From the IMG/VR virus record IMGVR_UViG_3300028864_000017: 64,000 bases of DNA. One strand, 5' to 3'. The DNA comes from a virus. Taxonomy: Duplodnaviria; Caudoviricetes. Every line of letters starts with the position of its first letter. Within the stretch, counting starts at the first letter, position 1. A program made the translations under genes and the position numbers. Positions 1 through 64,000 of this stretch are shown here, in pieces. The notes under the pieces were generated by a model, which was not told the origin of the DNA, did no database searches, and saw only the letters and a program-made list of their open reading frames with translations.

Positions 1-158
1 TTGTGTATCATTGGGGTAAAGTTTACTATCATGACATTTCATATAATGGAGAGAAAACAGGTAGTTTGTATGACACAAAAACATTAAATTCTGTTCAATG
101 GTGTAAATTAAAAAATTGTGCACCAATATTCAATAAAACATCTAAAAAAATAATGTAA
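1..158 (+). CDS. hypothetical protein, 5'-truncated by window edge
   Basis: Open frame from position 3 (VYHWGKVYY...KKIM) ending TAA at 156-158, just before the next ATG. Confidence 0.5.
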   Translation, partial: VYHWGKVYYHDISYNGEKTGSLYDTKTLNSVQWCKLKNCAPIFNKTSKKIM

Positions 159-159
159 C

Positions 160-492
160 ATGAAAGTAAAATTAGAAAAATTCTACAATGAAATGAAAAA
201 TTTTGTGAATAGTGATGATAATGAAGGATATTCAGTGTTTGACTATTTATCAGAAGTAGGCGATATGATGAATAAATACGATTTAACTACTGATGATTTA
301 AAAGAAATTGTTAATTTATATCCTAATGATTCAGATGTCATAAGATTTGTGAAAGGTCAATTAGAATTTGAAATTGAAGAAAAAAAGGAAATAGATAATA
401 TTAATATTTTACTAAAAAATAGTGGAGTTTTAGATATTGACAATTTTCATAAAGGTTTAAAAAAATTAGGATATAAAATAAGTTTAATCTAA
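160..492 (+). CDS. hypothetical protein
   Basis: 110-aa ORF in tightly packed + strand block. Confidence 0.75.
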   Translation: MKVKLEKFYNEMKNFVNSDDNEGYSVFDYLSEVGDMMNKYDLTTDDLKEIVNLYPNDSDVIRFVKGQLEFEIEEKKEIDNINILLKNSGVLDIDNFHKGLKKLGYKISLI

Positions 493-500
493 ATAATTAA

Positions 501-794
501 ATGAAGGAATTAATTGAACAATTAAAAAAAAGTTGTGATGACTTAGAATTAATTTCTGAACTTACTTTAAAATATAAGGATATTAAAGTAGTCGGAGAAA
601 TGCTTTTCTACAAAAAATTGGAGGAAGGTATTCTTAATAAATTGATGAATGCTAACGTGCATCAATTGGAAATTATGAAGAATTCATATAAATTCAGATA
701 TTATAAAGATGAATACACTGATAAACTCATTGACATTGCAATAATAAATGTAACAAGAAAGAATAAATTAAATAAATTAAATTTAATAAATTAA
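501..794 (+). CDS. hypothetical protein with C-terminal RKxKL tag
   Basis: 97 aa, ends TRKNKLNKLNLIN. Confidence 0.75.
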   Translation: MKELIEQLKKSCDDLELISELTLKYKDIKVVGEMLFYKKLEEGILNKLMNANVHQLEIMKNSYKFRYYKDEYTDKLIDIAIINVTRKNKLNKLNLIN

Positions 795-796
795 TC

Positions 797-994
797 ATGG
801 AAAAACTAAATGTTCTACTTTTTTTAGAAATTATATCACTTATGATATGCATTATATGTCATTTATCATCATTTATTACTAAAATAAAATTTCATTGGAA
901 ATTATATCCAACAACAGCAATTATTATATTAATGATTTTTCTATTTTCTATGTATATTGTTCAGCCACTCGCTCAATGGTTGAATGTTGGATAA
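797..994 (+). CDS. small membrane protein
   Basis: 65 aa with two hydrophobic segments. Confidence 0.65.
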   Translation: MEKLNVLLFLEIISLMICIICHLSSFITKIKFHWKLYPTTAIIILMIFLFSMYIVQPLAQWLNVG

Positions 995-1008
995 AAATAA
1001 AAAAGTCA

Positions 1009-1044
1009 TTAAAAAAGTCAGAATATTTATTCTGACTTTTTTAT
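1009..1044 (+). terminator. intrinsic terminator hairpin
   Basis: aaaaaagtcagaat-attt-attctgactttttt inverted repeat with T tract. Confidence 0.65.
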
Positions 1045-1077
1045 TAAACTATTTCATCTTATATATATACAAATATT

Positions 1078-1389
1078 ATGTCAAATTGGAATTATAGAAT
1101 ATTAGCAAGAAGAATAGCATCAGATTCATACTCAGATGTACATTTTGGTGTTTATGAGGTGTATTATAATGATGAAACTAATATACCTGAAGCTTGTACA
1201 GAAAATCCAATAACAATATTATCATATGAAGGTGAATGTGAAGATCCAATTGAATCAATACAATGGCAATTAGATGTCATAAAAGAAGCAACTAAAAAAC
1301 CAGTATTAGATTATGATAACTTTCCAAATGAGTATGTTAAGCATCTAAGAAAAAAAAAATTGAAACAAATTGGAAGTAAACTTACGTAA
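1078..1389 (+). CDS. hypothetical phage protein with C-terminal RKxKL tag
   Basis: 103 aa, ends LRKKKLKQIGSKLT. Confidence 0.8.
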   Translation: MSNWNYRILARRIASDSYSDVHFGVYEVYYNDETNIPEACTENPITILSYEGECEDPIESIQWQLDVIKEATKKPVLDYDNFPNEYVKHLRKKKLKQIGSKLT

Positions 1390-1525
1390 ACTTTTCACTT
1401 ATGATATAGTAGCAAATCCAGCATTTTATAACTGTACATTTAAAATAATATATGATAGAGAAGCTGAAATAAAAAAACTTAAAAATGATAGAATAGAAAA
1501 AATAAATAGATTAAATAATCTATAA
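1370..1525 (+). CDS. small hypothetical protein (not in ORF track)
   Basis: TTG start, 51 aa MEVNLRKLF...DRIEKINRLNNL; ends in the same RxxK[LI]xx[LI] tag as its neighbours. Confidence 0.55.
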   Translation: MEVNLRKLFTYDIVANPAFYNCTFKIIYDREAEIKKLKNDRIEKINRLNNL

Positions 1526-1526
1526 A

Positions 1527-1991
1527 TTATTTTTCAGTATTTTCATCAAACTTATTCAAATTGTACATTTTGATCATATAAATTATATGTTTGTCCCATG
1601 TTCTGGTTTCTGAATATCCTCCTCTTTTAATATTATGTACCCATATATTATAATCAGTAACATTATTTGTAATTAAAGTATTATAATACTTTCTTTTTGA
1701 AATAAATTCACAAAAATGTCTAAATGATGTTGAATCATTTTCATAACGTTTATAATGATTTCCTTGTTTTACTCCAAAGTAATTATGCTTAGTTTTACTT
1801 AATTTACTTGTTCCAGATCCACTTTCCCATAGAGAAATTGAAAGAATTACACTAACTGGAATTTTAAACTCATTGCTTAGTGACATAGATAATTTATCGA
1901 ATTTATCTATAAATTTTGTTTGGACTGTTTGTGAATTAGTATACATACTAAAAGCCAATAGCATTATTATGCCTATTAAAATTTTTCTCAT
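1527..1991 (-). CDS. secreted glucosaminidase (GH73/FlgJ-like peptidoglycan hydrolase)
   Basis: Signal-peptide-like MRKILIGIIMLLAFSMYTNS; motifs LWESGSG, NYFGVK, YEND..SF, GYSET. Confidence 0.8.
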   Translation of the reverse strand: MRKILIGIIMLLAFSMYTNSQTVQTKFIDKFDKLSMSLSNEFKIPVSVILSISLWESGSGTSKLSKTKHNYFGVKQGNHYKRYENDSTSFRHFCEFISKRKYYNTLITNNVTDYNIWVHNIKRGGYSETRTWDKHIIYMIKMYNLNKFDENTEK

Positions 1992-2354
1992 GTCTTTAAT
2001 TTGTTTTTGATTGATGATTTCAAAAAATAGGATGTTGTATAAATCCAAAGTAATAAAATAGTTAAATCTGCCTATAAGATATGATTCGCAGTAAGGAAAT
2101 CAGCAGATTAAAAATCATCAATTAATTATAAAATTAGGTGATTCTAATTTGATTTATAATTATTGTATATGTTATTATATAGTAATAAATAGTTACCATA
2201 AATTAACTCAGTATGTTATTGTATAGGTACAAATAAATAAATAGTTTATCTTTATTTGTAATTAACTAATAATCAGAATTTTAATATCATAGTTAAAAAT
2301 CATTAAACAATCACAATAGTCATTTATATAATGAATATAATGAATATAAAGAAG

Positions 2355-2362
2355 TATCTTTG
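2355..2362 (+). promoter_or_regulatory. Bacteroidota sigma-A -7 element
   Basis: TATCTTTG 30 nt upstream of ATG 2392. Confidence 0.55.
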
Positions 2363-2391
2363 CATTCATAATCATTATAAATGTAAACACA

Positions 2392-2589
2392 ATGAAATTT
2401 AAAGAATTAGACGAAATTTTACAATTAAGACTTAAAAAATCTTGTAGATTAAATGAATCTTTGAATGGCTGGCTACCTTCAAGTGAAGATTATGTTTATA
2501 TGAAAGATGATGAGGTTGTAGAAATATTCTCAAATAATTTAGAAATAGAATTTAAAGATAATAATATCACATCTGTGAATAAGTATTAA
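2392..2589 (+). CDS. hypothetical protein
   Basis: 65-aa ORF downstream of promoter motif. Confidence 0.65.
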   Translation: MKFKELDEILQLRLKKSCRLNESLNGWLPSSEDYVYMKDDEVVEIFSNNLEIEFKDNNITSVNKY

Positions 2590-3190
2590 TCTTATTTTTT
2601 CTATATTTGACTTTGGATAAATATTTATCGTCGTTTGATATTATTTCATAAGGAATATTATTTTTTTTTAGTAATTCAATTTCATTTGATCTATCTCTAT
2701 TACTATAAATAATATATACTTTTTTTATATATTTTATTGAAACTTCATTTGATACTATAATTTCTTCTGATATATTAAAATCATATGCATCTTTATTTGT
2801 TTTAATATCCCAATATTCTTTTCCAAATTCTTTTAATCTAAGTTCTTGTGCAATTGATAATCCTTTAGTTTTATTTTTTGGTAATTTTAGGTAATAATCC
2901 AAATTTTCAACAATAGGAATAATCTTATATTTATCACTTAGTTTCTGAGTATCAAATTCAATAACGCAATTACCATAACCTACTGCAGTTGAAAAATTTC
3001 TAGTCACTGATATTCCAATTCCATCTTTTATTCCTAAATTTCTTCTCATATCAGAACTCCATTGGTTACCCCATTCGCTTTTTAGTAATTTTATTTTGCC
3101 GTCAAGTAAAATATTTTTTAATTCATTAACTCCCTTATAAAGATTATAATTTTTTGACTCTAATATAAATTCTTCAAATAATATTTTCAT
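2567..3190 (-). CDS. putative virion protein with ADP-ribosyltransferase-like motifs
   Basis: N-terminal MKILFEEFILE; LYKG...ISVTRN...EEII spacing resembles ART folds. Confidence 0.45.
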   Translation of the reverse strand: MKILFEEFILESKNYNLYKGVNELKNILLDGKIKLLKSEWGNQWSSDMRRNLGIKDGIGISVTRNFSTAVGYGNCVIEFDTQKLSDKYKIIPIVENLDYYLKLPKNKTKGLSIAQELRLKEFGKEYWDIKTNKDAYDFNISEEIIVSNEVSIKYIKKVYIIYSNRDRSNEIELLKKNNIPYEIISNDDKYLSKVKYRKNKINTYSQM

Positions 3191-3228
3191 AAAGTTATAT
3201 ATTATTTTTTTATATCAAATTTAATTAG

Positions 3229-3236
3229 TATCTTTG
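3229..3236 (+). promoter_or_regulatory. Bacteroidota -7 promoter element
   Basis: TATCTTTG. Confidence 0.5.
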
Positions 3237-4052
3237 TACATAATTAAAAACATAAACAAAATGCTAAAAGAAATTTTTAAGTTCAGTGAAGACAGTTTTA
3301 AAAATGACATAGTTTATGAAAATAAACTTATTAAGAAGTTAAAATATAGTTTTGATTATTTACTAAAGTATTTACCTATCAACACTGTTGATGATAAATT
3401 CTCTTTTGATGATATAAAAATTAGGGAGGGTAAAAATTATGATTGGTTTTTCTTAGTTAAAGATGATATTCAATTATTGGTAAGACAATATGGTGGTCAT
3501 TTCACATTTATTTGTATTAATAAAGATAAAGAGATTTCATATCATAGTAGAATGTCTGTTTTTACAATCAATGATGATCGTAAAAAAATGGATGACAAAA
3601 CAAGTGACGAGCATTGTGATAATAATTATTTAACAATGGAGGAAATTTTTCCTTCACTATTAGAAATAATTAAAAAAGATAACGTACATACAATTTGGAA
3701 TCCTCTTTCATTGGTTAGACCTGAATATACAGAAGTTAAAATAGCTCAAATAGGAGAAAATACTCACAGCTTAGATTTATTACTTTTTGCATGTGATGAA
3801 GTCTTTCGTATGAATTGCGAATTATTTTCTGAAAACGAAATGGCTAATAAAATAGCTGAATTTAATGTTGGTGATATGTTAGGTGATGCATATAAGATAA
3901 CAGAAGTAAAAAAAGATATTGATGAAGAGTATTTTTATAGTACTGGCTTATCATTCATTAATACAAATTTTCCTGGTAGTAAGGCAGAATGGTCTGATAT
4001 CTATTCATTGACAAGATATTATTTGGAGTATATTTTTCCTGAAAATAAATAA
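3234..4052 (+). CDS. hypothetical protein
   Basis: 272-aa ORF; true start probably a downstream ATG (about 3261). Confidence 0.75.
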   Translation: MYIIKNINKMLKEIFKFSEDSFKNDIVYENKLIKKLKYSFDYLLKYLPINTVDDKFSFDDIKIREGKNYDWFFLVKDDIQLLVRQYGGHFTFICINKDKEISYHSRMSVFTINDDRKKMDDKTSDEHCDNNYLTMEEIFPSLLEIIKKDNVHTIWNPLSLVRPEYTEVKIAQIGENTHSLDLLLFACDEVFRMNCELFSENEMANKIAEFNVGDMLGDAYKITEVKKDIDEEYFYSTGLSFINTNFPGSKAEWSDIYSLTRYYLEYIFPENK

Positions 4053-4082
4053 ATTTAAAATATATAGAAATAAAATTATTAT

Positions 4083-4868
4083 ATGAAAAAAATAAAAACA
4101 TTTGACGAACATAATTCTACAGTTCAATCAAAAGTACCTTTTACTAAGCAAACAATGAAATTAGACATTGATTGGAGAGCAGCAAAGGATTTTGATTTAC
4201 ACTACTATTATAAATGGGTGTGTGATCATCGTATTAAAAATGATGAAAATGGCTGTAATTTACCAAATGGCGCTGATTCTTGGGTAGCTGACACATCTAA
4301 ATTGGACTATATGAGTAAACAGAAAAAAGATTGGTTGTATGAGTATGCATTATCAAAAGGTGGTAGCCCAAAACCAGCATTTACTATTAAAAAAGACACA
4401 AAAATTAAAGTTGTCGATGAAAAATACAATTTGATAATTGAAATTTTAGATGGTCCATATGCTGGTGAAAAATTTGAAGCAAAGTTATCTGATTTTAGAA
4501 CTTGCTTGGTTGGTGAAGCTAAAGATGAAAATTTAGTTGTTTCTAAGTATAAGATATTCTTAAACGGAGAACCATTGAAATCAAAATATTATACTAACAT
4601 GGGAAGAATCAAGCTTGCTTTACTAAATGCATTTGGGTTTCAAAATAGTAATGATAATGATAATGATAATGAAGATGGTGTGCCATATTACATTTCGGAT
4701 TCTAGTTCAACAACATTAAGTAAAAATGATTGTAAAAATGTTAAAATCATTAGATATGACAATAATTCAAAAGTTGGAATTCCTGTTGATTTTAATGTTC
4801 TGGAATTTTATGTTGAATATTTGGAAAAAAAAGAGTTAAAAAAAGACTCAAAAAAATATAATTTATAA
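4083..4868 (+). CDS. hypothetical protein with N-terminal KTFDE and C-terminal KKYNL tags
   Basis: MKKIKTFDEH...DSKKYNL. Confidence 0.8.
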   Translation: MKKIKTFDEHNSTVQSKVPFTKQTMKLDIDWRAAKDFDLHYYYKWVCDHRIKNDENGCNLPNGADSWVADTSKLDYMSKQKKDWLYEYALSKGGSPKPAFTIKKDTKIKVVDEKYNLIIEILDGPYAGEKFEAKLSDFRTCLVGEAKDENLVVSKYKIFLNGEPLKSKYYTNMGRIKLALLNAFGFQNSNDNDNDNEDGVPYYISDSSSTTLSKNDCKNVKIIRYDNNSKVGIPVDFNVLEFYVEYLEKKELKKDSKKYNL

Positions 4869-4870
4869 AA

Positions 4871-5452
4871 ATGAAAGTAACCACAGAAGATTGTATTAAC
4901 TCAATAGTTAAATATCTAATTGAGAAAGAAAATAATTTCACAAATTCAAAAGATTGGAAAAGAATTTCAAAATCAGGAAAAGATGATAATATCATACGCA
5001 AATTTCAAAACAAAGTTTCAAATAGAGAAATATATGTAAGATCTAGTGACTCTGAAATTTTTGAAGTTAGTGATAAAGATTTTAGTATGATTACAAATTT
5101 TAAAAATTTCACAGGTGGAAATAGTGGTAAAATTAAAACAATTGATAAAATTAAAAGTCAAAAAGAATTTTCTGAATATCTATTAGATGAATATCAATCA
5201 GGTAAATGGATAACCACCAAAGTAGACAAAGAAGATAGTGATGCATATGCTAATTTGATTTATCAGGGTGTTGATGAATTTAGGTCTGATTTGGAATCTT
5301 GGGGTGGCTGGATGTGTGATGATATTGAAAAATATTTAGACGAACCAAATTTGAAGATTGAAAATCATTATCTAAAAGACTCTGATATTGTAGAAATTGA
5401 TTCAATATCTTTTGGAGATAAACTTCTGTTGTGGAGTCTACACGAAGATTAA
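4871..5452 (+). CDS. hypothetical protein
   Basis: 193-aa ORF, 2 nt after previous stop. Confidence 0.75.
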   Translation: MKVTTEDCINSIVKYLIEKENNFTNSKDWKRISKSGKDDNIIRKFQNKVSNREIYVRSSDSEIFEVSDKDFSMITNFKNFTGGNSGKIKTIDKIKSQKEFSEYLLDEYQSGKWITTKVDKEDSDAYANLIYQGVDEFRSDLESWGGWMCDDIEKYLDEPNLKIENHYLKDSDIVEIDSISFGDKLLLWSLHED

Positions 5453-5490
5453 TTCTGATAATTAAAAAATCATAAATTTATTTATGATTT

Positions 5491-5521
5491 TTTGTTTATA
5501 TAATTATTATTAGTATCTTTG
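5491..5521 (+). promoter_or_regulatory. Bacteroidota sigma-A promoter
   Basis: TTTG (5491-5494), 19 nt, TATCTTTG (5514-5521). Confidence 0.7.
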
Positions 5522-5544
5522 TATTCAATTAAAACATAAACAAT

Positions 5545-5859
5545 ATGAAACAGTTAAAAGACACAAAAAAAATTACGCTTGCAACATTAAAAGGATTTGC
5601 AAAAAGAAATAGTGAAAATCTATTCGTAAAAAATATTAGTTCATTTGATGGAATGACAGATTGTGTTGAAAGTTGTAATGATAATAGTTGGAAAGAAACT
5701 TCTATTATTGACAAAACTAATTATTACAAAACTGGTATCAACGGAGTTTATACAGTAGGTAGTAGTCGTGATTATTTCACGTTACATGAAGATTCAATTT
5801 ATGTTGGTATTGAAGTATATAACTCTTGTGGTAATGCTATTTTAGCTGTAAAAAAATAA
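5545..5859 (+). CDS. hypothetical phage protein
   Basis: 104 aa, directly after promoter. Confidence 0.8.
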   Translation: MKQLKDTKKITLATLKGFAKRNSENLFVKNISSFDGMTDCVESCNDNSWKETSIIDKTNYYKTGINGVYTVGSSRDYFTLHEDSIYVGIEVYNSCGNAILAVKK

Positions 5860-5864
5860 ATAGT

Positions 5865-6089
5865 ATGATAATACCTGCAAATGAATTAAAGGCTGGAGAC
5901 TTAGTAAGACCTTTTATAAGTGAAAGAACAATGAAAAGAACAAAAAAAACTATTCTTATTGTTGATGGTCCATTTGAATGTAATGGAGCATTTAAAGATT
6001 ATTACATCACTTTTAAAACAGATGATCCTGATAATGATAATGAACTTTTCATTCATTCAGATGAAACAGTTGAAGTTATTGAGAAATAA
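5865..6089 (+). CDS. small KOW/SH3-like hypothetical protein
   Basis: LKAGDLVR start motif, 74 aa. Confidence 0.65.
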   Translation: MIIPANELKAGDLVRPFISERTMKRTKKTILIVDGPFECNGAFKDYYITFKTDDPDNDNELFIHSDETVEVIEK

Positions 6090-6151
6090 AGAAAAAATAA
6101 ACTAATGATTATTTTTAAATCAATAATTATAGAAATAAAATATTAAAATAT

Positions 6152-6520
6152 ATGAACATATATAAAATAACAAAGTTTAGAGATTTAGAAACAAAATTAG
6201 AAACATTATCGACTGAATTTATTTGTTCTAATCTAAACGAAGATGAATTATTAAATATGATTCACGAAAAAACAAAGGATGGCTTATTATTAAAATATTC
6301 TAAAGATATGGAATGTTATCTTGATAAAAATGTAGAATGGTATCCTTGTATATCGGACAATAAAAAATTTATGAAACAATATGGAGATAAACAAATCATA
6401 TTTAATCATGAAAAAAAATATGGCTCACATATTATAATTTCTGAATGTTTAATTAAAAGTAATGTAACCACATTTGATTATACAGATTTAATTAAATATG
6501 GAGTTTTGAAAGAGATTTGA
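6152..6520 (+). CDS. hypothetical protein
   Basis: 122-aa ORF. Confidence 0.7.
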   Translation: MNIYKITKFRDLETKLETLSTEFICSNLNEDELLNMIHEKTKDGLLLKYSKDMECYLDKNVEWYPCISDNKKFMKQYGDKQIIFNHEKKYGSHIIISECLIKSNVTTFDYTDLIKYGVLKEI

Positions 6521-6545
6521 CAATAAAAATTAAATACTATAAATT

Positions 6546-6809
6546 ATGGAAAGTAAAATTTTAAAATTAGTTGATGAATATGAAGTTGAAATTGAACTCA
6601 AATATAAAAAAAAATCAATAGTAGCAATCATTGATAACGGAGATGAAATAAAAGTTATCAAGTTAGGATTTATCAATAATATAATTGAAGAAATTGATAA
6701 AGTCTGTAAAGTTATGCTAAAAAATAAAATAAAAAAGGATAAAGAGTTAACTGAAAGACTCAATAAAATAGATAAGACTATATTTCCAGATAATTTATTC
6801 GAAAAATAA
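6546..6809 (+). CDS. hypothetical protein
   Basis: 87-aa ORF in operon orientation. Confidence 0.7.
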   Translation: MESKILKLVDEYEVEIELKYKKKSIVAIIDNGDEIKVIKLGFINNIIEEIDKVCKVMLKNKIKKDKELTERLNKIDKTIFPDNLFEK

Positions 6810-6813
6810 AAAT

Positions 6814-7131
6814 ATGAAAACTAAAAATGCAATTTTATTCTCAAATGTAGACAGAGAAGATTACTGGGTATCTAATGGGCTTGTTTTTAAAGTTGAAAAC
6901 ACAGATACATATATTAATGCTTATAATGAAATAAAAGATAAATTAGAGTCTAAAGAAGTTATTGATTATATAATAGAAGAAGCTTGTTTATTGGATGATT
7001 TATTTGAAGGTGATGAAACTTATAAATTTTTGAAGACTGAATATATTCATAGTTTATATTTCACTTTTCAAAATAGTATTGGAGAACAAGTTGAGCATAA
7101 AATGTCAGCGGATTTTGTATTTTCACTTTAA
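6814..7131 (+). CDS. hypothetical protein
   Basis: 105-aa ORF. Confidence 0.7.
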   Translation: MKTKNAILFSNVDREDYWVSNGLVFKVENTDTYINAYNEIKDKLESKEVIDYIIEEACLLDDLFEGDETYKFLKTEYIHSLYFTFQNSIGEQVEHKMSADFVFSL

Positions 7132-7142
7132 AAAATAAAATT

Positions 7143-7283
7143 ATGTCATCAGAAAACAAAAAAAGGAAATTGAAAAATTCTTATTGTGTTAAAAGTTGGT
7201 TAAAAAACAAAACAATAAAAATTAAAAGATTAGGATTCTATAATGCATCAAAAAGAAAAGTTGATAAAAGAATAGAAGAATAA
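7143..7283 (+). CDS. small basic hypothetical protein (not in ORF track)
   Basis: 46 aa MSSENKKRKLKNSYC...RIEE fills the gap between flanking genes. Confidence 0.5.
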   Translation: MSSENKKRKLKNSYCVKSWLKNKTIKIKRLGFYNASKRKVDKRIEE

Positions 7284-7303
7284 AATAATTAAAAATTGAA
7301 AAT

Positions 7304-7558
7304 ATGAATAGATTTTTTGGTATGATGCCTTCAAGTGAGGTAAAAAAAAGTAAAAGTTTTAAAGTTGGAGCTGGTCAATTAACAGTAACAATTGATGCAG
7401 GAGAAAATGGCTGGACAATTTTATTTGCTGATAGCTCATCAGAATATAAAGATGTCGTAGATACCACTGAAAACAATTTCAATTCAGCATTAGATGTTTT
7501 GAAAACTCATTTTTGTGATATAAATGAAATAAATGAAATTGAAAAATTTGAATGCTAA
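7304..7558 (+). CDS. hypothetical phage protein
   Basis: 84 aa MNRFFGMMPS... Confidence 0.75.
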   Translation: MNRFFGMMPSSEVKKSKSFKVGAGQLTVTIDAGENGWTILFADSSSEYKDVVDTTENNFNSALDVLKTHFCDINEINEIEKFEC

Positions 7559-7574
7559 ATAATTAGTATAAAAA

Positions 7575-7841
7575 ATGATAACAAATTTGAATATTGGAGA
7601 TAAAATTATTCTAAAAAAACCTTCAAATATATTTGAGGAATTTGGAATACCATCAGATTTGAGTGTTGATGAAACTTATACTATATCTGAGATACATAAA
7701 GGATTAATTGATAATGTCATTATACGTGTTGGAATAAAAGAAAAACCATATTCATTATATTATATTGGATTATTTGAAACATCATTGAAATTTGAAAGAA
7801 GACAAAAATTAAACAACTTGAAAAAATATGAAAAAAACTAA
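7575..7841 (+). CDS. small KOW-like protein with C-terminal RRQKL tag
   Basis: LNIGDKII start; ends ERRQKLNNLKKYEKN. Confidence 0.7.
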   Translation: MITNLNIGDKIILKKPSNIFEEFGIPSDLSVDETYTISEIHKGLIDNVIIRVGIKEKPYSLYYIGLFETSLKFERRQKLNNLKKYEKN

Positions 7842-8904
7842 TTTAAAACTGGCAAACGGAGAAAAAGCACTAATTGTTGATAACAATGAAGTGAAAATTT
7901 TAAAATCAGAAAACTACAATTTTCTATTTAATAAAAAAACAGGATTCTTTGCCAGATGGGGTAAAACAGAAGAAGATGATGGAGATTTAAATCTTGGATT
8001 ACCTGAAATTGCAGATATCGAAATTGCTGAAATTTGTGAAGGTGTTCCTGGAATAGGGCCATGTAAATTCTGCTATAAGAGTAATGGTAATCATGGACAT
8101 AATATGTCATTAGAAACATTCAAAAAAGTTTTCGATAAATTACCATCAAGTATTGGACAAATCGCATTTGGTTGTGGTACATTGAGAAGACATCCTGAAA
8201 TGTGGGAAATTTTCAAATATGCGAAAGATAATGGTGTCACACCAAATTTGACAATAAATGGTGACGTTGATGATGATGAATTTGATAAAATTTCTGAGAT
8301 GTGCGGAGCATGTGCAGTTTCTATTTATGATAAAAATCTATCATATGACGCTATTAAAAAACTTACTGATCGTGGAATGAAACAAGTGAATATTCACTAT
8401 ATGATTAGTCAAGAAACATATGAAAAGGCATTTGAAATAATGGATGATATAAAAACTGATCCAAGACTTGAAAAATTAGGAGCATTAGTATTTTTGAGTT
8501 TAAAAACAAAAGGTAGAAGCAAAGGCAAATTTCATCAATTGACTCAAGAACAATTTTCTAATCTTACTAATTATGCTCTTACTAATTCTGTTCCTATGGG
8601 ATTTGATTCTTGCTCAGCACAAAAATTCATGAAAGCAATTAAAGGACATGTAAATGAAGAAAAAATGATTCAATGTGCAGAACCTTGTGAAAGCACACTA
8701 TATAGCTTATATGTTGATGTCAATGGCAATTTCTTTCCATGTTCATTTTCACCTGATACAGAAGGTTGGGAAAAAGGATTATCTGTAATTGATTGTAATG
8801 ATTTCATTGAAGATATTTGGCAAAATGAAAAAACAAAAAAATTCCGTGATGGTGTCATAAAATGTAGGAACTGTGCTAAAAGTTGTTCAATTTATGAAAT
8901 TTAA
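7828..8904 (+). CDS. radical SAM protein with SPASM/twitch domain
   Basis: CEGVPGIGPCKFC (CX8CX2C) cluster motif; C-terminal PC...VDVNGNFFPCSF...CRNC..SC. Confidence 0.85.
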   Translation: MKKTNLKLANGEKALIVDNNEVKILKSENYNFLFNKKTGFFARWGKTEEDDGDLNLGLPEIADIEIAEICEGVPGIGPCKFCYKSNGNHGHNMSLETFKKVFDKLPSSIGQIAFGCGTLRRHPEMWEIFKYAKDNGVTPNLTINGDVDDDEFDKISEMCGACAVSIYDKNLSYDAIKKLTDRGMKQVNIHYMISQETYEKAFEIMDDIKTDPRLEKLGALVFLSLKTKGRSKGKFHQLTQEQFSNLTNYALTNSVPMGFDSCSAQKFMKAIKGHVNEEKMIQCAEPCESTLYSLYVDVNGNFFPCSFSPDTEGWEKGLSVIDCNDFIEDIWQNEKTKKFRDGVIKCRNCAKSCSIYEI

Positions 8905-8934
8905 TTTATATAATTTTTTATTAATATTCTAAAT

Positions 8935-9417
8935 TTAGAATATTAATAAAAAATATGATATTGAAACAGTTAAAAATGTAAATATTTCTATCCACCAAAC
9001 TATATTTGGCTTCATTTTTGGTATTAAATATGTTATAGCAGTCAATAACAATAAGCCTGCAGTTAAATACCATTGATTCATAATGAATGTAATAAATATT
9101 TGGGAGAAAAATATACCAACTATAGCTCCAATTGAGTGAACTGTATTTTCCATTTTTAAATCTTTAAAAGCAGGAGCAGCACCAACAAAGCATATACCTG
9201 ATCCAGCTAAAAACATCAATCCAGATAACGGAACTCCAATCATAATAGCAGGAATTGCATATCCCCACATCGCAATAGTAAAAAGAAATTGTAAATTTCT
9301 TGGAAGTTTATAATAACTCAATGAAACTGATGACAATACTCCATATGTTAAAAACATTGATAATACATATGAAATGAAAAAAGTATTCATAATTAAATAT
9401 AAAATTAAATTATTCAT
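8935..9417 (-). CDS. multi-pass membrane protein
   Basis: 160 aa with about 5 hydrophobic helices. Confidence 0.75.
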   Translation of the reverse strand: MNNLILYLIMNTFFISYVLSMFLTYGVLSSVSLSYYKLPRNLQFLFTIAMWGYAIPAIMIGVPLSGLMFLAGSGICFVGAAPAFKDLKMENTVHSIGAIVGIFFSQIFITFIMNQWYLTAGLLLLTAITYLIPKMKPNIVWWIEIFTFLTVSISYFLLIF

Positions 9418-9466
9418 AGTTTATTTTTATTGTATATATTTATTATCAAATTTAATTTTTTAAAAA

Positions 9467-9676
9467 ATGAAAATAAAAATAGAAGATTTATCTTTTAAAG
9501 AAGAATTGGAATTAATTGATTCTGCACTTTATAATGCTATTTATATTATGAGATGGACAGAAAACAAAGAAGGATTATATGCAGTACTTCAAGTAGAAGA
9601 AGCTGAGAAGATGGTGGAAGATATAGTAAGTGAATTGAATAAAATAGGGTACGAAATAAAAAAAATTGAAAAATAA
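9467..9676 (+). CDS. hypothetical protein
   Basis: 69-aa ORF. Confidence 0.7.
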   Translation: MKIKIEDLSFKEELELIDSALYNAIYIMRWTENKEGLYAVLQVEEAEKMVEDIVSELNKIGYEIKKIEK

Positions 9677-9720
9677 TTTGGTAATTACAAAAATAGTTTG
9701 TATCTTTAATAATATTATAA

Positions 9721-9975
9721 ATGACAATATTTACACTAAGTCTTAATAATTTCTTTTTCGATATTGAAGATAATATTTTTTATCATAGATATAATAGTTT
9801 TAGAGTAAAGTTTGTGGAATTTCAGACACATAACGAATTTCATTTATATTACGGAGGTTACGATAATTATCTAGGAAGCTTTACTGATGAAGAAATATTT
9901 ATTAAAAAAATGAAAGATTATAATATTAAGATATTGAGATATAAAAAATTAAAAGAATTAGAACTCACAAAATAA
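9721..9975 (+). CDS. hypothetical protein with C-terminal RxKKL tag
   Basis: Ends LRYKKLKELELTK; preceded by TTTG-N20-TATCTTTA. Confidence 0.7.
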   Translation: MTIFTLSLNNFFFDIEDNIFYHRYNSFRVKFVEFQTHNEFHLYYGGYDNYLGSFTDEEIFIKKMKDYNIKILRYKKLKELELTK

Positions 9976-9982
9976 TAATCAT

Positions 9983-10285
9983 ATGCAAAAAAATATTTTA
10001 AATTTAGTAAATAGTTTTTGGAAATTTGATTCTGAACAACAACCATCATCAAGCTGGAATGATAAACAAGACTTATTAAAAGAGATTGAAAAAATTCAAT
10101 TTGAAGAACTTGCGTCTGTTCGAAATAAATTAAGTCCTATATATAATTTATTAACAATGTTAGAAAGTTCATCTGACGGAGAAAAAATAGTTATCAAAGA
10201 TTCATTATATTTATTGGTAATATCTGAGATTAAAAAATCAAAAGAAGTTGTTGAATATATCGCTAAAAAAGATTTAGAAAAATGA
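9983..10285 (+). CDS. hypothetical protein
   Basis: 100-aa ORF. Confidence 0.7.
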   Translation: MQKNILNLVNSFWKFDSEQQPSSSWNDKQDLLKEIEKIQFEELASVRNKLSPIYNLLTMLESSSDGEKIVIKDSLYLLVISEIKKSKEVVEYIAKKDLEK

Positions 10286-10734
10286 TTGATGAAAATGTTT
10301 TATTTTTAACTTTCGATGCATCAGGATTTAATGGTCCTCGTCTTAAATATTATAAAGGAGAAATTTATAAGTTTGTAAAAATAGAATATCCTGGTCTGAA
10401 ATTTAATAGCACATTTACCTGTGTTGTAAATTATAGTATTGATATTAAATTGATACGTAAATTGAAATTGATGAGTGTAGCAAATCAAATAAAACATAAT
10501 AGCAAAGAAGATTTAATATTAAGTTTTATTGAAAAATCAAAGACTCTTAATGATAAAAAAGAATTTCATTATCCTAATCCTAATTATTGGTATAACTCAG
10601 ATGTTGGAAATGATATACTATTTGAAGAAAGAGAAATGTTAAGAGTTGAAAAATTAGAAAGCAACAAAAACAAATCAAAAATGTATAGTCAAAAAATAAA
10701 ACAATACAACAATAACAGAAACTATCGTAGATAA
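10282..10734 (+). CDS. hypothetical protein
   Basis: 150 aa, ATGA overlap with previous gene; internal IRKLKL motif. Confidence 0.7.
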   Translation: MIDENVLFLTFDASGFNGPRLKYYKGEIYKFVKIEYPGLKFNSTFTCVVNYSIDIKLIRKLKLMSVANQIKHNSKEDLILSFIEKSKTLNDKKEFHYPNPNYWYNSDVGNDILFEEREMLRVEKLESNKNKSKMYSQKIKQYNNNRNYRR

Positions 10735-10737
10735 TTT

Positions 10738-11019
10738 ATGAAAGAAGATACATGGAAAGATATTTTTATTAGACAAATTGGTTCTGGTAGATTTTGGAAA
10801 AATTTACTAAATAATGATTTTGATAATAGAAAATTTTTAGATAGAAGTGATGCAGTTTATATCTGCAAAAAAGCTCAATCTGACGCTTATGATAATTTAA
10901 TTATAATCCTAAATAAAGATTATGATATTGATAAAGAGATTATAATTAATATTAAAAAAATACAATTTGAATTGTGGAATACTGATGATTCAGGATTAGG
11001 ATTAATAAAATTAAAATAG
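10738..11019 (+). CDS. hypothetical protein
   Basis: 93-aa ORF. Confidence 0.7.
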   Translation: MKEDTWKDIFIRQIGSGRFWKNLLNNDFDNRKFLDRSDAVYICKKAQSDAYDNLIIILNKDYDIDKEIIINIKKIQFELWNTDDSGLGLIKLK

Positions 11020-11907
11020 ATGAATAAATATTTCACATATACAATAAAAGACAAAAAAGATAAAAATTATCTTTTTATTAAATATCTTATTGTAACTAAT
11101 ATAAAATTTTCAAGTTATCATGAATGCGAATATGGTGAGTATATAACTTTCAGTGTTAATAATAACATTCCAAGAAAATTAAAATTAAAAGTTCTAAATA
11201 ACATAAAAATTAGTTATGAAGAACAACAAATTTTAGAAATTATTAGTCAGTCTACACCAGGTGTGAGAATGGATGTTATGTGTGGTTCTGATTTTAATCA
11301 CACTTCTGAAACAGCAAAAAATTTCTCAAATACAAACAACGTAATTTGCAGTTTCAATTTTAATGGTATAATTTGTTTAATTGACAAAAGTACAAATCTC
11401 AATAATTTATATAAGTATTATAATGATGCTCATTTGATGGAATGGGCTAAAATTGGTCCTATATGTGATGATGAATATGATGATAAAACTAAAATTGAGT
11501 ATGAAAAAAAATTAAAAATATCTGAGGAAAAATCTATAAAAAGAAGAATTGAAGAACACAAAAAAGATATTGAAGTTAAAAGAAAGTATAAAGAAAAAAT
11601 AAAAGGAATTGATATTGAACTATTAAATCAAAAAGATTGGGATGATTGGAAGTTAAAAAATAAAGATTCATACGGAAATTGTGTATTTGAATATGCTGAA
11701 GGATGGGCTAAATTAATGCAATCAGAAGCAAAATCAAAAAGTAAAGAAATTGATATTGAATTACTAAAAGAAATTGCAAGTAAAACATCATTTGAAATGG
11801 ATTTTTTAGGAATATCAGGATCAATGTTTTATGCAGCTCAATCAATTCTTGTACAATGTTGGAAATATGGTAGTTTACTTAAAGAATGGAGTGAAATCAA
11901 TAAATGA
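11020..11907 (+). CDS. hypothetical phage protein, probably two domains
   Basis: 295 aa; internal PRKLKLKVL motif; Trp-rich C-terminal domain. Confidence 0.75.
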   Translation: MNKYFTYTIKDKKDKNYLFIKYLIVTNIKFSSYHECEYGEYITFSVNNNIPRKLKLKVLNNIKISYEEQQILEIISQSTPGVRMDVMCGSDFNHTSETAKNFSNTNNVICSFNFNGIICLIDKSTNLNNLYKYYNDAHLMEWAKIGPICDDEYDDKTKIEYEKKLKISEEKSIKRRIEEHKKDIEVKRKYKEKIKGIDIELLNQKDWDDWKLKNKDSYGNCVFEYAEGWAKLMQSEAKSKSKEIDIELLKEIASKTSFEMDFLGISGSMFYAAQSILVQCWKYGSLLKEWSEINK

Positions 11908-12542
11908 AAATAATAAAAGAAACTTGTTATAAAGGAACTAGAATTTTAGTCGGAGGAGAAAAAAGAGAATTAATAAATTCAATGATTAAAATATTAATTG
12001 ATGAATATCATTTTCAGGAAATTCAAATACCAATCATTCAATTTCAAGAATTGTTTCAAAATAAGGTAGGAGAAGAAAATAACAATATGATGTACAATTT
12101 TAAAGATAGAGGAGATAGAGATTTATGCTTAGCTCCTGAATATACTGCAGTTGTTCAAAAACTATCTAAAACAACATACAAAAATGAAAAAGATGTATTA
12201 TTATTCTATGTTTGTGAATGCTTTCGTGGAGAAAAACCACAGCATGGAAGATTTCGTCAATTCACTCAATTTGGAGTTGAAATATTAAATCCTACTCATG
12301 ATTATCTATCAGAAGGAGCAAACTTACAACATTTAGCAATGAAATTATTAACAAAAAATTTCACTGATAATATTGATGATTATGTTATTAACAATGATGT
12401 AAAAAGAGGACTTGATTATTACAAAAATGGTAAGGGATTTGAAATAACTTGCGAAAAATTAGGATCATCAAAACAGATTTGTGGAGGAGGAGAATATGAT
12501 GGAGGAGTTGGATTTGCAATAGGAATTGACAGATTAATATAA
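11904..12542 (+). CDS. histidyl-tRNA synthetase-like protein, catalytic domain only
   Basis: Class II motifs: GTR, MYNFKDRG..LCLAPEYT, FRGEKPQHGRFRQFTQFGVE, GGGEYD..GFAIGIDRL; ends right after motif 3 at 212 aa. Confidence 0.85.
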   Translation: MKIIKETCYKGTRILVGGEKRELINSMIKILIDEYHFQEIQIPIIQFQELFQNKVGEENNNMMYNFKDRGDRDLCLAPEYTAVVQKLSKTTYKNEKDVLLFYVCECFRGEKPQHGRFRQFTQFGVEILNPTHDYLSEGANLQHLAMKLLTKNFTDNIDDYVINNDVKRGLDYYKNGKGFEITCEKLGSSKQICGGGEYDGGVGFAIGIDRLI

Positions 12543-12587
12543 ACTATAAATAAAATATTGAATATAAATAATTAAATTAAAAATAAT

Positions 12588-12941
12588 ATGAAAATAAGAA
12601 GTGGATTTGTGAGTAACTCAAGTAGCTCATCTTTTGTAATTTTATTACCTGAGAATTTTCTTGAAATTGTTGATTATGATAAAATTACTGATGGTGATGA
12701 AGATTTTCCATTAGACACGTTTAAAGAATTATTGAAAAAACTTATTGATGAAAATGGATTATATAATTATGATATTTATGAGTATATAATATCTAATGAC
12801 GTGGAAGATTATGATTTACCTGATAGTTTAAATGATGTTATTCGTCCATACATAATTGCAGAGGTTGAAGGTGGTCCAGATGAAGGACAAATTATTATTG
12901 CTGATACTAAAAAAATCAATGAAATTTTAAAAAAGAAATAA
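12588..12941 (+). CDS. FVSNSSSSSF-family protein 1
   Basis: Starts MKIRSGFVSNSSSSSF. Confidence 0.85.
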   Translation: MKIRSGFVSNSSSSSFVILLPENFLEIVDYDKITDGDEDFPLDTFKELLKKLIDENGLYNYDIYEYIISNDVEDYDLPDSLNDVIRPYIIAEVEGGPDEGQIIIADTKKINEILKKK

Positions 12942-12945
12942 AATT

Positions 12946-13386
12946 ATGAAAGTAAGAAATGGATTTGTAAGTAATAGTAGCAGTAGTTCTTTTATTGTTA
13001 CTATTAAAAATGGAGAAAAAATATCAAAAAATATTCTTATGAAGTTATTTGATTTAGACGAAAATTCTATATTATTCAACTTTGCAAATGGATTATCGGA
13101 TTGGATGATTAACAATCTTAAAGAAATGAGCATTAAAGATATATTTGAAAATTATTGTGATTCAGGTAAGAATTTATCAGATGAAGAAATGATAGATGAA
13201 ATAATTGAACAAGGATATCCTAATATATCTAGAGAAGATTTGTTAAGAATATTAAGAAAAGAATATCGTTATTATGAAGGTTCAGCATCTGATGATTCTG
13301 GAGATGGATTAGAAACTTATTTATGTGAAACAGGAATAAATGTCAACAATGATTTAATTCACATTCAAAGTGGAGGAGATTATTAA
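12946..13386 (+). CDS. FVSNSSSSSF-family protein 2
   Basis: Starts MKVRNGFVSNSSSSSF. Confidence 0.85.
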   Translation: MKVRNGFVSNSSSSSFIVTIKNGEKISKNILMKLFDLDENSILFNFANGLSDWMINNLKEMSIKDIFENYCDSGKNLSDEEMIDEIIEQGYPNISREDLLRILRKEYRYYEGSASDDSGDGLETYLCETGINVNNDLIHIQSGGDY

Positions 13387-13403
13387 AAAAATAAATTAAA
13401 AAT

Positions 13404-13796
13404 ATGAAAATAAGAAATGGATTTGTAAGTAATTCAAGTAGTTCATCATTTGTAGTAAGAGGAATTAAACTTACAATATATGATTTAGCAAAATGCTTGA
13501 ATATAAAAAATGAAGAATTTGAAGAAATTGAAGATGATTATGATAAATTTGAATTTTTTTCAAATAAACTTGATGATGAATTTAGAATTGAAGCAGATGG
13601 TAATTATTTTGGAGAAAAAGATTACAATACTCTTATTGTAGGTGATTCACTAGGTGGATTAGAAGATGGAGAAGTAACAGAATTTAAAGATCGTACAACA
13701 GAAGAAGATGATGCATTACGTCAAAAATTTGAAAAATATGGAATTACAGGAGTAATTAACACATATATTCAAATGGTGAGTAACGACAATTATTAA
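13404..13796 (+). CDS. FVSNSSSSSF-family protein 3
   Basis: Starts MKIRNGFVSNSSSSSF. Confidence 0.85.
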   Translation: MKIRNGFVSNSSSSSFVVRGIKLTIYDLAKCLNIKNEEFEEIEDDYDKFEFFSNKLDDEFRIEADGNYFGEKDYNTLIVGDSLGGLEDGEVTEFKDRTTEEDDALRQKFEKYGITGVINTYIQMVSNDNY

Positions 13797-13824
13797 ACCA
13801 GTTTAAAATAGAATTAATAATATT

Positions 13825-14271
13825 ATGACAAATAATCAAACTCATAACATATTTTACTTTCTTGGAATTATGATAAATGATAATAAAATTATAAATACAT
13901 CACCTGATTATTTAATAGAAAAAGCTAATGCATTTTTTAGTAAATTAGGAAAAGATGAATTTATATCTAATATTAAAAATATATATCGTTCTCAAAAACT
14001 AGATTACACTACTGAATTTTGGTTATCATATTGTCAAATATGGCATATTGATAAAAACAATTTTGAATTGTTAAATATTATTAATTTTATATTAAATTCA
14101 AATATTACTGATACTAAAAATGTGATTCAAAACTTTAAAAAATATATTGGAGATATTAATATCATTCCTGATTTAGATTTGAGTTTTAAATTGCATCCAA
14201 CATTATTAATACATATAAATAAAAGTATTGATTTTGATAGTAGATATTTAAAGTTATTATCACTAAAATAA
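13825..14271 (+). CDS. hypothetical protein
   Basis: 148 aa, ends SRYLKLLSLK. Confidence 0.7.
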   Translation: MTNNQTHNIFYFLGIMINDNKIINTSPDYLIEKANAFFSKLGKDEFISNIKNIYRSQKLDYTTEFWLSYCQIWHIDKNNFELLNIINFILNSNITDTKNVIQNFKKYIGDINIIPDLDLSFKLHPTLLIHINKSIDFDSRYLKLLSLK

Positions 14272-14291
14272 AAACAAAAGAAAATAAAAGA

Positions 14292-15329
14292 ATGACAAAT
14301 AATATAGCGTTAACGTATGATGATATTCAACTTATACCATTTTATAGTGAAGTAGAACATAGAAATAAAATTTCATTAACAACAAAACTATCTACAAATT
14401 ATGAGTTGATGATACCATTGGTAGCATCACCTATGGATACCGTTTGTGAGCATGAAATGGCGTTTAAAATGTTTCAATTAGGAGGAGTAGGATGTATTCA
14501 TAGATTCATGACTATTGAAGAACAAGTTGATGAAATCAAAAAATTAAAAAAATTAATTGATTATAGTTTATATAATCCTTTTATTAATGTACAGAATATT
14601 CCAATAATGGCATCAGTAGGCTCAAATGGAGATTTTTTAGAAAGGTCTAAATCATTAATAGAATCTGGAGTAAATGTAATTCTTATTGATGTTGCTCATG
14701 GACATCACATAAATGTCAAAAAAGCGATTAAAGAAATAAAAGGATTGAATTTAGGAGTGGATATAATTGCAGGTAATATTGCAACTGCAGAAGCCGCAAT
14801 TGATTTGCAAAATTGGGGAGCTGATGGACTAAGATGTGGTATTGGTGGCGGAAGTCTTTGTACAACTAGAATCAAGACAGGATTTGGTGTTCCAAATGTT
14901 ACAAGTTTAATAGAAATTTTAAATGTTGCAAAAGTACCAGTTATGGCTGATGGTGGAATTAGAACAAGTGGAGATATATCAAAGGCTCTTGCATTAGGTT
15001 CATCTACTATTATGTTAGGCTCACTATTAGCTGGAACAGAAGAATCACCAGGAAAGGTTATAGAGAGTCCTAATGGCTTATATAAACGATATAGAGGCTC
15101 TGCATCATTAGAAACAAAAACTGTTCATGGTCAAGCGGAAAGAAATGTGGAAGGAGAGTCAACAACAATTCCATTTAAAGGAGGAGTCAAATTTGTAATT
15201 GAAGGATTAATAAACGGTGTTCGTTCTGCATTATCTTATGGAGGTGCAAAAAATTTATCTGAATATCACCCTAAATGGTATCAAGTAACAAATGCTGGAA
15301 TTGCTGAAGCAAGACCACATTTATTATAA
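14292..15329 (+). CDS. IMP dehydrogenase / GMP reductase family protein (no CBS domains)
   Basis: LTYDDIQL, SPMDTV, IDVAHGH, GNIAT, GIGGGSLCTTR catalytic loop, ADGGI, YRGSAS, NVEG. Confidence 0.92.
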   Translation: MTNNIALTYDDIQLIPFYSEVEHRNKISLTTKLSTNYELMIPLVASPMDTVCEHEMAFKMFQLGGVGCIHRFMTIEEQVDEIKKLKKLIDYSLYNPFINVQNIPIMASVGSNGDFLERSKSLIESGVNVILIDVAHGHHINVKKAIKEIKGLNLGVDIIAGNIATAEAAIDLQNWGADGLRCGIGGGSLCTTRIKTGFGVPNVTSLIEILNVAKVPVMADGGIRTSGDISKALALGSSTIMLGSLLAGTEESPGKVIESPNGLYKRYRGSASLETKTVHGQAERNVEGESTTIPFKGGVKFVIEGLINGVRSALSYGGAKNLSEYHPKWYQVTNAGIAEARPHLL

Positions 15330-15347
15330 AAATAAAAACATGATAAC

Positions 15348-15809
15348 ATGAAAATAAGAAATGGATTTGTTAGTAATTCATCATCAAGTAGTTTTATTGT
15401 TGGCATAGCCAAGATTAATGATTACAATGAATTTACACAATACACAAAAGATAATAATATTAAATTAGATTATGATGTTAAAGTATTAACCTTATCTAAT
15501 ATTAAAGAAAGTACTAATTATGATATACATTTTAATAACAATAAAATTTATGTAGATTCATTTCAAACAGATGCAAATTTAGATATTAAAGATTGTAAAG
15601 ATGAAGATTTATTTTTAGTTGTTAATATATGTAATAATGAAGGTGATTCAGATTTTATGACATCTGATTATGATGATATTGATTATGATATTGATATGTC
15701 ATTCTTTAATAAAAATGATAAAAACGTTTATAATGCATTTTATAGTAATAAATCGGGATTGGACTTAAATAAATCAGAAGTTTATTTTGGTGCAGGTCGA
15801 AATGGATAA
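15348..15809 (+). CDS. FVSNSSSSSF-family protein 4
   Basis: Starts MKIRNGFVSNSSSSSF. Confidence 0.85.
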   Translation: MKIRNGFVSNSSSSSFIVGIAKINDYNEFTQYTKDNNIKLDYDVKVLTLSNIKESTNYDIHFNNNKIYVDSFQTDANLDIKDCKDEDLFLVVNICNNEGDSDFMTSDYDDIDYDIDMSFFNKNDKNVYNAFYSNKSGLDLNKSEVYFGAGRNG

Positions 15810-15830
15810 AAAATAAAATAAAAATAAAAT

Positions 15831-16133
15831 ATGAAAATAAGAAATGGATTTGTTAGCAATTCATCATCAAGTAGTTTTGTTATAATTGGAGTCAAAAGAT
15901 TAGATTGTACAGAAGAAGAAGTTGAAAATGGATTTGAAAATGGAATAGAAGCACTTGATGTTGAAATGTCTAATTATGGATATATTGTTGGATATATAAT
16001 TTCAAATGGTGAAGAATTAAATTCTAGTATAACACCAATATCTGTTATAATGGAAAAGTCAAAAATAGTAGCAGAAACATTAAATGTTGATATTAGTGAA
16101 GTAGAATTAATAACTGGAACTAGATATTGTTAA
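15831..16133 (+). CDS. FVSNSSSSSF-family protein 5
   Basis: Starts MKIRNGFVSNSSSSSF. Confidence 0.85.
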   Translation: MKIRNGFVSNSSSSSFVIIGVKRLDCTEEEVENGFENGIEALDVEMSNYGYIVGYIISNGEELNSSITPISVIMEKSKIVAETLNVDISEVELITGTRYC

Positions 16134-16150
16134 TATAAATAATATAAAAT

Positions 16151-16789
16151 ATGAAAATAAGAAATGGATTTGTAAGTAACTCATCATCTAGTAGCTTTAT
16201 AATTTCTAACAACAATTTTGAAAGTTTACGTGATCTTGCTACGCATATGATTAAATCGAAATATGATGATTATATGGGTAATACTGGAAGAGATAAACAA
16301 TATGATAAATATAGAATAAAAGAGCATGATTTATACATTAATGGGCTAAAAAATATAGACAAAAATCAGGCAATAACATTTCAAAGTTGTAACTATGATA
16401 CTTATATAAAAAAAGTAGCAGATTGCTATTTAGTTTCTACTAGTAATAACGAAGATTGGGATTTATGGCAATTTAGCACTAAATTAACTGATGATGCAAA
16501 ATCAGAATTACGAATATTATTACAAAAATATAAGGAAGATGATGATGAATGGTGCAGCATAACCAGTCTACTTGATGGTGATAGTGAATTTTATTCTTTT
16601 GATAATGATTATTATTCTTTAGATTATCAATTATTAGGAAAAGAAAGTTATGAATCTTGTCCAATATGTGATAAAAAAGGAGATTTTAATTATATGTGGG
16701 AAACAAAAAAGCACGGTCTTATATGTCCAGTATGTAATACAGTATATAAAAGAAAAGATAAATTAGATGAAATAACTAAAAATTTATAA
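16151..16789 (+). CDS. FVSNSSSSSF-family protein 6 with C-terminal Zn ribbon
   Basis: Same N-terminal motif; CPIC...CPVC; ends KRKDKLDEITKNL. Confidence 0.85.
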   Translation: MKIRNGFVSNSSSSSFIISNNNFESLRDLATHMIKSKYDDYMGNTGRDKQYDKYRIKEHDLYINGLKNIDKNQAITFQSCNYDTYIKKVADCYLVSTSNNEDWDLWQFSTKLTDDAKSELRILLQKYKEDDDEWCSITSLLDGDSEFYSFDNDYYSLDYQLLGKESYESCPICDKKGDFNYMWETKKHGLICPVCNTVYKRKDKLDEITKNL

Positions 16790-16861
16790 TATTTTTGATT
16801 AAAATATTATAATATCAAATATTTTTTATAATTTTGTAAATAAAAATAAAAATAAAAATAT

Positions 16862-17053
16862 ATGTTAGAATTATTAAAATATGCTACTTCAGATTTTTGG
16901 ACATTTATATTTTGTTTTTTCATAATTTCTGTAATTGGAAGTTTTATAGTGGAAATATTCAACGCAATTTTTAAAAAGTCAGAGATTAGAATAGATTTAA
17001 CAGATAAAAAAGATAAACCAGATAAAACAGATAAAACAGATAATAAAAAATAG
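16862..17053 (+). CDS. small membrane protein
   Basis: One TM helix followed by DK(P/T) repeats. Confidence 0.65.
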   Translation: MLELLKYATSDFWTFIFCFFIISVIGSFIVEIFNAIFKKSEIRIDLTDKKDKPDKTDKTDNKK

Positions 17054-17054
17054 T

Positions 17055-17579
17055 ATGAAAATAAGAACTGGATTTGTAAGCAATTCATCATCAAGTAGTT
17101 TTGTAGTTATCTTCCCATTTGAACCGAAATGTATGGAAGATGTAAAAAAAATTCTTTTTAGGGAAGAACAGTTATATTATGGAGATGAAAATTATTCTGT
17201 AAATAAAGTTTCAGAAACTATCTGGAATGATATATGTGATCAAACTAAGAATGATATTGATAAGGCAAGTGAAATAATATCGAATGGATATTTGGAAATG
17301 GAAAATGATGCTCCTGATTTTGATGATTTTAAATATATTGAAGATAGAAATGAAAGATGGGAAGCATTTGCAGAAGCTAAAGATAAATATTCAAAAAAAT
17401 TACTTAAAGAATTTTTCAATGTAAGAAAATTAAAACTTCAAGTTATTGATGGTAAAGAGGTAAATGATGGAGTGATGTATTGTTTTAGTTTTTCAGATAA
17501 TGATGGAGAATATTATAGTGCACTTGAACATGATGGAATATTCAACAAATTAAAAAATATAACTGTCAATTGTCATTGA
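17055..17579 (+). CDS. FVSNSSSSSF-family protein 7
   Basis: Starts MKIRTGFVSNSSSSSF. Confidence 0.85.
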   Translation: MKIRTGFVSNSSSSSFVVIFPFEPKCMEDVKKILFREEQLYYGDENYSVNKVSETIWNDICDQTKNDIDKASEIISNGYLEMENDAPDFDDFKYIEDRNERWEAFAEAKDKYSKKLLKEFFNVRKLKLQVIDGKEVNDGVMYCFSFSDNDGEYYSALEHDGIFNKLKNITVNCH

Positions 17580-17581
17580 TT

Positions 17582-17617
17582 AAATAAAAAAGCTTCTAAA
17601 AAGAAGCTTTTTTTATT
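17582..17617. terminator. bidirectional terminator
   Basis: aaataaaaaagcttct-aaaa-agaagcttttttattt between convergent genes. Confidence 0.75.
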
Positions 17618-17855
17618 TCCAATTTCTTTTTGCTCTAATAGCAAAATTAATTTCTTGTTCTTGATCAATAATACTCTTTGGAACATCTTTGCCTTCATCT
17701 TGATATTTCTTACTTCTTTTTTTAAGTGATGATAATTCACTCTCCAACTCATCAATAGTTTTACCTGCATGTTCACCAGTATGTTTAACTTTAACTTTCT
17801 CATCCCATTTTTCATTCATAGATTTATAATCTATAAAATTTTTCATCATTTTCAT
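17613..17855 (-). CDS. small hypothetical (putative virion) protein
   Basis: MKNFIDYKSMNE start resembles capsid-targeting motif. Confidence 0.7.
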   Translation of the reverse strand: MKMMKNFIDYKSMNEKWDEKVKVKHTGEHAGKTIDELESELSSLKKRSKKYQDEGKDVPKSIIDQEQEINFAIRAKRNWK

Positions 17856-18033
17856 GTTTATAATATCATTTTCAGTATATATTTATATTGTAATGTTATC
17901 AAACTATAAAATATAAATGAAAATATAAGTAAAATATTAAAAAACAATAAAATATTTGGTAAACAATTCAAACCGAAGTACATTTGTATTGAAATTAAAA
18001 CAACAATCATTTAAATCATCTAAATTAAAAATT

Positions 18034-18198
18034 ATGACTACTAATTCAAGTAAATCAGAAAAAGTTTTCTTTTTGACTAAATCAGAATACAATGGAATTA
18101 AAGAAGTTGTAAATCTAAAAAATTTCACCAGAGTTCCAGGTGCAAATAAAGAAGTTGGTGGCTTCTCATTTTATGCAAAGAAAGAAAATGTTCTATAA
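18034..18198 (+). CDS. small hypothetical protein, copy 1
   Basis: MTTNSSKSEKVFFLT...GGFSFYAKKENVL, 54 aa. Confidence 0.75.
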   Translation: MTTNSSKSEKVFFLTKSEYNGIKEVVNLKNFTRVPGANKEVGGFSFYAKKENVL

Positions 18199-18291
18199 AA
18201 AATCATAAAATATTTTGACAATTTAAAAAAATATAGTAATTTTGTATTGAAAATAAAACAATAATCATTTAAATCATTTAAATTAAACATT

Positions 18292-18462
18292 ATGACAACT
18301 AATTCAAGTAAATCAACAAAAGTTTTCTTTTTGACTCAAAATGAGTATAATGTTATTAAAGAGGTAGTAAACCTTAAAAATTTCACCAGAGTTCCAGGAA
18401 TAAATAAAGAAGTTGGTGGCTTCTCATTTTATGCAAAGAAAGAAAAAGAACTTGCAATGTAA
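18292..18462 (+). CDS. small hypothetical protein, copy 2 (not in ORF track)
   Basis: MTTNSSKSTKVFFLT...GGFSFYAKKEKELAM, 56 aa, paralog of 18034-18198. Confidence 0.75.
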   Translation: MTTNSSKSTKVFFLTQNEYNVIKEVVNLKNFTRVPGINKEVGGFSFYAKKEKELAM

Positions 18463-18482
18463 TATAAAAAATAATATAGTAT

Positions 18483-18526
18483 AAAAAATAACCTTTTTTT
18501 CTTAATTGAAAAGAAAGGTTATTTTT
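18483..18526 (+). terminator. intrinsic terminator
   Basis: aaaaataacctttt...aaaggttattttt hairpin. Confidence 0.65.
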
Positions 18527-18598
18527 ATAAAAATAAGATTATAAACATTTTGTAAATTGATAATTTTTTATTACTTTTATACTCCAAATTAAAAATAA

Positions 18599-18835
18599 TT
18601 GAATATGAAATATAAAGTAGATTATTACACAAGCACTGGTACAATGTCAGACAATGATTTCATAGGTATATTTAATACTCCTAAAGAAGCCAGTGATGCA
18701 AAAACAGAGTACATAAAAGTGTATATGGGAGAATCAAAAGAAGAATATTGTGAACTAAACGAATGTGATGAAGAAGAATATTATGATGAATTAAAAAATT
18801 ATGAAAATTCAATAGTCATTGAACCAATATTATAA
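18599..18835 (+). CDS. small acidic hypothetical protein
   Basis: 78-aa ORF. Confidence 0.7.
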   Translation: MNMKYKVDYYTSTGTMSDNDFIGIFNTPKEASDAKTEYIKVYMGESKEEYCELNECDEEEYYDELKNYENSIVIEPIL

Positions 18836-18868
18836 TTTTTATTTATTTAAATAATAAGTTTAGAAACA

Positions 18869-18999
18869 TTTGGTAGATTAAAAACTTTTTATTACTTTTG
18901 TACTATCATATTAAAAGTAGAAAAAAATGATAGTTTTTCATTAATATAAAAAAAAGATTGAAAAATGTTTGGTAGAATGAAAACTTTTTATTACTTTTG
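18869..18999 (+). promoter_or_regulatory. two tandem near-identical Bacteroidota promoters upstream of tRNA region
   Basis: TTTG-N20-TACTTTTG at 18869-18900 and 18968-18999 within a direct repeat of about 50 bp. Confidence 0.8.
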
Positions 19000-19113
19000 T
19001 ACTATCATATTAAAAGAAAATAAAAAATAGAAAAAAATGACTTTTTTTCTATTATATATAACAAAGAATAAACTTTATAGAAAATAAAAACTAATATAAA
19101 AAAGCAAAACAAG

Positions 19114-19203
19114 ATGTATCGTAATCTATATATAAATGAGGAAATGTGTAACAACGAAATTATCAATAATATTGATGATACATCCCAATTGACTGAGAAA
19201 TAA
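19114..19203 (+). CDS. putative attenuator leader peptide 1
   Basis: 29 aa MYRNLYINEEMCNNEIINNIDDTSQLTEK followed by terminator. Confidence 0.55.
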   Translation: MYRNLYINEEMCNNEIINNIDDTSQLTEK

Positions 19204-19228
19204 AATTAAGGCTTATGCCTATAATTAT

Positions 19229-19262
19229 AAATCCAGTCAATTAAAAAATGACTGGATTTTTT
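19229..19262 (+). terminator. attenuator-type terminator 1
   Basis: aaatccagtca/tgactggattt stem with T tract; 5' arm complementary to 19187-19195. Confidence 0.75.
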
Positions 19263-19265
19263 GTT

Positions 19266-19499
19266 ATGAAAAAAGTTAAAGAAAATAAAATTGATGAATC
19301 AGCAGAAGTAGTAAATAAAATTCAAAAAAATTATGATGAACTGAAAAGGAAATCTGATAGAACTGAAAAATTTATAATGTTTGCTGATAAAATCAAAATT
19401 GATTATAGTGAAGTTCCTAAAACAGAAAAAGGAATGAATTCAAAAGCAAAAGAGATTGCTAAGAAACTTTATAAGAAAATAGATAAAGAAAAAGATTAA
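19266..19499 (+). CDS. small basic hypothetical protein
   Basis: ATG just after terminator; Lys/Glu-rich. Confidence 0.65.
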   Translation: MKKVKENKIDESAEVVNKIQKNYDELKRKSDRTEKFIMFADKIKIDYSEVPKTEKGMNSKAKEIAKKLYKKIDKEKD

Positions 19500-19506
19500 A
19501 ATATAT

Positions 19507-19578
19507 CGCGCGGTAGGGAAGTGATACCCCGCAAGGCTCATAACCTTGAGAACGCTGGTTTGAGTCCAGCCTGCGCAA
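19507..19578 (+). tRNA. tRNA-Met(CAT), initiator-like
   Basis: Cloverleaf; C1:A72 mismatch; caagg-ctCATaa-ccttg. Confidence 0.85.
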
Positions 19579-19583
19579 CAATT

Positions 19584-19664
19584 AAAAAACTATATTGAAC
19601 AGCACCTCACTGGTAATGGGGACAATGCGAGTACACTAGCAGCTAAACTCAAAATAGTTTTTTT
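19584..19664 (+). ncRNA. candidate structured RNA of unknown type
   Basis: GC-richer insert closed by aaaaaactat/atagtttttt stem, with internal hairpins. Confidence 0.35.
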
Positions 19665-19691
19665 AAAAATAATAAATTAAAAGTAAATATC

Positions 19692-19826
19692 ATGAATAAC
19701 ATTAATAACATATACAGCATTTATCGCAATTGTAATATTAATTACAATATGGAAGAGATATGTATTAATATGATTAATAATGATTATATTAATGATGATG
19801 AAAATAATGTAGGAAGAACTGGATAA
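19692..19826 (+). CDS. putative attenuator leader peptide 2
   Basis: 44 aa MNNINNIYSIYRNCNINYNMEEICINMINNDYINDDENNVGRTG, 14 Asn. Confidence 0.55.
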   Translation: MNNINNIYSIYRNCNINYNMEEICINMINNDYINDDENNVGRTG

Positions 19827-19852
19827 GTTAAAAAATTATTATGTGAATAATA

Positions 19853-19890
19853 AAAAAACTCAGTTCTTAAAAATAAGAACTGAGTTTTTT
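19853..19890 (+). terminator. attenuator-type terminator 2
   Basis: aaaaactcagttctta/taagaactgagttttt stem; 5' arm complementary to 19814-19821. Confidence 0.8.
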
Positions 19891-19933
19891 ATTTTTAAAT
19901 GCTCTTTGAAATACTAGATAATGAATAATAAAT

Positions 19934-20016
19934 GGGAGTAATGCTCAAATTGGTCAGGCGCAAAACTGTAAATTTTGTAACCTTTTAGGTCGTCAGTTCG
20001 AATCTGGCTGCTCCCA
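19934..20016 (+). tRNA. tRNA-Tyr(GTA)
   Basis: caaaa-ctGTAaa-ttttg; variable arm; TTCGAAT. Confidence 0.9.
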
Positions 20017-20026
20017 CAAAAAACAC

Positions 20027-20098
20027 GATGCGTTCGTATATCGGAAAGTACTCTAGGTTTTCAACCTAGCAAGATGAGTTCAACTCTCATACGCATTA
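20027..20098 (+). tRNA. tRNA-Glu(TTC)
   Basis: ctagg-ttTTCaa-cctag. Confidence 0.85.
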
Positions 20099-20106
20099 CA
20101 AAAAAT

Positions 20107-20179
20107 GGGATATAGGTCAAATGGTTAAGATGTCACCCCGTCACGGTGCACGGAGCGAGTTCGAATCTCGTATATCCCG
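20107..20179 (+). tRNA. tRNA-Asp(GTC)
   Basis: cacc-ccGTCac-ggtg; short variable loop. Confidence 0.85.
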
Positions 20180-20202
20180 CTTATTATCAAAAAATTAAAA
20201 AT

Positions 20203-20290
20203 GCATTGGTTGCTTTAGTCGGTCGAAAAGTCTGGTCTGTTAAACCAGTAAGAGTAATCTTCAACGTAGGTTCGAATCCTATCCAGTGCG
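20203..20290 (+). tRNA. atypical tRNA with GTT (Asn) anticodon and long variable arm
   Basis: GCATTGG/CCAGTGC acceptor, G73, ctggt-ctGTTaa-accag, V-arm aaga-gtaa-tctt. Confidence 0.75.
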
Positions 20291-20296
20291 CAAAAA

Positions 20297-20368
20297 GGGA
20301 GTGTAGCTCAAAGGTAGAGCGTTTCGCTGTTAACGAAAGTGTTGGGATGTCGCAATTCCCCACTCCCG
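20297..20368 (+). tRNA. tRNA-Asn(GTT)
   Basis: tttcg-ctGTTaa-cgaaa; short variable loop; non-consensus T-loop (gtcgcaa). Confidence 0.8.
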
Positions 20369-20448
20369 CGAATAAATGATTAACTTTAAACTTTAATCTT
20401 TTTTAATATTATATATTTTTATATATACAATAAAAATATAAATAAATT

Positions 20449-21273
20449 ATGGAAAGCATTAAAACTAAAATATTATCATTAAGAAAAGAAGGAAAAACAT
20501 ACAATGAAATATCAGAATTATTAAATTGTTCAAAAGGTACAATATCTTATCATTGTAAAAAATTATATAATAATATTGAATTAAATAAAAAAAACACAAA
20601 ATTATCAAATTTAAAAAAATTAAAAAATATACCAAATATAGATTTTGGTGATGAGATATCTGATGAGATTTTTAAAAAAGTTATTGAATATCGAATAAAT
20701 GGTAATACATATGAAGAAATAATAGAAAAAACTAAATTATCTTTAGATAAAATTAAAAAAATATGCAGATTAAATAATATCAATGATGGTAATTATAAAA
20801 AAAATAATTATTGTAAAATATATGAAAACGTTAATAATGATGACGTTATTGAAATGCAAAAATACTATGATGAATGTAAAAGTACAAGAAAAGTATCTAA
20901 AAAATTCAATATTGGTAGATATCAAATATCTAAAATTTTAATTATAAATAAAAAAGAAAAATTATCTAAAGAAGAGTATAAAATAAAAAGAAAAAATGAT
21001 ATTGTAAATAATGTTATTAGTTGGAGAAAAGATAAAAAAAGGAAACTTGTTGAATATAAAGGAGGAAAATGCGAAAGGTGTGGATATGATAAATGTATAG
21101 ATGTATTTGATTTTCATCATAAAGATCCTACTCAAAAAGATTTTGGAATAAGTGCAAAATCTTATTCATATGAAAGATTAAAAAAAGAAGTTGATAAATG
21201 TATGTTAGTGTGTAAAAATTGTCACACAGAAATACATTATGAAATAAAAAATAAAAATGGTTCTGGCGCATAA
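20449..21273 (+). CDS. HNH homing endonuclease with N-terminal HTH repeats
   Basis: GGKCERCGY...FDFHHKDP...CMLVCKNCHTEIH; two HTH-like segments; free-standing in tRNA cluster. Confidence 0.9.
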   Translation: MESIKTKILSLRKEGKTYNEISELLNCSKGTISYHCKKLYNNIELNKKNTKLSNLKKLKNIPNIDFGDEISDEIFKKVIEYRINGNTYEEIIEKTKLSLDKIKKICRLNNINDGNYKKNNYCKIYENVNNDDVIEMQKYYDECKSTRKVSKKFNIGRYQISKILIINKKEKLSKEEYKIKRKNDIVNNVISWRKDKKRKLVEYKGGKCERCGYDKCIDVFDFHHKDPTQKDFGISAKSYSYERLKKEVDKCMLVCKNCHTEIHYEIKNKNGSGA

Positions 21274-21344
21274 CGGCTGGTGTACCTGACTGTCACTCAG
21301 GCTTCTCGTAAGGGATATAGGGAATTCGACTTTCCTCAGAACCG
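21259..21344 (+). tRNA. atypical tRNA with GTC (Asp) anticodon and long variable arm
   Basis: GGTTCTG/CAGAACC acceptor, G73, cctga-ctGTCac-tcagg, V-arm tctc-gtaa-ggga. Confidence 0.75.
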
Positions 21345-21354
21345 CAAAGATAAT

Positions 21355-21436
21355 GGAAATATCGCATAGTGGCAATTGCAACTGACTGTAAATCAGTTCT
21401 TTCACAAGTTCGTGGGTTCGAGTCCCTCTATTTCCA
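21355..21436 (+). tRNA. tRNA-Tyr(GTA)
   Basis: actga-ctGTAaa-tcagt. Confidence 0.9.
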
Positions 21437-21443
21437 CAAAAAT

Positions 21444-21517
21444 GACCGAGTGCCCGAATGGAATAAAGGGATAGTCTGCAAAACTATATTGTGTGGGTTC
21501 GAGTCCCACCTTGGCCT
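21444..21517 (+). tRNA. tRNA-Cys(GCA)
   Basis: atagt-ctGCAaa-actat; U73. Confidence 0.85.
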
Positions 21518-21530
21518 CAATGAACATTAT

Positions 21531-21600
21531 GCCGAAGCTTAGTGGAAAAGAGATTTCTCTCATAAGGAAATCCAAATGAGTTCGAACCTCATATTCGGTA
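21531..21600 (+). pseudogene. degenerate tRNA(CAT)
   Basis: Intact anticodon (ctCATaa) and T arms; 2-3 nt missing between acceptor and D arm. Confidence 0.5.
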
Positions 21601-21667
21601 CAGAGTTTATTATTATGACTAGTATCATACTAATAGTATGTTATGATTAATAAAAATAAACTAAAAT

Positions 21668-21741
21668 AGTCTTGTATATCAGTCGGTTAGATTGTCATCC
21701 TGATAAGATGGAGGTCGTGAGTTCAAGTCTCACCAGGACTA
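21668..21741 (+). tRNA. tRNA-Ile(GAT)
   Basis: catc-ctGATaa-gatg; canonical cloverleaf. Confidence 0.9.
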
Positions 21742-21752
21742 CTAAATAACAT

Positions 21753-21829
21753 TGGTGAATATACCCTCTGCCTGATAAGTAGTAGAAAGGTTAATTGGTC
21801 ACATGTGGGTTCAATTCCCACTTCACCAA
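21753..21829 (+). ncRNA. tRNA-like RNA (GAT) without D-arm; D-loop-like motif 3' of anticodon arm
   Basis: TGGTGAA/TTCACCA acceptor, ctgc-ctGATaa-gtag, aagg-ttaattggt, gtggg-ttcaatt-cccac. Confidence 0.7.
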
Positions 21830-21842
21830 CAATAAAAAACAC

Positions 21843-21921
21843 ACTGTCGTATCCCCACTGGCTTATATCCAGTCATTAACAAGGTAATTGGTGTATGAGG
21901 GTTCAAGTCCCTTCGGCAGTA
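21843..21921 (+). ncRNA. tRNA-like RNA (TAT) without D-arm; D-loop-like motif 3' of anticodon arm
   Basis: ACTGTCG/CGGCAGT acceptor, actgg-ctTATat-ccagt, aagg-taattggt, gaggg-ttcaagt-ccctt. Confidence 0.7.
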
Positions 21922-21934
21922 CAATAAACAACAA

Positions 21935-22059
21935 GGTAGTGTAACTCAAAAGCACAAAGGGGATAATTATGAAACTAGAATAAATAATTTGAAACGAGCG
22001 AAGGATAGAGTGCTGGGCCGATGTCTCAGAAGTTGATGGTTCGAGTCCATCTGCTACCA
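21935..22059 (+). tRNA. tRNA(GAT)-like gene with about 50-nt insertion in D-loop
   Basis: GGTAGTG/TGCTACC acceptor, actc/gagt D-stem, ctggg-ccGATgt-ctcag, TTCGAGT. Confidence 0.6.
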
Positions 22060-22068
22060 CAAAAATAT

Positions 22069-22151
22069 GTGATTAATATGACACAGGTAGTCATGTCAGT
22101 ATGTAAAACTGATCTCTTCGGAGGTTGTGGGTTCGAGCCCAACTAGTACCA
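22069..22151 (+). pseudogene. degenerate tRNA-Tyr(GTA)-like sequence
   Basis: tcagt-atGTAaa-actga, ttcg variable arm and T arm present; acceptor stem poorly paired. Confidence 0.4.
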
Positions 22152-22219
22152 CAAAAAATATTTAATACAATTTATATTATTTATATAATTATCACTATTT
22201 ATATATAAATAAAAAAAAT

Positions 22220-22759
22220 ATGAATAAATTAGTCGAGAAATTTAAATCATCACAAGAAAAATTTGCAATATTTTTATCAGATTCATTATCTAGTATGACA
22301 ATGTTTTGGATAATTACAATATTAGTTATATTTCCATTATTTTTTAGTCAGCCATCAGGTTTAGTTGCATGGATGCAATATTTAGTATCAGTTTTCTTTC
22401 AAGGAGTAGCATTACCAGTTTTAGGATATATTGCTAAGATAAGTGGAAGTAGAACTGATGCAATAATATCAAAGATTGAAGAATTATCCGAAAAAATAGA
22501 AGCTATGACAGAGCATATAAATGTTGATGTTGATGACATAAAAACTCATGTAGTTGATATTGATATTGAATTAAAAGATGTAGATACTGATGTTAGTGAC
22601 ATAAAAAGTCATGTTGATGATATAGATATTGAGTTAAAGTATGCTGACACAGACGTTAATGAAATACAAAATCATGTTGATAATATACAAGAAGATTTAA
22701 AAAATGTAGACTTTGACATAAATAACATTCAAGATAATATAGAAAAAGAAAAAAAATAA
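22220..22759 (+). CDS. membrane protein with C-terminal coiled-coil repeats
   Basis: Two TM helices followed by D/I/V-rich heptad repeats. Confidence 0.8.
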   Translation: MNKLVEKFKSSQEKFAIFLSDSLSSMTMFWIITILVIFPLFFSQPSGLVAWMQYLVSVFFQGVALPVLGYIAKISGSRTDAIISKIEELSEKIEAMTEHINVDVDDIKTHVVDIDIELKDVDTDVSDIKSHVDDIDIELKYADTDVNEIQNHVDNIQEDLKNVDFDINNIQDNIEKEKK

Positions 22760-22830
22760 TTTACATTAAAATTATCATTGTATAAAAATTTTAATATAAT
22801 TTGTACTATTTATACATAAAGACAAATGAT

Positions 22831-23211
22831 ATGGATAATTTAGTAGAAAATATTAAGTCGGAGCAAGAAAATATATCATTAAGAACTGATGATATTATTA
22901 CAAAGATAGAAGAGTTATCTAAAAAAATAGACACAATAACTGCACAAATAACAAATGAAGTTAGTGAAATAAAAAATATTATTTATGACATACAACAAAA
23001 TATAAAAAATGTTGATACTGATGTTGATAATATAGTAGGTAATGTAGGTGAAATAAAAGGAGAATTAAAGGATGTTGATTCTGATATTAGTAAAATCAAA
23101 GATGATATTAAAAATGATAATTTGGAAGATATTAAAGACAGTGAAGAATTAAAAAACGCAATAAAAAAGAAATCTGGTGGAATTACATATAATGTAGTTA
23201 TTCAACAATAA
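22831..23211 (+). CDS. coiled-coil protein paralogous to the C-terminus of 22220-22759
   Basis: RTDDIITKIEELSKKI versus RTDAIISKIEELSEKI. Confidence 0.7.
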   Translation: MDNLVENIKSEQENISLRTDDIITKIEELSKKIDTITAQITNEVSEIKNIIYDIQQNIKNVDTDVDNIVGNVGEIKGELKDVDSDISKIKDDIKNDNLEDIKDSEELKNAIKKKSGGITYNVVIQQ

Positions 23212-23274
23212 AAAATTTTTAATATTGAATATACAAAAAAATTGTGTATCTTTGTTTTTATTTAAAAAATCAAC

Positions 23275-23760
23275 ATGAAATACGGAATTTACACATTAGT
23301 AATTGAGAATTATATCACTAAAAATTTACCTCTACTAAGTACATTTTCATTAAAAATGGAATTCGGATGGGGTAATGGTTATATATTAATACCTAATAAT
23401 CATCCATCATATGGAGTTTCATATGATGATATGAATACAATAAGTGTACATGGAGGATTAACATATGGTCAATTTTTTGATTCTAAATCATTTTTAGAAT
23501 GGATTGATAATTTAGAAATTGATGGTGATGTAACAATAGATAATTATAAAAAATTAGATAATTATTGGATGATAGGATTTGATACTAATCATTATGGAGA
23601 TAGTATTGAAAAATGTTCTAAAGAATATGTAATACATCAATCTGAATATTTAATGGAACAATGTTTAAATAATAAAATAGAAGGAGTTATGAAATACAAA
23701 TTAGCATACTCAAGAAAAGAAAAATTAAAAAACATTAATCAAGTCATTAAAAATAAATGA
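23275..23760 (+). CDS. conserved phage protein of unknown function
   Basis: WGNGY..P..HP, VHGGLTY, W.IGFDTNH motifs; ends SRKEKLKNI; TATCTTTG upstream. Confidence 0.8.
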   Translation: MKYGIYTLVIENYITKNLPLLSTFSLKMEFGWGNGYILIPNNHPSYGVSYDDMNTISVHGGLTYGQFFDSKSFLEWIDNLEIDGDVTIDNYKKLDNYWMIGFDTNHYGDSIEKCSKEYVIHQSEYLMEQCLNNKIEGVMKYKLAYSRKEKLKNINQVIKNK

Positions 23761-23774
23761 GTAAATACTTACAT

Positions 23775-23846
23775 GTGCTTATAGTGTAATGGATAACACG
23801 TATCACTACGGATGATGAGTTGAAGGTTCGAGTCCTTCTAGGCATA
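23775..23846 (+). tRNA. tRNA-Arg(ACG)
   Basis: atca-ctACGga-tgat; canonical cloverleaf. Confidence 0.9.
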
Positions 23847-23921
23847 CAAAAAAATCAATTTGGACTAATTTAATTTTATATATAAGTTAATTAATAAACT
23901 TAAAATTAAAAAATTAAATAA

Positions 23922-24218
23922 ATGAATAAAATTGAAGAAATTTTCAAATCTTGGAGAATATCATTCAACCCAAATGATGAGCAATCAGATCTTGCAAGTA
24001 AAAGAATTGAAATATGTGATGGGTGTGAGCATAAAGAGATGTTAAATATAGGAGAGATTGATATATTTGCAAGATGTAATTTATGTGGCTGTGCGTTAAA
24101 AGCAAAAATATTCACACCTAAAACATATCAAGATATCGGAGGAACATGTCCTATTCAAAAATGGACTGAAGTTGAAAAAGAGCATTTAGATTCAATTGAA
24201 AATGGAAAGAAAATTTAA
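23922..24218 (+). CDS. small Cys-rich phage protein
   Basis: RIEICDGC...CNLCGC.LKAK...CPIQKW. Confidence 0.8.
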   Translation: MNKIEEIFKSWRISFNPNDEQSDLASKRIEICDGCEHKEMLNIGEIDIFARCNLCGCALKAKIFTPKTYQDIGGTCPIQKWTEVEKEHLDSIENGKKI

Positions 24219-24477
24219 AATAGGTGACATTGTTATTTGTTCTGAAATTTGCAATGACATTAAAGAATATCCTTGGTATCATAAAATTCCTATGTCAATT
24301 ATTGGATTTTCAGAATATGGTAATTGTTACTATACTGATTATTGGGACTCTGATAACATAGGAATGATGACAAATAAGACAATAAATGGAGTAACTTATG
24401 AAAGTATTTCAGAAGAATGTTTAGAGTTTTCTATTAAGCACACAAGAAAAGAGAAATTAAAAAAGCTTCATATTTAA
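24196..24477 (+). CDS. KOW-like small protein with RKEKL tag
   Basis: KFKIGDIV start; ends TRKEKLKKLHI. Confidence 0.7.
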   Translation: MKMERKFKIGDIVICSEICNDIKEYPWYHKIPMSIIGFSEYGNCYYTDYWDSDNIGMMTNKTINGVTYESISEECLEFSIKHTRKEKLKKLHI

Positions 24478-24492
24478 ATATGAAGCTTTTTT
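24460..24492. terminator. bidirectional terminator
   Basis: aaaaagcttcatatt-ta-aatatgaagcttttt between convergent genes. Confidence 0.7.
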
Positions 24493-24498
24493 AATTTT

Positions 24499-25539
24499 TT
24501 AATTTTTACCATGAATAGGACAGTTATCATCAATTAAACATTTTTTTGAAGGATAAATTTCAATATTATTAATTTTTGGACATGTACATCTTGGAGTTTG
24601 CCAAAATTTATGAAATAATATATCTTCATCTTCTCCGTAAAGAGTTTGCATATTAAATTCAATATTAGTTAGTTTTTTATAATATTTTTTTATACTACCT
24701 TCACAGTTATAAATATCATCATAAATCTTCAATTTATTTAACAAACAATCTTTCAATTTTGATAAATTTTCATTAATTTGAATTCTATTCTCATCAACTC
24801 TACTTCTAAACTCTTTATATTTAACCAAATATTTATCCTCTTTTTCATATTTGTCAATCAAATCATTTAGTGTAGAACTTTTCAATTCTTTATATTCTTC
24901 AGGATTAATATCTTCGTCTTCAATACATTTTTCTAGCTCTTCAAATCTTTCTTTTTTATCAAGAGGACCACCATGAAATGTTATTTCACTAAATATTGCG
25001 TTATACAAATCAAATAATGTAAATGTTTTTTCTCCTAACTCAAATTTTGAATCTTCTTCATTTTTACCCTCTATCAATTTATTATAATCATATACAGTGA
25101 AATTTTTATTGAGTGAAATGTTTAATTTTTTTAAATTATTAAGAGATACAAAGTCTATTGAATAAAAATCAGAATTGTTATTTGATACGCCGTGAATTGT
25201 AGATGTTACATTTAATTCATTATCATACTTATTACAGCTCCAATTAACTTCTAGATAATCCATATCAAGTTTGTCAGTTGGATTATTTTCAATTTCTTGT
25301 AAAAATGGATCAATATAATATCCATCTAATGATGAATAAAAAATATCATTAAAATCATTAACATTATGTGATATAATATCAAACAATCTTTTAAATATTA
25401 AATTCTCACCTAATTCAACAGTATCTGACAAAAAAAGTAATATATCGTTTGGGTCAATAACATCAGCATTATCTATTGAATCTAGGTATAAAATTGATTC
25501 TTCGCTATAATAGATTTTATTGTTTGTTATGGTTATCAT
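24499..25539 (-). CDS. hypothetical phage protein
   Basis: 346 aa; C-terminal PRCTCP..N...CPIHG motif. Confidence 0.8.
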   Translation of the reverse strand: MITITNNKIYYSEESILYLDSIDNADVIDPNDILLFLSDTVELGENLIFKRLFDIISHNVNDFNDIFYSSLDGYYIDPFLQEIENNPTDKLDMDYLEVNWSCNKYDNELNVTSTIHGVSNNNSDFYSIDFVSLNNLKKLNISLNKNFTVYDYNKLIEGKNEEDSKFELGEKTFTLFDLYNAIFSEITFHGGPLDKKERFEELEKCIEDEDINPEEYKELKSSTLNDLIDKYEKEDKYLVKYKEFRSRVDENRIQINENLSKLKDCLLNKLKIYDDIYNCEGSIKKYYKKLTNIEFNMQTLYGEDEDILFHKFWQTPRCTCPKINNIEIYPSKKCLIDDNCPIHGKN

Positions 25540-25548
25540 ATAATTAAA

Positions 25549-25875
25549 TTATTTATTAGTATCGACTAATTCAGCATCAACAATTTCTACCGATTCAGGA
25601 GAAATTATACTTTCTTCAACTACTTCTGGTATAACACTTAGATTATCAATATCAATTAATGATATATCATCTATAGTATTCAATTCATCAATATTTATAT
25701 CTGAATCAATAGCATCTTCTGTTGATGTATGTGCTTGTCCAGCCATAATCTCCTGTTGAAGTTTAATATAATTTTCCATCATTTTCTTCTTCAATATTTC
25801 TTGCTGTACTTTCTTATTTTCGTTATATTTTCTAACTTTAGAATCGTGTCCTTTTCTATTTTTTGATTTTGGCAT
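25549..25875 (-). CDS. hypothetical protein
   Basis: Basic N-terminus, acidic C-terminus, 108 aa. Confidence 0.75.
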   Translation of the reverse strand: MPKSKNRKGHDSKVRKYNENKKVQQEILKKKMMENYIKLQQEIMAGQAHTSTEDAIDSDINIDELNTIDDISLIDIDNLSVIPEVVEESIISPESVEIVDAELVDTNK

Positions 25876-25909
25876 ATTTTTATGTTTTTATTTTATATTA
25901 ATTGATTAA

Positions 25910-26272
25910 TCAATTAAAATTCTCTATTTTATTTATTTTATCTTTTCTGAGATATAAGCTAAAATCAGTTATTTTAATTAAACTAAGTTTATCTAAATAC
26001 GATGCAAGTTCTGTATCACAGAAATAATAAGAATTATTATATTTAAATATCAAGTAGTGATCATAATTTACATAAGACATAAAATCATCAAGGTTATCTA
26101 ATTCGATAACCTTGAGATTTTTTATCTCATCAATAATATAAAGATTTTTCAATGAAGATATCTTAACATCACTTATATCAATAGCATTTTCGCTATTATT
26201 ATATATTATGTCTCTTATTTCATCAAAAATCTCCTTATTATTGCTGTGTTTCTGATACTGTTCCTGGTTCAT
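25910..26272 (-). CDS. hypothetical protein with RKDKI tag
   Basis: Ends LRKDKINKIENFN. Confidence 0.75.
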   Translation of the reverse strand: MNQEQYQKHSNNKEIFDEIRDIIYNNSENAIDISDVKISSLKNLYIIDEIKNLKVIELDNLDDFMSYVNYDHYLIFKYNNSYYFCDTELASYLDKLSLIKITDFSLYLRKDKINKIENFN

Positions 26273-27023
26273 CTATTCTATCTATGTTATTATATCCGTC
26301 CATAGTATTTAATGCATCTACCCAATTGTTAAACATATTGGTGTATCTTTCTAATACTACTCCATAAGCATTAAAAAGTCTTGTCATCAAACCAACTTCA
26401 GTTAATACATTTTTAAAATAAAAGAAATGATCAGTTGATCCTTTTTCTTCATGTTTCATCAACAAGTGACTAACTAAAACTAAACTTTGTATTGAGCAAG
26501 CTGGAACGAATGATTCGATTCCTTTTGGTAAACTTTTGATATAATTTCTTGTTGGATCAATAAATTTGGTGAAAAGTTCCCAAAAATTGAAAAGTTCATT
26601 TCCATTATATGACAATTTTTTTGTTAATATATTATCCATATAATTCCACTCTTTAATAGAGAGTTCAAAATTAAAATTCAATGAACTATATTGAGTTTGA
26701 TATGTTGAGAATAGTTCTCTACCATATCCAAACAATTTATCTCTATCTTCTTTAGTCATAGATTTTACTTCTACTGAATCAGTTTGAAATCTATTTAAAA
26801 ATAAATCTAAATTGGTAAATAGGTATTCATATTTTTGAAGGGATTTACTTTCAATATATTTCTGTCCTGTTTCTGAAATAATCTTTTCAGCATCTTTAAT
26901 TTTATTATCGTTTGTACTAATTTTTTGGTTATCTCCATCTACAAATAAATTTGTATATTCTGTATTTAAATCGAATGCTTCATCACCGTTAAAATTAAAA
27001 AATTTTTTTTCTTCCATTATCAT
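26238..27023 (-). CDS. hypothetical protein
   Basis: 261-aa ORF. Confidence 0.8.
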   Translation of the reverse strand: MIMEEKKFFNFNGDEAFDLNTEYTNLFVDGDNQKISTNDNKIKDAEKIISETGQKYIESKSLQKYEYLFTNLDLFLNRFQTDSVEVKSMTKEDRDKLFGYGRELFSTYQTQYSSLNFNFELSIKEWNYMDNILTKKLSYNGNELFNFWELFTKFIDPTRNYIKSLPKGIESFVPACSIQSLVLVSHLLMKHEEKGSTDHFFYFKNVLTEVGLMTRLFNAYGVVLERYTNMFNNWVDALNTMDGYNNIDRIDEPGTVSETQQ

Positions 27024-27047
27024 TTATTTTTGTTTTTTGTTTTTATT

Positions 27048-27485
27048 TTATCTATTTGCTTTTGTTTCTTTTTCTTTTTCAGCTTGTTGACTATTATATA
27101 AATCTCTACATTTATTTGCTCTTTCAACTGCTTCAACTCCATATCTATTAATAATACCGTATGATGTTACTAAATCTGCTTTACCTAATTTTATAGTTCC
27201 TTTATCAAGATCTGTTTCAATTAATGCCAACTCTTGATCAATTAAAATGTTTTTTATTTCATCATCAAATGCGTCATAAAAATTTTCATTAAAACTGACT
27301 AAAAGTTCAGCATTTAATAAACTTACATATCTATCATTAATTTTAACTATTTTTATTAATGTTTTTTGTTTATCATCCGCTTGAAATACAAATTTTAAAT
27401 TTATTGGGATGCACAATTTTTCTTCTAAGACTTTAAAATAGTCTATAATATAATCTGCTAATTCGTGATATTGTTCTTTTGCCAT
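27048..27485 (-). CDS. putative phage metallopeptidase-like protein (possibly inactive)
   Basis: ..ILIDQELALI.. at the position of HE motif; weak family resemblance only. Confidence 0.4.
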   Translation of the reverse strand: MAKEQYHELADYIIDYFKVLEEKLCIPINLKFVFQADDKQKTLIKIVKINDRYVSLLNAELLVSFNENFYDAFDDEIKNILIDQELALIETDLDKGTIKLGKADLVTSYGIINRYGVEAVERANKCRDLYNSQQAEKEKETKANR

Positions 27486-27526
27486 GTTTTTTGTTTTTTA
27501 AATATATTGTAATTATTTAATAAAGT

Positions 27527-27952
27527 TTATAATAAAAATAATAAAGAAAACATTCCAAATAAAATTAATGAGATTATTGATACTATAATGAATCTTGCAA
27601 TAAATTTAGTATTTAGATATTTAAACTTCAATACTATTCTTATATTTAAATCATCAATTTGTTGAATATTATCTGTATCTAATTCAACATATTCTAGCAT
27701 TCCTAATTCAAATAAAAAATTATTAATTTCAATCACATGATTTCTAACCATATTATCAACATAATAGTAGCCATACTTATCAATATTTTCTTTATCATCT
27801 AAAGGTAAGTTTAATACTGTATATAATCTACCTATCCAATCATACTGAATACCGTAAGGATTAATATTTTTATTAATTCTTGATTCTTCCAAAACTTTTT
27901 TATTCTTCTTAAGAAGCTTAAAATATCTTATCAAATATAAAAATCTTTTCAT
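27527..27952 (-). CDS. hypothetical protein with C-terminal membrane anchor
   Basis: 141 aa, terminal hydrophobic helix. Confidence 0.75.
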   Translation of the reverse strand: MKRFLYLIRYFKLLKKNKKVLEESRINKNINPYGIQYDWIGRLYTVLNLPLDDKENIDKYGYYYVDNMVRNHVIEINNFLFELGMLEYVELDTDNIQQIDDLNIRIVLKFKYLNTKFIARFIIVSIISLILFGMFSLLFLL

Positions 27953-28107
27953 GTCTTATTTTTTATTTATATATTTATTGATATAGGTTCAAATGTGCCT
28001 ATATCAATAAATAATTTGATATTTATTAATATCAAATTATTTACTTCAATTACATATAGATTAAAAATAATTTAAAGTTTACTTGAAAGACGTATTATTG
28101 TAGTTAA

Positions 28108-31098
28108 TTATCTATGAAAGCTAGATGCTGGTGCTGGCTTATCTAAAGAATTTTTAATTGATTTTAATAATTTTCTAACCTCAGATATTTCAGAATAAAA
28201 TTGAGGTTCAATTTTAGTGACAACTACCATAGGTTCTTTTGCTTTTTTCTCATCTTCTATTTTATCGGATCCTGTTAAGTTATTAAATGCATTACCAATT
28301 GTTTTCATTAAATTAGGAGTAGAATCAGAGTTACCATAAATAGTTTTTATTGTATCTTGATTATCTTTTAATTTATCAAGAACTATTTGCAATTTTGCAT
28401 CATCAACAGCACTCAATAAAACAACACTAGCTGAAACTTTTGATAAATTATCAAATGTTGTAATATCTTTCAAAGAATTAGATAAATCAACAAACGAGTC
28501 TGCCAATTTATGTATTTGAACACTTTTATCTGGCATATTATCTAATAATTTAACTAATTTATCAAATCCTTGAATATAAAGTTCTGATAAAGGATTTTGT
28601 GTTGCATTTGACAATAATATTAAAGATGGAAATAGCATACCTAAATTATTTGTAAAATTCATCACATCATTTATATTTACTGCAAAATCATTTATATTTT
28701 TAGCCATTGAAACTATAAAATTATTAAAATTTGTTAAATAAGTTGCATCTGGAATATTAGTAAAATTACCGTCTGATAATATATTTGATGCTAAAACTAT
28801 TGAATTTGATGATTCTCTCACAAAATCTGTTATTGTCATTTTATTACCACCAACATTAAATAATCTAGCTATAATATCCATTATTCCTATATCATTAACT
28901 TTAGAATATGCTGTAGCCATAGATATAAGAAAGCTACCAATTCCTTCTGAATATTCTTTAGTTGGATGTCCAGCATTATTCCAATTTGTAGAATCTAATA
29001 TTGTTTTTGCTGTAACCATAGAAGAAGCAGCGTTTTTAACAAATACATTGAAACTTTCAGGATTCACACTAAATATATTAGCGCCTGCGATAGATACTAT
29101 TGCATATGTTTCAGCGAATGATTTTAATAATTCACCAACTCCATCAGCATAATCTTTAGATGGATAACTACCTGCTGTACTCCAATTAACACCAGATAAT
29201 TCTGAATTTGCAGTTTTCATTGCTCCTGCTGCTGATATTACAAAATCATTAAAACTTTGGGCTTTGGTACCAGTCAAAAATGAAAATACTTTATTAATTC
29301 CTTGCAATCCTGTAATAGCAACATAAGCAGCAGCGAATAATGTGAGTGCTGTACCAACTCCCAATGACCATTCCAATTTTGGATAACCACTATCCCATTT
29401 ACCACTTTGTAATAATAAAGATACTTCAACCATTGTATTTGCTATTTTAATTAAAGGGTTTTCTTCACCAGTAAATATTTTTGATATCGCTCCTGCAATA
29501 CTACCAGCGGATGCTATCACCATAGCAGAACTAAACGCAATTAATGATCCACCTACTCCTAATGCCCAATCCAAAGGTGGATATTTAGTATAATCACCAG
29601 TTGGTATTATATGTGAAACAAGAACCATAATTCCAGCAACAGCAAGAATAGCAGCAAGACCAATCCAGAAAAATGGATTAGTTCCAGCAAATAATCCAAC
29701 TCCAGCAGCAATAAGAGCAAATCCTCCAATTGCTAATCCAGCAGATAATGTCCACATAAAATCAGGTGCTATCATATTAGTAGGCAATGATGAAAATATA
29801 TTAGCAACGACTACAATAGCAATAGATGTTAATATACTTCCTGCTATACCAACAAGCAAATCAGAAAGAGATAATTTACCTAACAACATAACTGTAGGTG
29901 TAAAAATTAATATTGATATACCCATTGCTAATGTACTTAATACAACATTTAATGGATCAGAAAGAGATATAAATTCACTAAAAATTATACTAGATTGTGT
30001 AATAGCAATAGACATTGGCAAAATCATTAATGTTCCAGTAATAACATCTTCCAATTTCATTTTACCTAAAAAATAAATTGCGGGAGTAAAAAACAGCAAC
30101 GATAATCCAATAACAGCACTACCAATTAATAAATCTAATGGATTACTAATTGGAACAAATCCTTTAAATATTTCACTTGCTAAAACTATACCTCCTGCTA
30201 TTAATGGTATCATAAAAGGCAATGCCAACATTTCTTTATATGTCACATTTTTTAATCCTTTTAATGCTAAAGAAATTCCAATAGTTGCTACACCCAAAGC
30301 CAATCCTATCATACCTACAGATAATACTTGCATAAAAGATATATTTTCAACCCCTTTTAAAATATGAGAAGATTTTACAATGCCCCATGCTATCATTGGT
30401 AATATTAAAGGTAGCAATGGTACCATTTTTAATGATGAACTACTAATTTTAGACACTGATTTCATTATAAGATACGCAGCTAATCCCATTGCGGTACTAA
30501 TTAGAAGAATTGACATTGATTGCATTACTGAAAAGTCTGGCATTCCTTTTAATATGTAGCCAGACAATGCTAAGCCAATTGCCATCAATGGCATAATAGA
30601 TGAAATTAACAGTATATTAGTATATTTTAAATTTTTTATGTCCGCTATTTTACTATATGCCAATGACATAGCTATCATAGATACTGATAACGCGACAACT
30701 GATAGAAAATCTACTTTTCCTATTATTTTAAATGCCAATCCTAACGCTAAAACTCCTGCAGCAATTAAAACAACAACTTTTATACCATCAACAATCTTAT
30801 TTTTGTTCTTAGGATCTTCTATGCTACCAAACATTCCAGATTCTTTTTGCTTCTTTATTCCATCAATTTTCTGTAATATTTTTTCATTATCAGTTTTGAC
30901 ATTTTTAAATCCGTCTTCTGTAATTTTCTGTAAATCCTTTACTACATGACTCAAATCATTCATAGGAGTCTTTAAAAAATCATTAACGACGTCTGATTTG
31001 CCAGTTTTTTGCTGTTCTTTTAATATTTCCACAATTTTCTCTAATGCGGTAGTGAATGTATCTAATGATTCTATGTATTTTTCATCTATTTTAGACAT
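28108..31098 (-). CDS. tape-measure-like / tail-associated protein
   Basis: 996 aa; long repetitive hydrophobic Ala/Gly/Ile/Leu helical region, helical termini. Confidence 0.5.
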   Translation of the reverse strand: MSKIDEKYIESLDTFTTALEKIVEILKEQQKTGKSDVVNDFLKTPMNDLSHVVKDLQKITEDGFKNVKTDNEKILQKIDGIKKQKESGMFGSIEDPKNKNKIVDGIKVVVLIAAGVLALGLAFKIIGKVDFLSVVALSVSMIAMSLAYSKIADIKNLKYTNILLISSIMPLMAIGLALSGYILKGMPDFSVMQSMSILLISTAMGLAAYLIMKSVSKISSSSLKMVPLLPLILPMIAWGIVKSSHILKGVENISFMQVLSVGMIGLALGVATIGISLALKGLKNVTYKEMLALPFMIPLIAGGIVLASEIFKGFVPISNPLDLLIGSAVIGLSLLFFTPAIYFLGKMKLEDVITGTLMILPMSIAITQSSIIFSEFISLSDPLNVVLSTLAMGISILIFTPTVMLLGKLSLSDLLVGIAGSILTSIAIVVVANIFSSLPTNMIAPDFMWTLSAGLAIGGFALIAAGVGLFAGTNPFFWIGLAAILAVAGIMVLVSHIIPTGDYTKYPPLDWALGVGGSLIAFSSAMVIASAGSIAGAISKIFTGEENPLIKIANTMVEVSLLLQSGKWDSGYPKLEWSLGVGTALTLFAAAYVAITGLQGINKVFSFLTGTKAQSFNDFVISAAGAMKTANSELSGVNWSTAGSYPSKDYADGVGELLKSFAETYAIVSIAGANIFSVNPESFNVFVKNAASSMVTAKTILDSTNWNNAGHPTKEYSEGIGSFLISMATAYSKVNDIGIMDIIARLFNVGGNKMTITDFVRESSNSIVLASNILSDGNFTNIPDATYLTNFNNFIVSMAKNINDFAVNINDVMNFTNNLGMLFPSLILLSNATQNPLSELYIQGFDKLVKLLDNMPDKSVQIHKLADSFVDLSNSLKDITTFDNLSKVSASVVLLSAVDDAKLQIVLDKLKDNQDTIKTIYGNSDSTPNLMKTIGNAFNNLTGSDKIEDEKKAKEPMVVVTKIEPQFYSEISEVRKLLKSIKNSLDKPAPASSFHR

Positions 31099-31104
31099 TT
31101 ATAA

Positions 31105-31539
31105 TTAAAGATTATTTTGGGTTCTTACTTTTTTCATATTAGGGTTTGGAACTGAGTTAATATTAGATTTTTTAAGTGTTTGATTTAATTTATCTATTTG
31201 CTGTACTGTTTTATCAAATTCTTGTACTTGATTTTTATAATCTTGAACTTGTGTTTTTACTTCTTTTTGATTTTCTGGCTCTAGATCTTGAATATTTTGT
31301 AACAATCCTTTTTCAATAACATCTTTCTTTGCTAAAATGGTTTGTTTTTGTTGTTCAGTATCTATTAAAATATTATCCACACCATCTGTTGGTTTATTGT
31401 TATTTGTCTGATGATTATTGTTATTTTGAACTGGTTTTAATTTTGTTTTATTTGATAATGAATTTATATAACCTTGTGTAGTGTTAGGATTATTCATTCC
31501 GTTTTCTAAAAAAATTTCGTAATTATTTATATGTATCAT
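31105..31539 (-). CDS. putative virion protein
   Basis: MIHINNYEIFLE start; Asn/Gln-rich, coiled coil. Confidence 0.65.
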   Translation of the reverse strand: MIHINNYEIFLENGMNNPNTTQGYINSLSNKTKLKPVQNNNNHQTNNNKPTDGVDNILIDTEQQKQTILAKKDVIEKGLLQNIQDLEPENQKEVKTQVQDYKNQVQEFDKTVQQIDKLNQTLKKSNINSVPNPNMKKVRTQNNL

Positions 31540-31540
31540 T

Positions 31541-32737
31541 TTAATTTTGATGTTTATTTTTAGCTCTACGTAGAGTTTCACTATTTTTAAATTCTTTACT
31601 AGACATAACATGGGGGTTATCAGAATTTGTTACTGTACTTGTTCCTGATGTACCTTTACTCACTCCTGATGTTCCTGCTTCAACTGTACTTGTACCTGAT
31701 GTACCTTTACTCACTCCTGATGTTCCTGGTGCAACTGTACTTGTCCCTGATGTTCCTGGCTCAACTGTACTTGTTCCTGATGTTCCTGGCTCAACTGTAC
31801 TTGTTCCTGATGTTCCTGTTGCAACTGTACTTGCTCCTGATGTTCCTGTACCTGGGTTTTTAACTAATGTCAGTTTTTGACTATCTGTTGTAGTTGTTGT
31901 AGTGGTATTATTTGATTTATTAGATTCATTATATATTTTCAATTTAGTAATATCAAATATAGGGTCATTGTTTTTATCTACTAAACTAATTGATTGATTT
32001 GTATCAGCGTTAACCATAGTTTTTATAGCATGATTTTCAAATGTGAATTCAACTGGCTGTTCATCATATAGATATGTTTGATTTTCATCTATATCAGTTA
32101 ATAATTCAAATTCATCCAATCGTAATCCTTTTTCAAATGCCTTCAATTTTGAACTATCAACATAATCTTTACTATTTATTATTTCTTTTATTTTTGAATT
32201 ATAATTTTCGTCATTTTTTCTTTCAAAAAATGAAATAATACTAGGTTTTCCTCCTAATCCTTTTTTTTCTAATTTAACTGGGTATTCATTATAGAAAAAC
32301 AAGTCTCCTACTTCAGAATCATCCAATCGTTTTTGACAATCTGCTGTCTTATCATTAATAACTTCATTGATTCTTTCTTTATATTTAGTGTATTTTGAAT
32401 TTTTTTGTTTCACATAAAGAATCTTTAGTGTATTACCAGAAAAATTTAATTCATTTTCTGTTATTATTTTATTTGTCCAAAAATCATGAATTTCTTTTAT
32501 TATTTCCTCACCTTTTATATTATCAAAACTTGAACTTACAGTATCTGGTGTATCATCATTTTTTTTTGTTTCATCAGGTGATTGTTCATCTGTTTTTTCT
32601 TCACCTGACTCATCTGGTTTGATTGTATTAGTGGAAGTTGTATTATTAGATGTATCTTCTTTTTTTGTGACACTAGGAGCAATTACTGTTGATGTTTCTG
32701 CTTCATTTAACATGAAATCTGAATACGTTTTTTTCAT
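31541..32737 (-). CDS. putative virion protein with GTSGTSTV repeats
   Basis: MKKTYSDFMLNE start; C-terminal Gly/Thr/Ser repeats. Confidence 0.8.
   Translation of the reverse strand: MKKTYSDFMLNEAETSTVIAPSVTKKEDTSNNTTSTNTIKPDESGEEKTDEQSPDETKKNDDTPDTVSSSFDNIKGEEIIKEIHDFWTNKIITENELNFSGNTLKILYVKQKNSKYTKYKERINEVINDKTADCQKRLDDSEVGDLFFYNEYPVKLEKKGLGGKPSIISFFERKNDENYNSKIKEIINSKDYVDSSKLKAFEKGLRLDEFELLTDIDENQTYLYDEQPVEFTFENHAIKTMVNADTNQSISLVDKNNDPIFDITKLKIYNESNKSNNTTTTTTTDSQKLTLVKNPGTGTSGASTVATGTSGTSTVEPGTSGTSTVEPGTSGTSTVAPGTSGVSKGTSGTSTVEAGTSGVSKGTSGTSTVTNSDNPHVMSSKEFKNSETLRRAKNKHQN
31630..31860 (-). repeat. imperfect coding tandem repeat (mostly 30 bp)
   Basis: Repeated tgttcctg(g/a)...aactgtacttg(t/c)(t/c)cctga units. 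Confidence 0.85.
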
Positions 32738-32757
32738 TTTATGTTTTATATTTTTAT

Positions 32758-34707
32758 TTAAAATTTAGATGCAATTTTTTTCAAATTATCTAATACTACT
32801 TTATTATCCCAAAAATTAGGATTACTTTCCTCATCTTTAAATGCACTAAATTTTTTATCATTGGAATCTGATATTAAATTTAATGCTTTCCACCAAAACT
32901 TAACTCTATCAATTTTACGACAGCTCTTAATATTTATTTTATCTTTTTGATAATTACTAGCTATTACACCATCAAATGAATTACTAGGATTACTTAGATC
33001 TAAATCAGCTATGAATTTTTCACCTGATGGCTCGCACAAAAATAATTTATTTGTCTTATTATCGGAGCTAATATAATTATTAAAAACTAAAAAACTATTA
33101 CTTTGTCCATTAGTATTTGCACTTGTACCTGATGGTAAGCTTGCACCTTTCTTTAGCATAAAATATACATTAACGACATCATCTTTTTTAAGAGTCACAT
33201 TTGCAAAATTAGTAGATGAAAATATATTTTGAAATTCTTTAAAATTTGATGTAACTATATTATTTTCAATTTTCTTTATTGTCTGAGTGATCATAAACAT
33301 ATAGAAGCCATTTGATGGCGCTGAACTAATTGGTGCAATTGTAGAATTATAATTTATTCCTTGATAATCAAATATACAATATTGCCAATTTCCTTCCAAA
33401 CCACCAATCTTAGTTTCATATTGATTTAATGAATCACCAAGTTGATCACCAATCTCTAATGATTCAGTGTCACTTCCAAGTTTTTTTACTTCTTTATTTG
33501 CTTTTAATGTAGATCCTGATAAATTTACAGTTGATCCATAGTTACCTTCTCTTATATCAACAATTGGTATGTCCATAAGCAAAGAAAAACTTGCATATAC
33601 TTTTGATAATTCTTTATCCCATCTCAATTTCAATTTTTGTTTTTCAACATCTTGACCTTGATTTTCTGGGACAAATAATTCTTTTGCAGTAAGTTGAATA
33701 ACTTTCAAGCTTTCTGAATTTACATTTGATGCAACTTCTTTCATAACATCAGTTTTTCTATTAATTGTTTTTTCTATTTCTGCTAAATTTATATCTGATA
33801 TTGGAAGAGAAAAATCTTCTTCTCGTTCTTTATATTTATCTTGATCTCTTTTAGTTATTATACTTTTAACACTAACCCAACTCTTGACTCCTGATTTTGG
33901 TCTGATAGTTGGTGAATTTGATCCTAATCCTATTTTACCTGCGCTTGAATCTGTCTTAAGTTGAGCTAATGCTTCATTTGTAGATGTTGCTTCTGATGCA
34001 CCTTTACTTTTAGATTCTTTTTCTTTTAATTTTCTAACTATCTCATAATTAACATATATAGCTTTTATCATATCAAGTTTCTTTTTAGCATCTTCGTCAC
34101 CTTCATCTGCGTTTTTCTTAATTTCATCAAAATATTGAATATTTTTTTTCAAAAATTCGTATGTCTCAGATTCCATTCTATCATATTCTTCTTTATCTAC
34201 AACTTCTTTTACATCATTAATATTTTTTATTATAGGTCTATCATTATCTGTTTTTATTCCTGATTTTTTAATCAATTCTTCAACATCTTCACCTTCTGTG
34301 CCATTCATCATCCTATTAAATAAATCTTCTCCAATATCTTTTTTAATTGCTTCAAAATTAACATCATTTTTATTTTCAGATGAATCAGAATTAGTATTTT
34401 CTTCTCCTCCTTCAATTTTACCTGATTGCAAATTAATTTTTTTAATAAAACAATATATTATAACTCCACGTACCAATTCATTTATTAATTTTGCAATCAA
34501 TCTATTAATTATGAAATTTTCTTTACCCTTTCTCCATAGCCAACTCAAACCTTTGAATAAACCATTCATCAATTTTCCTAAATATGTATCTTTCAAATCA
34601 GCATTATTAGCAAATCCATCTCTAGCTCCAACTCCACCTTGAGTACCGCCAAATATTTCATTCATTTTAATAAAATCTTTACGACTTTGAATATTTTTAA
34701 ATTCCAT
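32758..34707 (-). CDS. large hypothetical (putative virion) protein
   Basis: 649-aa ORF in structural-type block. Confidence 0.8.
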   Translation of the reverse strand: MEFKNIQSRKDFIKMNEIFGGTQGGVGARDGFANNADLKDTYLGKLMNGLFKGLSWLWRKGKENFIINRLIAKLINELVRGVIIYCFIKKINLQSGKIEGGEENTNSDSSENKNDVNFEAIKKDIGEDLFNRMMNGTEGEDVEELIKKSGIKTDNDRPIIKNINDVKEVVDKEEYDRMESETYEFLKKNIQYFDEIKKNADEGDEDAKKKLDMIKAIYVNYEIVRKLKEKESKSKGASEATSTNEALAQLKTDSSAGKIGLGSNSPTIRPKSGVKSWVSVKSIITKRDQDKYKEREEDFSLPISDINLAEIEKTINRKTDVMKEVASNVNSESLKVIQLTAKELFVPENQGQDVEKQKLKLRWDKELSKVYASFSLLMDIPIVDIREGNYGSTVNLSGSTLKANKEVKKLGSDTESLEIGDQLGDSLNQYETKIGGLEGNWQYCIFDYQGINYNSTIAPISSAPSNGFYMFMITQTIKKIENNIVTSNFKEFQNIFSSTNFANVTLKKDDVVNVYFMLKKGASLPSGTSANTNGQSNSFLVFNNYISSDNKTNKLFLCEPSGEKFIADLDLSNPSNSFDGVIASNYQKDKINIKSCRKIDRVKFWWKALNLISDSNDKKFSAFKDEESNPNFWDNKVVLDNLKKIASKF

Positions 34708-34712
34708 TTATT

Positions 34713-35201
34713 TTATATTAATTTTTTAATTTTTAGACCATTATATGAATATTTTTTACCAAATAATACAAAATAATCATTTTCAAATTTAACAGGGCAA
34801 TCTTTAGATTTATCTATACTTGAATCATAAATAATAACATCATTGATGCTTAATGAATAATTTTTTAATTCATTTATAAAAGATCCATATAATTCTTTAT
34901 TAGATTTCATAATAGTATATTTTTTTTCAGGTTTTACTACTGATGATTCAATATTTTCTATTTTTTTCACTTCTGAGATTTTTTCGTTTTTTTTATTTTC
35001 ACTTTTTTTATTAAGTGATTTAGATGGAATATCTTGAATTAATTCATCATTAATATGCTTCTTAATTGATGATTCTGAAGGAGAATCAGTTATTAGCTCA
35101 GCAGAATCATCTTTAAATTGATATTTTTCAACAATATCAAATTTTTTATTATTATTGATATTTTTATTATTTTCTTGATTATTATCTAATTCTTCTGACA
35201 T
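34713..35201 (-). CDS. hypothetical protein
   Basis: 162-aa ORF. Confidence 0.75.
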   Translation of the reverse strand: MSEELDNNQENNKNINNNKKFDIVEKYQFKDDSAELITDSPSESSIKKHINDELIQDIPSKSLNKKSENKKNEKISEVKKIENIESSVVKPEKKYTIMKSNKELYGSFINELKNYSLSINDVIIYDSSIDKSKDCPVKFENDYFVLFGKKYSYNGLKIKKLI

Positions 35202-35290
35202 AAATATTCTTTTTATCTTTATATATTAATATTAATTATTCCTTTAAATATATATTAAAATAATAAATCTAAAAATTTATATATAACATT

Positions 35291-36058
35291 ATGAAAGTAT
35301 TAAAATATAGTAGATATTCATTTTTAAAGGAAGCAAATCTTATAACAGAAGATTCTGAATTTCAACAATTTCAATTCGGAATCGAACCAATGGGTACAGC
35401 TGGAGGGGGAGGAGACTTTGCATTTGCTATGGATCCAGGTGCTTCATATTATAATTATCAAGACAGTCCTTACACTGATTTTTATGCAAGACAATCTGGA
35501 TTAGTATCGAATTTAGATAGAGTAATAAAAAGCTTACGTGGTCAAAATAATTTAATTTATAAAGATAGTAATCCTTTTTTAGAAGATATCGAATTATACG
35601 ATAATATCAAAATTTTAAGAATATATGAAAATAATAGTTTAAAATTAGATGTGTTTATATCATTTGAATTTGATAAAGAAGAATACTTTGGAGTGTTCAG
35701 AAACTATAATGGATTAATAAGGCCAACACTTGAATCTGAAGTATATTTTGATCCAGAATACTTATATAGATTTGATAGTGAGTATAAACTAAAATTAAGT
35801 AATTATTTTTATAAGAAATTGGAAAAATGGTTCATTCCAGATCAAGGTTTTTATAAAAATATGAAAAATGAAACTAAAGTAAAAAATAATATTGGTAAAT
35901 TATACGAAATAAATGAAAATAAAGTAGTTGAGATTTTAGGATATAATATCAATAGTAATAACAAGCCATATATTATAATGAAAGTAAATGAAGATACTTA
36001 TCATATAGAAAACAATGACTATTATTACTTTAAATGGAGATTTGAGAAATTGAAATAA
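35291..36058 (+). CDS. putative virion protein
   Basis: MKVLKYSRYSFLKEAN start; TATATA upstream. Confidence 0.75.
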   Translation: MKVLKYSRYSFLKEANLITEDSEFQQFQFGIEPMGTAGGGGDFAFAMDPGASYYNYQDSPYTDFYARQSGLVSNLDRVIKSLRGQNNLIYKDSNPFLEDIELYDNIKILRIYENNSLKLDVFISFEFDKEEYFGVFRNYNGLIRPTLESEVYFDPEYLYRFDSEYKLKLSNYFYKKLEKWFIPDQGFYKNMKNETKVKNNIGKLYEINENKVVEILGYNINSNNKPYIIMKVNEDTYHIENNDYYYFKWRFEKLK

Positions 36059-36092
36059 ATAAAAAGAGATTCAAATGAATCTCTTTTTATTT
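36058..36092. terminator. bidirectional terminator
   Basis: aaaaagagattc-aaat-gaatctcttttt. Confidence 0.75.
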
Positions 36093-36768
36093 ATTCTATA
36101 ATAGTGTCTTTATAAATCACATAAATATCTACTAACAAATTTCTCAAATTATCTGATGAATTATCCATATCAAATTTCATTTTCTTTAATTTAATTATTA
36201 TTTCACATATTTCACGTTTTGTATATTTAAAATACTCTTTTGTATGATAATTATGATTCATATTAAATAATTCCTTTACATCTTCTGCAGTTTCTTTAAT
36301 TATAGACACTATACAATTATCAGATTTAGTTTCAGAATTAATCGAATTAAACAAACTTTTTCTATAAAGTTCATTAGTAGGAACACAATTAATATCTCCT
36401 ACTTCATCTGGATTTAATGTTTTAACTTTACTAAATACTTCTTCTAATACTTTATTACTACGACCAAAAAATTCATCTGGATCAACACCATCAACTGGCA
36501 TAAACAAATCATAAAATAGTCCTCTTTGAATTTTATCTCCATTACTCAAATTACACATTTTATCATTTTGAGATAGAATTGTTACAATATATGCATCATT
36601 TGTTTTTAATCTATAATCTTCTCCGACTATTTCTAAATTATTTTCTTTTAAATATTTTTTAATAGCATCTTCAAAAAAAGAACTTTTATTAATATTTTTC
36701 TCTGTCGCTAATGTATCAAAAGCATTATACAACGTTTCATCAATTGAATAAGTTTTTATTGTTTTCAT
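36091..36768 (-). CDS. ribbon-helix-helix (CopG-like) DNA-binding protein
   Basis: MKTIKTYSIDETLYNAFDTLATEKNINKSSFFEDAIKKYL is a typical RHH pattern. Confidence 0.75.
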   Translation of the reverse strand: MKTIKTYSIDETLYNAFDTLATEKNINKSSFFEDAIKKYLKENNLEIVGEDYRLKTNDAYIVTILSQNDKMCNLSNGDKIQRGLFYDLFMPVDGVDPDEFFGRSNKVLEEVFSKVKTLNPDEVGDINCVPTNELYRKSLFNSINSETKSDNCIVSIIKETAEDVKELFNMNHNYHTKEYFKYTKREICEIIIKLKKMKFDMDNSSDNLRNLLVDIYVIYKDTIIE

Positions 36769-36814
36769 GTTTTTAGTTGTTTTTAGTTTATATATAAATA
36801 TTTTATTGTTCAAA

Positions 36815-36848
36815 TTAATATTATTAATAATATTATTAATAATATTAA
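36815..36848. promoter_or_regulatory. 34-bp perfect palindrome in divergent promoter region (candidate operator)
   Basis: ttaatattattaataatattattaataatattaa equals its own reverse complement. Confidence 0.45.
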
Positions 36849-36894
36849 CATTTTTTATAGAAAACTTTTTTATTATAGTATTATATAATTATAT

Positions 36895-38637
36895 ATGATA
36901 ATTAAATCCATATCTCTTAGAAATTTCAAATCATTTGGAAACAACACACAATCAGTAAAATTTGAAGATAATTCATCTGATTTAATATTATTAACAGCAG
37001 ATAACGGTGGTGGTAAGTCATCTTTTCAACAATCATTTGATTTTTCGCTATTTGGTATTGTAAGAGGAAAAAGCGGAAAAAGAGTTCCACAAGCAATATT
37101 ATCCAATAGAATTAATAAGAATTTAGAAACTGAAATACATTTTGTCAATAATATGTCTGATAACATCAGAATTCAGAGATGTTTGGAGCCAAATCATGCA
37201 AAAGTTTTTATTAATGACGTAGATGAAACAAGGAAATTTAAAAATTTAAAAAAAGAAGATAGAGATAAATTAATAGGATTTGATTATGATACATACAAGA
37301 GTTTTATATCTATGTCAGTATCTGATTTTGCAAATTTCATAGACTTAAATCCTGAGGAAAAAAGAAGTATAATAAATAGATTATTCAATTTACAAGACTT
37401 AGATGAATATCTATCGTTAAGTAACGGATTAATTAGGCAAAACAAAGAAGAAGAATTAAAATTATCATCTATAATAGAAACTAATAATCAAACGATTATA
37501 ACACTGAGTAAAAATATTGAAAATATAAAAAAAAGTGGAATATTAGATAAGGAGAAAGAAAAAGAAAAATTAGAGATAGAAAAAAATTCTAAAAGAGAAC
37601 CATATATAAATTCTAAAAAAGAAATGCTATCATATGCAGAAAAATTTAAAAAATTAGAGATAGAAAGGCAGGATTTTGAGAATCAAAGAAATATAATATC
37701 TAATAATATCATTGAAATAAAATTTGAAATAAAAAATATAGAGGAGAAACTTGAGATATATGAATCTGGAACTTGTCCATTATGTAGTACTAATTTGAGT
37801 GATGAAAATCATAAGCATGACTTGAGTAAAATTAATTCTAAATTTATAATTGAAAAAGAAAAATTCAAAAAACTAAATTTAGAAAAAAATGAATTGACAT
37901 TAAAATTGACTCAGATTTCAAACAATAGAGATTCATTATACAAAAAGAAAAATATAACAAGTTTAGTATATAACAATTTGATTTCTGACTTAAAAATAAT
38001 AACTAAAAAAATATCAGATTTAATAGAAATAACTGAACATGTATCAATTTCAGAATTAGAAAAAAACATTATAGAACTTAAAAATAATAATATCAAAAAT
38101 AACGAAAAAATATTAGAAATAAAAGGAAAAAATCAGGTGTATGAAGAATTAAAAATAGTTTTTTCTACTAATGGAGTTAGAAAAAGTATTGTTAAAAATA
38201 TAGTAAAACCTATAAATGTTTATTTAAAAGAAATTTTAGATGACATGAAATCTACATATAGTGTAAAAATAGATGAAAATTTTAATGTCAAAATATATGA
38301 AAGATTAACTACTGAGATACATTCAGAAAGTTTATCAATGGGTGAATCAAAGAAAATAAATATTGGTATAGCTCTATCTTATTTAAAATTAATATTAAAA
38401 TTTAGAAAACTTAATATTTTATTTTTAGATGAAGTATTTTCAAGTATGGGTCCAGTAAATGTTGAATTTGCTTTGAAAGTTCTTAAAGATTTCACTAAGG
38501 AATTTAATCTTAATATAATTATATTGGATCCAAAAGTATATTTCACTGAAAGTTCTCCAATGAGTAGTTATTTTGATAGAATATTAAAAATAAACAAAAA
38601 AATGTCATTCTCAGTAATAAATGAAGAAAATTTATAA
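36895..38637 (+). CDS. SbcC/Rad50/T4 gp46-like recombination ATPase
   Basis: Walker A ADNGGGKSS, coiled coils, CPLC zinc hook, LSMGE signature, LFLDEVF Walker B. Confidence 0.92.
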   Translation: MIIKSISLRNFKSFGNNTQSVKFEDNSSDLILLTADNGGGKSSFQQSFDFSLFGIVRGKSGKRVPQAILSNRINKNLETEIHFVNNMSDNIRIQRCLEPNHAKVFINDVDETRKFKNLKKEDRDKLIGFDYDTYKSFISMSVSDFANFIDLNPEEKRSIINRLFNLQDLDEYLSLSNGLIRQNKEEELKLSSIIETNNQTIITLSKNIENIKKSGILDKEKEKEKLEIEKNSKREPYINSKKEMLSYAEKFKKLEIERQDFENQRNIISNNIIEIKFEIKNIEEKLEIYESGTCPLCSTNLSDENHKHDLSKINSKFIIEKEKFKKLNLEKNELTLKLTQISNNRDSLYKKKNITSLVYNNLISDLKIITKKISDLIEITEHVSISELEKNIIELKNNNIKNNEKILEIKGKNQVYEELKIVFSTNGVRKSIVKNIVKPINVYLKEILDDMKSTYSVKIDENFNVKIYERLTTEIHSESLSMGESKKINIGIALSYLKLILKFRKLNILFLDEVFSSMGPVNVEFALKVLKDFTKEFNLNIIILDPKVYFTESSPMSSYFDRILKINKKMSFSVINEENL

Positions 38638-38995
38638 AATAGTAGAAAACCGAATAAATTATTTAGTAATAGAAGAAGATGGTTGTTCTAATTGGGAAAA
38701 TATCATTGAACACAATTTTTGGTATAAAATTCCTAAAAAATACAAAAAATATAAAGATATTAAATTTATAATAAATAATAAACACAATAATCTTGATATA
38801 ATAATTGCATATTATCGCAATAGAAAAGAGCATAATATTTACGGTTCATCATGTATATCTAGAAAACCTTCTACTGGTTGGTATTATAATAACTGGTGTA
38901 TTTATGGTAAAGAATATTTTGATATGAATGAATGGAGCAAAAAAAGCAATTCAATAATCAGGAATAAAAAAATACAAGTATTAAATAGAATTTAA
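38621..38995 (+). CDS. hypothetical protein with RNKKI tag
   Basis: Ends IRNKKIQVLNRI. Confidence 0.7.
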   Translation: MKKIYKIVENRINYLVIEEDGCSNWENIIEHNFWYKIPKKYKKYKDIKFIINNKHNNLDIIIAYYRNRKEHNIYGSSCISRKPSTGWYYNNWCIYGKEYFDMNEWSKKSNSIIRNKKIQVLNRI

Positions 38996-39643
38996 ACTAT
39001 TTAATGCTTGTATTTTCTGTTTTCTAATATATGATTCATCATAATAATCCAATAAATAACAAGATTTATAACTCAAGTCTTTTAATACATCAGAATTTAG
39101 ATTGGAGTCGATTGAATCAAATATAGATTTAGTATTTTTATCATATGGAAATATATTTATATAAAAATCATTATTACAATCTGCAGTCTTGATTAAATCT
39201 ATATTATAAAAAAAAGTAAAAACTAATTTACACTTTATAATACTATAATATGAATTAAATTCTAAAAATTTATTAACATCCTTATACACACCCATATAAC
39301 CATCATATACTATCAATTCTGGTTTATATTTTAATAATATTGTTGGTATATCATCTTTTATTGATAAAAATATTAATTTGTTATTATTTATAAAATTAAT
39401 ATCATTTTTTTTATATCTAACAACAACATTATCTATATCTGTTTGTATTCTTGATATCGAATTACTAAAATAACTTTTCAAATCAGTAATAAATAACATT
39501 ATCTTATTATTATTATTTAAAACAAAATTTTCTATAATTTTATTTATTAATAAACTCTTTCCTGTTTGTCTTGGCCATATTATTATAGATTTATCATATT
39601 CAATAATTTTATTGAATGCGCATTTTTGATAATCTCTTAGCAT
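38981..39643 (-). CDS. terminase-ATPase-like P-loop protein (short)
   Basis: MLRDYQ...PRQTGKS; 220 aa; ends IRKQKIQAL. Confidence 0.55.
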   Translation of the reverse strand: MLRDYQKCAFNKIIEYDKSIIIWPRQTGKSLLINKIIENFVLNNNNKIMLFITDLKSYFSNSISRIQTDIDNVVVRYKKNDINFINNNKLIFLSIKDDIPTILLKYKPELIVYDGYMGVYKDVNKFLEFNSYYSIIKCKLVFTFFYNIDLIKTADCNNDFYINIFPYDKNTKSIFDSIDSNLNSDVLKDLSYKSCYLLDYYDESYIRKQKIQALNSLNSI

Positions 39644-39852
39644 TAACGTCTAACTTGTTTTTTATTAGCAGAATAAAATTGTTGGGGTGGTCTTTGAATT
39701 ATTTTTTTCTTTTTATTTAAAATTGTTGGATTAATAAGGCTTGAACATATAATAGCTAACGCAAATATAATTGTCACTTCAAATCCAAATGTTTTATAAG
39801 TAGAAAATAATATTACGTTGAAAAAAAGTGATATAATAAGGAATTTCCACAT
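39643..39852 (-). CDS. small membrane protein
   Basis: Two hydrophobic helices, basic tail. Confidence 0.7.
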   Translation of the reverse strand: MWKFLIISLFFNVILFSTYKTFGFEVTIIFALAIICSSLINPTILNKKKKIIQRPPQQFYSANKKQVRR

Positions 39853-39984
39853 AAAAAATAGTCTTTTTCTTATAATATAAGAAAAAAGACTATTAGTTTA
39901 TTTTTAATTAATAACATTTTAGTCCAATGCCATATTTTTATTTTTTGCGATAAAAACAAAAAATTTAAAGGTTACTATATCAAA

Positions 39985-40488
39985 TCATGCATACTTGATA
40001 ATCTTTCTATTTAATTTTTTATTACCAACTTCATAAACTTTATTAGTCAAAGAGTAACACTCTGGTCCTAAACCTCTTAATAAACTATCTGGTGTGGTGA
40101 GCGTCCGACCGCACCTTCCACAAATTCCTTTGTGATATATTACCATATCTTTATGAGTTTTATTCATCATCAGTAAGTTAAAGAAAAATGTGAATGCTTT
40201 GTAAGATAATGCATCTGTACCAATTTTAGATTTTTGAGTTAATTTAAACCTCAATGTAATATAATTAAAAATAGCACCCATATAAGTATATGCGCCTTCA
40301 TTATCGCTTCCTGTAAGTACATATACAAATAATGGTGATTTTTCATCATCATCTTTCATTTTTCTGACTTTATAAGTAAACCAATTACCAGTCACTTTGC
40401 TTTCTAATGTTAAAATTGCATTACCTCCAACTATGAAATTTTTAATGTCTTCGACATTTTCAAACTGATAAAGAGTTTCTTTTTTCAT
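39985..40488 (-). CDS. DUF6011-like Zn-binding phage protein
   Basis: CGRCGRTLTTPDSLLRGLGPEC motif; TATCTTTG upstream at 40511-40518. Confidence 0.8.
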   Translation of the reverse strand: MKKETLYQFENVEDIKNFIVGGNAILTLESKVTGNWFTYKVRKMKDDDEKSPLFVYVLTGSDNEGAYTYMGAIFNYITLRFKLTQKSKIGTDALSYKAFTFFFNLLMMNKTHKDMVIYHKGICGRCGRTLTTPDSLLRGLGPECYSLTNKVYEVGNKKLNRKIIKYA

Positions 40489-40593
40489 ATCTTTGTTTTT
40501 AATTATAGTACAAAGATACAACATTTTAGACTAATAAAAAATCCTTGATACATATATTATCAAGGATTATAAATATTTAATATATTTTAATAT

Positions 40594-41241
40594 TTAAATC
40601 AATTCTACTACTTGTGAAACAACATCTGATAGCACTTCTTCCTCATTATCTGATATGATATAATCATCTGAATATGTAGCATAAAAAAAGCCTAAGCAAT
40701 CTGATTCAGCATATTCTAAATCTTCATAATTCTTTTTTAAGTATATTTTATATATATCTCTTTCTTTTATAATACTATATATAGATTTGTTATATTTAAT
40801 TGATTTAATATCATCAATAAATATATAATTTAAATTGTCATCACTTTTTAAAATAGATGATGATATTATATTGGCAGTAACGGTTAAATCATCTAATAAA
40901 AAATTATCAATAACTACACCAGAATTATTAATTGTAAACAATAAATCTAATGATATATAATCGTTTTTATAATTATATTTAAAAAAACTCATATAATTAA
41001 ATTGTGAATTGTATGATGACTCATTACCGTTATAATCTTTGCCATTAGAAAACATATCACTAGTTTCTTTTAATATTTTCATATAATTCAAATCTTCATG
41101 ATTTGATAATTTTTCAATATTTTTTGATAAAATTTCGATTATTGAACTATATTTTTTTTTGTTAGCATTATGATTTTTTCTAATAATAATAAATACAACA
41201 ATAACTAAAGTAATAAATACACAGATAACTATTTCATTCAT
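40594..41241 (-). CDS. membrane-anchored hypothetical protein
   Basis: N-terminal TM helix, 215 aa. Confidence 0.7.
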   Translation of the reverse strand: MNEIVICVFITLVIVVFIIIRKNHNANKKKYSSIIEILSKNIEKLSNHEDLNYMKILKETSDMFSNGKDYNGNESSYNSQFNYMSFFKYNYKNDYISLDLLFTINNSGVVIDNFLLDDLTVTANIISSSILKSDDNLNYIFIDDIKSIKYNKSIYSIIKERDIYKIYLKKNYEDLEYAESDCLGFFYATYSDDYIISDNEEEVLSDVVSQVVELI

Positions 41242-41252
41242 ACTCTTATGAA

Positions 41253-41957
41253 TTATTTTTTATTTATTAACACCGCTATTTTTATGGCTGTTTCAGCAAA
41301 TTCAGAAAATTGTTCAGTTGTCAATTCTTTTGTGTGATTATAATATTCCATTGTTATTAATCCAATTGGAGTATTATCATAATCTTCTAAAATTGTTGAA
41401 TAGTAAGTTTTTATTCCTAATGATGTTAAATAATCTTTTAAAAATTGGTCTTTCAAATTAGATACTAATGGAATAAAAATTTCTTCTCTTGTTGCTAATA
41501 TTCGATTCCAAAGAGGATTTATACTCAATGGCATATTTTGCATCTCTTTTATCATTGGTTTAGTTTCTAATGATACTGCTTCGTATGTATTACTACATTT
41601 TTTAAATTCTATTCCTGCTAAATTTTTACCTCCATTATGAAATTCAAAAATTGATATTCTCTCACTATCAAATATTTGCAACAAATGGTACATTTGTATT
41701 TGTATTTTATTCGCATTTTCAGCAAAATTCATGAATTTTGCTGGTAAATCTGAATGGTCATCATTTGGCATTTTTTTCATCATATTATCCAATCTATTAT
41801 ATAATGAATCAATCTTATCTTCTTGTTCTTTTATTCTTTTTGCTGAACTATTTATCAACATATATGCAATTAGTATTATTATTAAAAAAACTGTAATTAT
41901 AAAACCATAATCTTGAAATATATTGACGATATTTACTGCTAGTATTGAATTTAACAT
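41253..41957 (-). CDS. membrane-anchored GAF-like domain protein (T4 gpt-type holin-like)
   Basis: N-terminal TM, coiled coil, then IFEFHNG...CSNTYE...PIGLITMEY GAF-like region. Confidence 0.5.
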   Translation of the reverse strand: MLNSILAVNIVNIFQDYGFIITVFLIIILIAYMLINSSAKRIKEQEDKIDSLYNRLDNMMKKMPNDDHSDLPAKFMNFAENANKIQIQMYHLLQIFDSERISIFEFHNGGKNLAGIEFKKCSNTYEAVSLETKPMIKEMQNMPLSINPLWNRILATREEIFIPLVSNLKDQFLKDYLTSLGIKTYYSTILEDYDNTPIGLITMEYYNHTKELTTEQFSEFAETAIKIAVLINKK

Positions 41958-41974
41958 TTTAATTTATTTGTTTT

Positions 41975-42616
41975 TTATTTCTTCAAATAGTTACCTGTTT
42001 CAGCACTATAGATATATTGATGATTTTTAATTACATTAACATTAAACGACTTTAATGCTATATATACATCGTCTAAGCATTCATCTTCTGCTCCTCCACA
42101 TATTATAACCTTTTTATTTCTTAATTTTTTAAATAGTTCTACCAATTCATCATTGACATAAAACCATTGATGATTATTTCCTATATATATTAAGAATTCA
42201 TTTTGTTCCTTTAATCTAAATGCATCTCCTTTCTTAAATACATTATTTCTTGATTTGAATTCTTCAAGTGTTTTTTTATCAAAAATATGTGTTATCCATT
42301 CTTTAAACCCTCCTTTATATTTAGAATAAAATTTTTTAACTCCATATTTTTTTTCTATCAAATCTATCTCATTTTTAAATTTATAAGTAGGCTTAGAACC
42401 TTGATTTGAATCCCATATTTGATACACTCCTTTTCCTGTTTCATCTGATGGAAAATCCAAACAATATTTGTCAATTTTTTTAATGAAACCATTAGGATCA
42501 GTAGGAAAATATTTCTTAAAATTAGACTGAACATCAACGATTAATAATATTCCGTCATGATTAATTAGTGATATATTTTCATTTATAGCAAAATTTTCAA
42601 ATTTAAATATCTTCAT
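41975..42616 (-). CDS. isochorismatase/cysteine-hydrolase-like protein
   Basis: ILLIVDVQ, VIICGGAEDECL; MKIFKFENFAINE start. Confidence 0.65.
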   Translation of the reverse strand: MKIFKFENFAINENISLINHDGILLIVDVQSNFKKYFPTDPNGFIKKIDKYCLDFPSDETGKGVYQIWDSNQGSKPTYKFKNEIDLIEKKYGVKKFYSKYKGGFKEWITHIFDKKTLEEFKSRNNVFKKGDAFRLKEQNEFLIYIGNNHQWFYVNDELVELFKKLRNKKVIICGGAEDECLDDVYIALKSFNVNVIKNHQYIYSAETGNYLKK

Positions 42617-42850
42617 AGATTTATATATATAATTTATTAACTTATTTTTTATATATAAATTTGTGAATATCAAAAAACTCAGGGAATTAGCACATGTAGC
42701 AATCATTATTGAAATATATATAATGATAAATATCTACACATAAATACTATATGTTATCAAAAAATATAATAATGAAATAAGAATATGAATTTACTTTTAA
42801 TTTATTAAAGTTTAAAATTTATATATAATAAAAAATAATAATATATAATT

Positions 42851-43603
42851 ATGGCAATGACAATTGATCAATTAGTCGATATAGTTCAAGGTGATTTGAC
42901 AATATCAGGACTTTTTGATAAAATTTTACCTGACATGGAAATAATTCGTTTAGTTAGAGAAGAAGCATTAGATTGGTTCTATAAAAACTATCAATTCTCT
43001 AAAATAAAAATGTTTTATTATCTAAAAAAAGATTTCATATACACGGATGAATATCATAGAAATAAAACGATTGTTTTACCTCCAGAAGTTGAAGATTTGG
43101 TTAGAATTGTAAAGATAGATAATCCTAATATGTTTAGACTTGGTATACAAGCTCCGCAATTATCAATAAATCTTGGTGTAACTAATCAACCATTTTTAAC
43201 AAGTTTTGTAACAACAGCAGGTGAATTAGGAGTATATAGATCAGTTATTAGTGCATTTGCAGATCAAATAAATAAAATGACCACTAATACATTAAGATTT
43301 AATTTTAATCACATAAATAAGCATCTAAATTTATTAACTATGATTGATACTGATATGATGTTAGAGATATATGCAAGAATTGAAGAAGAAGAACTTTTTG
43401 ATAATGTATATTTCAAGCAATATCTTATTGGATTATGTCAAATGAGAATGGGTCAAGCAGTTGGAAGATTCAATTTCAATATGCCTGGAAGTTTTCAATA
43501 TAACGCTGCTGATATGATTACTCAAGGTAAAGAAAAAATGGATGCTATAGTAGAAAAAGTTAGATCAGAAACAAACACAGGCTGGTTCATTATGGATAGA
43601 TAA
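42851..43603 (+). CDS. neck / head-tail connector protein (T4 gp13-like)
   Basis: C-terminal YFKQY...MGQAVGRFNFNMPGSFQYNAADMITQGKE resembles gp13-type sequence. Confidence 0.7.
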   Translation: MAMTIDQLVDIVQGDLTISGLFDKILPDMEIIRLVREEALDWFYKNYQFSKIKMFYYLKKDFIYTDEYHRNKTIVLPPEVEDLVRIVKIDNPNMFRLGIQAPQLSINLGVTNQPFLTSFVTTAGELGVYRSVISAFADQINKMTTNTLRFNFNHINKHLNLLTMIDTDMMLEIYARIEEEELFDNVYFKQYLIGLCQMRMGQAVGRFNFNMPGSFQYNAADMITQGKEKMDAIVEKVRSETNTGWFIMDR

Positions 43604-43637
43604 AAAAATAAACCACTCAATTGAGTGGTTTTTTCTT
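43604..43637. terminator. bidirectional terminator
   Basis: aaaccactc-aatt-gagtggtttt with flanking A/T tracts. Confidence 0.75.
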
Positions 43638-44924
43638 TTTATTATTTTCGTAGTAATACTCAGTTATAGAATCATCTCTTTTTATTACTGTTATAAGATC
43701 ATCATCGTTGTTATTATTATTATCAAACAAAGTCATAAATTCTTCTAATTCCTCTACCAATGGTTCTTCATCCAATTCAGTATTATTCAATTTATCAAAA
43801 TGATATTCTAATTCTTCATTATACCATTCCTCACGTATTTCATTGTATATTTCATCCATATAATCAATAGGTTCTACAATAGGTTCTACAATAGGTTCTA
43901 CAATAGGTTCTACAATAGGTTCTACAATAGGTTCTACAATAGGTTCTACAATAGGTTCTACAATAGGTTCTACAATAGGTTCTACAATAGGTTCTACAAT
44001 ATTGGTATTTATATCAAAAGATTTAGGATTATTAATAATATAGTTTATAACATCTATAACTATTTTATTATATTTTTCTTTTTCAACTTCTTCAACTTCT
44101 TCATCTTCTTCAACTTCATCGTCCTCCTTTTTTTCTGTTAATTGATTAATACCTATTAATAAAGTAATCGCCAATGGATCAAACACGCATATAATAAGTA
44201 ATGCTACTATATTAACTAAATTATCAATAGGTATTCCTGTTAATTTTGCGACAAATTTATAAGGACCTATTTCATTTGTTGCATCAGATGACTTAAGATT
44301 AATAATCTTCTGCTCGTAATATGAAATAGAGTCATTATATACACTTGCTTGCTTCATTTTTAAGGTGATATCAGAATTAATCATATTTATCTGATTATCT
44401 GATCCTGTTATATGACTTTCTGCACTTTTTGCGATACTATTATTTTTTTTAGTATATAAATCATCTAAACGTTTTTCTTGCTGTGTTCTCAATCCAGATA
44501 ATGTATTAATTCTATTATTTGAACTCTCAATAGATTTATTTATCATATCTAACTGAACTTTAAATAGTGATTTTTTACTTTCAACTATTTTTATTTGAGA
44601 ATCTCTACTTTCTAATTTATTGGCAGATTGCTGATAAGCACCAGTCAAAAATCCATATATACCTACTGATGTCAAAAACATAATAAACACAACAGCAAAA
44701 ACATAGAATGCTCTTAGTATTGGCTTTATATTTTTCCAATAACGATAAACGTAAGATACTGTGACTAACTTAGAAAATTCTAAAGCTGCTGCTAATATAG
44801 TTATACCTAATCCTGCAGATGCAAATAATTTTGTCAATCCAAATATCGAAAAATATGCTGCAGTACCTGCTAGTGATAATGCAGCAATTGATAATAATAT
44901 CACAAAAGTTAAATTTTTATTCAT
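43617..44924 (-). CDS. phage membrane protein with coiled coil and (IVEP)11 repeat
   Basis: Three N-terminal TM helices (AAYFSIFGL..LF, LEFSKLV), coiled coil, TM with DPLA, acidic tail. Confidence 0.8.
   Translation of the reverse strand: MNKNLTFVILLSIAALSLAGTAAYFSIFGLTKLFASAGLGITILAAALEFSKLVTVSYVYRYWKNIKPILRAFYVFAVVFIMFLTSVGIYGFLTGAYQQSANKLESRDSQIKIVESKKSLFKVQLDMINKSIESSNNRINTLSGLRTQQEKRLDDLYTKKNNSIAKSAESHITGSDNQINMINSDITLKMKQASVYNDSISYYEQKIINLKSSDATNEIGPYKFVAKLTGIPIDNLVNIVALLIICVFDPLAITLLIGINQLTEKKEDDEVEEDEEVEEVEKEKYNKIVIDVINYIINNPKSFDINTNIVEPIVEPIVEPIVEPIVEPIVEPIVEPIVEPIVEPIVEPIVEPIDYMDEIYNEIREEWYNEELEYHFDKLNNTELDEEPLVEELEEFMTLFDNNNNNDDDLITVIKRDDSITEYYYENNKKKKPLN
43866..43997 (-). repeat. 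perfect 12-bp tandem repeat x11
   Basis: (aataggttctac)11 encoding IVEP repeats. Confidence 0.95.
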
Positions 44925-44941
44925 AAATATTTATTAAAAAG

Positions 44942-45412
44942 TTATACATTAAATTTTTTTGATTGTTTAAAAATTTCATATCTTTCAGGGTTAATATTAG
45001 TTATTATTTCGTCCAAATCATTAACATCATCTGATTTACCTTGAAATGAAAAATATGATTTACTACCACCAGAAATTATATGAAATGAATATATTAAGAA
45101 TTGAATGAAAATCATAAAAACTTTCAAATATTTATATTCTAAATCTACCCAAGAATCACGAATCCATATTATATAATAATTATCAGAATCTAAACAAAAA
45201 CTAATATCTAAATTATATATTAACTGTTTTTCATCTTTAGTAAAGAATTCTATATTACAAGAATAATCTTTTTTTGATATTGTTGGTATATCCTTATATA
45301 TTAAACAATCAAAATCTTTAAAATTAGTATCAGATGTAAATGTATCACATATAGATTTTGCTAAATTATTAGTTTTTAATTTTTGAGAATAGTCACTATA
45401 ATTTTTTATCAT
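44942..45412 (-). CDS. tagged hypothetical protein (ends KKFNV)
   Basis: MIKNYSDY...QSKKFNV. Confidence 0.75.
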   Translation of the reverse strand: MIKNYSDYSQKLKTNNLAKSICDTFTSDTNFKDFDCLIYKDIPTISKKDYSCNIEFFTKDEKQLIYNLDISFCLDSDNYYIIWIRDSWVDLEYKYLKVFMIFIQFLIYSFHIISGGSKSYFSFQGKSDDVNDLDEIITNINPERYEIFKQSKKFNV

Positions 45413-45417
45413 ATGAT

Positions 45418-45843
45418 TTAATCTTTTCTACCTGATACATATCTACCTTTTCTAGTTTTGTTTATATTAGAAAATGTTATGAATTTATCATCTATCTTAA
45501 TATCAAAGCTATAAAGGTTTGTATCATTACTTAATAATTGTTTAATTTTTTCTACTTTAATATGTGATCTTGATTCAAAGTCATAAATTAAAAATTTTAG
45601 TCCATCGTTCTCACTAAGACGATCTTTAAATTCTGGTAATCTTAAAAATTCCATTATTCTTTCAACTAATTTGCCAAATTTATCAGATCCTTTTCGATAT
45701 TCTCCAAAATATTGCTTGAAGTTCTTTATCCTTGGTTCCTCCCCATAATTAGTTCCAGCAAAAGGAATTTTACCTTCTGGCCCTGCAACAGATGGAAAAT
45801 AAAAATTATGATCTGTTGATTTAGTATCAAAGCTTGTAATCAT
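45418..45843 (-). CDS. hypothetical protein
   Basis: 141-aa ORF. Confidence 0.75.
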   Translation of the reverse strand: MITSFDTKSTDHNFYFPSVAGPEGKIPFAGTNYGEEPRIKNFKQYFGEYRKGSDKFGKLVERIMEFLRLPEFKDRLSENDGLKFLIYDFESRSHIKVEKIKQLLSNDTNLYSFDIKIDDKFITFSNINKTRKGRYVSGRKD

Positions 45844-46181
45844 TATAAATTATATTTTTTTGAGTTTTTTAATATTTTCATTTCCTTTATAAAAGGTTTA
45901 ATATCATCAAAATTTACCAGTAATGTATCCTTTTCATATTTAAAATTTTCTCCGCATCTTAGAATAAGATCAAACATATCTTTATAATCAATATAAGATT
46001 CTTTTGTAATGGCTACACGAGTTTTAGTGTTTATTTCATAAAAAATATTATCAGATGTATCTATATAAGAATAGCATGTCATTTGATACAATTTTAACGA
46101 ATCATCCCATAAATCTAAAAATAATTCTTTAGCTTCATCAGCTAAATTTTTACCTTCACTTTGAAATCTATCTATTTCCAT
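45843..46181 (-). CDS. tagged hypothetical protein (ends KKYNL)
   Basis: MEIDRFQSE...NSKKYNL. Confidence 0.75.
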   Translation of the reverse strand: MEIDRFQSEGKNLADEAKELFLDLWDDSLKLYQMTCYSYIDTSDNIFYEINTKTRVAITKESYIDYKDMFDLILRCGENFKYEKDTLLVNFDDIKPFIKEMKILKNSKKYNL

Positions 46182-46612
46182 TATATGTTGAATTTTTTTG
46201 AATCTATTTTTGTGTATAAATCATCTAAACATATTTCAACATTGTTATGAAATGTCAAAGAAATTTTTGTTGATGAATTACTCCCAGGATATATCACGAA
46301 ATCACAACGGTCTTCTATGTAAGTCAAAAATAGTTTAAAATTATTATAATTATTAGATAACCTTAATTTATCACTGGAAAAATTACTTATCTTATCTGAA
46401 ACATTAATTATTAATAATAAATTGTCATATTCTTCAAAATATTCGTATTTAATGAAGCATTTTAAATCACTAAAAAATGTTTTTTTTAATAAAGATATAT
46501 ATTCTTCACATTTCTTTATCCTATCATCTATAACTTTAGAATCTCCTATTTTTTTCAATGAAATTTTATCTTTTTTACTAAAAAAACCTTCATTGAATTT
46601 ATCTATTTTCAT
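46181..46612 (-). CDS. tagged hypothetical protein (ends KKFNI)
   Basis: MKIDKFNE...DSKKFNI. Confidence 0.75.
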   Translation of the reverse strand: MKIDKFNEGFFSKKDKISLKKIGDSKVIDDRIKKCEEYISLLKKTFFSDLKCFIKYEYFEEYDNLLLIINVSDKISNFSSDKLRLSNNYNNFKLFLTYIEDRCDFVIYPGSNSSTKISLTFHNNVEICLDDLYTKIDSKKFNI

Positions 46613-46614
46613 TA

Positions 46615-46947
46615 TTATACATTAAATTTTCTTGAATTTAGCAATAGTTTAATATTATCAATAAGTTTATTAAAATCTGTTATGCTTGCATACATAACGC
46701 CAGAAATTAATTGAAATCTTGAATCAGAATCGTTTAAAACATTACACAGTTCATTATATTCTACAAAATTATCACTCGTAATAGACATACTAATATTAAA
46801 AGATAGATTAAATCTGACATTAGTATCTATTTTAAAACTTGAAATTCCTAATTTATCGTCCCATAATTCTAAAAACAAAGATTTAACTTTATTTACAAAA
46901 TTGTCATAATCTTCTCTATTATTTTCATTAAATTTTTCTATTTTCAT
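46615..46947 (-). CDS. tagged hypothetical protein (ends RKFNV)
   Basis: MKIEKFNE...NSRKFNV. Confidence 0.75.
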   Translation of the reverse strand: MKIEKFNENNREDYDNFVNKVKSLFLELWDDKLGISSFKIDTNVRFNLSFNISMSITSDNFVEYNELCNVLNDSDSRFQLISGVMYASITDFNKLIDNIKLLLNSRKFNV

Positions 46948-46948
46948 A

Positions 46949-48364
46949 TTACCATTTTTTTCCTTTTGTGAATGGTATTTTCATATCTTTCAAATCTTCT
47001 GGTCCTTTTTTAATATCTTCTCCAGTTGGTGTAGTGTGAAAATAATTGTTAGTATCAGTTGCAATCTTAACAGAATCATCTATAATTGCATTTGGTCCAA
47101 GCTTACACATTCTTATAACAGAATTTCCTTTTACTCTACAGTTAATCATACATTGATATAAATAACAATCACTAACTTCTGAATCTAAATCAATCGTAGC
47201 ACTTTCAATTTTAGAATTCAATATATCAGTATCAGAAATTTCTCCGCCATGAATAGTACCATTAACTAATTCTGATGAGATAAAATTACAGCTTGTATAT
47301 CTACCATTATTCATAGAGCATTCAATAAAATCTAAATCATATAAATCAAATATTGTTTTAAAAGTTGCATCAACCAATTCAATTCTATTAACTTCAGTAT
47401 CTAAATTTATAATACAATCTTTAAGATTATAAATATTTCTAACCATGTCAAATATCTTAGTATAAATAGTATCATAATAAGCTTTCACTATACTATAATC
47501 ATTCAATTTATCTACTTGAATATCAATTGTTGGAAATTCTGCAATAAAATCATTATAATTTGAAAATGTTTTGAATATATTAATATTTTCAAATAAATAT
47601 TTTTGTAATTTTTTTAAATCATTATCATCCAATTTAGCATCACAACAATTCCAAGTAATTGCCATAAAATAATCCATTAATGATAATATCTCAGATGATT
47701 TCTGATTATAATTATCTCCTCCAATATATCTCCACTCTAATCTTTGTCCAGATGCTTCAATATTTTCTGCTGGTATAAAATTTATTCCATAATATTTAGT
47801 ATTTCCTATTTGTACATTATTCTGTAATATATCTACTGCATTAGTAGAAAAATCAAAACCTTTGAATGGAATTAATGTTTTAACACTTTTTGCATAGATA
47901 TTATTTTTTCTTTCAGGAAAAAAGTTGTATATTCGTTCTTCATCTACAGATAAAATTAATTTTAACTTATTTAAATTATCTAATACTTTACCATTACCTA
48001 TATCATCAAAAGATATATTGATGTGAATAGAGCATTTTTCATCAGTTCTAGCATATTTATCAAGAACTTTTAAAATTTTCAATAAAATTATTTTAGAATT
48101 TACATAAGGTATTGGTCCAGTAATTAATTCTACAAGATCAGCACCACCTGATAAATCTGGTTCAATTTTAAAATTATTTTCATCTGGAGTAAAAGTTGAG
48201 TGATATTTTCTATAACCATGTACCTGAATAGGAGCAAGAGTATTATTTAATAATTCAATTAATTTAAAATATGATTTATCGGTATAAAATTCAAATTCAA
48301 ACCCTATAACAGAATTTTTTAATTTGTTAAAATCTGTAATATATTCATTAGAGTAGATTTTCAT
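46949..48364 (-). CDS. putative amidoligase (COOH-NH2 ligase family) with C-terminal beta-helix-like region
   Basis: IGFEFEF, IEPDLS, ELITGP, CSIHINIS, KYYGINF, LEWRYIGG motifs. Confidence 0.8.
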   Translation of the reverse strand: MKIYSNEYITDFNKLKNSVIGFEFEFYTDKSYFKLIELLNNTLAPIQVHGYRKYHSTFTPDENNFKIEPDLSGGADLVELITGPIPYVNSKIILLKILKVLDKYARTDEKCSIHINISFDDIGNGKVLDNLNKLKLILSVDEERIYNFFPERKNNIYAKSVKTLIPFKGFDFSTNAVDILQNNVQIGNTKYYGINFIPAENIEASGQRLEWRYIGGDNYNQKSSEILSLMDYFMAITWNCCDAKLDDNDLKKLQKYLFENINIFKTFSNYNDFIAEFPTIDIQVDKLNDYSIVKAYYDTIYTKIFDMVRNIYNLKDCIINLDTEVNRIELVDATFKTIFDLYDLDFIECSMNNGRYTSCNFISSELVNGTIHGGEISDTDILNSKIESATIDLDSEVSDCYLYQCMINCRVKGNSVIRMCKLGPNAIIDDSVKIATDTNNYFHTTPTGEDIKKGPEDLKDMKIPFTKGKKW

Positions 48365-48448
48365 TAATATTATATTATATTTTCAAGTATATATAAAAAA
48401 AAATTCATCAAAAAATTAATATATACTTTCACAAAAAACAAGGAAATT

Positions 48449-49171
48449 ATGGAAATAAAAAGATTTAACGAAGAAATAAAAACAGTACCATTCTCAAAAA
48501 TTGATAAATGGAGTGTTAATAATATACTACAGCCAAAAATTAAAATAGGCAATAAAGAATTAGATTTAAAATTAGGTTCTAAAGTTTTAGAGTTGTTTAA
48601 TAATTACGGATTTGATATTAATGTAAATGTATTTGATTGGATGAAAAAACAGCATCTGTTACTGTCAGATGAAACAAATTTTATTGAAAATAGAGTTGAA
48701 GTTGGAAAAAAACAGTCATGGGAAGATTTTCTAGATGATAATGGATACGAATATGATGATTTACCTGAAAATGAACAAAAGAAGATAGACGAGGAATTTG
48801 AAAATAGAGGATTCGTTAATGATGAAGCAGAAATAGAATTCTCTGTATTTTTACCAGAAAATTTAGAAAATATTGAATATGCAGCATTGGCAGATGCTTC
48901 TGTATATTTGAAAATTCTATCTGATAGTGAATTAAATGGAGTTTTAAATGGTAATACAGATTATCGTATATTATCAGATGAACCATTTGGATTTAAAAAA
49001 TTTTTAAACTTTAAAAAAATAAAAATAACTAATAATAATATTGAAGAAGTTCCAAGTATTGAACATAGACTATACAAAGATAGTAAAGTGTTTGAGATAT
49101 TTAAAAGAGAGCTTGGAGGAGATCAAAATTTTAGAAATTTTTTCAATGAATGGTTATCATTAATAAAATAA
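48449..49171 (+). CDS. hypothetical (putative virion) protein
   Basis: MEIKRFNEE start. Confidence 0.75.
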   Translation: MEIKRFNEEIKTVPFSKIDKWSVNNILQPKIKIGNKELDLKLGSKVLELFNNYGFDINVNVFDWMKKQHLLLSDETNFIENRVEVGKKQSWEDFLDDNGYEYDDLPENEQKKIDEEFENRGFVNDEAEIEFSVFLPENLENIEYAALADASVYLKILSDSELNGVLNGNTDYRILSDEPFGFKKFLNFKKIKITNNNIEEVPSIEHRLYKDSKVFEIFKRELGGDQNFRNFFNEWLSLIK

Positions 49172-49662
49172 TAGAAATGATATTTGGATATAAAAAGAAA
49201 GAGTTATATGACTCATTTATAATAAATTTCATACCTAATGAAATTGATATGTATTGTGAGCCATTTGGTGGTAACTACTGTGTTTTTAATTATTTAAAAA
49301 TTAAACCTAATTTTTCAATTTATAATGACATAAATACTTATGATAAAAAAATTGATGCTAATATAATTCATCACTTAGATTATAAAGAAATTTTCAGTAT
49401 GTATAATACTGAAAATATTTTTTGGTATTTAGACCCTCCATATTATAAAAAAGAATTTTTATATGAAAATTGTGAGAATTATAATGAAAATTTTCATATA
49501 GAACTAAAAAATGAAATTGATAAGCTCAAAGGAAAAGTTATTATATCATATGAGGATAACCAATTCATAAGAAAATTATATAAAGATTATAATATTAATA
49601 AATATAGTGGAGATAATTTTATTTTTAGAAATGAAATAATAATAACAAATGAGAGAAACTGA
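49150..49662 (+). CDS. DNA adenine methyltransferase (short Dam/D12 class)
   Basis: YCEPFGG, YNDIN, YLDPPY. Confidence 0.8.
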   Translation: MVIINKIIEMIFGYKKKELYDSFIINFIPNEIDMYCEPFGGNYCVFNYLKIKPNFSIYNDINTYDKKIDANIIHHLDYKEIFSMYNTENIFWYLDPPYYKKEFLYENCENYNENFHIELKNEIDKLKGKVIISYEDNQFIRKLYKDYNINKYSGDNFIFRNEIIITNERN

Positions 49663-50077
49663 TATCATTAAAATTATAGATGAAATGTTAAAAACAAAAT
49701 TTCATAACTTGAGCTATAGAGATTATTATGGATTAAACGAAAAATATTTAATTTCTGTTCATCCGTATGCAATACACATATATAAAATCATAAAACCTAT
49801 TAATAATTGGATAAATATTTTAAATGATATAAATTTTGGAACAGGAAATTATATAAAATTAATAATAGATTATCATAAATCAGATTATATAAATGATATA
49901 TGTCTTTATAATCCATGTGAAATATATGAAAAAGTGTCTGGATATAACTCTTTAATGGAAAATGATAATATTGGAGAGACAAGTGATTATTGGGATAATA
50001 AAAAAGACATATTCAACAAATACCTAATTACACATAAAAGAAAAGAAAAATTAATTAATATAAATAAGTCAATATGA
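49649..50077 (+). CDS. hypothetical protein with RKEKL tag
   Basis: Ends HKRKEKLININKSI. Confidence 0.7.
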   Translation: MRETDIIKIIDEMLKTKFHNLSYRDYYGLNEKYLISVHPYAIHIYKIIKPINNWINILNDINFGTGNYIKLIIDYHKSDYINDICLYNPCEIYEKVSGYNSLMENDNIGETSDYWDNKKDIFNKYLITHKRKEKLININKSI

Positions 50078-50607
50078 AAACATGCTATAGCGGAGGTGCA
50101 TCTGGATCAGATTATATATTTGAGCAAGAATCAATTAAAAAAGGAATAAAAGTCATATCTTTTTCTTTTGAAGGACATAACACAAAATCAGATAATAAAT
50201 ATATTCTATCAACAAATCAGATAAAAGAAGGTTATGAACATATAAAAATTGCTAATGAAAGACTAAATAGAAACATAAAGAATATTTCTTCATATGTAAA
50301 ATATCTAATATCAAGAGATTGGTTTCAAGTAAAATGTTCTGATACAATATTTGCAATTGGTACTCTTGAAAATGAAACTAATGTCAGAGGTGGAACAGGT
50401 TATGCTTGTTCTTGTGCGATTGACAATCACAAACCAGTATATTTATTTGAGCAAAATGTGAACCAGTGGCATTATTTTGATTATGAGTCAAACGCATTTG
50501 AAATATATGAAGGTATTCCAAAATTAACTGAAAAATTTGCAGGAATTGGAACAAGAAATATAAATGAAAATGGAATGAATGCAATAATAAGTTTATTTAA
50601 ATATTAA
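50074..50607 (+). CDS. SLOG-superfamily-like protein
   Basis: SGGASGSD, GGTGYA...AIDNHKPVYLFEQ, FAGIGTR. Confidence 0.6.
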   Translation: MKTCYSGGASGSDYIFEQESIKKGIKVISFSFEGHNTKSDNKYILSTNQIKEGYEHIKIANERLNRNIKNISSYVKYLISRDWFQVKCSDTIFAIGTLENETNVRGGTGYACSCAIDNHKPVYLFEQNVNQWHYFDYESNAFEIYEGIPKLTEKFAGIGTRNINENGMNAIISLFKY

Positions 50608-50935
50608 ATTTATCAGATAAATTTTTAATTTTCTGTTCTTTAATTTCATCAGGTGTAGCTAATATTAAATCTGCATCAGAAAACGGCATAGTATAATCAA
50701 AGTTACTAGTATAATATTTTTTTATATAATCTAATATTTCAATAGGAATATTTTCAAATTTGACATTATAATATTTAAAATTGTCATGTTTATCATAATC
50801 TATGGATTCAATTTTTCCGATATTATTCTCAAAAAAGTTTTTCAAATCTTTTGAATATGTCAATTCATGACATCTTACATAATCACCTACGTTAAATCCA
50901 GAATTTAAATCTTCATAATGTTTTAAAAATTTCAT
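50597..50935 (-). CDS. KOW-like tagged protein (ends DKFNI)
   Basis: MKFLKHYED...FNVGDYVRC...NNIGKI...DKFNI. Confidence 0.7.
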   Translation of the reverse strand: MKFLKHYEDLNSGFNVGDYVRCHELTYSKDLKNFFENNIGKIESIDYDKHDNFKYYNVKFENIPIEILDYIKKYYTSNFDYTMPFSDADLILATPDEIKEQKIKNLSDKFNI

Positions 50936-50997
50936 ATTAAAAATTATTTTATAATAATTATATATAAAAAAATCCACAATAAATTGTGGATTTTTTA

Positions 50998-51246
50998 TTA
51001 CCAAGCATCATTACTTTCTGGTAAATAATAAATATCATCCAAATAAGGACTAGAACAATTTTTATTTTTGTTTTCTATCATTTCAGATTCACTAACAATG
51101 ATAAAATTATAAAAACCATTATGAATACTTTCTTCTAATAAATTTGAAAGATCTTCATCAGATAAATTATAAAGATCTGATTGTTTTTTAATAATTGCAT
51201 TAATTGCGAATTCTCTTGTTACTATATGTGTTGTTTTTATGCTCAT
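50998..51246 (-). CDS. hypothetical protein
   Basis: 82-aa ORF. Confidence 0.7.
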   Translation of the reverse strand: MSIKTTHIVTREFAINAIIKKQSDLYNLSDEDLSNLLEESIHNGFYNFIIVSESEMIENKNKNCSSPYLDDIYYLPESNDAW

Positions 51247-51248
51247 TT

Positions 51249-51473
51249 TTAAATTATTTCTCTATAATTAATATTTTTTGTTGAATTTTCATTGATTCCT
51301 ATTCTACGAAGTTTTCTAACGACTGATCCTTTTTTATAAATAGTTAATATACAATCTTCAGTATCTATTTCAGATGTTTTAATTTTTCCTGTATATTTAT
51401 TAAAATCTTCTGAATTTTCAAAAACAAATTCAACATTTTTCTTTTCTTTTTCTACAGTGACTTTTTCTTTCAT
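51249..51473 (-). CDS. hypothetical protein
   Basis: 74-aa ORF overlapping the MTase stop. Confidence 0.65.
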   Translation of the reverse strand: MKEKVTVEKEKKNVEFVFENSEDFNKYTGKIKTSEIDTEDCILTIYKKGSVVRKLRRIGINENSTKNINYREII

Positions 51474-52219
51474 TACATTTCATTTTTTTTTCTAATTTTG
51501 CCTTCCTCTACATTTTTTTCAGCAATATTAATATATTCTCCTGATATATCAAAACCGATATACTTTCTACCTAATCTTTTTGCAACAAGAGCAGTTGTGC
51601 CTACTCCCATAAAAGGATCTAATACTACATCTCCTTCTTTAGTAGTTGCATTTATACAATGTTCAACTAATTCTTCTGGAAAAGGAGCTGGATGAGGAAT
51701 ATTCATTTTTGGTGATATTCTCCAAATACTTTTTTGTTCAATCAAATCTCTTTTATTGAAAATTGGTGCTTTTTTATTATCTTTTGTTAACCAATATACT
51801 AATTCATATACTGGTTGAAAAAAATATAAAGAATTATTAACATCAGCTTTTCTATCCCAAATAATTGTTTGATAAATATTTATATTTGATTTACTAACCC
51901 ATTCATATGGAGAATACTCTGTTTTATCATATCTTCTATTTTTATGATTATAAAAAAATGAGCCACCAGGTTTTAATACTCTCTGAATTTCATTTAATAT
52001 TTCTATTTGCCATTTCTGATACTCATCTTCAGGCATATTATCTTCAAAATTATCATATGTGATATATCCATCCCAATCTCCACCTTTTTGCTTTTTTCCT
52101 TTCATGAGTCCAAGTTTATTATATGGTGGTGAAGATACTCCAGCATCAATACTATTATCATCTAGTTTTCTTAATCCTTCTAATACATCCATCTGATATA
52201 TTTTATTAAATTCTAGCAT
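51473..52219 (-). CDS. DNA methyltransferase, N4-C/N6-A beta class
   Basis: SSPPY catalytic motif precedes HPAPFP and VLDPFMGVGTT SAM-binding motif. Confidence 0.92.
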   Translation of the reverse strand: MLEFNKIYQMDVLEGLRKLDDNSIDAGVSSPPYNKLGLMKGKKQKGGDWDGYITYDNFEDNMPEDEYQKWQIEILNEIQRVLKPGGSFFYNHKNRRYDKTEYSPYEWVSKSNINIYQTIIWDRKADVNNSLYFFQPVYELVYWLTKDNKKAPIFNKRDLIEQKSIWRISPKMNIPHPAPFPEELVEHCINATTKEGDVVLDPFMGVGTTALVAKRLGRKYIGFDISGEYINIAEKNVEEGKIRKKNEM

Positions 52220-52265
52220 TTATTATTTGTTTTTTTTGTTTTTAATTATAATATAAATTATTTAA

Positions 52266-53111
52266 TCATGCATAAGATGACAAATCAACGACAATTTCTG
52301 GTACAATATTTCTGCATAAAAAAGAACAATTTCCAACAAATCCGTGTTTTTTGTTATATTTTCTTTGTGATAATACATAAATACATTCATCTTTATCATC
52401 ACAAAAATAAATATAAGTATAACCATTATCATCTATTCTCATCTTAACTGTTATGTAATCACAATTAACAAAATTATTTATATCTAATTTTTTTAAAAAT
52501 AAAATATCATCACTACTATCAGATTTTGATAAAAAATATTTAATATTCTCAAGTTGTTTTTCTTTATATGCATAACCAATTTCCGAAAATGATATTATAT
52601 CAATACATTTTTCTCTAGTTATTTTTCCAATTTTTGTCAATAAACTAAAATTGTTTTTTATTTTATTGAAGTCAGATTCACTTTTAAATAAATTATTTAA
52701 TATAGGTATATTCAATAATTCACAAAAAATTAATGGTTTAATATTAGAATCCACTCCTTTAAAAAAATTTTTTTTATTTAAATCTTTAGGAAATTTCATA
52801 ATATTATTAATATCATAATAATTTTTAACATCAGCAATTATAAAGTTATTAAAATTAGTTATTAATAAATCACCTCGATATGCACTACAGCAATTAAGTC
52901 CTGGTATCTTTATTTTTTTTAATTTAATATATTCACATTTAATTATTTTTCTATCAATATTATTTATCTTATTTTTAGAATCTATATCTTTAACTTCTTT
53001 ATGTGATACACCAAACAAATCAAAGCTAAGCTCATGATTTGTATTTTTATTAACTTTACTTAAATCATTTTTAAATGATTCTTGAAATTTATCTCCTGTT
53101 ATTTTTTTCAT
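52266..53111 (-). CDS. putative PD-(D/E)XK nuclease
   Basis: RGDLLIT...IIADVKN motif; directly upstream of the MTase. Confidence 0.5.
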   Translation of the reverse strand: MKKITGDKFQESFKNDLSKVNKNTNHELSFDLFGVSHKEVKDIDSKNKINNIDRKIIKCEYIKLKKIKIPGLNCCSAYRGDLLITNFNNFIIADVKNYYDINNIMKFPKDLNKKNFFKGVDSNIKPLIFCELLNIPILNNLFKSESDFNKIKNNFSLLTKIGKITREKCIDIISFSEIGYAYKEKQLENIKYFLSKSDSSDDILFLKKLDINNFVNCDYITVKMRIDDNGYTYIYFCDDKDECIYVLSQRKYNKKHGFVGNCSFLCRNIVPEIVVDLSSYA

Positions 53112-53185
53112 ATTTATTTTACGTTATTAAATATATATTATAAATATGATAATTTGTTTGATAATTAATCAACAACAATATTTGT

Positions 53186-54547
53186 TTAAAATTGAAAGAT
53201 TGAATTCAAAACTGACAATCTTTTATTTATTGTAGGTAATCCAATTGGTTCAAGAAACCTATTTACGATGTGAAGCATTGTCACATCAAATTGTTCATCA
53301 TAATCTATTTTAACACCTTCTTTTTCACATATTTCATATGGATATAATCCTCTTTGATATGCAAATACGCTATTTTTAACATGATTACAATAAAAATATT
53401 TTATACGTCCTCCTCTAATATTATCATACTTTGTTTTATATTCAGAGTTTTTATTTAATAAGTAATTGTGTAAAGCTGCAGCTTTAACTGCAAAGTGAGC
53501 ACCCTTAACACATAAAACATCAGTAACATCATCAATAACTTTAATTGGATAATTAGTGCAACTTGAAGTCATACTAATATCTTCAATATTAGCCATCATG
53601 AATTGTTTTTTCAAATCTTTCACAATTAGTAATATTTTTCTAATATTCAAATTATTAGGATTAGAAAATATATATCTCAAAAACTCATAAATATTTTCTC
53701 TAACAAATGGAGGGGTAGATGATTTAACAATTTCAACACCTTTTGGATAAAAATAACTCATACTTTCATAAAATAAGCCATCTTCCCAAGCTACATTATT
53801 TATATAATGCTTTTTTTGTATGTGTAATGCTGATCTATTAATTGTTTCTAATTCAAAGTTGTGTATATTCTTAACTCCATATCTTGCAGCATATTCATCT
53901 AGCCAACCATTATATTTTTTTTCTATAAAAACTCTATCCATATGAAGAATGAAGTCTAATTCATCTCCATTAAATCCACATGACTTTATCATAGGAGCGA
54001 ATGAAATATATAATGAATCAGTATCGCCGTAAATTGTAATTGGAACATCTTTTGGTAACTGAGTTACATTAGAGAAATCATGAATAAATCTACTAAATAA
54101 TACATTATAACCATTTAATTCTTTTTTATCTTCAACTAAATCATTACGATAGTAATTCAATTTTTCTAATAAATTATCAACTGATTCATATTTATAATGA
54201 ATATTATCTCCATTTCTATCTAATAAATAAAAACTACCATCTTTTTCAGCAATATATTCTAATCCAAGTAGTTGATGAGTCTTTACATCTAAGTGCCATT
54301 CTTTATAGAAATATGTTTCTATTTTTTTAAGCATATAATTTATAACATCACGTCCTTGAGCAGTAATAGCATTTGCAATATGAGAATTTGACAATACAAA
54401 TTTAGGATGAGCGAATGCTCCATATGTACCGTTAATAACCAATTTCAAAGCTAATTGCATTGCTTTTGCTCTATCATAATCAGCCTTAGTTACATCAATT
54501 TTTGTTTTTAATTCTGCTATTTTATCTCTCTTTTCTTGTGCTGTCAT
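53186..54547 (-). CDS. family B DNA polymerase, C-terminal subunit (split gene)
   Basis: KLVINGTYG (motif B), YGDTDS (motif C), KKHY, KGVEIVKSSTP; no exonuclease domain or motif A. Confidence 0.9.
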   Translation of the reverse strand: MTAQEKRDKIAELKTKIDVTKADYDRAKAMQLALKLVINGTYGAFAHPKFVLSNSHIANAITAQGRDVINYMLKKIETYFYKEWHLDVKTHQLLGLEYIAEKDGSFYLLDRNGDNIHYKYESVDNLLEKLNYYRNDLVEDKKELNGYNVLFSRFIHDFSNVTQLPKDVPITIYGDTDSLYISFAPMIKSCGFNGDELDFILHMDRVFIEKKYNGWLDEYAARYGVKNIHNFELETINRSALHIQKKHYINNVAWEDGLFYESMSYFYPKGVEIVKSSTPPFVRENIYEFLRYIFSNPNNLNIRKILLIVKDLKKQFMMANIEDISMTSSCTNYPIKVIDDVTDVLCVKGAHFAVKAAALHNYLLNKNSEYKTKYDNIRGGRIKYFYCNHVKNSVFAYQRGLYPYEICEKEGVKIDYDEQFDVTMLHIVNRFLEPIGLPTINKRLSVLNSIFQF

Positions 54548-54619
54548 TATATTTATTGTTTCTTATTATATCAATTATTTTATAATTGGTTTAAATAAAA
54601 AATATTAAACTGACATATA

Positions 54620-54650
54620 AAAAAAGAGATGATATTAATCATCTCTTTTT
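54620..54650 (-). terminator. terminator hairpin
   Basis: aaaaagagatgat-atta-atcatctcttttt. Confidence 0.7.
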
Positions 54651-55326
54651 ATATATTGTATTTATTTATTTTGTTTGATAACTCTATTAATTTTGATATT
54701 GAATCTCCTTCTAAATTTAATGATTTTAGATAATTATTAAATTCATCAATAAAATCTTCATTTATATCATACCATCTTTGATCTAATTTATCTAAATCTT
54801 CATTTTTATCATTATCATACTCACTATATTCTCCGTTATCTCCATTGTAACAATTAAAATTAACACTATCAAAATTAAAATCTTTCATTATTGAATATGC
54901 ATCATATACTAATTTTTTAGAAATATGTTCTGATATTTTTAATTTTTCAAACAAAATAATCATTTTTTCATGAATATCAACGTTATTATAAGGATTACCA
55001 CCACGGTTATAATAACCTTTTGATTTAGAACTGGCATATCCATTATCATAATATTGTAGATGCCCGCCATTAAAAACTTGTCCATTATAGTTACCAAGAA
55101 GAACACAAAAACACGGTAATGTTCCATATTTTTCTTTTACCAAATTTAAAAAATCATCATAATTAATATCAGATGAATAATCTTTATATAAAACATCAAT
55201 TATACCGTGAAATACATCACCTTTTGAAAAATCTTCATTTTTTAATAATAATGTTTTCAATTCTTTTTCATTTTTGAATAATATTATAGAATAACTATTT
55301 TCTTCATACATTTTAACATGTTTCAT
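54649..55326 (-). CDS. tagged hypothetical protein (ends NKYNI)
   Basis: MKHVKMYEE...INKYNI; YNGQVFNGGHLQYYDNG segment. Confidence 0.75.
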   Translation of the reverse strand: MKHVKMYEENSYSIILFKNEKELKTLLLKNEDFSKGDVFHGIIDVLYKDYSSDINYDDFLNLVKEKYGTLPCFCVLLGNYNGQVFNGGHLQYYDNGYASSKSKGYYNRGGNPYNNVDIHEKMIILFEKLKISEHISKKLVYDAYSIMKDFNFDSVNFNCYNGDNGEYSEYDNDKNEDLDKLDQRWYDINEDFIDEFNNYLKSLNLEGDSISKLIELSNKINKYNI

Positions 55327-55327
55327 A

Positions 55328-55840
55328 TTATAAATTAAATTTTTTTACTGAATTATCAAACTCATCTTTCTTTAAATAATCTTTATATTTTTCTGGAAAT
55401 TTAATAGCTATTTTATTAATATCATAATCAGTTAAAAAATCAAATGGTTTATGTCCTTGATTATTTTTGCAATATAATGAAGATCCAGCAGATAATAACA
55501 CAAACATTGATGCAACATCACTATTTATAGCTGATCTCATCAAAGGAGTATCATTATTATCATTTTTAGCTTCTATTTCAGCACCAACTTCTATTAGTTT
55601 ATAAATTAAGTCATGATAACATAACGTAGCAGCATAAGTCAAAGGAGTCTGTCCATTTTTAGATTTTATGTTTGGATATGCTCCATCATCTAATAAATTT
55701 ATCATTTTTATTGAAGGCTCCATGCTTCTACTATCTAAAGATTTCGCATCTAAAATTTTCATCAATTCTAATGTTGATTCAATTTTTCTAATCTCAGAAT
55801 AATCAGAATAATTTTCAAATATATTAAATTTTATTATCAT
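55328..55840 (-). CDS. ankyrin-repeat protein with terminal tags
   Basis: GQTPLTYA, DTPLMRSA, GHKPFD ANK motifs; MIIKFNIFE...KKFNL. Confidence 0.85.
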   Translation of the reverse strand: MIIKFNIFENYSDYSEIRKIESTLELMKILDAKSLDSRSMEPSIKMINLLDDGAYPNIKSKNGQTPLTYAATLCYHDLIYKLIEVGAEIEAKNDNNDTPLMRSAINSDVASMFVLLSAGSSLYCKNNQGHKPFDFLTDYDINKIAIKFPEKYKDYLKKDEFDNSVKKFNL

Positions 55841-56154
55841 AAATTAAATTTGTTTGTTTGTATTATATATTCTAATTCTTCTTTATTTTTTGATATATAT
55901 TTTATTTCATCTAATGACATATTTCTTTCATTGTGCGAGAAATATTTTTCTAAATTTTTTGGTATTTCTTCATAATATATCACATATGGTCCCATGAAAT
56001 CTGTATCATATCTAATATATTTACCTATATTATTTGATGTGAAATTAATAACGTCATAATAAGAATATAACTCTGATTCATTACATACTACCCAATCTCC
56101 AATTTCTGGCTCATCTTTACTAATTGTTTCAAACAATTTAAATTTAGTTATCAT
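55837..56154 (-). CDS. KOW-like tagged protein (ends NKFNL)
   Basis: MITKFKLFE...EIGDWVVC...NNIGKY...NKFNL; paralog of 50597-50935. Confidence 0.75.
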   Translation of the reverse strand: MITKFKLFETISKDEPEIGDWVVCNESELYSYYDVINFTSNNIGKYIRYDTDFMGPYVIYYEEIPKNLEKYFSHNERNMSLDEIKYISKNKEELEYIIQTNKFNL

Positions 56155-56516
56155 ATATTGAATTTAGTGGTATTTTTTTTAAATTCAATATCGTCATAGT
56201 ATTCTTGAATTTCTTCTGGAGTACATTCTAATTTACCCATAAATATATTATATTCATTACTTTCTGATGTTGGATACCAATACCATGTATATGAGTCTTC
56301 ATGTTCTGGATGTTTTACTAATGAAATAGTTTCAAAATTAGTATTAGTATCTTTAGTTGAAAAAACTTTATTCTTACGAAGCCTTATCCAATCGATAATT
56401 TGTTTATCTGGCATTCCAATTTTTTTAAGAGAGATATAAAAATCTGGCATTTTTACTGGAATATTCCAAACTAATTTTTTATCAGAATCTTCAAATAGTT
56501 TAAATTTAGTTATCAT
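56151..56516 (-). CDS. tagged hypothetical protein (ends TKFNI)
   Basis: MITKFKLFED...TTKFNI. Confidence 0.75.
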   Translation of the reverse strand: MITKFKLFEDSDKKLVWNIPVKMPDFYISLKKIGMPDKQIIDWIRLRKNKVFSTKDTNTNFETISLVKHPEHEDSYTWYWYPTSESNEYNIFMGKLECTPEEIQEYYDDIEFKKNTTKFNI

Positions 56517-56562
56517 GTCATTATATATAAAAAACATTTTTAGAAAATAAATATTAATATAT

Positions 56563-56889
56563 ATGAATATGGAAAATTCTAACTTAACTAAGCAAGCAAG
56601 ATCTGATATATTCTCTGAATTATATCCAATTATAATTTTTTATATCAATAAAGGAGCTACATCACAAGCATTGAAAAAATATTATAGAAACTCTAAAAGG
56701 TTTAATGATATTTTAGATGATATAAAAAACAAAGGTGCTAATATAATAACAGATGATATTGAGTATAAAAATTTAGTAAGAACTGTATTAAATGATATAT
56801 TAGATGATTTAATAGCAAAAGAAAAAGATGATGAATATAAAAAACTAACTCACATAAAAGAATTCAACTCATATGAATATAAAAAATAA
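56563..56889 (+). CDS. hypothetical protein
   Basis: 108-aa ORF. Confidence 0.75.
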   Translation: MNMENSNLTKQARSDIFSELYPIIIFYINKGATSQALKKYYRNSKRFNDILDDIKNKGANIITDDIEYKNLVRTVLNDILDDLIAKEKDDEYKKLTHIKEFNSYEYKK

Positions 56890-56898
56890 TTATCAAAA

Positions 56899-57435
56899 AT
56901 GATAAATGAAATAAATAATATAAAAAAATTCACAGAATGGTCTCCATTATATGAATTTCAAATACCTAATGTAAAATTGGATGAATTTTTCTATAACATA
57001 AAATTAGCTACTGCTAAATATACTAAAACTCTTGTTGATTATTTTAAAACATATGAACAATATATTGATTTAATGGATAAAAAGAAACATCAATTCAAAA
57101 TTAATGATATGTCAGGAGATATTTTAGGTACAGAAAAAGTAGTATTTAAATGTAGTATTTTTGATAAAGAAGATATTGAAAATATTAGAGAAAATTTAGT
57201 AACTTTTGCATTATCAGAATTCTATTCTGATATACCTGATTCATTAAACGTTTTTGGTATTATGATGAAACCTTTATCGTTTATTGATAAAGAAAAAGTT
57301 AAATATTCATTTCAACAAACAATAACATTTGACACAACAATAAACGTCATATCAACATTAGGTAATATGGTATATGACAATGAATTCAATGGCTATTATA
57401 TTTGGACTGACAAAAAAGACAAATTAACTGAATGA
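56899..57435 (+). CDS. hypothetical (putative virion) protein
   Basis: IKKFTEW near the start. Confidence 0.75.
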   Translation: MINEINNIKKFTEWSPLYEFQIPNVKLDEFFYNIKLATAKYTKTLVDYFKTYEQYIDLMDKKKHQFKINDMSGDILGTEKVVFKCSIFDKEDIENIRENLVTFALSEFYSDIPDSLNVFGIMMKPLSFIDKEKVKYSFQQTITFDTTINVISTLGNMVYDNEFNGYYIWTDKKDKLTE

Positions 57436-57971
57436 TAATTAAAAGATTTTTTCAATTAAATGAAAGTGTAATTCGGGAAGATAAATTATCTAAAATAGTA
57501 GATAGGTATGATGAATTATTAGAATATACAATTGAATATTTAAAAATATATGAGGAAATAGAAGATATAGTTAAAATAACTGATTTTTGGGATGATAATA
57601 TGATAGCATATACTGACAGTAATGAAAATGAAGAAGAATTTGAAATATCAAAAAATAGAATGATAGAATATAAGAAATATTTAAAAGAAAATGGAATAAA
57701 TAATTATAAAAAAATAATATCAGATAGAAATGATACATTTGGATGGATTACTGAATATTTAAAATTTAATAATTTATGTAAAGATTCTGAATATGTTGAT
57801 TTTTATACTTATACTGAAACTGGAAATGATGCATTAGAAATAGGAATAACAGACAATGATGTATTCAATCTTAGCAGGGATTACACATTCGATAAAGATG
57901 AATATCAATCATTAATATATTTCATAAATAATATAGAATCTTATGACTCAACAAAAAAATTTAATATTTGA
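57432..57971 (+). CDS. tagged hypothetical protein (ends KKFNI)
   Basis: MIIKRFFQLNE...STKKFNI. Confidence 0.75.
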   Translation: MIIKRFFQLNESVIREDKLSKIVDRYDELLEYTIEYLKIYEEIEDIVKITDFWDDNMIAYTDSNENEEEFEISKNRMIEYKKYLKENGINNYKKIISDRNDTFGWITEYLKFNNLCKDSEYVDFYTYTETGNDALEIGITDNDVFNLSRDYTFDKDEYQSLIYFINNIESYDSTKKFNI

Positions 57972-58228
57972 TTATGATAGAAAAAGATATGCAAATTAAA
58001 GAATTATATGATTTAAAACATATAAATGATAATATAATAACAGGATTTGATTATGAAGAAGGACTGATGACAAGATCATTATCTAATTTGATGTTTCAAA
58101 ATGAAACAACAAGCACATTTCTTGATAAAATTAAAAAATTATTGATTTATACAATAGAATCTAACTTAATAGTTAGAAATTTTTTCAATTATACAGTACA
58201 CAAATACTACAATAAACATAATAATTAA
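57968..58228 (+). CDS. hypothetical protein
   Basis: 86-aa ORF. Confidence 0.7.
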   Translation: MIMIEKDMQIKELYDLKHINDNIITGFDYEEGLMTRSLSNLMFQNETTSTFLDKIKKLLIYTIESNLIVRNFFNYTVHKYYNKHNN

Positions 58229-58230
58229 AT

Positions 58231-58506
58231 ATGGAAATTAGAAAATTTGAAAAATACGAAAATAAAATTGAGCCTTTTATACAAGATCCTGAATACAGAC
58301 TAATGCAGATTCATTCAAATGGAGACTCAGAAGAAATTGAGAGTGATGTAAATCCATTTGATTTAAATGAAATTGTTCAATTATACTTAGATTATAAAGG
58401 TTATGATAATAATATGTGGATAAAAAAAGTAACAGAAGAGATTGTAGACTTGAATATGATTCCTGAAATAAAAATACACTTATCTTCAAAAAAATATAAC
58501 ATATAA
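58231..58506 (+). CDS. tagged hypothetical protein (ends KKYNI)
   Basis: MEIRKFEKYE...SSKKYNI. Confidence 0.75.
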   Translation: MEIRKFEKYENKIEPFIQDPEYRLMQIHSNGDSEEIESDVNPFDLNEIVQLYLDYKGYDNNMWIKKVTEEIVDLNMIPEIKIHLSSKKYNI

Positions 58507-58576
58507 TTTTTTTATTCAAATTATTATTTGTATATTTGTATTCGGAATTATAATAACTCACTTAAAAAGGTATATA

Positions 58577-59434
58577 ATGAATACAAAAGTTGAAAATTTA
58601 AAAATCAAAAAGAACGCTAAAATTAACGAGAAAACATTCAAATATTATTCATTTGATATTGATGATAATTTGCTATACACAAACACTAAAATCATCATGG
58701 AACATTTAGTAAATAATGAATGGATTGATGAAGAAGTAGACACAGAAATGTTTGCTAAAGTCAGAAGTGCTGAAGGATGGCGGTATAAGTCAGGACAACT
58801 ATCATTTGCAAATTTTAGAGATTGGGGTAAACTAAAAGATGAGACATTCATCGTTGCATTCAAAGATGCTGTAATGAATAAGAAATTTGCACCTTCTTGG
58901 ACAACATTTATAGAATGTATCATAAATGGTAATATATTCTCTATTGTAACATCAAGAGGTCACTCGCCAAAAAACATAAAAAAAGCGTTATATTGGCTTA
59001 TATATGAGTATGGTTTAGAAAATTTCAAAGATTTACAAATTGAAAATGTGAATAAAGATGTTGATTTCAAAACTCAAATGATAAACAATCTTTTGAAATA
59101 TCACAAAATATTTGGAACTGAATCTCACCAAGTAATTGATTATTATATTGAATTATGTCCAATTTATACTGTATCATCTGATTATTTCATTGAAAAATAT
59201 GGAATAATGCCAATAGAAGAATCAAAAAAAGTTGCTCTTCAAGATTTTAATGTATTAGTTAATAAATATGCAAATAAATTAGGAATAAATGTTGAATATG
59301 GTTTTTCAGATGATGATCCTAATTTTGTTAAGGCTGCAATGGATCAATTTTTAGAATTAAGATTATCAACTAAGAATGTAACATATTCAGTATTTGATAC
59401 AGGTGGTGATAAAAGAGTAAAAAAGGTAATGTAA
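58577..59434 (+). CDS. HAD-superfamily phosphatase-like protein
   Basis: FDIDDN (motif I), IVTSRGH (motif II), K, FSDDD (motif IV). Confidence 0.75.
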   Translation: MNTKVENLKIKKNAKINEKTFKYYSFDIDDNLLYTNTKIIMEHLVNNEWIDEEVDTEMFAKVRSAEGWRYKSGQLSFANFRDWGKLKDETFIVAFKDAVMNKKFAPSWTTFIECIINGNIFSIVTSRGHSPKNIKKALYWLIYEYGLENFKDLQIENVNKDVDFKTQMINNLLKYHKIFGTESHQVIDYYIELCPIYTVSSDYFIEKYGIMPIEESKKVALQDFNVLVNKYANKLGINVEYGFSDDDPNFVKAAMDQFLELRLSTKNVTYSVFDTGGDKRVKKVM

Positions 59435-59438
59435 AATT

Positions 59439-59660
59439 ATGATACTCACAAATAAAAGTAGAAATATTTGGGTATCTGAGAATTTCAACAGATATAACAA
59501 ATTATCAAACATTTTTAATTTATCAAATGATGACATTAAATTTTTAGATAAATTTGAATCAATATATAATAAATTACACTCAAAAGAAATTAAAGAATTC
59601 TATAATGACACTCCATTAGCCCACATAGGACGAACTCACAAAGTTCTATATAAGAATTAA
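59439..59660 (+). CDS. hypothetical protein
   Basis: 73-aa ORF. Confidence 0.65.
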   Translation: MILTNKSRNIWVSENFNRYNKLSNIFNLSNDDIKFLDKFESIYNKLHSKEIKEFYNDTPLAHIGRTHKVLYKN

Positions 59661-59665
59661 AAACA

Positions 59666-59700
59666 AAAAAAACCAACATTATTAATGTTGGTTTTTTTAT
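59666..59700. terminator. bidirectional terminator
   Basis: aaaaaaccaacatt-att-aatgttggttttt. Confidence 0.75.
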
Positions 59701-59717
59701 ATAAACTAATATTGAAA

Positions 59718-59858
59718 TTAGTTTTTGCTATAAAACTCACCCATTGTAACCAATTGAAAGCACTGAGTAGGTGTAATGCCATTTTTCTCTGCATATTCAG
59801 CAATGTTTGATCCAGTTGAAACATAACCATTGTAAAAAGAAATTAATTGTTCATTCAT
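59718..59858 (-). CDS. small hypothetical protein (not in ORF track)
   Basis: 46 aa MNEQLISFYNGY...EFYSKN, with own TACCTTTG promoter (59897-59904) and downstream terminator. Confidence 0.6.
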   Translation of the reverse strand: MNEQLISFYNGYVSTGSNIAEYAEKNGITPTQCFQLVTMGEFYSKN

Positions 59859-59947
59859 TTTTTTAATTTTTAGATTGTTTTATAATTAATTGAATACAAA
59901 GGTATATAAAAAAATCTGAACTACAAAAGTAATTCAGATTTTTTATG

Positions 59948-60211
59948 TTAAATATTATGTTCTATTTCTAAAATTTTTATTTTTCTTTCATATGATATAT
60001 CTTTTAGATAAAACCAATTTTTATATGACAATCCAAAGTTATCTTTATTTATTGTAAAAAATGAATTTTCATCATTATCATCTAAAATACATAATCTCAT
60101 ATAATCTGTATCAATATCAATACTTATGATTTCATATAATGAACCACAAGTTAAAATTGATGAACCACATTCAGATTTATAACAACATAATTTATCTCCA
60201 ACTTTTATCAT
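59948..60211 (-). CDS. KOW-like small protein with RKIKI tag
   Basis: MIKVGDKL start; ends ERKIKILEIEHNI. Confidence 0.7.
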   Translation of the reverse strand: MIKVGDKLCCYKSECGSSILTCGSLYEIISIDIDTDYMRLCILDDNDENSFFTINKDNFGLSYKNWFYLKDISYERKIKILEIEHNI

Positions 60212-62007
60212 TTAAGCAAAGATTTCAATTCTTCTAAATAATCAGAGAATTGTTTGAATGCATCTTTATAACATTCTCCATCAGTCAAATCAATACCAGC
60301 TTTTTTAAGCAAATCTACAGGATAATCACTACCACCAGATTTCAATAATTCCATATATTTTTCTAATTGTTCTTTATCTCCATTCAAAATTCTAGTCGAA
60401 AGAATAACTGCAGAAATAAAGCTAGTTGAATATTGAAATACATAAAAATCATAATAGAAATGTGGAATACGTGACCATTCATTTGCATATAGTTTATCAA
60501 TTTTTATGATGTTTTTATCTTCACCATGATACTTTTTAAGTAATTCATAATACTTATCATTCATCATTGATGATGTTAGAACCTCTTCATTTTCTACTGA
60601 TTCATACATAAATTTTTCAAATTCAGCGAACATGGTTTGTCTGAATACAGTAGTCCTAAAATGTTCAATATAATTATTCAACAAGAAAATTTTCAATTGC
60701 TTATCATCTGTTGTAGTTAGCATATGATTAAGAAGCAATAACTCATTTGTTGTTGATGCAATTTCAGCAATGAATGTTGAGTAACTTGCTTTATTGTATG
60801 GTTGATTTTCATTACTTAGAACAGAATGTCCAGCGTGTCCAGCTTCATGAAGCATAGTTGAAACATCATCATATTTACCTTTATAGTTCAATAGAATATA
60901 AGGATGAACATCATACACAGAACCATTCATATAAGCACCAGTATCTTTAAATTGATTTGGATAAATATCTATCCAACTTTCACTTATTGCTCTATTCATA
61001 ATATCTGTATATTCTTCACCAAGAATTGCAGTAGATTCAATAAGTAATTTCTTAGCGTTATCATACGAATATTCATAATCAACATCATCAACAATAGGAT
61101 TATACAAATCATAATAATTCAAATCTTCATATCCTAAAATATCTTTTCTAAGATTAAGATAATCAAACATTTTATCAAGATTATTAGAAACGTTTTCAAT
61201 CAATCCGTCATAAATAGATGTTGGAATATTTTCTGATGATAAAGATTGATCTAAAGATGATTTATAATTTCTAATTTTACTTCCTGTTGTTGAACTCTTA
61301 ATAAATTTGAACATCAATTTAGATAGTGTGTTCTTATATTCATCAAATGTCTTATAGAAAGTATCATAAACTAATTTACGGTCATCTCTATTACTTGACT
61401 CAATTAATACTCTATAATTCCTATCATCAACCAAAACATCTTCTCCATTAGATAATTTTACAGTTGAATATTTCAGTTCAGTATTTTTGAATATAGTATA
61501 AACATCACTTGACGTAGAAAAAACATCCGAGATTTTAGTAAGAAGTTCTTCTTCTATTTTAGATAAAATATGACTCTTATTTTTTAAGGTATCTTTAATA
61601 TCAAAATGATAAAGCTTCAAATCATCATTTGATAATATTATAGAAATTGTTTCATCATCAAAATGAATAATTTCATCAGTGATGAATGCGCATTTTGAAC
61701 TTATTTTAACAGACGCATCTTTCACTTTCTGAACCAACTTATCTGCATCTTCATTATTTTGCTCTTGATCTAAATACATGTTAGCATAACAAAAAAGTTT
61801 TGTGATCATTTTTCTTACATCTCCCATTAAATCTAAGCAATCTTTCAGTTCTTTTGGATTTGATAATTTTCCATTAAATAATTCAATTTTTTCAGTGAAT
61901 CCAACAATTTTATTACAATCACTATCAAAATCTGATCTATTTTCGTAAATATGAGTCAAATTCCATTTAAACTCTTCGGGAATGTCTTTTCTTAATTTTG
62001 TTTCCAT
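60208..62007 (-). CDS. pepF: oligoendopeptidase F (peptidase M3B)
   Basis: WNL..IY, KDTGAYMNG...HPYILLNY, HEAGHAGH zinc motif, AEIAST, IPHFY..FYVFQY. Confidence 0.92.
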   Translation of the reverse strand: METKLRKDIPEEFKWNLTHIYENRSDFDSDCNKIVGFTEKIELFNGKLSNPKELKDCLDLMGDVRKMITKLFCYANMYLDQEQNNEDADKLVQKVKDASVKISSKCAFITDEIIHFDDETISIILSNDDLKLYHFDIKDTLKNKSHILSKIEEELLTKISDVFSTSSDVYTIFKNTELKYSTVKLSNGEDVLVDDRNYRVLIESSNRDDRKLVYDTFYKTFDEYKNTLSKLMFKFIKSSTTGSKIRNYKSSLDQSLSSENIPTSIYDGLIENVSNNLDKMFDYLNLRKDILGYEDLNYYDLYNPIVDDVDYEYSYDNAKKLLIESTAILGEEYTDIMNRAISESWIDIYPNQFKDTGAYMNGSVYDVHPYILLNYKGKYDDVSTMLHEAGHAGHSVLSNENQPYNKASYSTFIAEIASTTNELLLLNHMLTTTDDKQLKIFLLNNYIEHFRTTVFRQTMFAEFEKFMYESVENEEVLTSSMMNDKYYELLKKYHGEDKNIIKIDKLYANEWSRIPHFYYDFYVFQYSTSFISAVILSTRILNGDKEQLEKYMELLKSGGSDYPVDLLKKAGIDLTDGECYKDAFKQFSDYLEELKSLLK

Positions 62008-62009
62008 TT

Positions 62010-62735
62010 TTATTTTATAATTGTTTGAATTTTATCCGTTTGTGTTTGATTTTGCAACCATTTATTTGTAATTTTTCTATATTTTATGCTATCTTTAATC
62101 TCTTTAATCTTTTTTTTGGAATCTTCAATTTCTTTATGAAATCTTTCTTTATCAGAATTATATAAAGGCATAAGCTCATTATATAAATCTAATTGACTTT
62201 TATCATTACCATCATTCAGCATCTTAGTTGATTGAATCAAGCATGTTTTTACATCATCATTATTTATATACCAAGTTTTTTGTGTTATCCATTTTTTTGT
62301 ATCATCATCTATTTGAAATTGCTCTGATGTTAATTCAACTTCTTTCATATTAGTCAAATCAATTAATTTATTTTCATTATCTTTTAGCCATTTAGTATAT
62401 CGTTCCATATTACCAACGTTTTTCAACATATCAGATATTTTAACTCCTATTCCTAAATCTTCCTTTCCAAGATACATTCTAATAAAAATTAAAGCGCCTG
62501 GATGGGTTGTATCATCATCTTTAATAGCAAAATAACAACCAGCAGGAACAACCCATTCATCAGATGGTAAGAATGAAAATGATTTAACATAAATATCAGC
62601 TTTACCTTCTTCAATAAGTTCATCTACTAATTTAGCATATTCACTTGATTTTGCTCTAATGATTGATAGTGCCAAGCCTTGACCAGTTTCTTTTGTAAGA
62701 TGAATAATCTTATTTAGCATTTCTGTTTTTTCCAT
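62010..62735 (-). CDS. hypothetical protein
   Basis: 241-aa ORF. Confidence 0.75.
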   Translation of the reverse strand: MEKTEMLNKIIHLTKETGQGLALSIIRAKSSEYAKLVDELIEEGKADIYVKSFSFLPSDEWVVPAGCYFAIKDDDTTHPGALIFIRMYLGKEDLGIGVKISDMLKNVGNMERYTKWLKDNENKLIDLTNMKEVELTSEQFQIDDDTKKWITQKTWYINNDDVKTCLIQSTKMLNDGNDKSQLDLYNELMPLYNSDKERFHKEIEDSKKKIKEIKDSIKYRKITNKWLQNQTQTDKIQTIIK

Positions 62736-63263
62736 TTATTTTGTTTTTTTTGGTTTTATTGTCATTTGCATTCTTTTACCTTCTAATTTTGGCATAGACT
62801 CTGCTATTCCAATTCCATCTAATTCTTCAACAAACTTCAATAATTTAACTTTACCTTGATCTTGATATACTATCTCTCTTCCTTTGAAAAATACTGATAA
62901 TAATACTTTATTTCCTTCAGATAAAAAGTTTTTTGCGTGTGTCAATTTAAAATTGAAATCATGTTCATCAATATTAGGAGTCATTCTAATCTCTTTGACT
63001 TCAATCTGATTTTGTTTTTGAGTTTTCTTTTGTTCTTTATCTTTTTTCTTTTTATCATAAAGAAATTTTTCATAATCAACTATTCTACATATAGAAATAT
63101 TATTATTAGATGATATTTCTACTAAATCTAATTCCATTTCATCTGCAAGTCTAATAGCCTTTCTAGTATCTAAAACACAATTTTCGACGTTATCTCCTAC
63201 TAATCTAACACTTTGATTGGTAATAAATCTATTAATCTTGTTTTGATTTTCTGGTTTACTCAT
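62736..63263 (-). CDS. infC: translation initiation factor IF-3
   Basis: IN..I....VRLVG, LDLVEIS, CRIVDYEKF.Y, VKEIRM.PNIDEHD, FL.EGNKV...FKGRE, MPKLEGK. Confidence 0.95.
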   Translation of the reverse strand: MSKPENQNKINRFITNQSVRLVGDNVENCVLDTRKAIRLADEMELDLVEISSNNNISICRIVDYEKFLYDKKKKDKEQKKTQKQNQIEVKEIRMTPNIDEHDFNFKLTHAKNFLSEGNKVLLSVFFKGREIVYQDQGKVKLLKFVEELDGIGIAESMPKLEGKRMQMTIKPKKTK

Positions 63264-63331
63264 ATTTATTATTAATTATTTGTGCAAATATAATAAAATT
63301 ATTTCTATATACCAAATATATTGATACTTCA

Positions 63332-64000
63332 TTAAAAATATTTATGAAATATATTAAAATTTAATTTATTTTTATTTATAATATTAATCATAGAATAAAG
63401 TTGATTATTTTCATTAGTATTAAATAATACATCATTATATTCAGTATATTCTATTAATTTCCAAGCATCTAAAATCAATTCTTCCCTTATTTCTTCATAT
63501 AATTGATAATTGGAAAAATTATCTTTTTGCCCTAAAAAACGAAGTTCACTTCTTCTAAAATTATCAAGTTCACCATGTCCACAGCAAGGTCTCATAATAT
63601 CCAAAACATCAGAATCATAAACTATATTATGATTTATGTCATTTGTTAAGTTCTTACTAATTAGTGATGAAATATATTTACATTTATCTTCATCATAAAA
63701 AGAATTTTCTAATAAGTATTTTAAACAATTATTTGCACTATCATCTTCCCATAAATCTATTCCACTTCCTTTTCTACCGCTATCATGAAAAGATACTGCA
63801 TATCTTATTGCATTGAAATCTATATCTTTACCTAATTCCTTTGTATAAAATCTTGACATAAATTCAGAAAAAATAATAGATCTTGATATGTGACGTCTTC
63901 CATGAATTCCATATTCATCAAAACTATTTTCATGTTTTTTATAAATATTTAGAATTGATTTATCCAACTCATTTAAAAAATCATTCCATTCTTCAATGTC
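63332..64000 (-). CDS. HD-domain protein (frame open to window edge, 5' end possibly outside)
   Basis: HG..H..R, FHDSGR, DSD motifs. Confidence 0.75.
   Translation of the reverse strand, partial: DIEEWNDFLNELDKSILNIYKKHENSFDEYGIHGRRHISRSIIFSEFMSRFYTKELGKDIDFNAIRYAVSFHDSGRKGSGIDLWEDDSANNCLKYLLENSFYDEDKCKYISSLISKNLTNDINHNIVYDSDVLDIMRPCCGHGELDNFRRSELRFLGQKDNFSNYQLYEEIREELILDAWKLIEYTEYNDVLFNTNENNQLYSMINIINKNKLNFNIFHKYF

What the first reader, a model, noticed from the sequence alone, without database searches (positions are those of the whole stretch)
20203..20290. Asn-anticodon tRNA on a Ser-like long-variable-arm body
The anticodon is GTT, yet the RNA has a class II variable arm (aaga-gtaa-tctt), G73, a Ser-like D-loop (agtcggtcgaaaag) and one extra nucleotide between acceptor and D stems. 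A normal tRNA-Asn lies 6 nt downstream. Bacterial SerRS recognises the long arm and ignores the anticodon, so this could insert Ser at AAC/AAU codons (missense recoding, as for described allo-tRNAs) or be a nuclease-resistant Asn tRNA.
Basis: partly seen in the sequence, partly recalled or inferred. Interest (0 to 1): 0.75.

Follow-up and report, generated by a model that had tools for sequence, protein, structure and literature searches.

The report
Phage asparagine tRNA with extra arm
This is a real, conserved phage tRNA gene with an asparagine anticodon and the long side-arm that textbooks reserve for serine, leucine and tyrosine tRNAs; it most likely still delivers asparagine, so it is an odd and apparently undescribed tRNA shape, not a device that rewrites the genetic code.

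Summary
Positions 20203-20290 (+) encode an 88-nt tRNA with anticodon GTT, G73, a 3-nt acceptor/D linker, an enlarged D loop and a 17-nt variable region with a 4-bp hairpin.

It is one of a large phage family. A pattern scan returned more than 117 viral contigs, with 102 distinct long-arm tRNA-Asn sequences. 527 isolate records (T5-like phages) carry one, annotated plainly as tRNA-Asn. An anticodon-blind scan for this gene's own D-arm found 31 loci, and all carry GTT. All five helices covary, including the extra arm.

The serine reading is not supported for this gene:
- G73 is also the asparagine discriminator.
- Pair 2-71 is C-G, whereas 51 of 51 co-resident phage tRNA-Ser have G-C.
- The arm has 4 unpaired 3' bases, against 2 or fewer in 48 of 51 tRNA-Ser.
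- Long-armed Cys, Ile, Met, Lys and His tRNAs keep their own discriminators.
- The long-arm form is the only Asn tRNA in 14 of 17 rich arrays.
- AAT is 7.6% of this phage's codons.

The most likely function is Asn decoding. What the arm does is unknown; it may protect against host tRNA nucleases. This scan has found the same design before on other DNA, and I found no paper describing it.

The parts
20203..20290 (+). Long-variable-arm tRNA-Asn(GUU), G1 to G73, 88 nt, no encoded CCA
   Evidence: ARAGORN; Rfam RF00005 at 38.9 bits; fold; covariation in 34 homologues
20239..20241 (+). Anticodon GTT in the 7-nt loop CUGUUAA. The sequence from U36 to position 41 is UAAACC, and the U31-A39 pair is unique among the 34 subfamily members.
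   Evidence: GTT is invariant in 31 of 31 loci of the anticodon-blind scan.
20249..20265 (+). Variable region of 17 nt: U, 4-bp stem AAGA/UCUU, GNRA loop GUAA, unpaired tail CAAC
   Evidence: ARAGORN bracket parse. Helix 4 is 91.9% paired and all 4 pairs change on both sides. The first and last C of the tail are invariant.
20210..20231 (+). 3-nt linker UUG, 4-bp D stem CUUU/AAAG, 10-nt D loop with 4 nt after GG, and U26
   Evidence: D-stem pairs covary: C-G with U-A, and U-A with G-C.
20290..20290 (+). Discriminator G73
   Evidence: G73 is found in 100 of 118 long-arm and 45 of 50 class I phage Asn tRNAs.
20297..20369 (+). Class I tRNA-Asn(GUU) 6 nt downstream, with G73 and a deviant T arm
   Evidence: Rfam 51.8 bits. 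The same long-then-short tandem occurs in relatives L119, L126 and L134.
19934..20369 (+). Tightly spaced tRNA run Tyr-Glu-Asp-Asn(long)-Asn, probably one transcript. A terminator-like hairpin lies at 19853-19890 and a promoter-like site at 19894-19922.
21259..21344 (+). Candidate companion long-arm tRNA-Asp(GUC) with C38 and G73. It folds as a cloverleaf, but neither ARAGORN nor Rfam calls it.
   Evidence: It is absent. Long-arm Asp tRNAs exist in other phages.

Best explanation
This is a functional phage tRNA-Asn. It is transcribed with its neighbours (Tyr-Glu-Asp-Asn-Asn), gets its CCA end from a CCA-adding enzyme, is charged with asparagine by the host AsnRS through the GUU anticodon and G73, and reads AAU and AAC. 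Those codons make up 8.7% of this 24%-GC phage's coding sequence.

Its body belongs to a widespread, phage-associated design. A short hairpin sits in the variable loop, flanked by 1 nt on the 5' side and 4 nt on the 3' side, and the D loop is enlarged to match.

Shown here: the gene is real, the structure is conserved, the anticodon is invariant, the Asn determinants are present, and the form is the sole Asn tRNA in other phages.

Inferred, not shown: charging by AsnRS, and any role for the arm. My favoured guess for the arm is that it makes the phage's Asn decoder a poor substrate for host tRNA-cutting defences. Keeping two differently shaped Asn tRNAs would then spread the risk.
For: 1. It is a real, constrained RNA.

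2. It belongs to a large family. In those contigs ARAGORN called 114 long Asn tRNAs, 102 of them distinct. In 596 Gb of prokaryote genomes, only 20 of the first 120 hits are such tRNAs. About 5 of these are archaeal intron-bearing genes. The rest lie in loci holding 4-23 tRNAs.

3. The anticodon-blind scan for this gene's D-arm gave 31 loci, all with GTT.

4. Both known major bacterial Asn determinants, the anticodon and G73, are present (PMC9976931).

5. Acceptor pairs of long-arm Asn mirror those of class I Asn, not Ser. At pair 1-72, long-arm Asn has U-A 54 and G-C 38, and class I Asn has U-A 22 and G-C 24. Pair 2-71 is variable.

6. Long arms on other class I isotypes keep the cognate discriminator: Cys U 16/16, Ile A 14/14, Met A 12/12, Lys A 6/6, His C 3/3. 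The arm therefore does not bring Ser identity with it.

7. It is the sole Asn decoder elsewhere:
- In 14 of 17 loci with 15 or more isotypes the long-arm form is the only Asn tRNA, and all 14 have G73.
- The same holds in the 20-isotype set of Escherichia phage TrudiGerster.
- It also holds in Cellulophaga phage phi4:1, a member of the same subfamily.
- The nearest relatives L118 and L137 have no short Asn in their fetched arrays.

8. In T5-like phages it occupies the slot where T5 has a class I Asn.

9. AAT is the second most used codon, at 7.6%. Reading it as Ser would damage almost every protein.
Against: - No aminoacylation data exist for any member that I could find.
- The GenBank record AJ604531 notes that the T5-like long-arm tRNA-Asn becomes an amber suppressor when given a CUA anticodon. 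The T5 record says its class I Asn does not. So some synthetase can charge a long-arm Asn body without the Asn anticodon. The inserted amino acid is not stated.
- This gene has G1-C72, A3-U70, G73 and a long arm, which are four of the features SerRS uses.
- It sits beside a class I Asn, so it is not strictly needed for Asn decoding here.
- AsnRS is a class II enzyme that approaches from the variable-loop side (from memory). Its tolerance of the arm is assumed from distribution, not shown.
- Only about 20% of the phage genome is available, so a phage-encoded synthetase cannot be excluded.
Confidence: 0.8

Rival explanations
1. Serine-inserting or dual-identity tRNA. SerRS recognises the long arm plus G73 and charges part or all of the pool, so AAU and AAC are read partly as Ser.
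For: - It has a long arm, G73, G1-C72 and A3-U70.
- SerRS ignores the anticodon (PMC9976931).
- The GenBank note says a CUA version of a T5-like long-arm Asn is an amber suppressor, while T5's class I Asn is not.
- A minority sub-clade of long-arm GUU tRNAs has G1-C72, G2-C71 and U73, like the co-resident tRNA-Ser(UGA). These more often sit beside a class I Asn with G73: 12 of 19, against 43 of 118 for the G73 forms.
- Precedents exist in allo-tRNAs (PMC5389517) and nematode nev-tRNAs (PMC3333845).
Against: - This gene has C2-G71, while G2-C71 is found in 51 of 51 co-resident phage tRNA-Ser.
- Its arm is a 4-bp stem with 4 unpaired 3' bases. tRNA-Ser have 2 or fewer in 48 of 51 and mostly longer stems.
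- GTT is invariant with this body.
- G73 long-arm forms are the only Asn tRNA in complete sets.
- Long arms on Cys, Ile, Met, Lys and His keep their cognate discriminators.
- Asn codons are 8.7% of the phage's codons.
- The full AsnRS determinants are present, so AsnRS should compete well.
Confidence: 0.08
2. The RNA is not primarily a decoder. It acts as a decoy or inhibitor that soaks up a host tRNA-targeting nuclease or modifier, while the class I neighbour does the decoding.
For: - It is redundant with the class I Asn 6 nt downstream.
- This gene's sequence from U36 to position 41, UAAACC, equals the AriB-resistant site of T5 tRNA-Lys quoted in that paper. It is unique among 34 subfamily members.
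Against: - The same design is the sole Asn tRNA in many phages, so the family must decode.
- The acceptor stem, T loop and anticodon loop are fully canonical for translation.
- No nuclease or PARIS link is shown for this host.
Confidence: 0.07
3. Decaying duplicate or pseudogene. tRNAscan-based annotation labels the phi4:1 homologue 'tRNA-OTHER / pseudo'.
For: The pseudo label in KC821632, the modest Rfam score of 38.9 bits, and the redundancy with a neighbour.
Against: - There is strong compensatory covariation in all five helices across 34 distinct sequences.
- The anticodon loop and T loop are invariant.
- The nearest relative differs by compensatory pair changes only.
- The low score is explained by the arm and the extra linker base, which the general model penalises.
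Confidence: 0.03

Closest known systems
Canonical class I bacterial and phage tRNA-Asn(GUU), e.g. phage T5 tRNA-Asn (NC_005859 33952-34029) and the gene at 20297-20369 of this window
   Same: GUU anticodon in a CUGUUAA loop, G73, 7/5 acceptor/T architecture, a standard T loop, and the same place in phage tRNA arrays.
   Different: 17-nt variable region with a 4-bp hairpin instead of 4-5 nt, 2 extra D-loop bases after GG, and 3 rather than 2 bases between the acceptor and D stems.
Long-arm tRNA-Asn of T5-like phages (Salmonella phage 5 AJ604531, Escherichia phage TrudiGerster NC_105114, Proteus phage PM135; 527 isolate records)
   Same: An Asn anticodon on a tRNA with a variable hairpin capped by a GNRA loop, an unpaired 3' tail, and G73. 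It is annotated tRNA-Asn and is the only Asn tRNA of a full set.
   Different: It is a different subfamily: a 2-nt linker, a 7-nt D loop, a shorter 13-nt variable region and an encoded CCA. BLAST finds no similarity to this gene.
Subfamily member in Cellulophaga phage phi4:1 (KC821632 90400-90481), a phage of Bacteroidota
   Same: The same body: UUG linker, CNNU/ANNG D stem, 10-nt D loop, 1+4+4+4+4 variable region, and G73. It is 76.7% identical over 73 nt.
   Different: It has U1-A72 where this gene has G1-C72. It is the only Asn tRNA of that phage, and the record annotates it as a pseudo-tRNA.
Allo-tRNAs (Mukai et al., NAR 2017, PMC5389517)
   Same: A long variable arm combined with anticodons of other amino acids, G73 or U73, and a proposal of Ser charging and missense or nonsense suppression. 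Some occur in phages.
   Different: Allo-tRNAs are defined by an 8/4 or 9/3 acceptor/T branch and a long D stem with a tetraloop. This gene is 7/5 with a 4-bp D stem and a 10-nt loop. An 8th acceptor pair would be U-U.
Nematode nev-tRNAs (PMC3333845)
   Same: Class II bodies that carry anticodons of class I amino acids.
   Different: They are eukaryotic and Leu-type bodies, reported to decode an alternative code for leucine. Here the acceptor end and discriminator match the anticodon's own amino acid.
Phage tRNA variants that escape tRNA-cleaving defences (T5 tRNA-Lys/Thr/Asn against PARIS AriB, PMC12409363; the anticodon-loop mutation hypothesis, PMC10264068)
   Same: A phage copy of a tRNA species that defence nucleases target. 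E. coli tRNA-Asn(GUU) is an AriB target. This gene also carries the sequence UAAACC from U36 to position 41, as in resistant T5 tRNA-Lys.
   Different: The published escape changes are point substitutions in the anticodon stem-loop. No paper I found mentions an added variable arm, and T5's own tRNA-Asn is class I.

Membership tests
tRNA (Rfam RF00005) | Cloverleaf with acceptor, D, anticodon and T arms, scoring above the family cut-off | tested here: met
   38.9 bits against a cut-off of 29; ARAGORN call; covariation in all helices
Bacterial tRNA-Asn identity set | Anticodon G34 U35 U36 | tested here: met
   GTT at 20239-20241. The determinant is taken from PMC9976931.
Bacterial tRNA-Asn identity set | Discriminator G73 | tested here: met
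   G at 20290. 45 of 50 class I phage Asn tRNAs also have G73.
Bacterial tRNA-Asn identity set | U1-A72, needed only for the Asp-tRNA-Asn amidotransferase route | tested here: not met
   G1-C72. The class I neighbour also has G1-C72, which fits direct charging by AsnRS. 54 of 96 long-arm Asn tRNAs elsewhere have U1-A72.
Bacterial tRNA-Asn identity set | Actual charging with asparagine | not testable with these tools
   Needs an aminoacylation assay
Class II (long variable arm) tRNA architecture | Variable region of 10 nt or more that forms a stem-loop | tested here: met
   17 nt with a 4-bp stem and a GUAA loop. The stem covaries.
Bacterial tRNA-Ser | G2-C71, stated as conserved in bacterial tRNA-Ser (PMC9976931) | tested here: not met
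   C2-G71 here. 51 of 51 co-resident phage tRNA-Ser have G2-C71.
Bacterial tRNA-Ser | Variable-arm geometry: longer stem and at most 1-2 unpaired bases on its 3' side | tested here: not met
   4 unpaired 3' bases and a 4-bp stem here. tRNA-Ser have 2 or fewer in 48 of 51, and a stem of 5 bp or more in 28 of 51.
Bacterial tRNA-Ser | G73 (or U73) discriminator and G1-C72 | tested here: met
   G73 is shared with Asn and Asp, so it does not discriminate.
Bacterial tRNA-Ser | A serine anticodon in this gene or its homologues | tested here: not met
   GTT in 31 of 31 loci of the anticodon-blind body scan
Allo-tRNA (PMC5389517) | 8/4 or 9/3 acceptor/T-stem branch | tested here: not met
   7/5 by ARAGORN and by covariation. 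The 8th pair would be U-U.
Allo-tRNA (PMC5389517) | Long D stem with a tetraloop, tRNA-Sec-like | tested here: not met
   4-bp D stem and 10-nt D loop with a standard A14, G15 and G18G19

The most novel reading that the evidence does not exclude
The long arm plus G73 gives this tRNA a second identity. SerRS charges a fraction of the pool, so the phage deliberately reads some AAU and AAC codons as serine. The clearest candidates for this are the related sub-clade with G1-C72, G2-C71 and U73, which always travels with a normal tRNA-Asn. That would be a natural, phage-borne missense decoder.
Probability: 0.06. Interest if true: 0.85.

Novelty: new variant of a known kind. Interest (0 to 1): 0.5.

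Why it matters
Textbooks and tRNA gene finders assume that, in bacteria and their phages, only Leu, Ser, Tyr and Sec tRNAs carry a long variable arm.

The data here show that phages carry long-armed Asn tRNAs, and also long-armed Asp, Cys, Ile, Thr, Met and Lys tRNAs. These keep their own identity marks. They are sometimes the only decoder of their codons, yet annotation sometimes labels them pseudogenes.

If the arm protects against tRNA-cutting defences, it is a new kind of counter-defence. If it does not, it shows how much extra structure AsnRS, EF-Tu and the ribosome tolerate. That is useful for engineering orthogonal or tagged tRNAs.

For this window the practical message is that the standard code applies.

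Tried and rejected
- Megablast of the whole tRNA region against isolate phages gave only a 60-nt hit elsewhere in the array.
- Sensitive BLAST with the tRNA alone found only Cellulophaga phage phi4:1.
It needs a deleted acceptor base and loses to the 7-bp reading, which covaries.
- An alternative 5-bp D stem (G-U plus CUUU/AAAG, with no base 26) is not supported. One member, L059, has C and A at those two positions.
- A recent tandem duplication of the neighbouring class I Asn is rejected, because the two sequences are unrelated outside the anticodon loop.
- Origin from the co-resident tRNA-Ser in phi4:1 shows no particular similarity.
- Phage-encoded synthetase: no Asp/Asn/Lys-type synthetase domain (PF00152) occurs in the 143-kb record. 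The PF00587 hit is a HisRS-like core, not SerRS.
- Seven literature searches and look-ups in six papers found no description of long-armed tRNA-Asn in phages.

Full report
**What is there**

The window is a 24%-GC stretch of a 143-kb IMG/VR phage record that CheckV rates about 20% complete.

ARAGORN calls tRNA-Asn(gtt) at 20203-20291. Rfam's tRNA model scores it 38.9 bits, E 9.7e-6. The minimum-energy fold is a five-helix cloverleaf.

Read directly from the sequence, the gene has:
- a 7-bp acceptor stem and G73
- three bases (UUG) before a 4-bp D stem
- a 10-nt D loop with four bases after G18G19
- a standard anticodon arm with loop CUGUUAA
- a 17-nt variable region made of U, a 4-bp stem, a GUAA loop and an unpaired CAAC tail
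- a standard T arm
- no encoded CCA

It lies fourth in a tight run Tyr-Glu-Asp-Asn-Asn (19934-20369). A terminator-like hairpin and a promoter-like site lie just upstream.

**It belongs to a large phage family**

ARAGORN called 114 long (82 nt or more) Asn tRNAs there, 102 of them distinct.

The same pattern in 596 Gb of prokaryote genomes mostly gave chance matches. Only 20 of the first 120 hits are such tRNAs. About five of these are archaeal intron-bearing genes. The rest lie in loci with 4-23 tRNAs, which is to say phage-like arrays.

Among cultured phages, 527 records carry an 83-85-nt tRNA-Asn with a variable hairpin, annotated simply as tRNA-Asn. These are T5-like phages of Escherichia, Salmonella, Klebsiella and Proteus. 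T5 itself has a class I Asn in the same slot.

**Its own subfamily**

Many hits share this gene's D-arm. A scan for that D-arm, with the anticodon left free, returned 31 loci. All 31 carry GTT.

The nearest relatives (L119, L126, L134) have the same acceptor stem. They differ by compensatory changes in the anticodon and variable stems, and they too are followed within 5 nt by a class I Asn.

One member is in Cellulophaga phage phi4:1, a phage of Bacteroidota. The record labels it a pseudo-tRNA.

I aligned 34 distinct members:
- 97.5% of pair cells are paired, against 72.5% in shuffles (0 of 500 reach the observed value) and 33-50% when partners are slid.
- 21 of 25 pairs change on both sides.
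- All four pairs of the extra arm change on both sides.
- The first and last C of the 3' tail are invariant. The last C presumably pairs with G15, as C48 does in ordinary tRNAs (inference).

The layout, one base then a hairpin then four bases, looks like a class I five-base variable loop with a hairpin inserted after its first base (inference).

**Which amino acid?**

Published work gives the anticodon plus G73 as the bacterial Asn determinants, with U1-A72 needed only by the amidotransferase. For bacterial Ser it gives the long arm, with G1-C72 and G2-C71 conserved and G73 of moderate weight (PMC9976931).

I compared tRNAs that live in the same phage arrays.

| Feature | This gene | Long-arm Asn (n=96) | Class I Asn (n=50) | tRNA-Ser (n=51) |
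|---|---|---|---|---|
| Pair 1-72 | G-C | U-A 54, G-C 38 | U-A 22, G-C 24 | G-C 42 |
| Pair 2-71 | C-G | G-C 38, C-G 36, others 22 | C-G 23, G-C 20 | G-C 51 |
| Pair 3-70 | A-U | varied | varied | A-U 45 |
| Unpaired bases 3' of the arm | 4 | 3-4 in 70 | not applicable | 2 or fewer in 48 |
| Arm stem length | 4 bp | 3-4 bp in 92 | not applicable | 5 bp or more in 28 |

So the acceptor end follows Asn, not Ser.

Long arms also occur on Cys, Ile, Thr, Met, Asp, Lys, Glu, Val, Trp, His and Pro tRNAs in these arrays. Each keeps its own discriminator: Cys U 16/16, Ile A 14/14, Met A 12/12, Lys A 6/6, His C 3/3. The arm is therefore a general phage decoration that does not bring G73 with it. G73 here is the Asn and Asp discriminator.

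The enlarged D loop tracks arm length in every isotype. Four or more bases follow GG in 59% of long Asn, 64% of other long class I tRNAs and 56% of Ser, against 14% of short Asn and 22% of other short class I tRNAs. It is a class II architectural feature, not a Ser mark.

**Use in other phages**

- In 14 of 17 fetched loci holding 15 or more isotypes, the long-arm gene is the only Asn tRNA, and all 14 have G73.
- The same is true of the 20-isotype set of Escherichia phage TrudiGerster.
- It is also true of phi4:1, whose array otherwise lacks only Cys.
- The nearest relatives L118 and L137 have the long form as the only Asn tRNA in their fetched arrays, and a 91-nt Asp as the only Asp tRNA.

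A phage that carries a near-complete tRNA set would not replace its only Asn decoder with a Ser-inserting one.

In this phage AAT is the second most used codon (7.6%) and AAC adds 1.05%. GAT, GAA, TAT, ATA and ATT follow closely. These are the codons read by the duplicated tRNAs of this array. Supply of Asn decoders is the simplest reason for two genes.

**What keeps the rival alive**

- The record AJ604531 notes that its long-arm tRNA-Asn becomes an amber suppressor when given CUA. The T5 record says its class I Asn does not. So some anticodon-independent synthetase can charge that body.
- A minority of long-arm GUU tRNAs, some within this subfamily, have G1-C72, G2-C71 and U73, like the co-resident tRNA-Ser(UGA). 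They more often sit beside a class I Asn with G73: 12 of 19, against 43 of 118. None is the sole Asn tRNA of a rich array. For those the Ser idea deserves a test.
- This window's gene has G73 and C2-G71, so it falls with the Asn-like majority.

I put Asn decoding at about 0.8 and Ser or dual charging at about 0.08.

**What the arm is for**

This is unknown.

tRNA-Asn(GUU) is a target of the PARIS nuclease AriB. Phage T5 tRNA-Lys, tRNA-Thr and tRNA-Asn together neutralise PARIS (PMC12409363). That paper gives the AriB site as the sequence running from U36, UAAUC, with the cut after C40. It gives the resistant T5 tRNA-Lys site as UAAACC from U36 to position 41.

This gene reads UAAACC over those positions, through a U31-A39 pair that is unique among the 34 subfamily members. 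Its relatives read UAAUC. This is suggestive only. No published escape variant involves the variable arm. One natural subfamily member (L121) has lost the hairpin but keeps the rest of the body.

**Comparison and novelty**

The gene is a tRNA and meets both major Asn determinants.
- It is not an allo-tRNA, because it is 7/5 rather than 8/4 or 9/3 and has a normal D arm (PMC5389517).
- It is not like nematode nev-tRNAs, where the body's identity overrides the anticodon (PMC3333845).
- Members have sat in GenBank since 2004 as 'tRNA-Asn' or 'pseudo'. I found no paper describing the design.
- Earlier agents of this scan reached the same reading on other phages.

I rate it a new variant of a known kind. 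It is structurally surprising and probably ordinary in function.

**Limits**

- Loci are partial stretches of contigs.
- Variable-arm geometry rests on ARAGORN's parse.
- Identity rules come mainly from E. coli.
- Only about a fifth of the phage genome is available.

Noticed in passing
window:11904-12542 (+): A 212-aa ORF is a HisRS-like class II catalytic core. It matches TIGR00442 hisS at E 1.3e-41 and 143 bits, below the curated cut-off, and also hits HisZ models. It has no anticodon-binding domain. It lies just upstream of the run of small proteins that share an MKIRNGFVSNSSSSSF start. No tRNA-His was found in the record.
   Followed up: partly
window:20297-20369 (+): The 'normal' class I tRNA-Asn has a deviant T arm: a U-U at the 53-61 position and a loop GUCGCAA instead of UUCGAAU. 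ARAGORN misses it. Its homologue in relatives L119, L126 and L134 has an ordinary T arm. In this phage the long-arm gene is therefore the more canonical of the two in that region.
   Followed up: partly
window:21259-21344 (+): A candidate long-arm tRNA-Asp(GUC) with C38, G73, a GUAA-capped variable hairpin and G at position 8. It folds as a cloverleaf, but neither ARAGORN nor Rfam calls it, even at E up to 1. It overlaps the last 15 nt of the ORF 20449-21273. Long-arm Asp tRNAs with the same layout exist in 34 other viral contigs (14 distinct sequences confirmed).
   Followed up: partly
L077:1440-1526, L091:209-295, L122:734-821, L128:2634-2721, L130:2755-2842, L085:13362-13447, L132:2971-3062: A sub-clade of long-arm GUU tRNAs has G1-C72, G2-C71, often A3-U70, and U73. 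That is the acceptor end of the tRNA-Ser(UGA) encoded in the same loci. Most sit near a class I tRNA-Asn with G73. These are the best candidates for a Ser-charged Asn decoder.
   Followed up: partly
L121:1295-1375 (-): A member of this gene's subfamily, with the same linker and D arm, has a variable region of only 9 nt. The hairpin has been lost. It sits next to a second, unrelated long-arm Asn and has a third, class I Asn 2 kb away.
   Followed up: no
loci L001-L137 (viral contigs): Long variable arms (10 nt or more) occur on many class I isotypes in phage arrays: Cys 16, Ile 14, Thr 13, Met 12, Asp 6, Lys 6, Glu 4, Val 4, Trp 3, His 3 and Pro 3 distinct genes. Each carries the discriminator typical of its own isotype.
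   Followed up: partly
window:20449-21273 (+): A 274-aa protein with an N-terminal helix-turn-helix (HTH_28, E 1.2e-8) and no other recognised domain lies between the two tRNA clusters. T5-type phages carry homing endonucleases in that position.
   Followed up: no
window:20241-20246 (+): The sequence from U36 to position 41 is UAAACC, identical to the AriB-resistant site quoted for T5 tRNA-Lys in PMC12409363. 24 of 34 subfamily members have U at position 39, as in the cleavable E. coli tRNA-Asn site.
   Followed up: partly

What the first reader, a model, noticed from the sequence alone, without database searches (positions are those of the whole stretch)
21259..21344. Asp-anticodon tRNA with long variable arm and non-canonical position 8
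The anticodon is GTC with a long arm (tctc-gtaa-ggga, the same GTAA loop as the Asn variant), G73 and G at position 8. It can be drawn as 7/5 or, using a G-U pair, as an 8/4 acceptor/T-stem fold. A canonical tRNA-Asp is present at 20107. Together with the Asn variant it suggests a deliberate second set of class II-bodied tRNAs reading Asx codons.
Basis: partly seen in the sequence, partly recalled or inferred. Interest (0 to 1): 0.7.

Follow-up and report, generated by a model that had tools for sequence, protein, structure and literature searches.

The report
Phage aspartate tRNA with extra arm
This giant peat-soil phage carries a real, conserved aspartate tRNA built with the long extra arm that textbooks reserve for serine, leucine and tyrosine tRNAs; it most likely still carries aspartate, and it belongs to a wider, apparently undescribed phage habit of keeping long-armed copies of ordinary tRNAs.

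Summary
Window 21259-21344 (+) folds as a 7/5 cloverleaf with anticodon GUC, G73, G at position 8 and an 18-nt variable region (4-bp stem, GUAA loop). ARAGORN at default settings and Rfam's tRNA model both miss it. It also has an unusual A53-U61 T-stem pair.

It is not a chance fold. Pattern scans of viral contigs found 25 distinct tRNA-Asp genes with the same D-arm, and their stems co-vary (99.7% of cells paired, 17 of 21 pairs with double changes). Their variable regions run from 5 to 20 nt, and most long ones are hairpins with unrelated sequences.

The 8/4 drawing is not favoured. Charging by SerRS or TyrRS is not supported: every aspartate identity mark is present. Across phage loci, long-armed tRNAs always keep the discriminator of their short isoacceptor. 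In some phages the long-armed gene is the only Asp tRNA found. Three near-complete relatives encode no AspRS.

The "second set" idea is partly right. One complete 360-kb phage carries short plus long-armed versions for about eleven amino acids.

Best reading: an Asp-charged decoder. The arm's purpose is unproven; it may change how tRNA-cutting defences see the molecule. This scan has flagged long-armed phage Asn, Lys, Ile and Asp-like tRNAs before on other DNA. I found no paper describing them.

The parts
21259..21344 (+). Long-armed tRNA-Asp(GUC) gene, 86 nt, no encoded CCA
   Evidence: Cloverleaf read from sequence. ARAGORN -ps90 calls tRNA-Asp at 21258-21345. Family covariation.
21266..21283 (+). 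G8, C9 and the D-arm (GCAT / AACGGCTG / GTGT). It can be read as a 3-bp stem with a 10-nt loop (class II style) or a 4-bp stem with U13.G22.
   Evidence: The core of this motif is invariant across 30 phage tRNAs (Asp, Met, Val, Gln); only three positions vary, Y16, Y19 and Y25. The same arm occurs in CPR/DPANN tRNA-Ser.
21290..21296 (+). Anticodon loop CUGUCAC (U33, G34 U35 C36, A37, C38), identical to that of E. coli and Chitinophaga tRNA-Asp
21302..21319 (+). 18-nt variable region: CU, stem UCUC/GGGA (21304-21307 with 21312-21315), loop GUAA (21308-21311), and 3' tail UAUA
   Evidence: RNAfold gives -3.0 kcal/mol. Over the 20 long-armed relatives the summed hairpin energy is -34.9 against -4.7 +/- 2.7 for shuffles, 0 of 1000 shuffles as low.
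21320..21336 (+). T-arm GGGAA-UUCGACU-UUCCU, with G49.U65 (an Asp hallmark) and unusual A52-U62 and A53-U61 pairs
21344..21344 (+). Discriminator G73
   Evidence: G73 is present in all 25 Asp family members.
20107..20179 (+). Short tRNA-Asp(GUC) partner gene with A8, C33 and a U27.C43 mismatch
   Evidence: Rfam 47.3 bits, ARAGORN -ps90. Other peat contigs read T at 20139, i.e. U33.
20203..20291 (+). Long-armed tRNA-Asn(GUU), G73, variable stem AAGA/UCUU with a GUAA loop
   Evidence: ARAGORN default, Rfam 38.9 bits
20449..21273 (+). HTH plus HNH-like homing-endonuclease ORF inserted in the tRNA array. Its stop codon TAA (21271-21273) lies inside the tRNA D-loop.

Best explanation
It is a working phage tRNA-Asp isoacceptor built on a class II-shaped body. 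Shown: it is a conserved, structurally constrained gene of a phage tRNA-Asp lineage. Inferred: it is transcribed with the surrounding same-strand tRNA array and cut out by host RNase P and 3' processing enzymes. CCA is then added, since the gene ends G-CAAAG. The host aspartyl-tRNA synthetase charges it with aspartate through G73, G34-U35-C36, C38, G1-C72 and G2-C71, and it reads GAU/GAC on the ribosome. The extra arm, together with the class II-type D-arm, changes the molecule's outline without changing its identity. My best guess for why phages keep such copies beside, or instead of, short ones is that the altered shape changes how tRNA-directed nucleases or other tRNA-binding proteins of the host see it. 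I put this arm-function step at roughly one in three.
For: Family and structure: 25 distinct tRNA-Asp genes in viral contigs share the D-arm and the GUC anticodon. On the 30-sequence alignment the 7/5 cloverleaf is 99.7% paired, with 17 of 21 pairs changed on both sides and 0 of 500 shuffles as good. Against its nearest relative L005, all three differing stem pairs (4:69, 52:62, 53:61) are double changes that keep pairing.

Extra arm: 14 of 20 long arms are hairpins of unrelated sequence. Their summed energy is -34.9 against -4.7 +/- 2.7 for shuffles.

Asp ancestry: the anticodon loop is that of E. coli aspV and Chitinophaga tRNA-Asp, and group A relatives also share their GCGGG/CCCGU T-arm; the window keeps only its G49.U65 wobble. 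L012's anticodon arm is identical to the Chitinophaga one.

Identity: all five strong aspartate determinants plus G1-C72 and G2-C71 are present (rules from PMC9976931). [quoted passage not shown] In phage loci, long-armed tRNAs always carry the discriminator of the short tRNA with the same anticodon: Cys U, Gly U, His C, Thr U, Trp G, Lys/Val/Ile/Pro A, Asn/Asp G.

Use as the phage's own Asp tRNA: the long-armed gene is the only Asp tRNA found in arrays such as L029, L035 and L054, and in the tRNA region of the 93%-complete 272-kb phage G003. No AspRS/AsnRS-type gene (PF00152) occurs in G000 or in the near-complete relatives G001-G003, so host AspRS must serve.

This genome: the long-armed copy has the standard anticodon loop while the short copy has C33. 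The gene is identical in contigs of two other peat samples.

Arm function: published cases exist where defence nucleases cut or read the variable loop and a phage tRNA escapes through a different variable loop (PMC13096335). G000 encodes an RtcB RNA-repair ligase.
Against: No RNA data exist: no listed sequencing run is RNA, so expression, processing and charging are all inferred. G8, A53-U61 and the 18-nt arm might weaken folding or recognition by processing enzymes, EF-Tu or AspRS. Class II synthetases approach tRNA from the variable-loop side (established knowledge), so an arm there could hinder AspRS. The D-arm, G1-C72, G2-C71, G73 and the long arm are also features read by SerRS, so some serylation cannot be excluded. 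Nothing here shows that the arm protects against any nuclease, and long arms can equally be a target (Septu and retron-Eco7 cut the tRNA-Tyr variable arm).
Confidence: 0.6

Rival explanations
1. It is a tRNA-shaped RNA that works outside routine decoding, for example as a decoy or sponge for a tRNA-targeting defence nuclease or toxin, or as a regulator. It would keep aspartate marks only so that it is recognised.
For: It is kept beside a short Asp gene as a conserved doublet in 12 of 20 distinct long-armed lineages, which suggests non-redundant roles. It carries several rule-breaking positions (G8, A53-U61). Family members with U37 loops (CUGUCUA, CUGUCUC) look poorly suited to decoding. Phage tRNAs acting as decoys or supplements against tRNA nucleases are discussed in print (PMC13096335).
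Against: The window copy has a textbook Asp anticodon loop with A37 and C38. In several phages the long-armed gene is the only Asp tRNA found. It has full acceptor, T-loop and G18G19 features and sits inside ordinary tRNA operons.
Confidence: 0.15
2. It is charged wholly or partly by SerRS (or another class II-arm-reading enzyme) and so inserts serine at Asp codons. This would be deliberate mistranslation or recoding, like allo-tRNA(GUC).
For: Serine identity rests mainly on the long arm and ignores the anticodon, helped by G73, G1-C72 and G2-C71 (PMC9976931), and all of these are present. The exact D-arm is found in cells only in tRNA-Ser, of CPR/DPANN organisms. Allo-tRNAs with GUC anticodons exist in soil metagenomes (PMC5389517).
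Against: Discriminators of long-armed phage tRNAs track the anticodon's amino acid and are not uniformly G73. The arm is short (4 bp) with a 4-nt 3' tail, whereas the phage tRNA-Ser genes average 4.9 bp and 1.5 nt. One subgroup, the sole Asp tRNA of its phages, has an unstructured A-rich extension. The same lineage includes short-armed tRNA-Asp. Ser at every GAY codon would damage the phage's own proteins. AspRS determinants are complete.
Confidence: 0.1
3. It is a decaying or neutral duplicate: a tRNA-Asp gene whose variable loop took up an AT-rich insertion and is drifting, with no function of its own.
For: It is missed by standard finders. It has G8, A53-U61 and a weak U.G-containing arm. 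The genome is 24% G+C. A homing-endonuclease gene was inserted right against its 5' end. Its fold alone has z = -1.39.
Against: All stem differences from relatives are compensatory. Arm hairpins are kept with unrelated sequences across lineages. The gene is identical in other peat samples. The same design is the sole Asp tRNA in other phages.
Confidence: 0.07

Closest known systems
Canonical bacterial and phage tRNA-Asp(GUC), class I (e.g. E. coli aspV; Chitinophaga tRNA-Asp)
   Same: 7/5 cloverleaf, anticodon loop CUGUCAC, G73, G1-C72, G2-C71, G10, G49.U65 wobble in the T stem, UUCGA T-loop and G18G19.
   Different: G8-C9 instead of U8-A9; an 18-nt hairpin arm instead of a 5-nt variable loop; a class II-type D-arm; A52-U62 and A53-U61 pairs; not detected by RF00005 or by default ARAGORN.
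allo-tRNAs, including allo-tRNA(GUC) (Mukai et al. 2017, PMC5389517)
   Same: Long variable arm, G73, and a GUC anticodon on a non-Asp-looking body. Both come from soil or peat metagenomes and are missed by standard tools.
   Different: Allo-tRNAs have an 8/4 or 9/3 acceptor/T arrangement, a tRNA-Sec-like long D-stem with a tetraloop, and longer anticodon stems. This one has a 3-4-bp D-stem with a GG-containing 8-10-nt loop, a 5-bp anticodon stem and a favoured 7/5 arrangement. It sits in phage tRNA operons, not next to toxin-antitoxin genes.
Class II bacterial tRNAs, especially tRNA-Ser of CPR bacteria and DPANN archaea
   Same: Identical D-arm including G8-C9 (GCGCAUAAYGGYUGGUGC in Ser; the window ends in U25), a variable-arm hairpin often capped by GNRA, UUCGACU T-loop in most (6 of the 8), and G73.
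   Different: The anticodon is GUC, not a serine anticodon. The acceptor stem is not the GGAGGGG type. The arm is shorter, with a longer 3' tail. The anticodon and T arms are Asp-like.
Noncanonical V-arm tRNAs of nematodes (nev-tRNAs; Hamashima et al., cited in PMC5389517)
   Same: A long variable arm on tRNAs whose anticodons belong to class I amino acids.
   Different: From memory, nev-tRNAs are eukaryotic, are charged with leucine against their anticodon, and are few. Here the discriminators argue for cognate charging. This comparison is a recalled lead, not a test.
Phage tRNAs that evade tRNA-targeting defences (T5 tRNA-Tyr versus retron-Eco7/Septu; PMC13096335, PMC11555353)
   Same: A phage-encoded isoacceptor whose variable region differs from the host's. 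tRNA genes lie next to a homing endonuclease within a tRNA-rich region.
   Different: Those cases concern a tRNA that is class II anyway (Tyr), and escape was shown experimentally. Here an arm is added to a class I amino acid's tRNA and no defence system is identified.

Membership tests
Elongator tRNA-Asp | Cloverleaf with 7-bp acceptor and 5-bp T stem supported by covariation | tested here: met
   99.7% of cells paired, 17 of 21 pairs with double changes, 0 of 500 shuffles as good
Elongator tRNA-Asp | Anticodon loop with U33, G34-U35-C36, purine 37 and C38 | tested here: met
   CUGUCAC at 21290-21296, the same as E. coli aspV
Elongator tRNA-Asp | G73 with G1-C72 and G2-C71 (bacterial aspartate identity, PMC9976931) | tested here: met
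Elongator tRNA-Asp | U8 and a short (4-5 nt) variable loop | tested here: not met
   G8 at 21266 and an 18-nt variable region at 21302-21319
Elongator tRNA-Asp | G53-C61 pair and UUCGA T-loop | tested here: inconclusive
   The T-loop UUCGACU is present but the pair is A53-U61. The other 29 alignment sequences and 299 of 304 phage-locus tRNAs have G-C.
Elongator tRNA-Asp | Reaches the Rfam RF00005 gathering score | tested here: not met
   No tRNA hit at E<=1 or at E<=10 on the isolated stretch. A family member in G003 scores 45.2 bits.
Elongator tRNA-Asp | Charged with aspartate and used in translation | not testable with these tools
   No RNA run listed; needs biochemistry
allo-tRNA (Mukai 2017) | 8/4 or 9/3 acceptor/T-stem arrangement | tested here: inconclusive
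   Within the Asp genes, G8.U65 and G49.U65 are both invariant. In same-D-arm relatives 49:65 co-varies and 8:65 fails in 3 sequences. 7/5 is favoured by 1.1-1.5 kcal/mol.
allo-tRNA (Mukai 2017) | tRNA-Sec-like D-arm (long stem, tetraloop) and extended anticodon stem | tested here: not met
   3-4-bp D-stem, 8-10-nt loop with GG, 5-bp anticodon stem
Class II tRNA (Ser/Leu/Tyr type) | Variable arm longer than 10 nt forming a stem-loop | tested here: met
   4-bp stem with a GUAA loop; family hairpins significant
Class II tRNA (Ser/Leu/Tyr type) | 3-bp D-stem with enlarged D-loop | tested here: inconclusive
   It can be read as 3 bp plus 10 nt or as 4 bp (with U13.G22) plus 8 nt. The same arm is used by CPR tRNA-Ser. 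Other long-armed phage tRNAs have class II-type D-arms.
Class II tRNA (Ser/Leu/Tyr type) | Anticodon of Ser, Leu, Tyr or Sec | tested here: not met
   GUC

The most novel reading that the evidence does not exclude
Huge phages maintain a parallel, class II-shaped set of tRNAs that keep their cognate amino-acid identities. In one complete 360-kb genome, short plus long-armed versions exist for about eleven amino acids. This tRNA-Asp would be one member of such a set. The altered body shape would be a general countermeasure in tRNA-directed warfare: either escape from host nucleases and toxins that read the class I outline, or survival of a phage-made attack on host tRNAs.
Probability: 0.25. Interest if true: 0.85.

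Novelty: new variant of a known kind. Interest (0 to 1): 0.62.

Why it matters
Textbooks restrict long variable arms in bacteria to Leu, Ser, Tyr and Sec tRNAs. A conserved class II-shaped tRNA-Asp, and the parallel long-armed sets seen in related huge phages, would show that tRNA body plan and amino-acid identity can be uncoupled in nature on a large scale. There is also a practical point. Default ARAGORN and Rfam miss this gene, so phage tRNA repertoires and codon-supply analyses are under-counted. If the arm alters recognition by defence nucleases, it is a new kind of phage counter-defence. If AspRS accepts it, it shows how tolerant class IIb synthetases are of tRNA shape, and it could provide natural scaffolds for tRNA engineering.

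Tried and rejected
RNA evidence: the look-up of sequencing runs listed no RNA holder. Only DNA contigs could be laid, so nothing can be said about expression or ends.

Promoter and terminator scan of 19000-24200: 38 promoter-like sites against 39 expected, so it was uninformative.

BLAST of the 84-86-nt genes against E. coli genomes and against deposited phage genomes gave no match, probably because the queries are too short and divergent. I could therefore name no cultured phage carrying the family.

The 4.6-kb region search in deposited phages hit mainly the HNH gene and generic tRNAs. LR756501's array has only short Asp genes.

The genome-contig scan was dominated by chance matches: about 277 were expected and only 8 of the 120 loci returned were tRNAs.

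The family covariance model found only ordinary tRNAs in four Bacteroidota genomes, too few to say the family is absent from cells.

The Mukai 2017 supplements are not held, so I could not compare with their (8/4) tRNA-Ser or allo-tRNA(GUC) sequences.

The idea that the shared GUAA loop links the Asp and Asn arms was rejected, because GNRA loops are common in all variable arms here.

Derivation from the neighbouring tRNA-Tyr was considered because its D-arm and anticodon stem are similar. I set it aside because the D-arm is shared with short-armed Asp, Met, Val and Gln tRNAs.

Four literature searches found no description of long-armed phage tRNA-Asp, and two more found none either.

Full report
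**Context.** The window is the minus strand of positions 9000-72999 of a 143-kb IMG/VR virus record. CheckV estimates the record as about 20% complete, so this is a fragment of a very large phage. It is 24% G+C, and the same DNA occurs in many peat metagenomes. The element lies in a same-strand tRNA array. The order, by ARAGORN and Rfam, is: Met, Tyr, Glu, Asp, long-armed Asn, Asn, an inserted ORF, this element, Tyr, Cys, Met-like, Ile, and further odd tRNAs.

**The observation.** Read directly, 21259-21344 gives a perfect 7-bp acceptor stem, then G8 and C9. The D-arm is GCAT/AACGGCTG/GTGT, followed by A26. The anticodon arm is 5 bp with loop CUGUCAC. The variable region is 18 nt: CU, UCUC, GUAA, GGGA, UAUA. 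The T-arm is GGGAA-UUCGACU-UUCCU, and the discriminator is G73.
- Default ARAGORN and Rfam's tRNA model do not report it, even at E<=10 on the isolated stretch.
- ARAGORN calls it tRNA-Asp only at a relaxed threshold.
- Folded alone it is unremarkable: MFE -25.6 kcal/mol, z = -1.39. The cloverleaf lies at -25.1 kcal/mol.
- An extra oddity is that T-stem pairs 52:62 and 53:61 are A-U. G53-C61 holds in 299 of 304 tRNAs of the phage loci I collected.

**Is it more than chance?** Yes, because it has a family.
- Exact-pattern scans of viral contigs with the anticodon arm plus a long spacer, and then with the D-arm, returned dozens of loci.
- After filtering for a complete cloverleaf there are 25 distinct tRNA-Asp(GUC) sequences with the same G8-C9 D-arm. 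There are also two Met, two Val and one Gln tRNA with that arm.
- On the 30-sequence alignment the 7/5 cloverleaf is paired in 99.7% of cells. Seventeen of 21 pairs show changes on both sides. No shuffle of 500 reaches the observed values, and sliding the partners destroys the signal.
- Compared with the closest relative (L005), all three stem pairs that differ (4:69, 52:62, 53:61) differ on both sides and stay paired. The odd A-U pairs in the window's T stem are therefore compensated substitutions, not decay.
- Contigs from two other peat samples carry the gene without any difference.

**The extra arm.** Within the Asp family the variable region is 5-6 nt in five sequences, 13 nt in two, and 15-20 nt in eighteen.
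- Fourteen of the twenty long regions fold as hairpins of 3-6 bp whose sequences are unrelated between lineages.
- The summed hairpin energy is -34.9 kcal/mol against -4.7 +/- 2.7 for shuffles, 0 of 1000 as low.
- Six of the twenty do not fold as a hairpin; four of them form one subgroup with an A-rich extension of 18-19 nt.
- GNRA loops such as the window's GUAA cap many variable arms of Ser, Leu and Tyr tRNAs as well as of the unusual ones. The loop shared with the Asn gene therefore says nothing special.

**7/5 or 8/4?** Inside the Asp genes G8, G49 and U65 never vary, so both drawings are an invariant G.U.
- The five non-Asp tRNAs with the same D-arm help decide. Their 49:65 pair is UA, UA, AU, CG or GC, always paired, whereas G8 cannot pair with position 65 in three of them.
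- G49.U65 is also the normal state of bacterial tRNA-Asp, as in E. coli aspV and Chitinophaga.
- Nearest-neighbour energies favour 7/5 by 1.1-1.5 kcal/mol in all 25 members.
- I therefore take 7/5 as the architecture, but only probing would prove it.

**Whose body is it?** The body looks mixed.
- The anticodon loop (CUGUCAC) is that of bacterial tRNA-Asp, and relatives such as L009 also share its GCGGG/CCCGU T-arm; the window keeps only the G49.U65 wobble. One relative even has the Chitinophaga anticodon arm exactly.
- The D-arm is of class II type. A scan of 185,579 species' genomes for it returned mostly chance matches, but the eight that are tRNAs are all tRNA-Ser of CPR bacteria or a DPANN archaeon. 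Those have G73 and a 14-18-nt arm.
- More generally, in the phage loci the long-armed tRNAs of class I amino acids have class II-type D-arms (mostly 3 bp, loop about 10.4 nt). Their short counterparts have 4 bp and 8.8 nt.

**Which amino acid?** All strong aspartate determinants (G73, G34, U35, C36, C38) and the bacterial G1-C72/G2-C71 pairs are present. The identity review reports that even tRNA-Asp variants lacking D and T arms remain aspartylated if G73 and the anticodon are kept (PMC9976931).
- The most telling comparative result concerns the discriminator. Across the unique tRNAs of the phage loci, long-armed tRNAs carry the same predominant discriminator as short tRNAs with the same anticodon. 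The pattern is Cys U, Gly U, Thr U, His C, Trp G, Asn and Asp G, and Lys, Val, Ile, Pro, Gln and Glu A. If the arms redirected them to SerRS, LeuRS or TyrRS, one would expect uniform G73 or A73.
- The long-armed Asp gene is the only Asp tRNA found in several broad arrays (L029, L035/L054). The same holds for the tRNA region of G003, a 272-kb genome rated 93% complete, where the Rfam tRNA scan of the whole record found no tRNA outside that region.
- No AspRS/AsnRS-type gene (PF00152) is present in this record or in three near-complete relatives of 272-362 kb. The host enzyme must therefore do the charging.
- Serine identity does rest mainly on the arm plus G73 and G1-C72/G2-C71, so partial serylation cannot be excluded.
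- However, the Asp arms are shorter and have longer 3' tails (3.4 bp, 2.8 nt) than those of the phage tRNA-Ser genes (4.9 bp, 1.5 nt).

**A second set?** In the window the long-armed Asp and Asn each have a short partner. The short Asp (20107-20179) has A8 and C33, while contigs of related peat strains read T at that position. In this phage the long-armed copy is therefore the one with the orthodox anticodon loop.
- In twelve of twenty distinct long-armed lineages a short Asp gene lies in the same locus, in eleven of them within about 400 nt, although the two genes are not similar in sequence. That speaks for two maintained types.
- In G001, a complete 360-kb phage with terminal repeats and about 60 tRNA genes, ARAGORN finds short plus long-armed versions for Asn, Asp, Cys, Gln, Gly, His, Ile, Lys, Met, Thr and Val, and a long-armed Trp.
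- Even at ARAGORN's default stringency, the collected loci hold long-armed Cys, Pro, Gln, His, Val, Asn, Met, Thr, Trp, Glu and Ile tRNAs.

**Mechanism.**
- What is shown: a conserved, structurally constrained tRNA gene of the Asp lineage with a class II outline.
- What is inferred: co-transcription with the array, RNase P and 3' processing, CCA addition, aspartylation by host AspRS, and reading of GAY codons. The gene lacks CCA, and relatives G001 and G002 encode a CCA-adding enzyme.
- Why the arm? I can only offer a guess. Septu and retron-Eco7 cut tRNA-Tyr in its variable arm, and T5's tRNA-Tyr escapes through a different variable loop. Homing endonucleases in tRNA regions can amplify such genes (PMC13096335).
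- This phage encodes an RtcB RNA-repair ligase. It also has an HTH/HNH-type homing-endonuclease ORF wedged into the array. A change of outline that alters recognition by tRNA-directed nucleases is therefore plausible, but nothing here tests it.

**Comparison with known kinds.**
- It is not an allo-tRNA. It lacks the tRNA-Sec-like D-arm and the extended anticodon stem, and the 8/4 arrangement is not favoured.
- It is best filed as a structural variant of tRNA-Asp that fails three textbook features: U8, a short variable loop and G53-C61.
- I found no paper describing long-armed phage tRNA-Asp.
- Earlier notes of this scan report the same general design on other DNA, for phage Asn, Lys and Ile tRNAs and for Asp-like RNAs with U37 in Bacteroidota and their phages. 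My family includes U37 members. I did not find it in four Bacteroidota genomes, which is too small a sample to conclude anything.

**Verdict.** Most likely this is an Asp-charged, class II-shaped phage isoacceptor. The function of the arm remains open. The finding is a new variant of a known kind.

Noticed in passing
L080-L083 (G001:C1:109000-134000 and 164000-193500): A complete 360-kb phage genome holds about 60 tRNA genes. For Asn, Asp, Cys, Gln, Gly, His, Ile, Lys, Met, Thr and Val there is both a short (70-75 nt) and a long-armed (83-95 nt) gene, plus a long-armed Trp. Discriminators fit the anticodon's amino acid.
   Followed up: partly
L096, L106, L130, L131, L160, L172, L174, L190: tRNA-Ser genes of CPR bacteria (Saccharibacteria, Yanofskybacteria, Staskawiczbacteria) and a Nanoarchaeota MAG carry G8-C9 and exactly the D-arm of the phage Asp family. 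G8 can pair with position 65 in most of them, so they might be 8/4 tRNA-Ser.
   Followed up: partly
window 20107-20179 (position 20139): The short tRNA-Asp has C at position 33 (normally an invariant U), A8 and a U27.C43 mismatch. Contigs of related peat strains and the L005 orthologue have T at that position.
   Followed up: partly
window 20449-21273: A 274-aa ORF with N-terminal helix-turn-helix modules and a C-terminal HNH-like motif is inserted between tRNA genes. Its DNA resembles annotated HNH endonuclease genes of jumbo phages. It runs 15 nt into the tRNA-Asp and stops at the TAA in the tRNA's D-loop, so 5' processing of the tRNA would remove its stop codon.
   Followed up: partly
window 21401-21413 (within tRNA-Tyr 21355-21437): Contigs from other peat samples that match this tRNA-Tyr at about 89% identity differ from it mostly inside its variable arm, including one-base indels.
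   Followed up: no
L011:132-227, L018:14507-14602, L026:11285-11379: tRNA-Pro(UGG) genes of 94-96 nt with an 8-bp variable-arm stem, a class II-type D-arm and A73, next to an ordinary 77-nt tRNA-Pro.
   Followed up: no
L039:5707-5796 and L075:3938-4027: In an array of about 34 tRNA genes the only tRNA-Trp(CCA) is 88-90 nt, with a serine-type D-arm (GCC-GAGUGGUUGAA-GGC), a 5-bp variable arm and G73.
   Followed up: no
G000:C1:80166-81335 (outside the window): The phage encodes an RtcB-family RNA ligase (182 bits), the kind of enzyme that reseals cleaved tRNAs. The relatives G001-G004 lack it, while G001 and G002 encode a CCA-adding enzyme.
   Followed up: no
L011, L018, L020, L022, L039, L045, L048, L071: Family members with anticodon loops CUGUCUA or CUGUCUC, i.e. 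a pyrimidine at position 37. These are mostly the short-armed ones. This may connect to the U37 Asp-like RNAs noted earlier in this scan.
   Followed up: no
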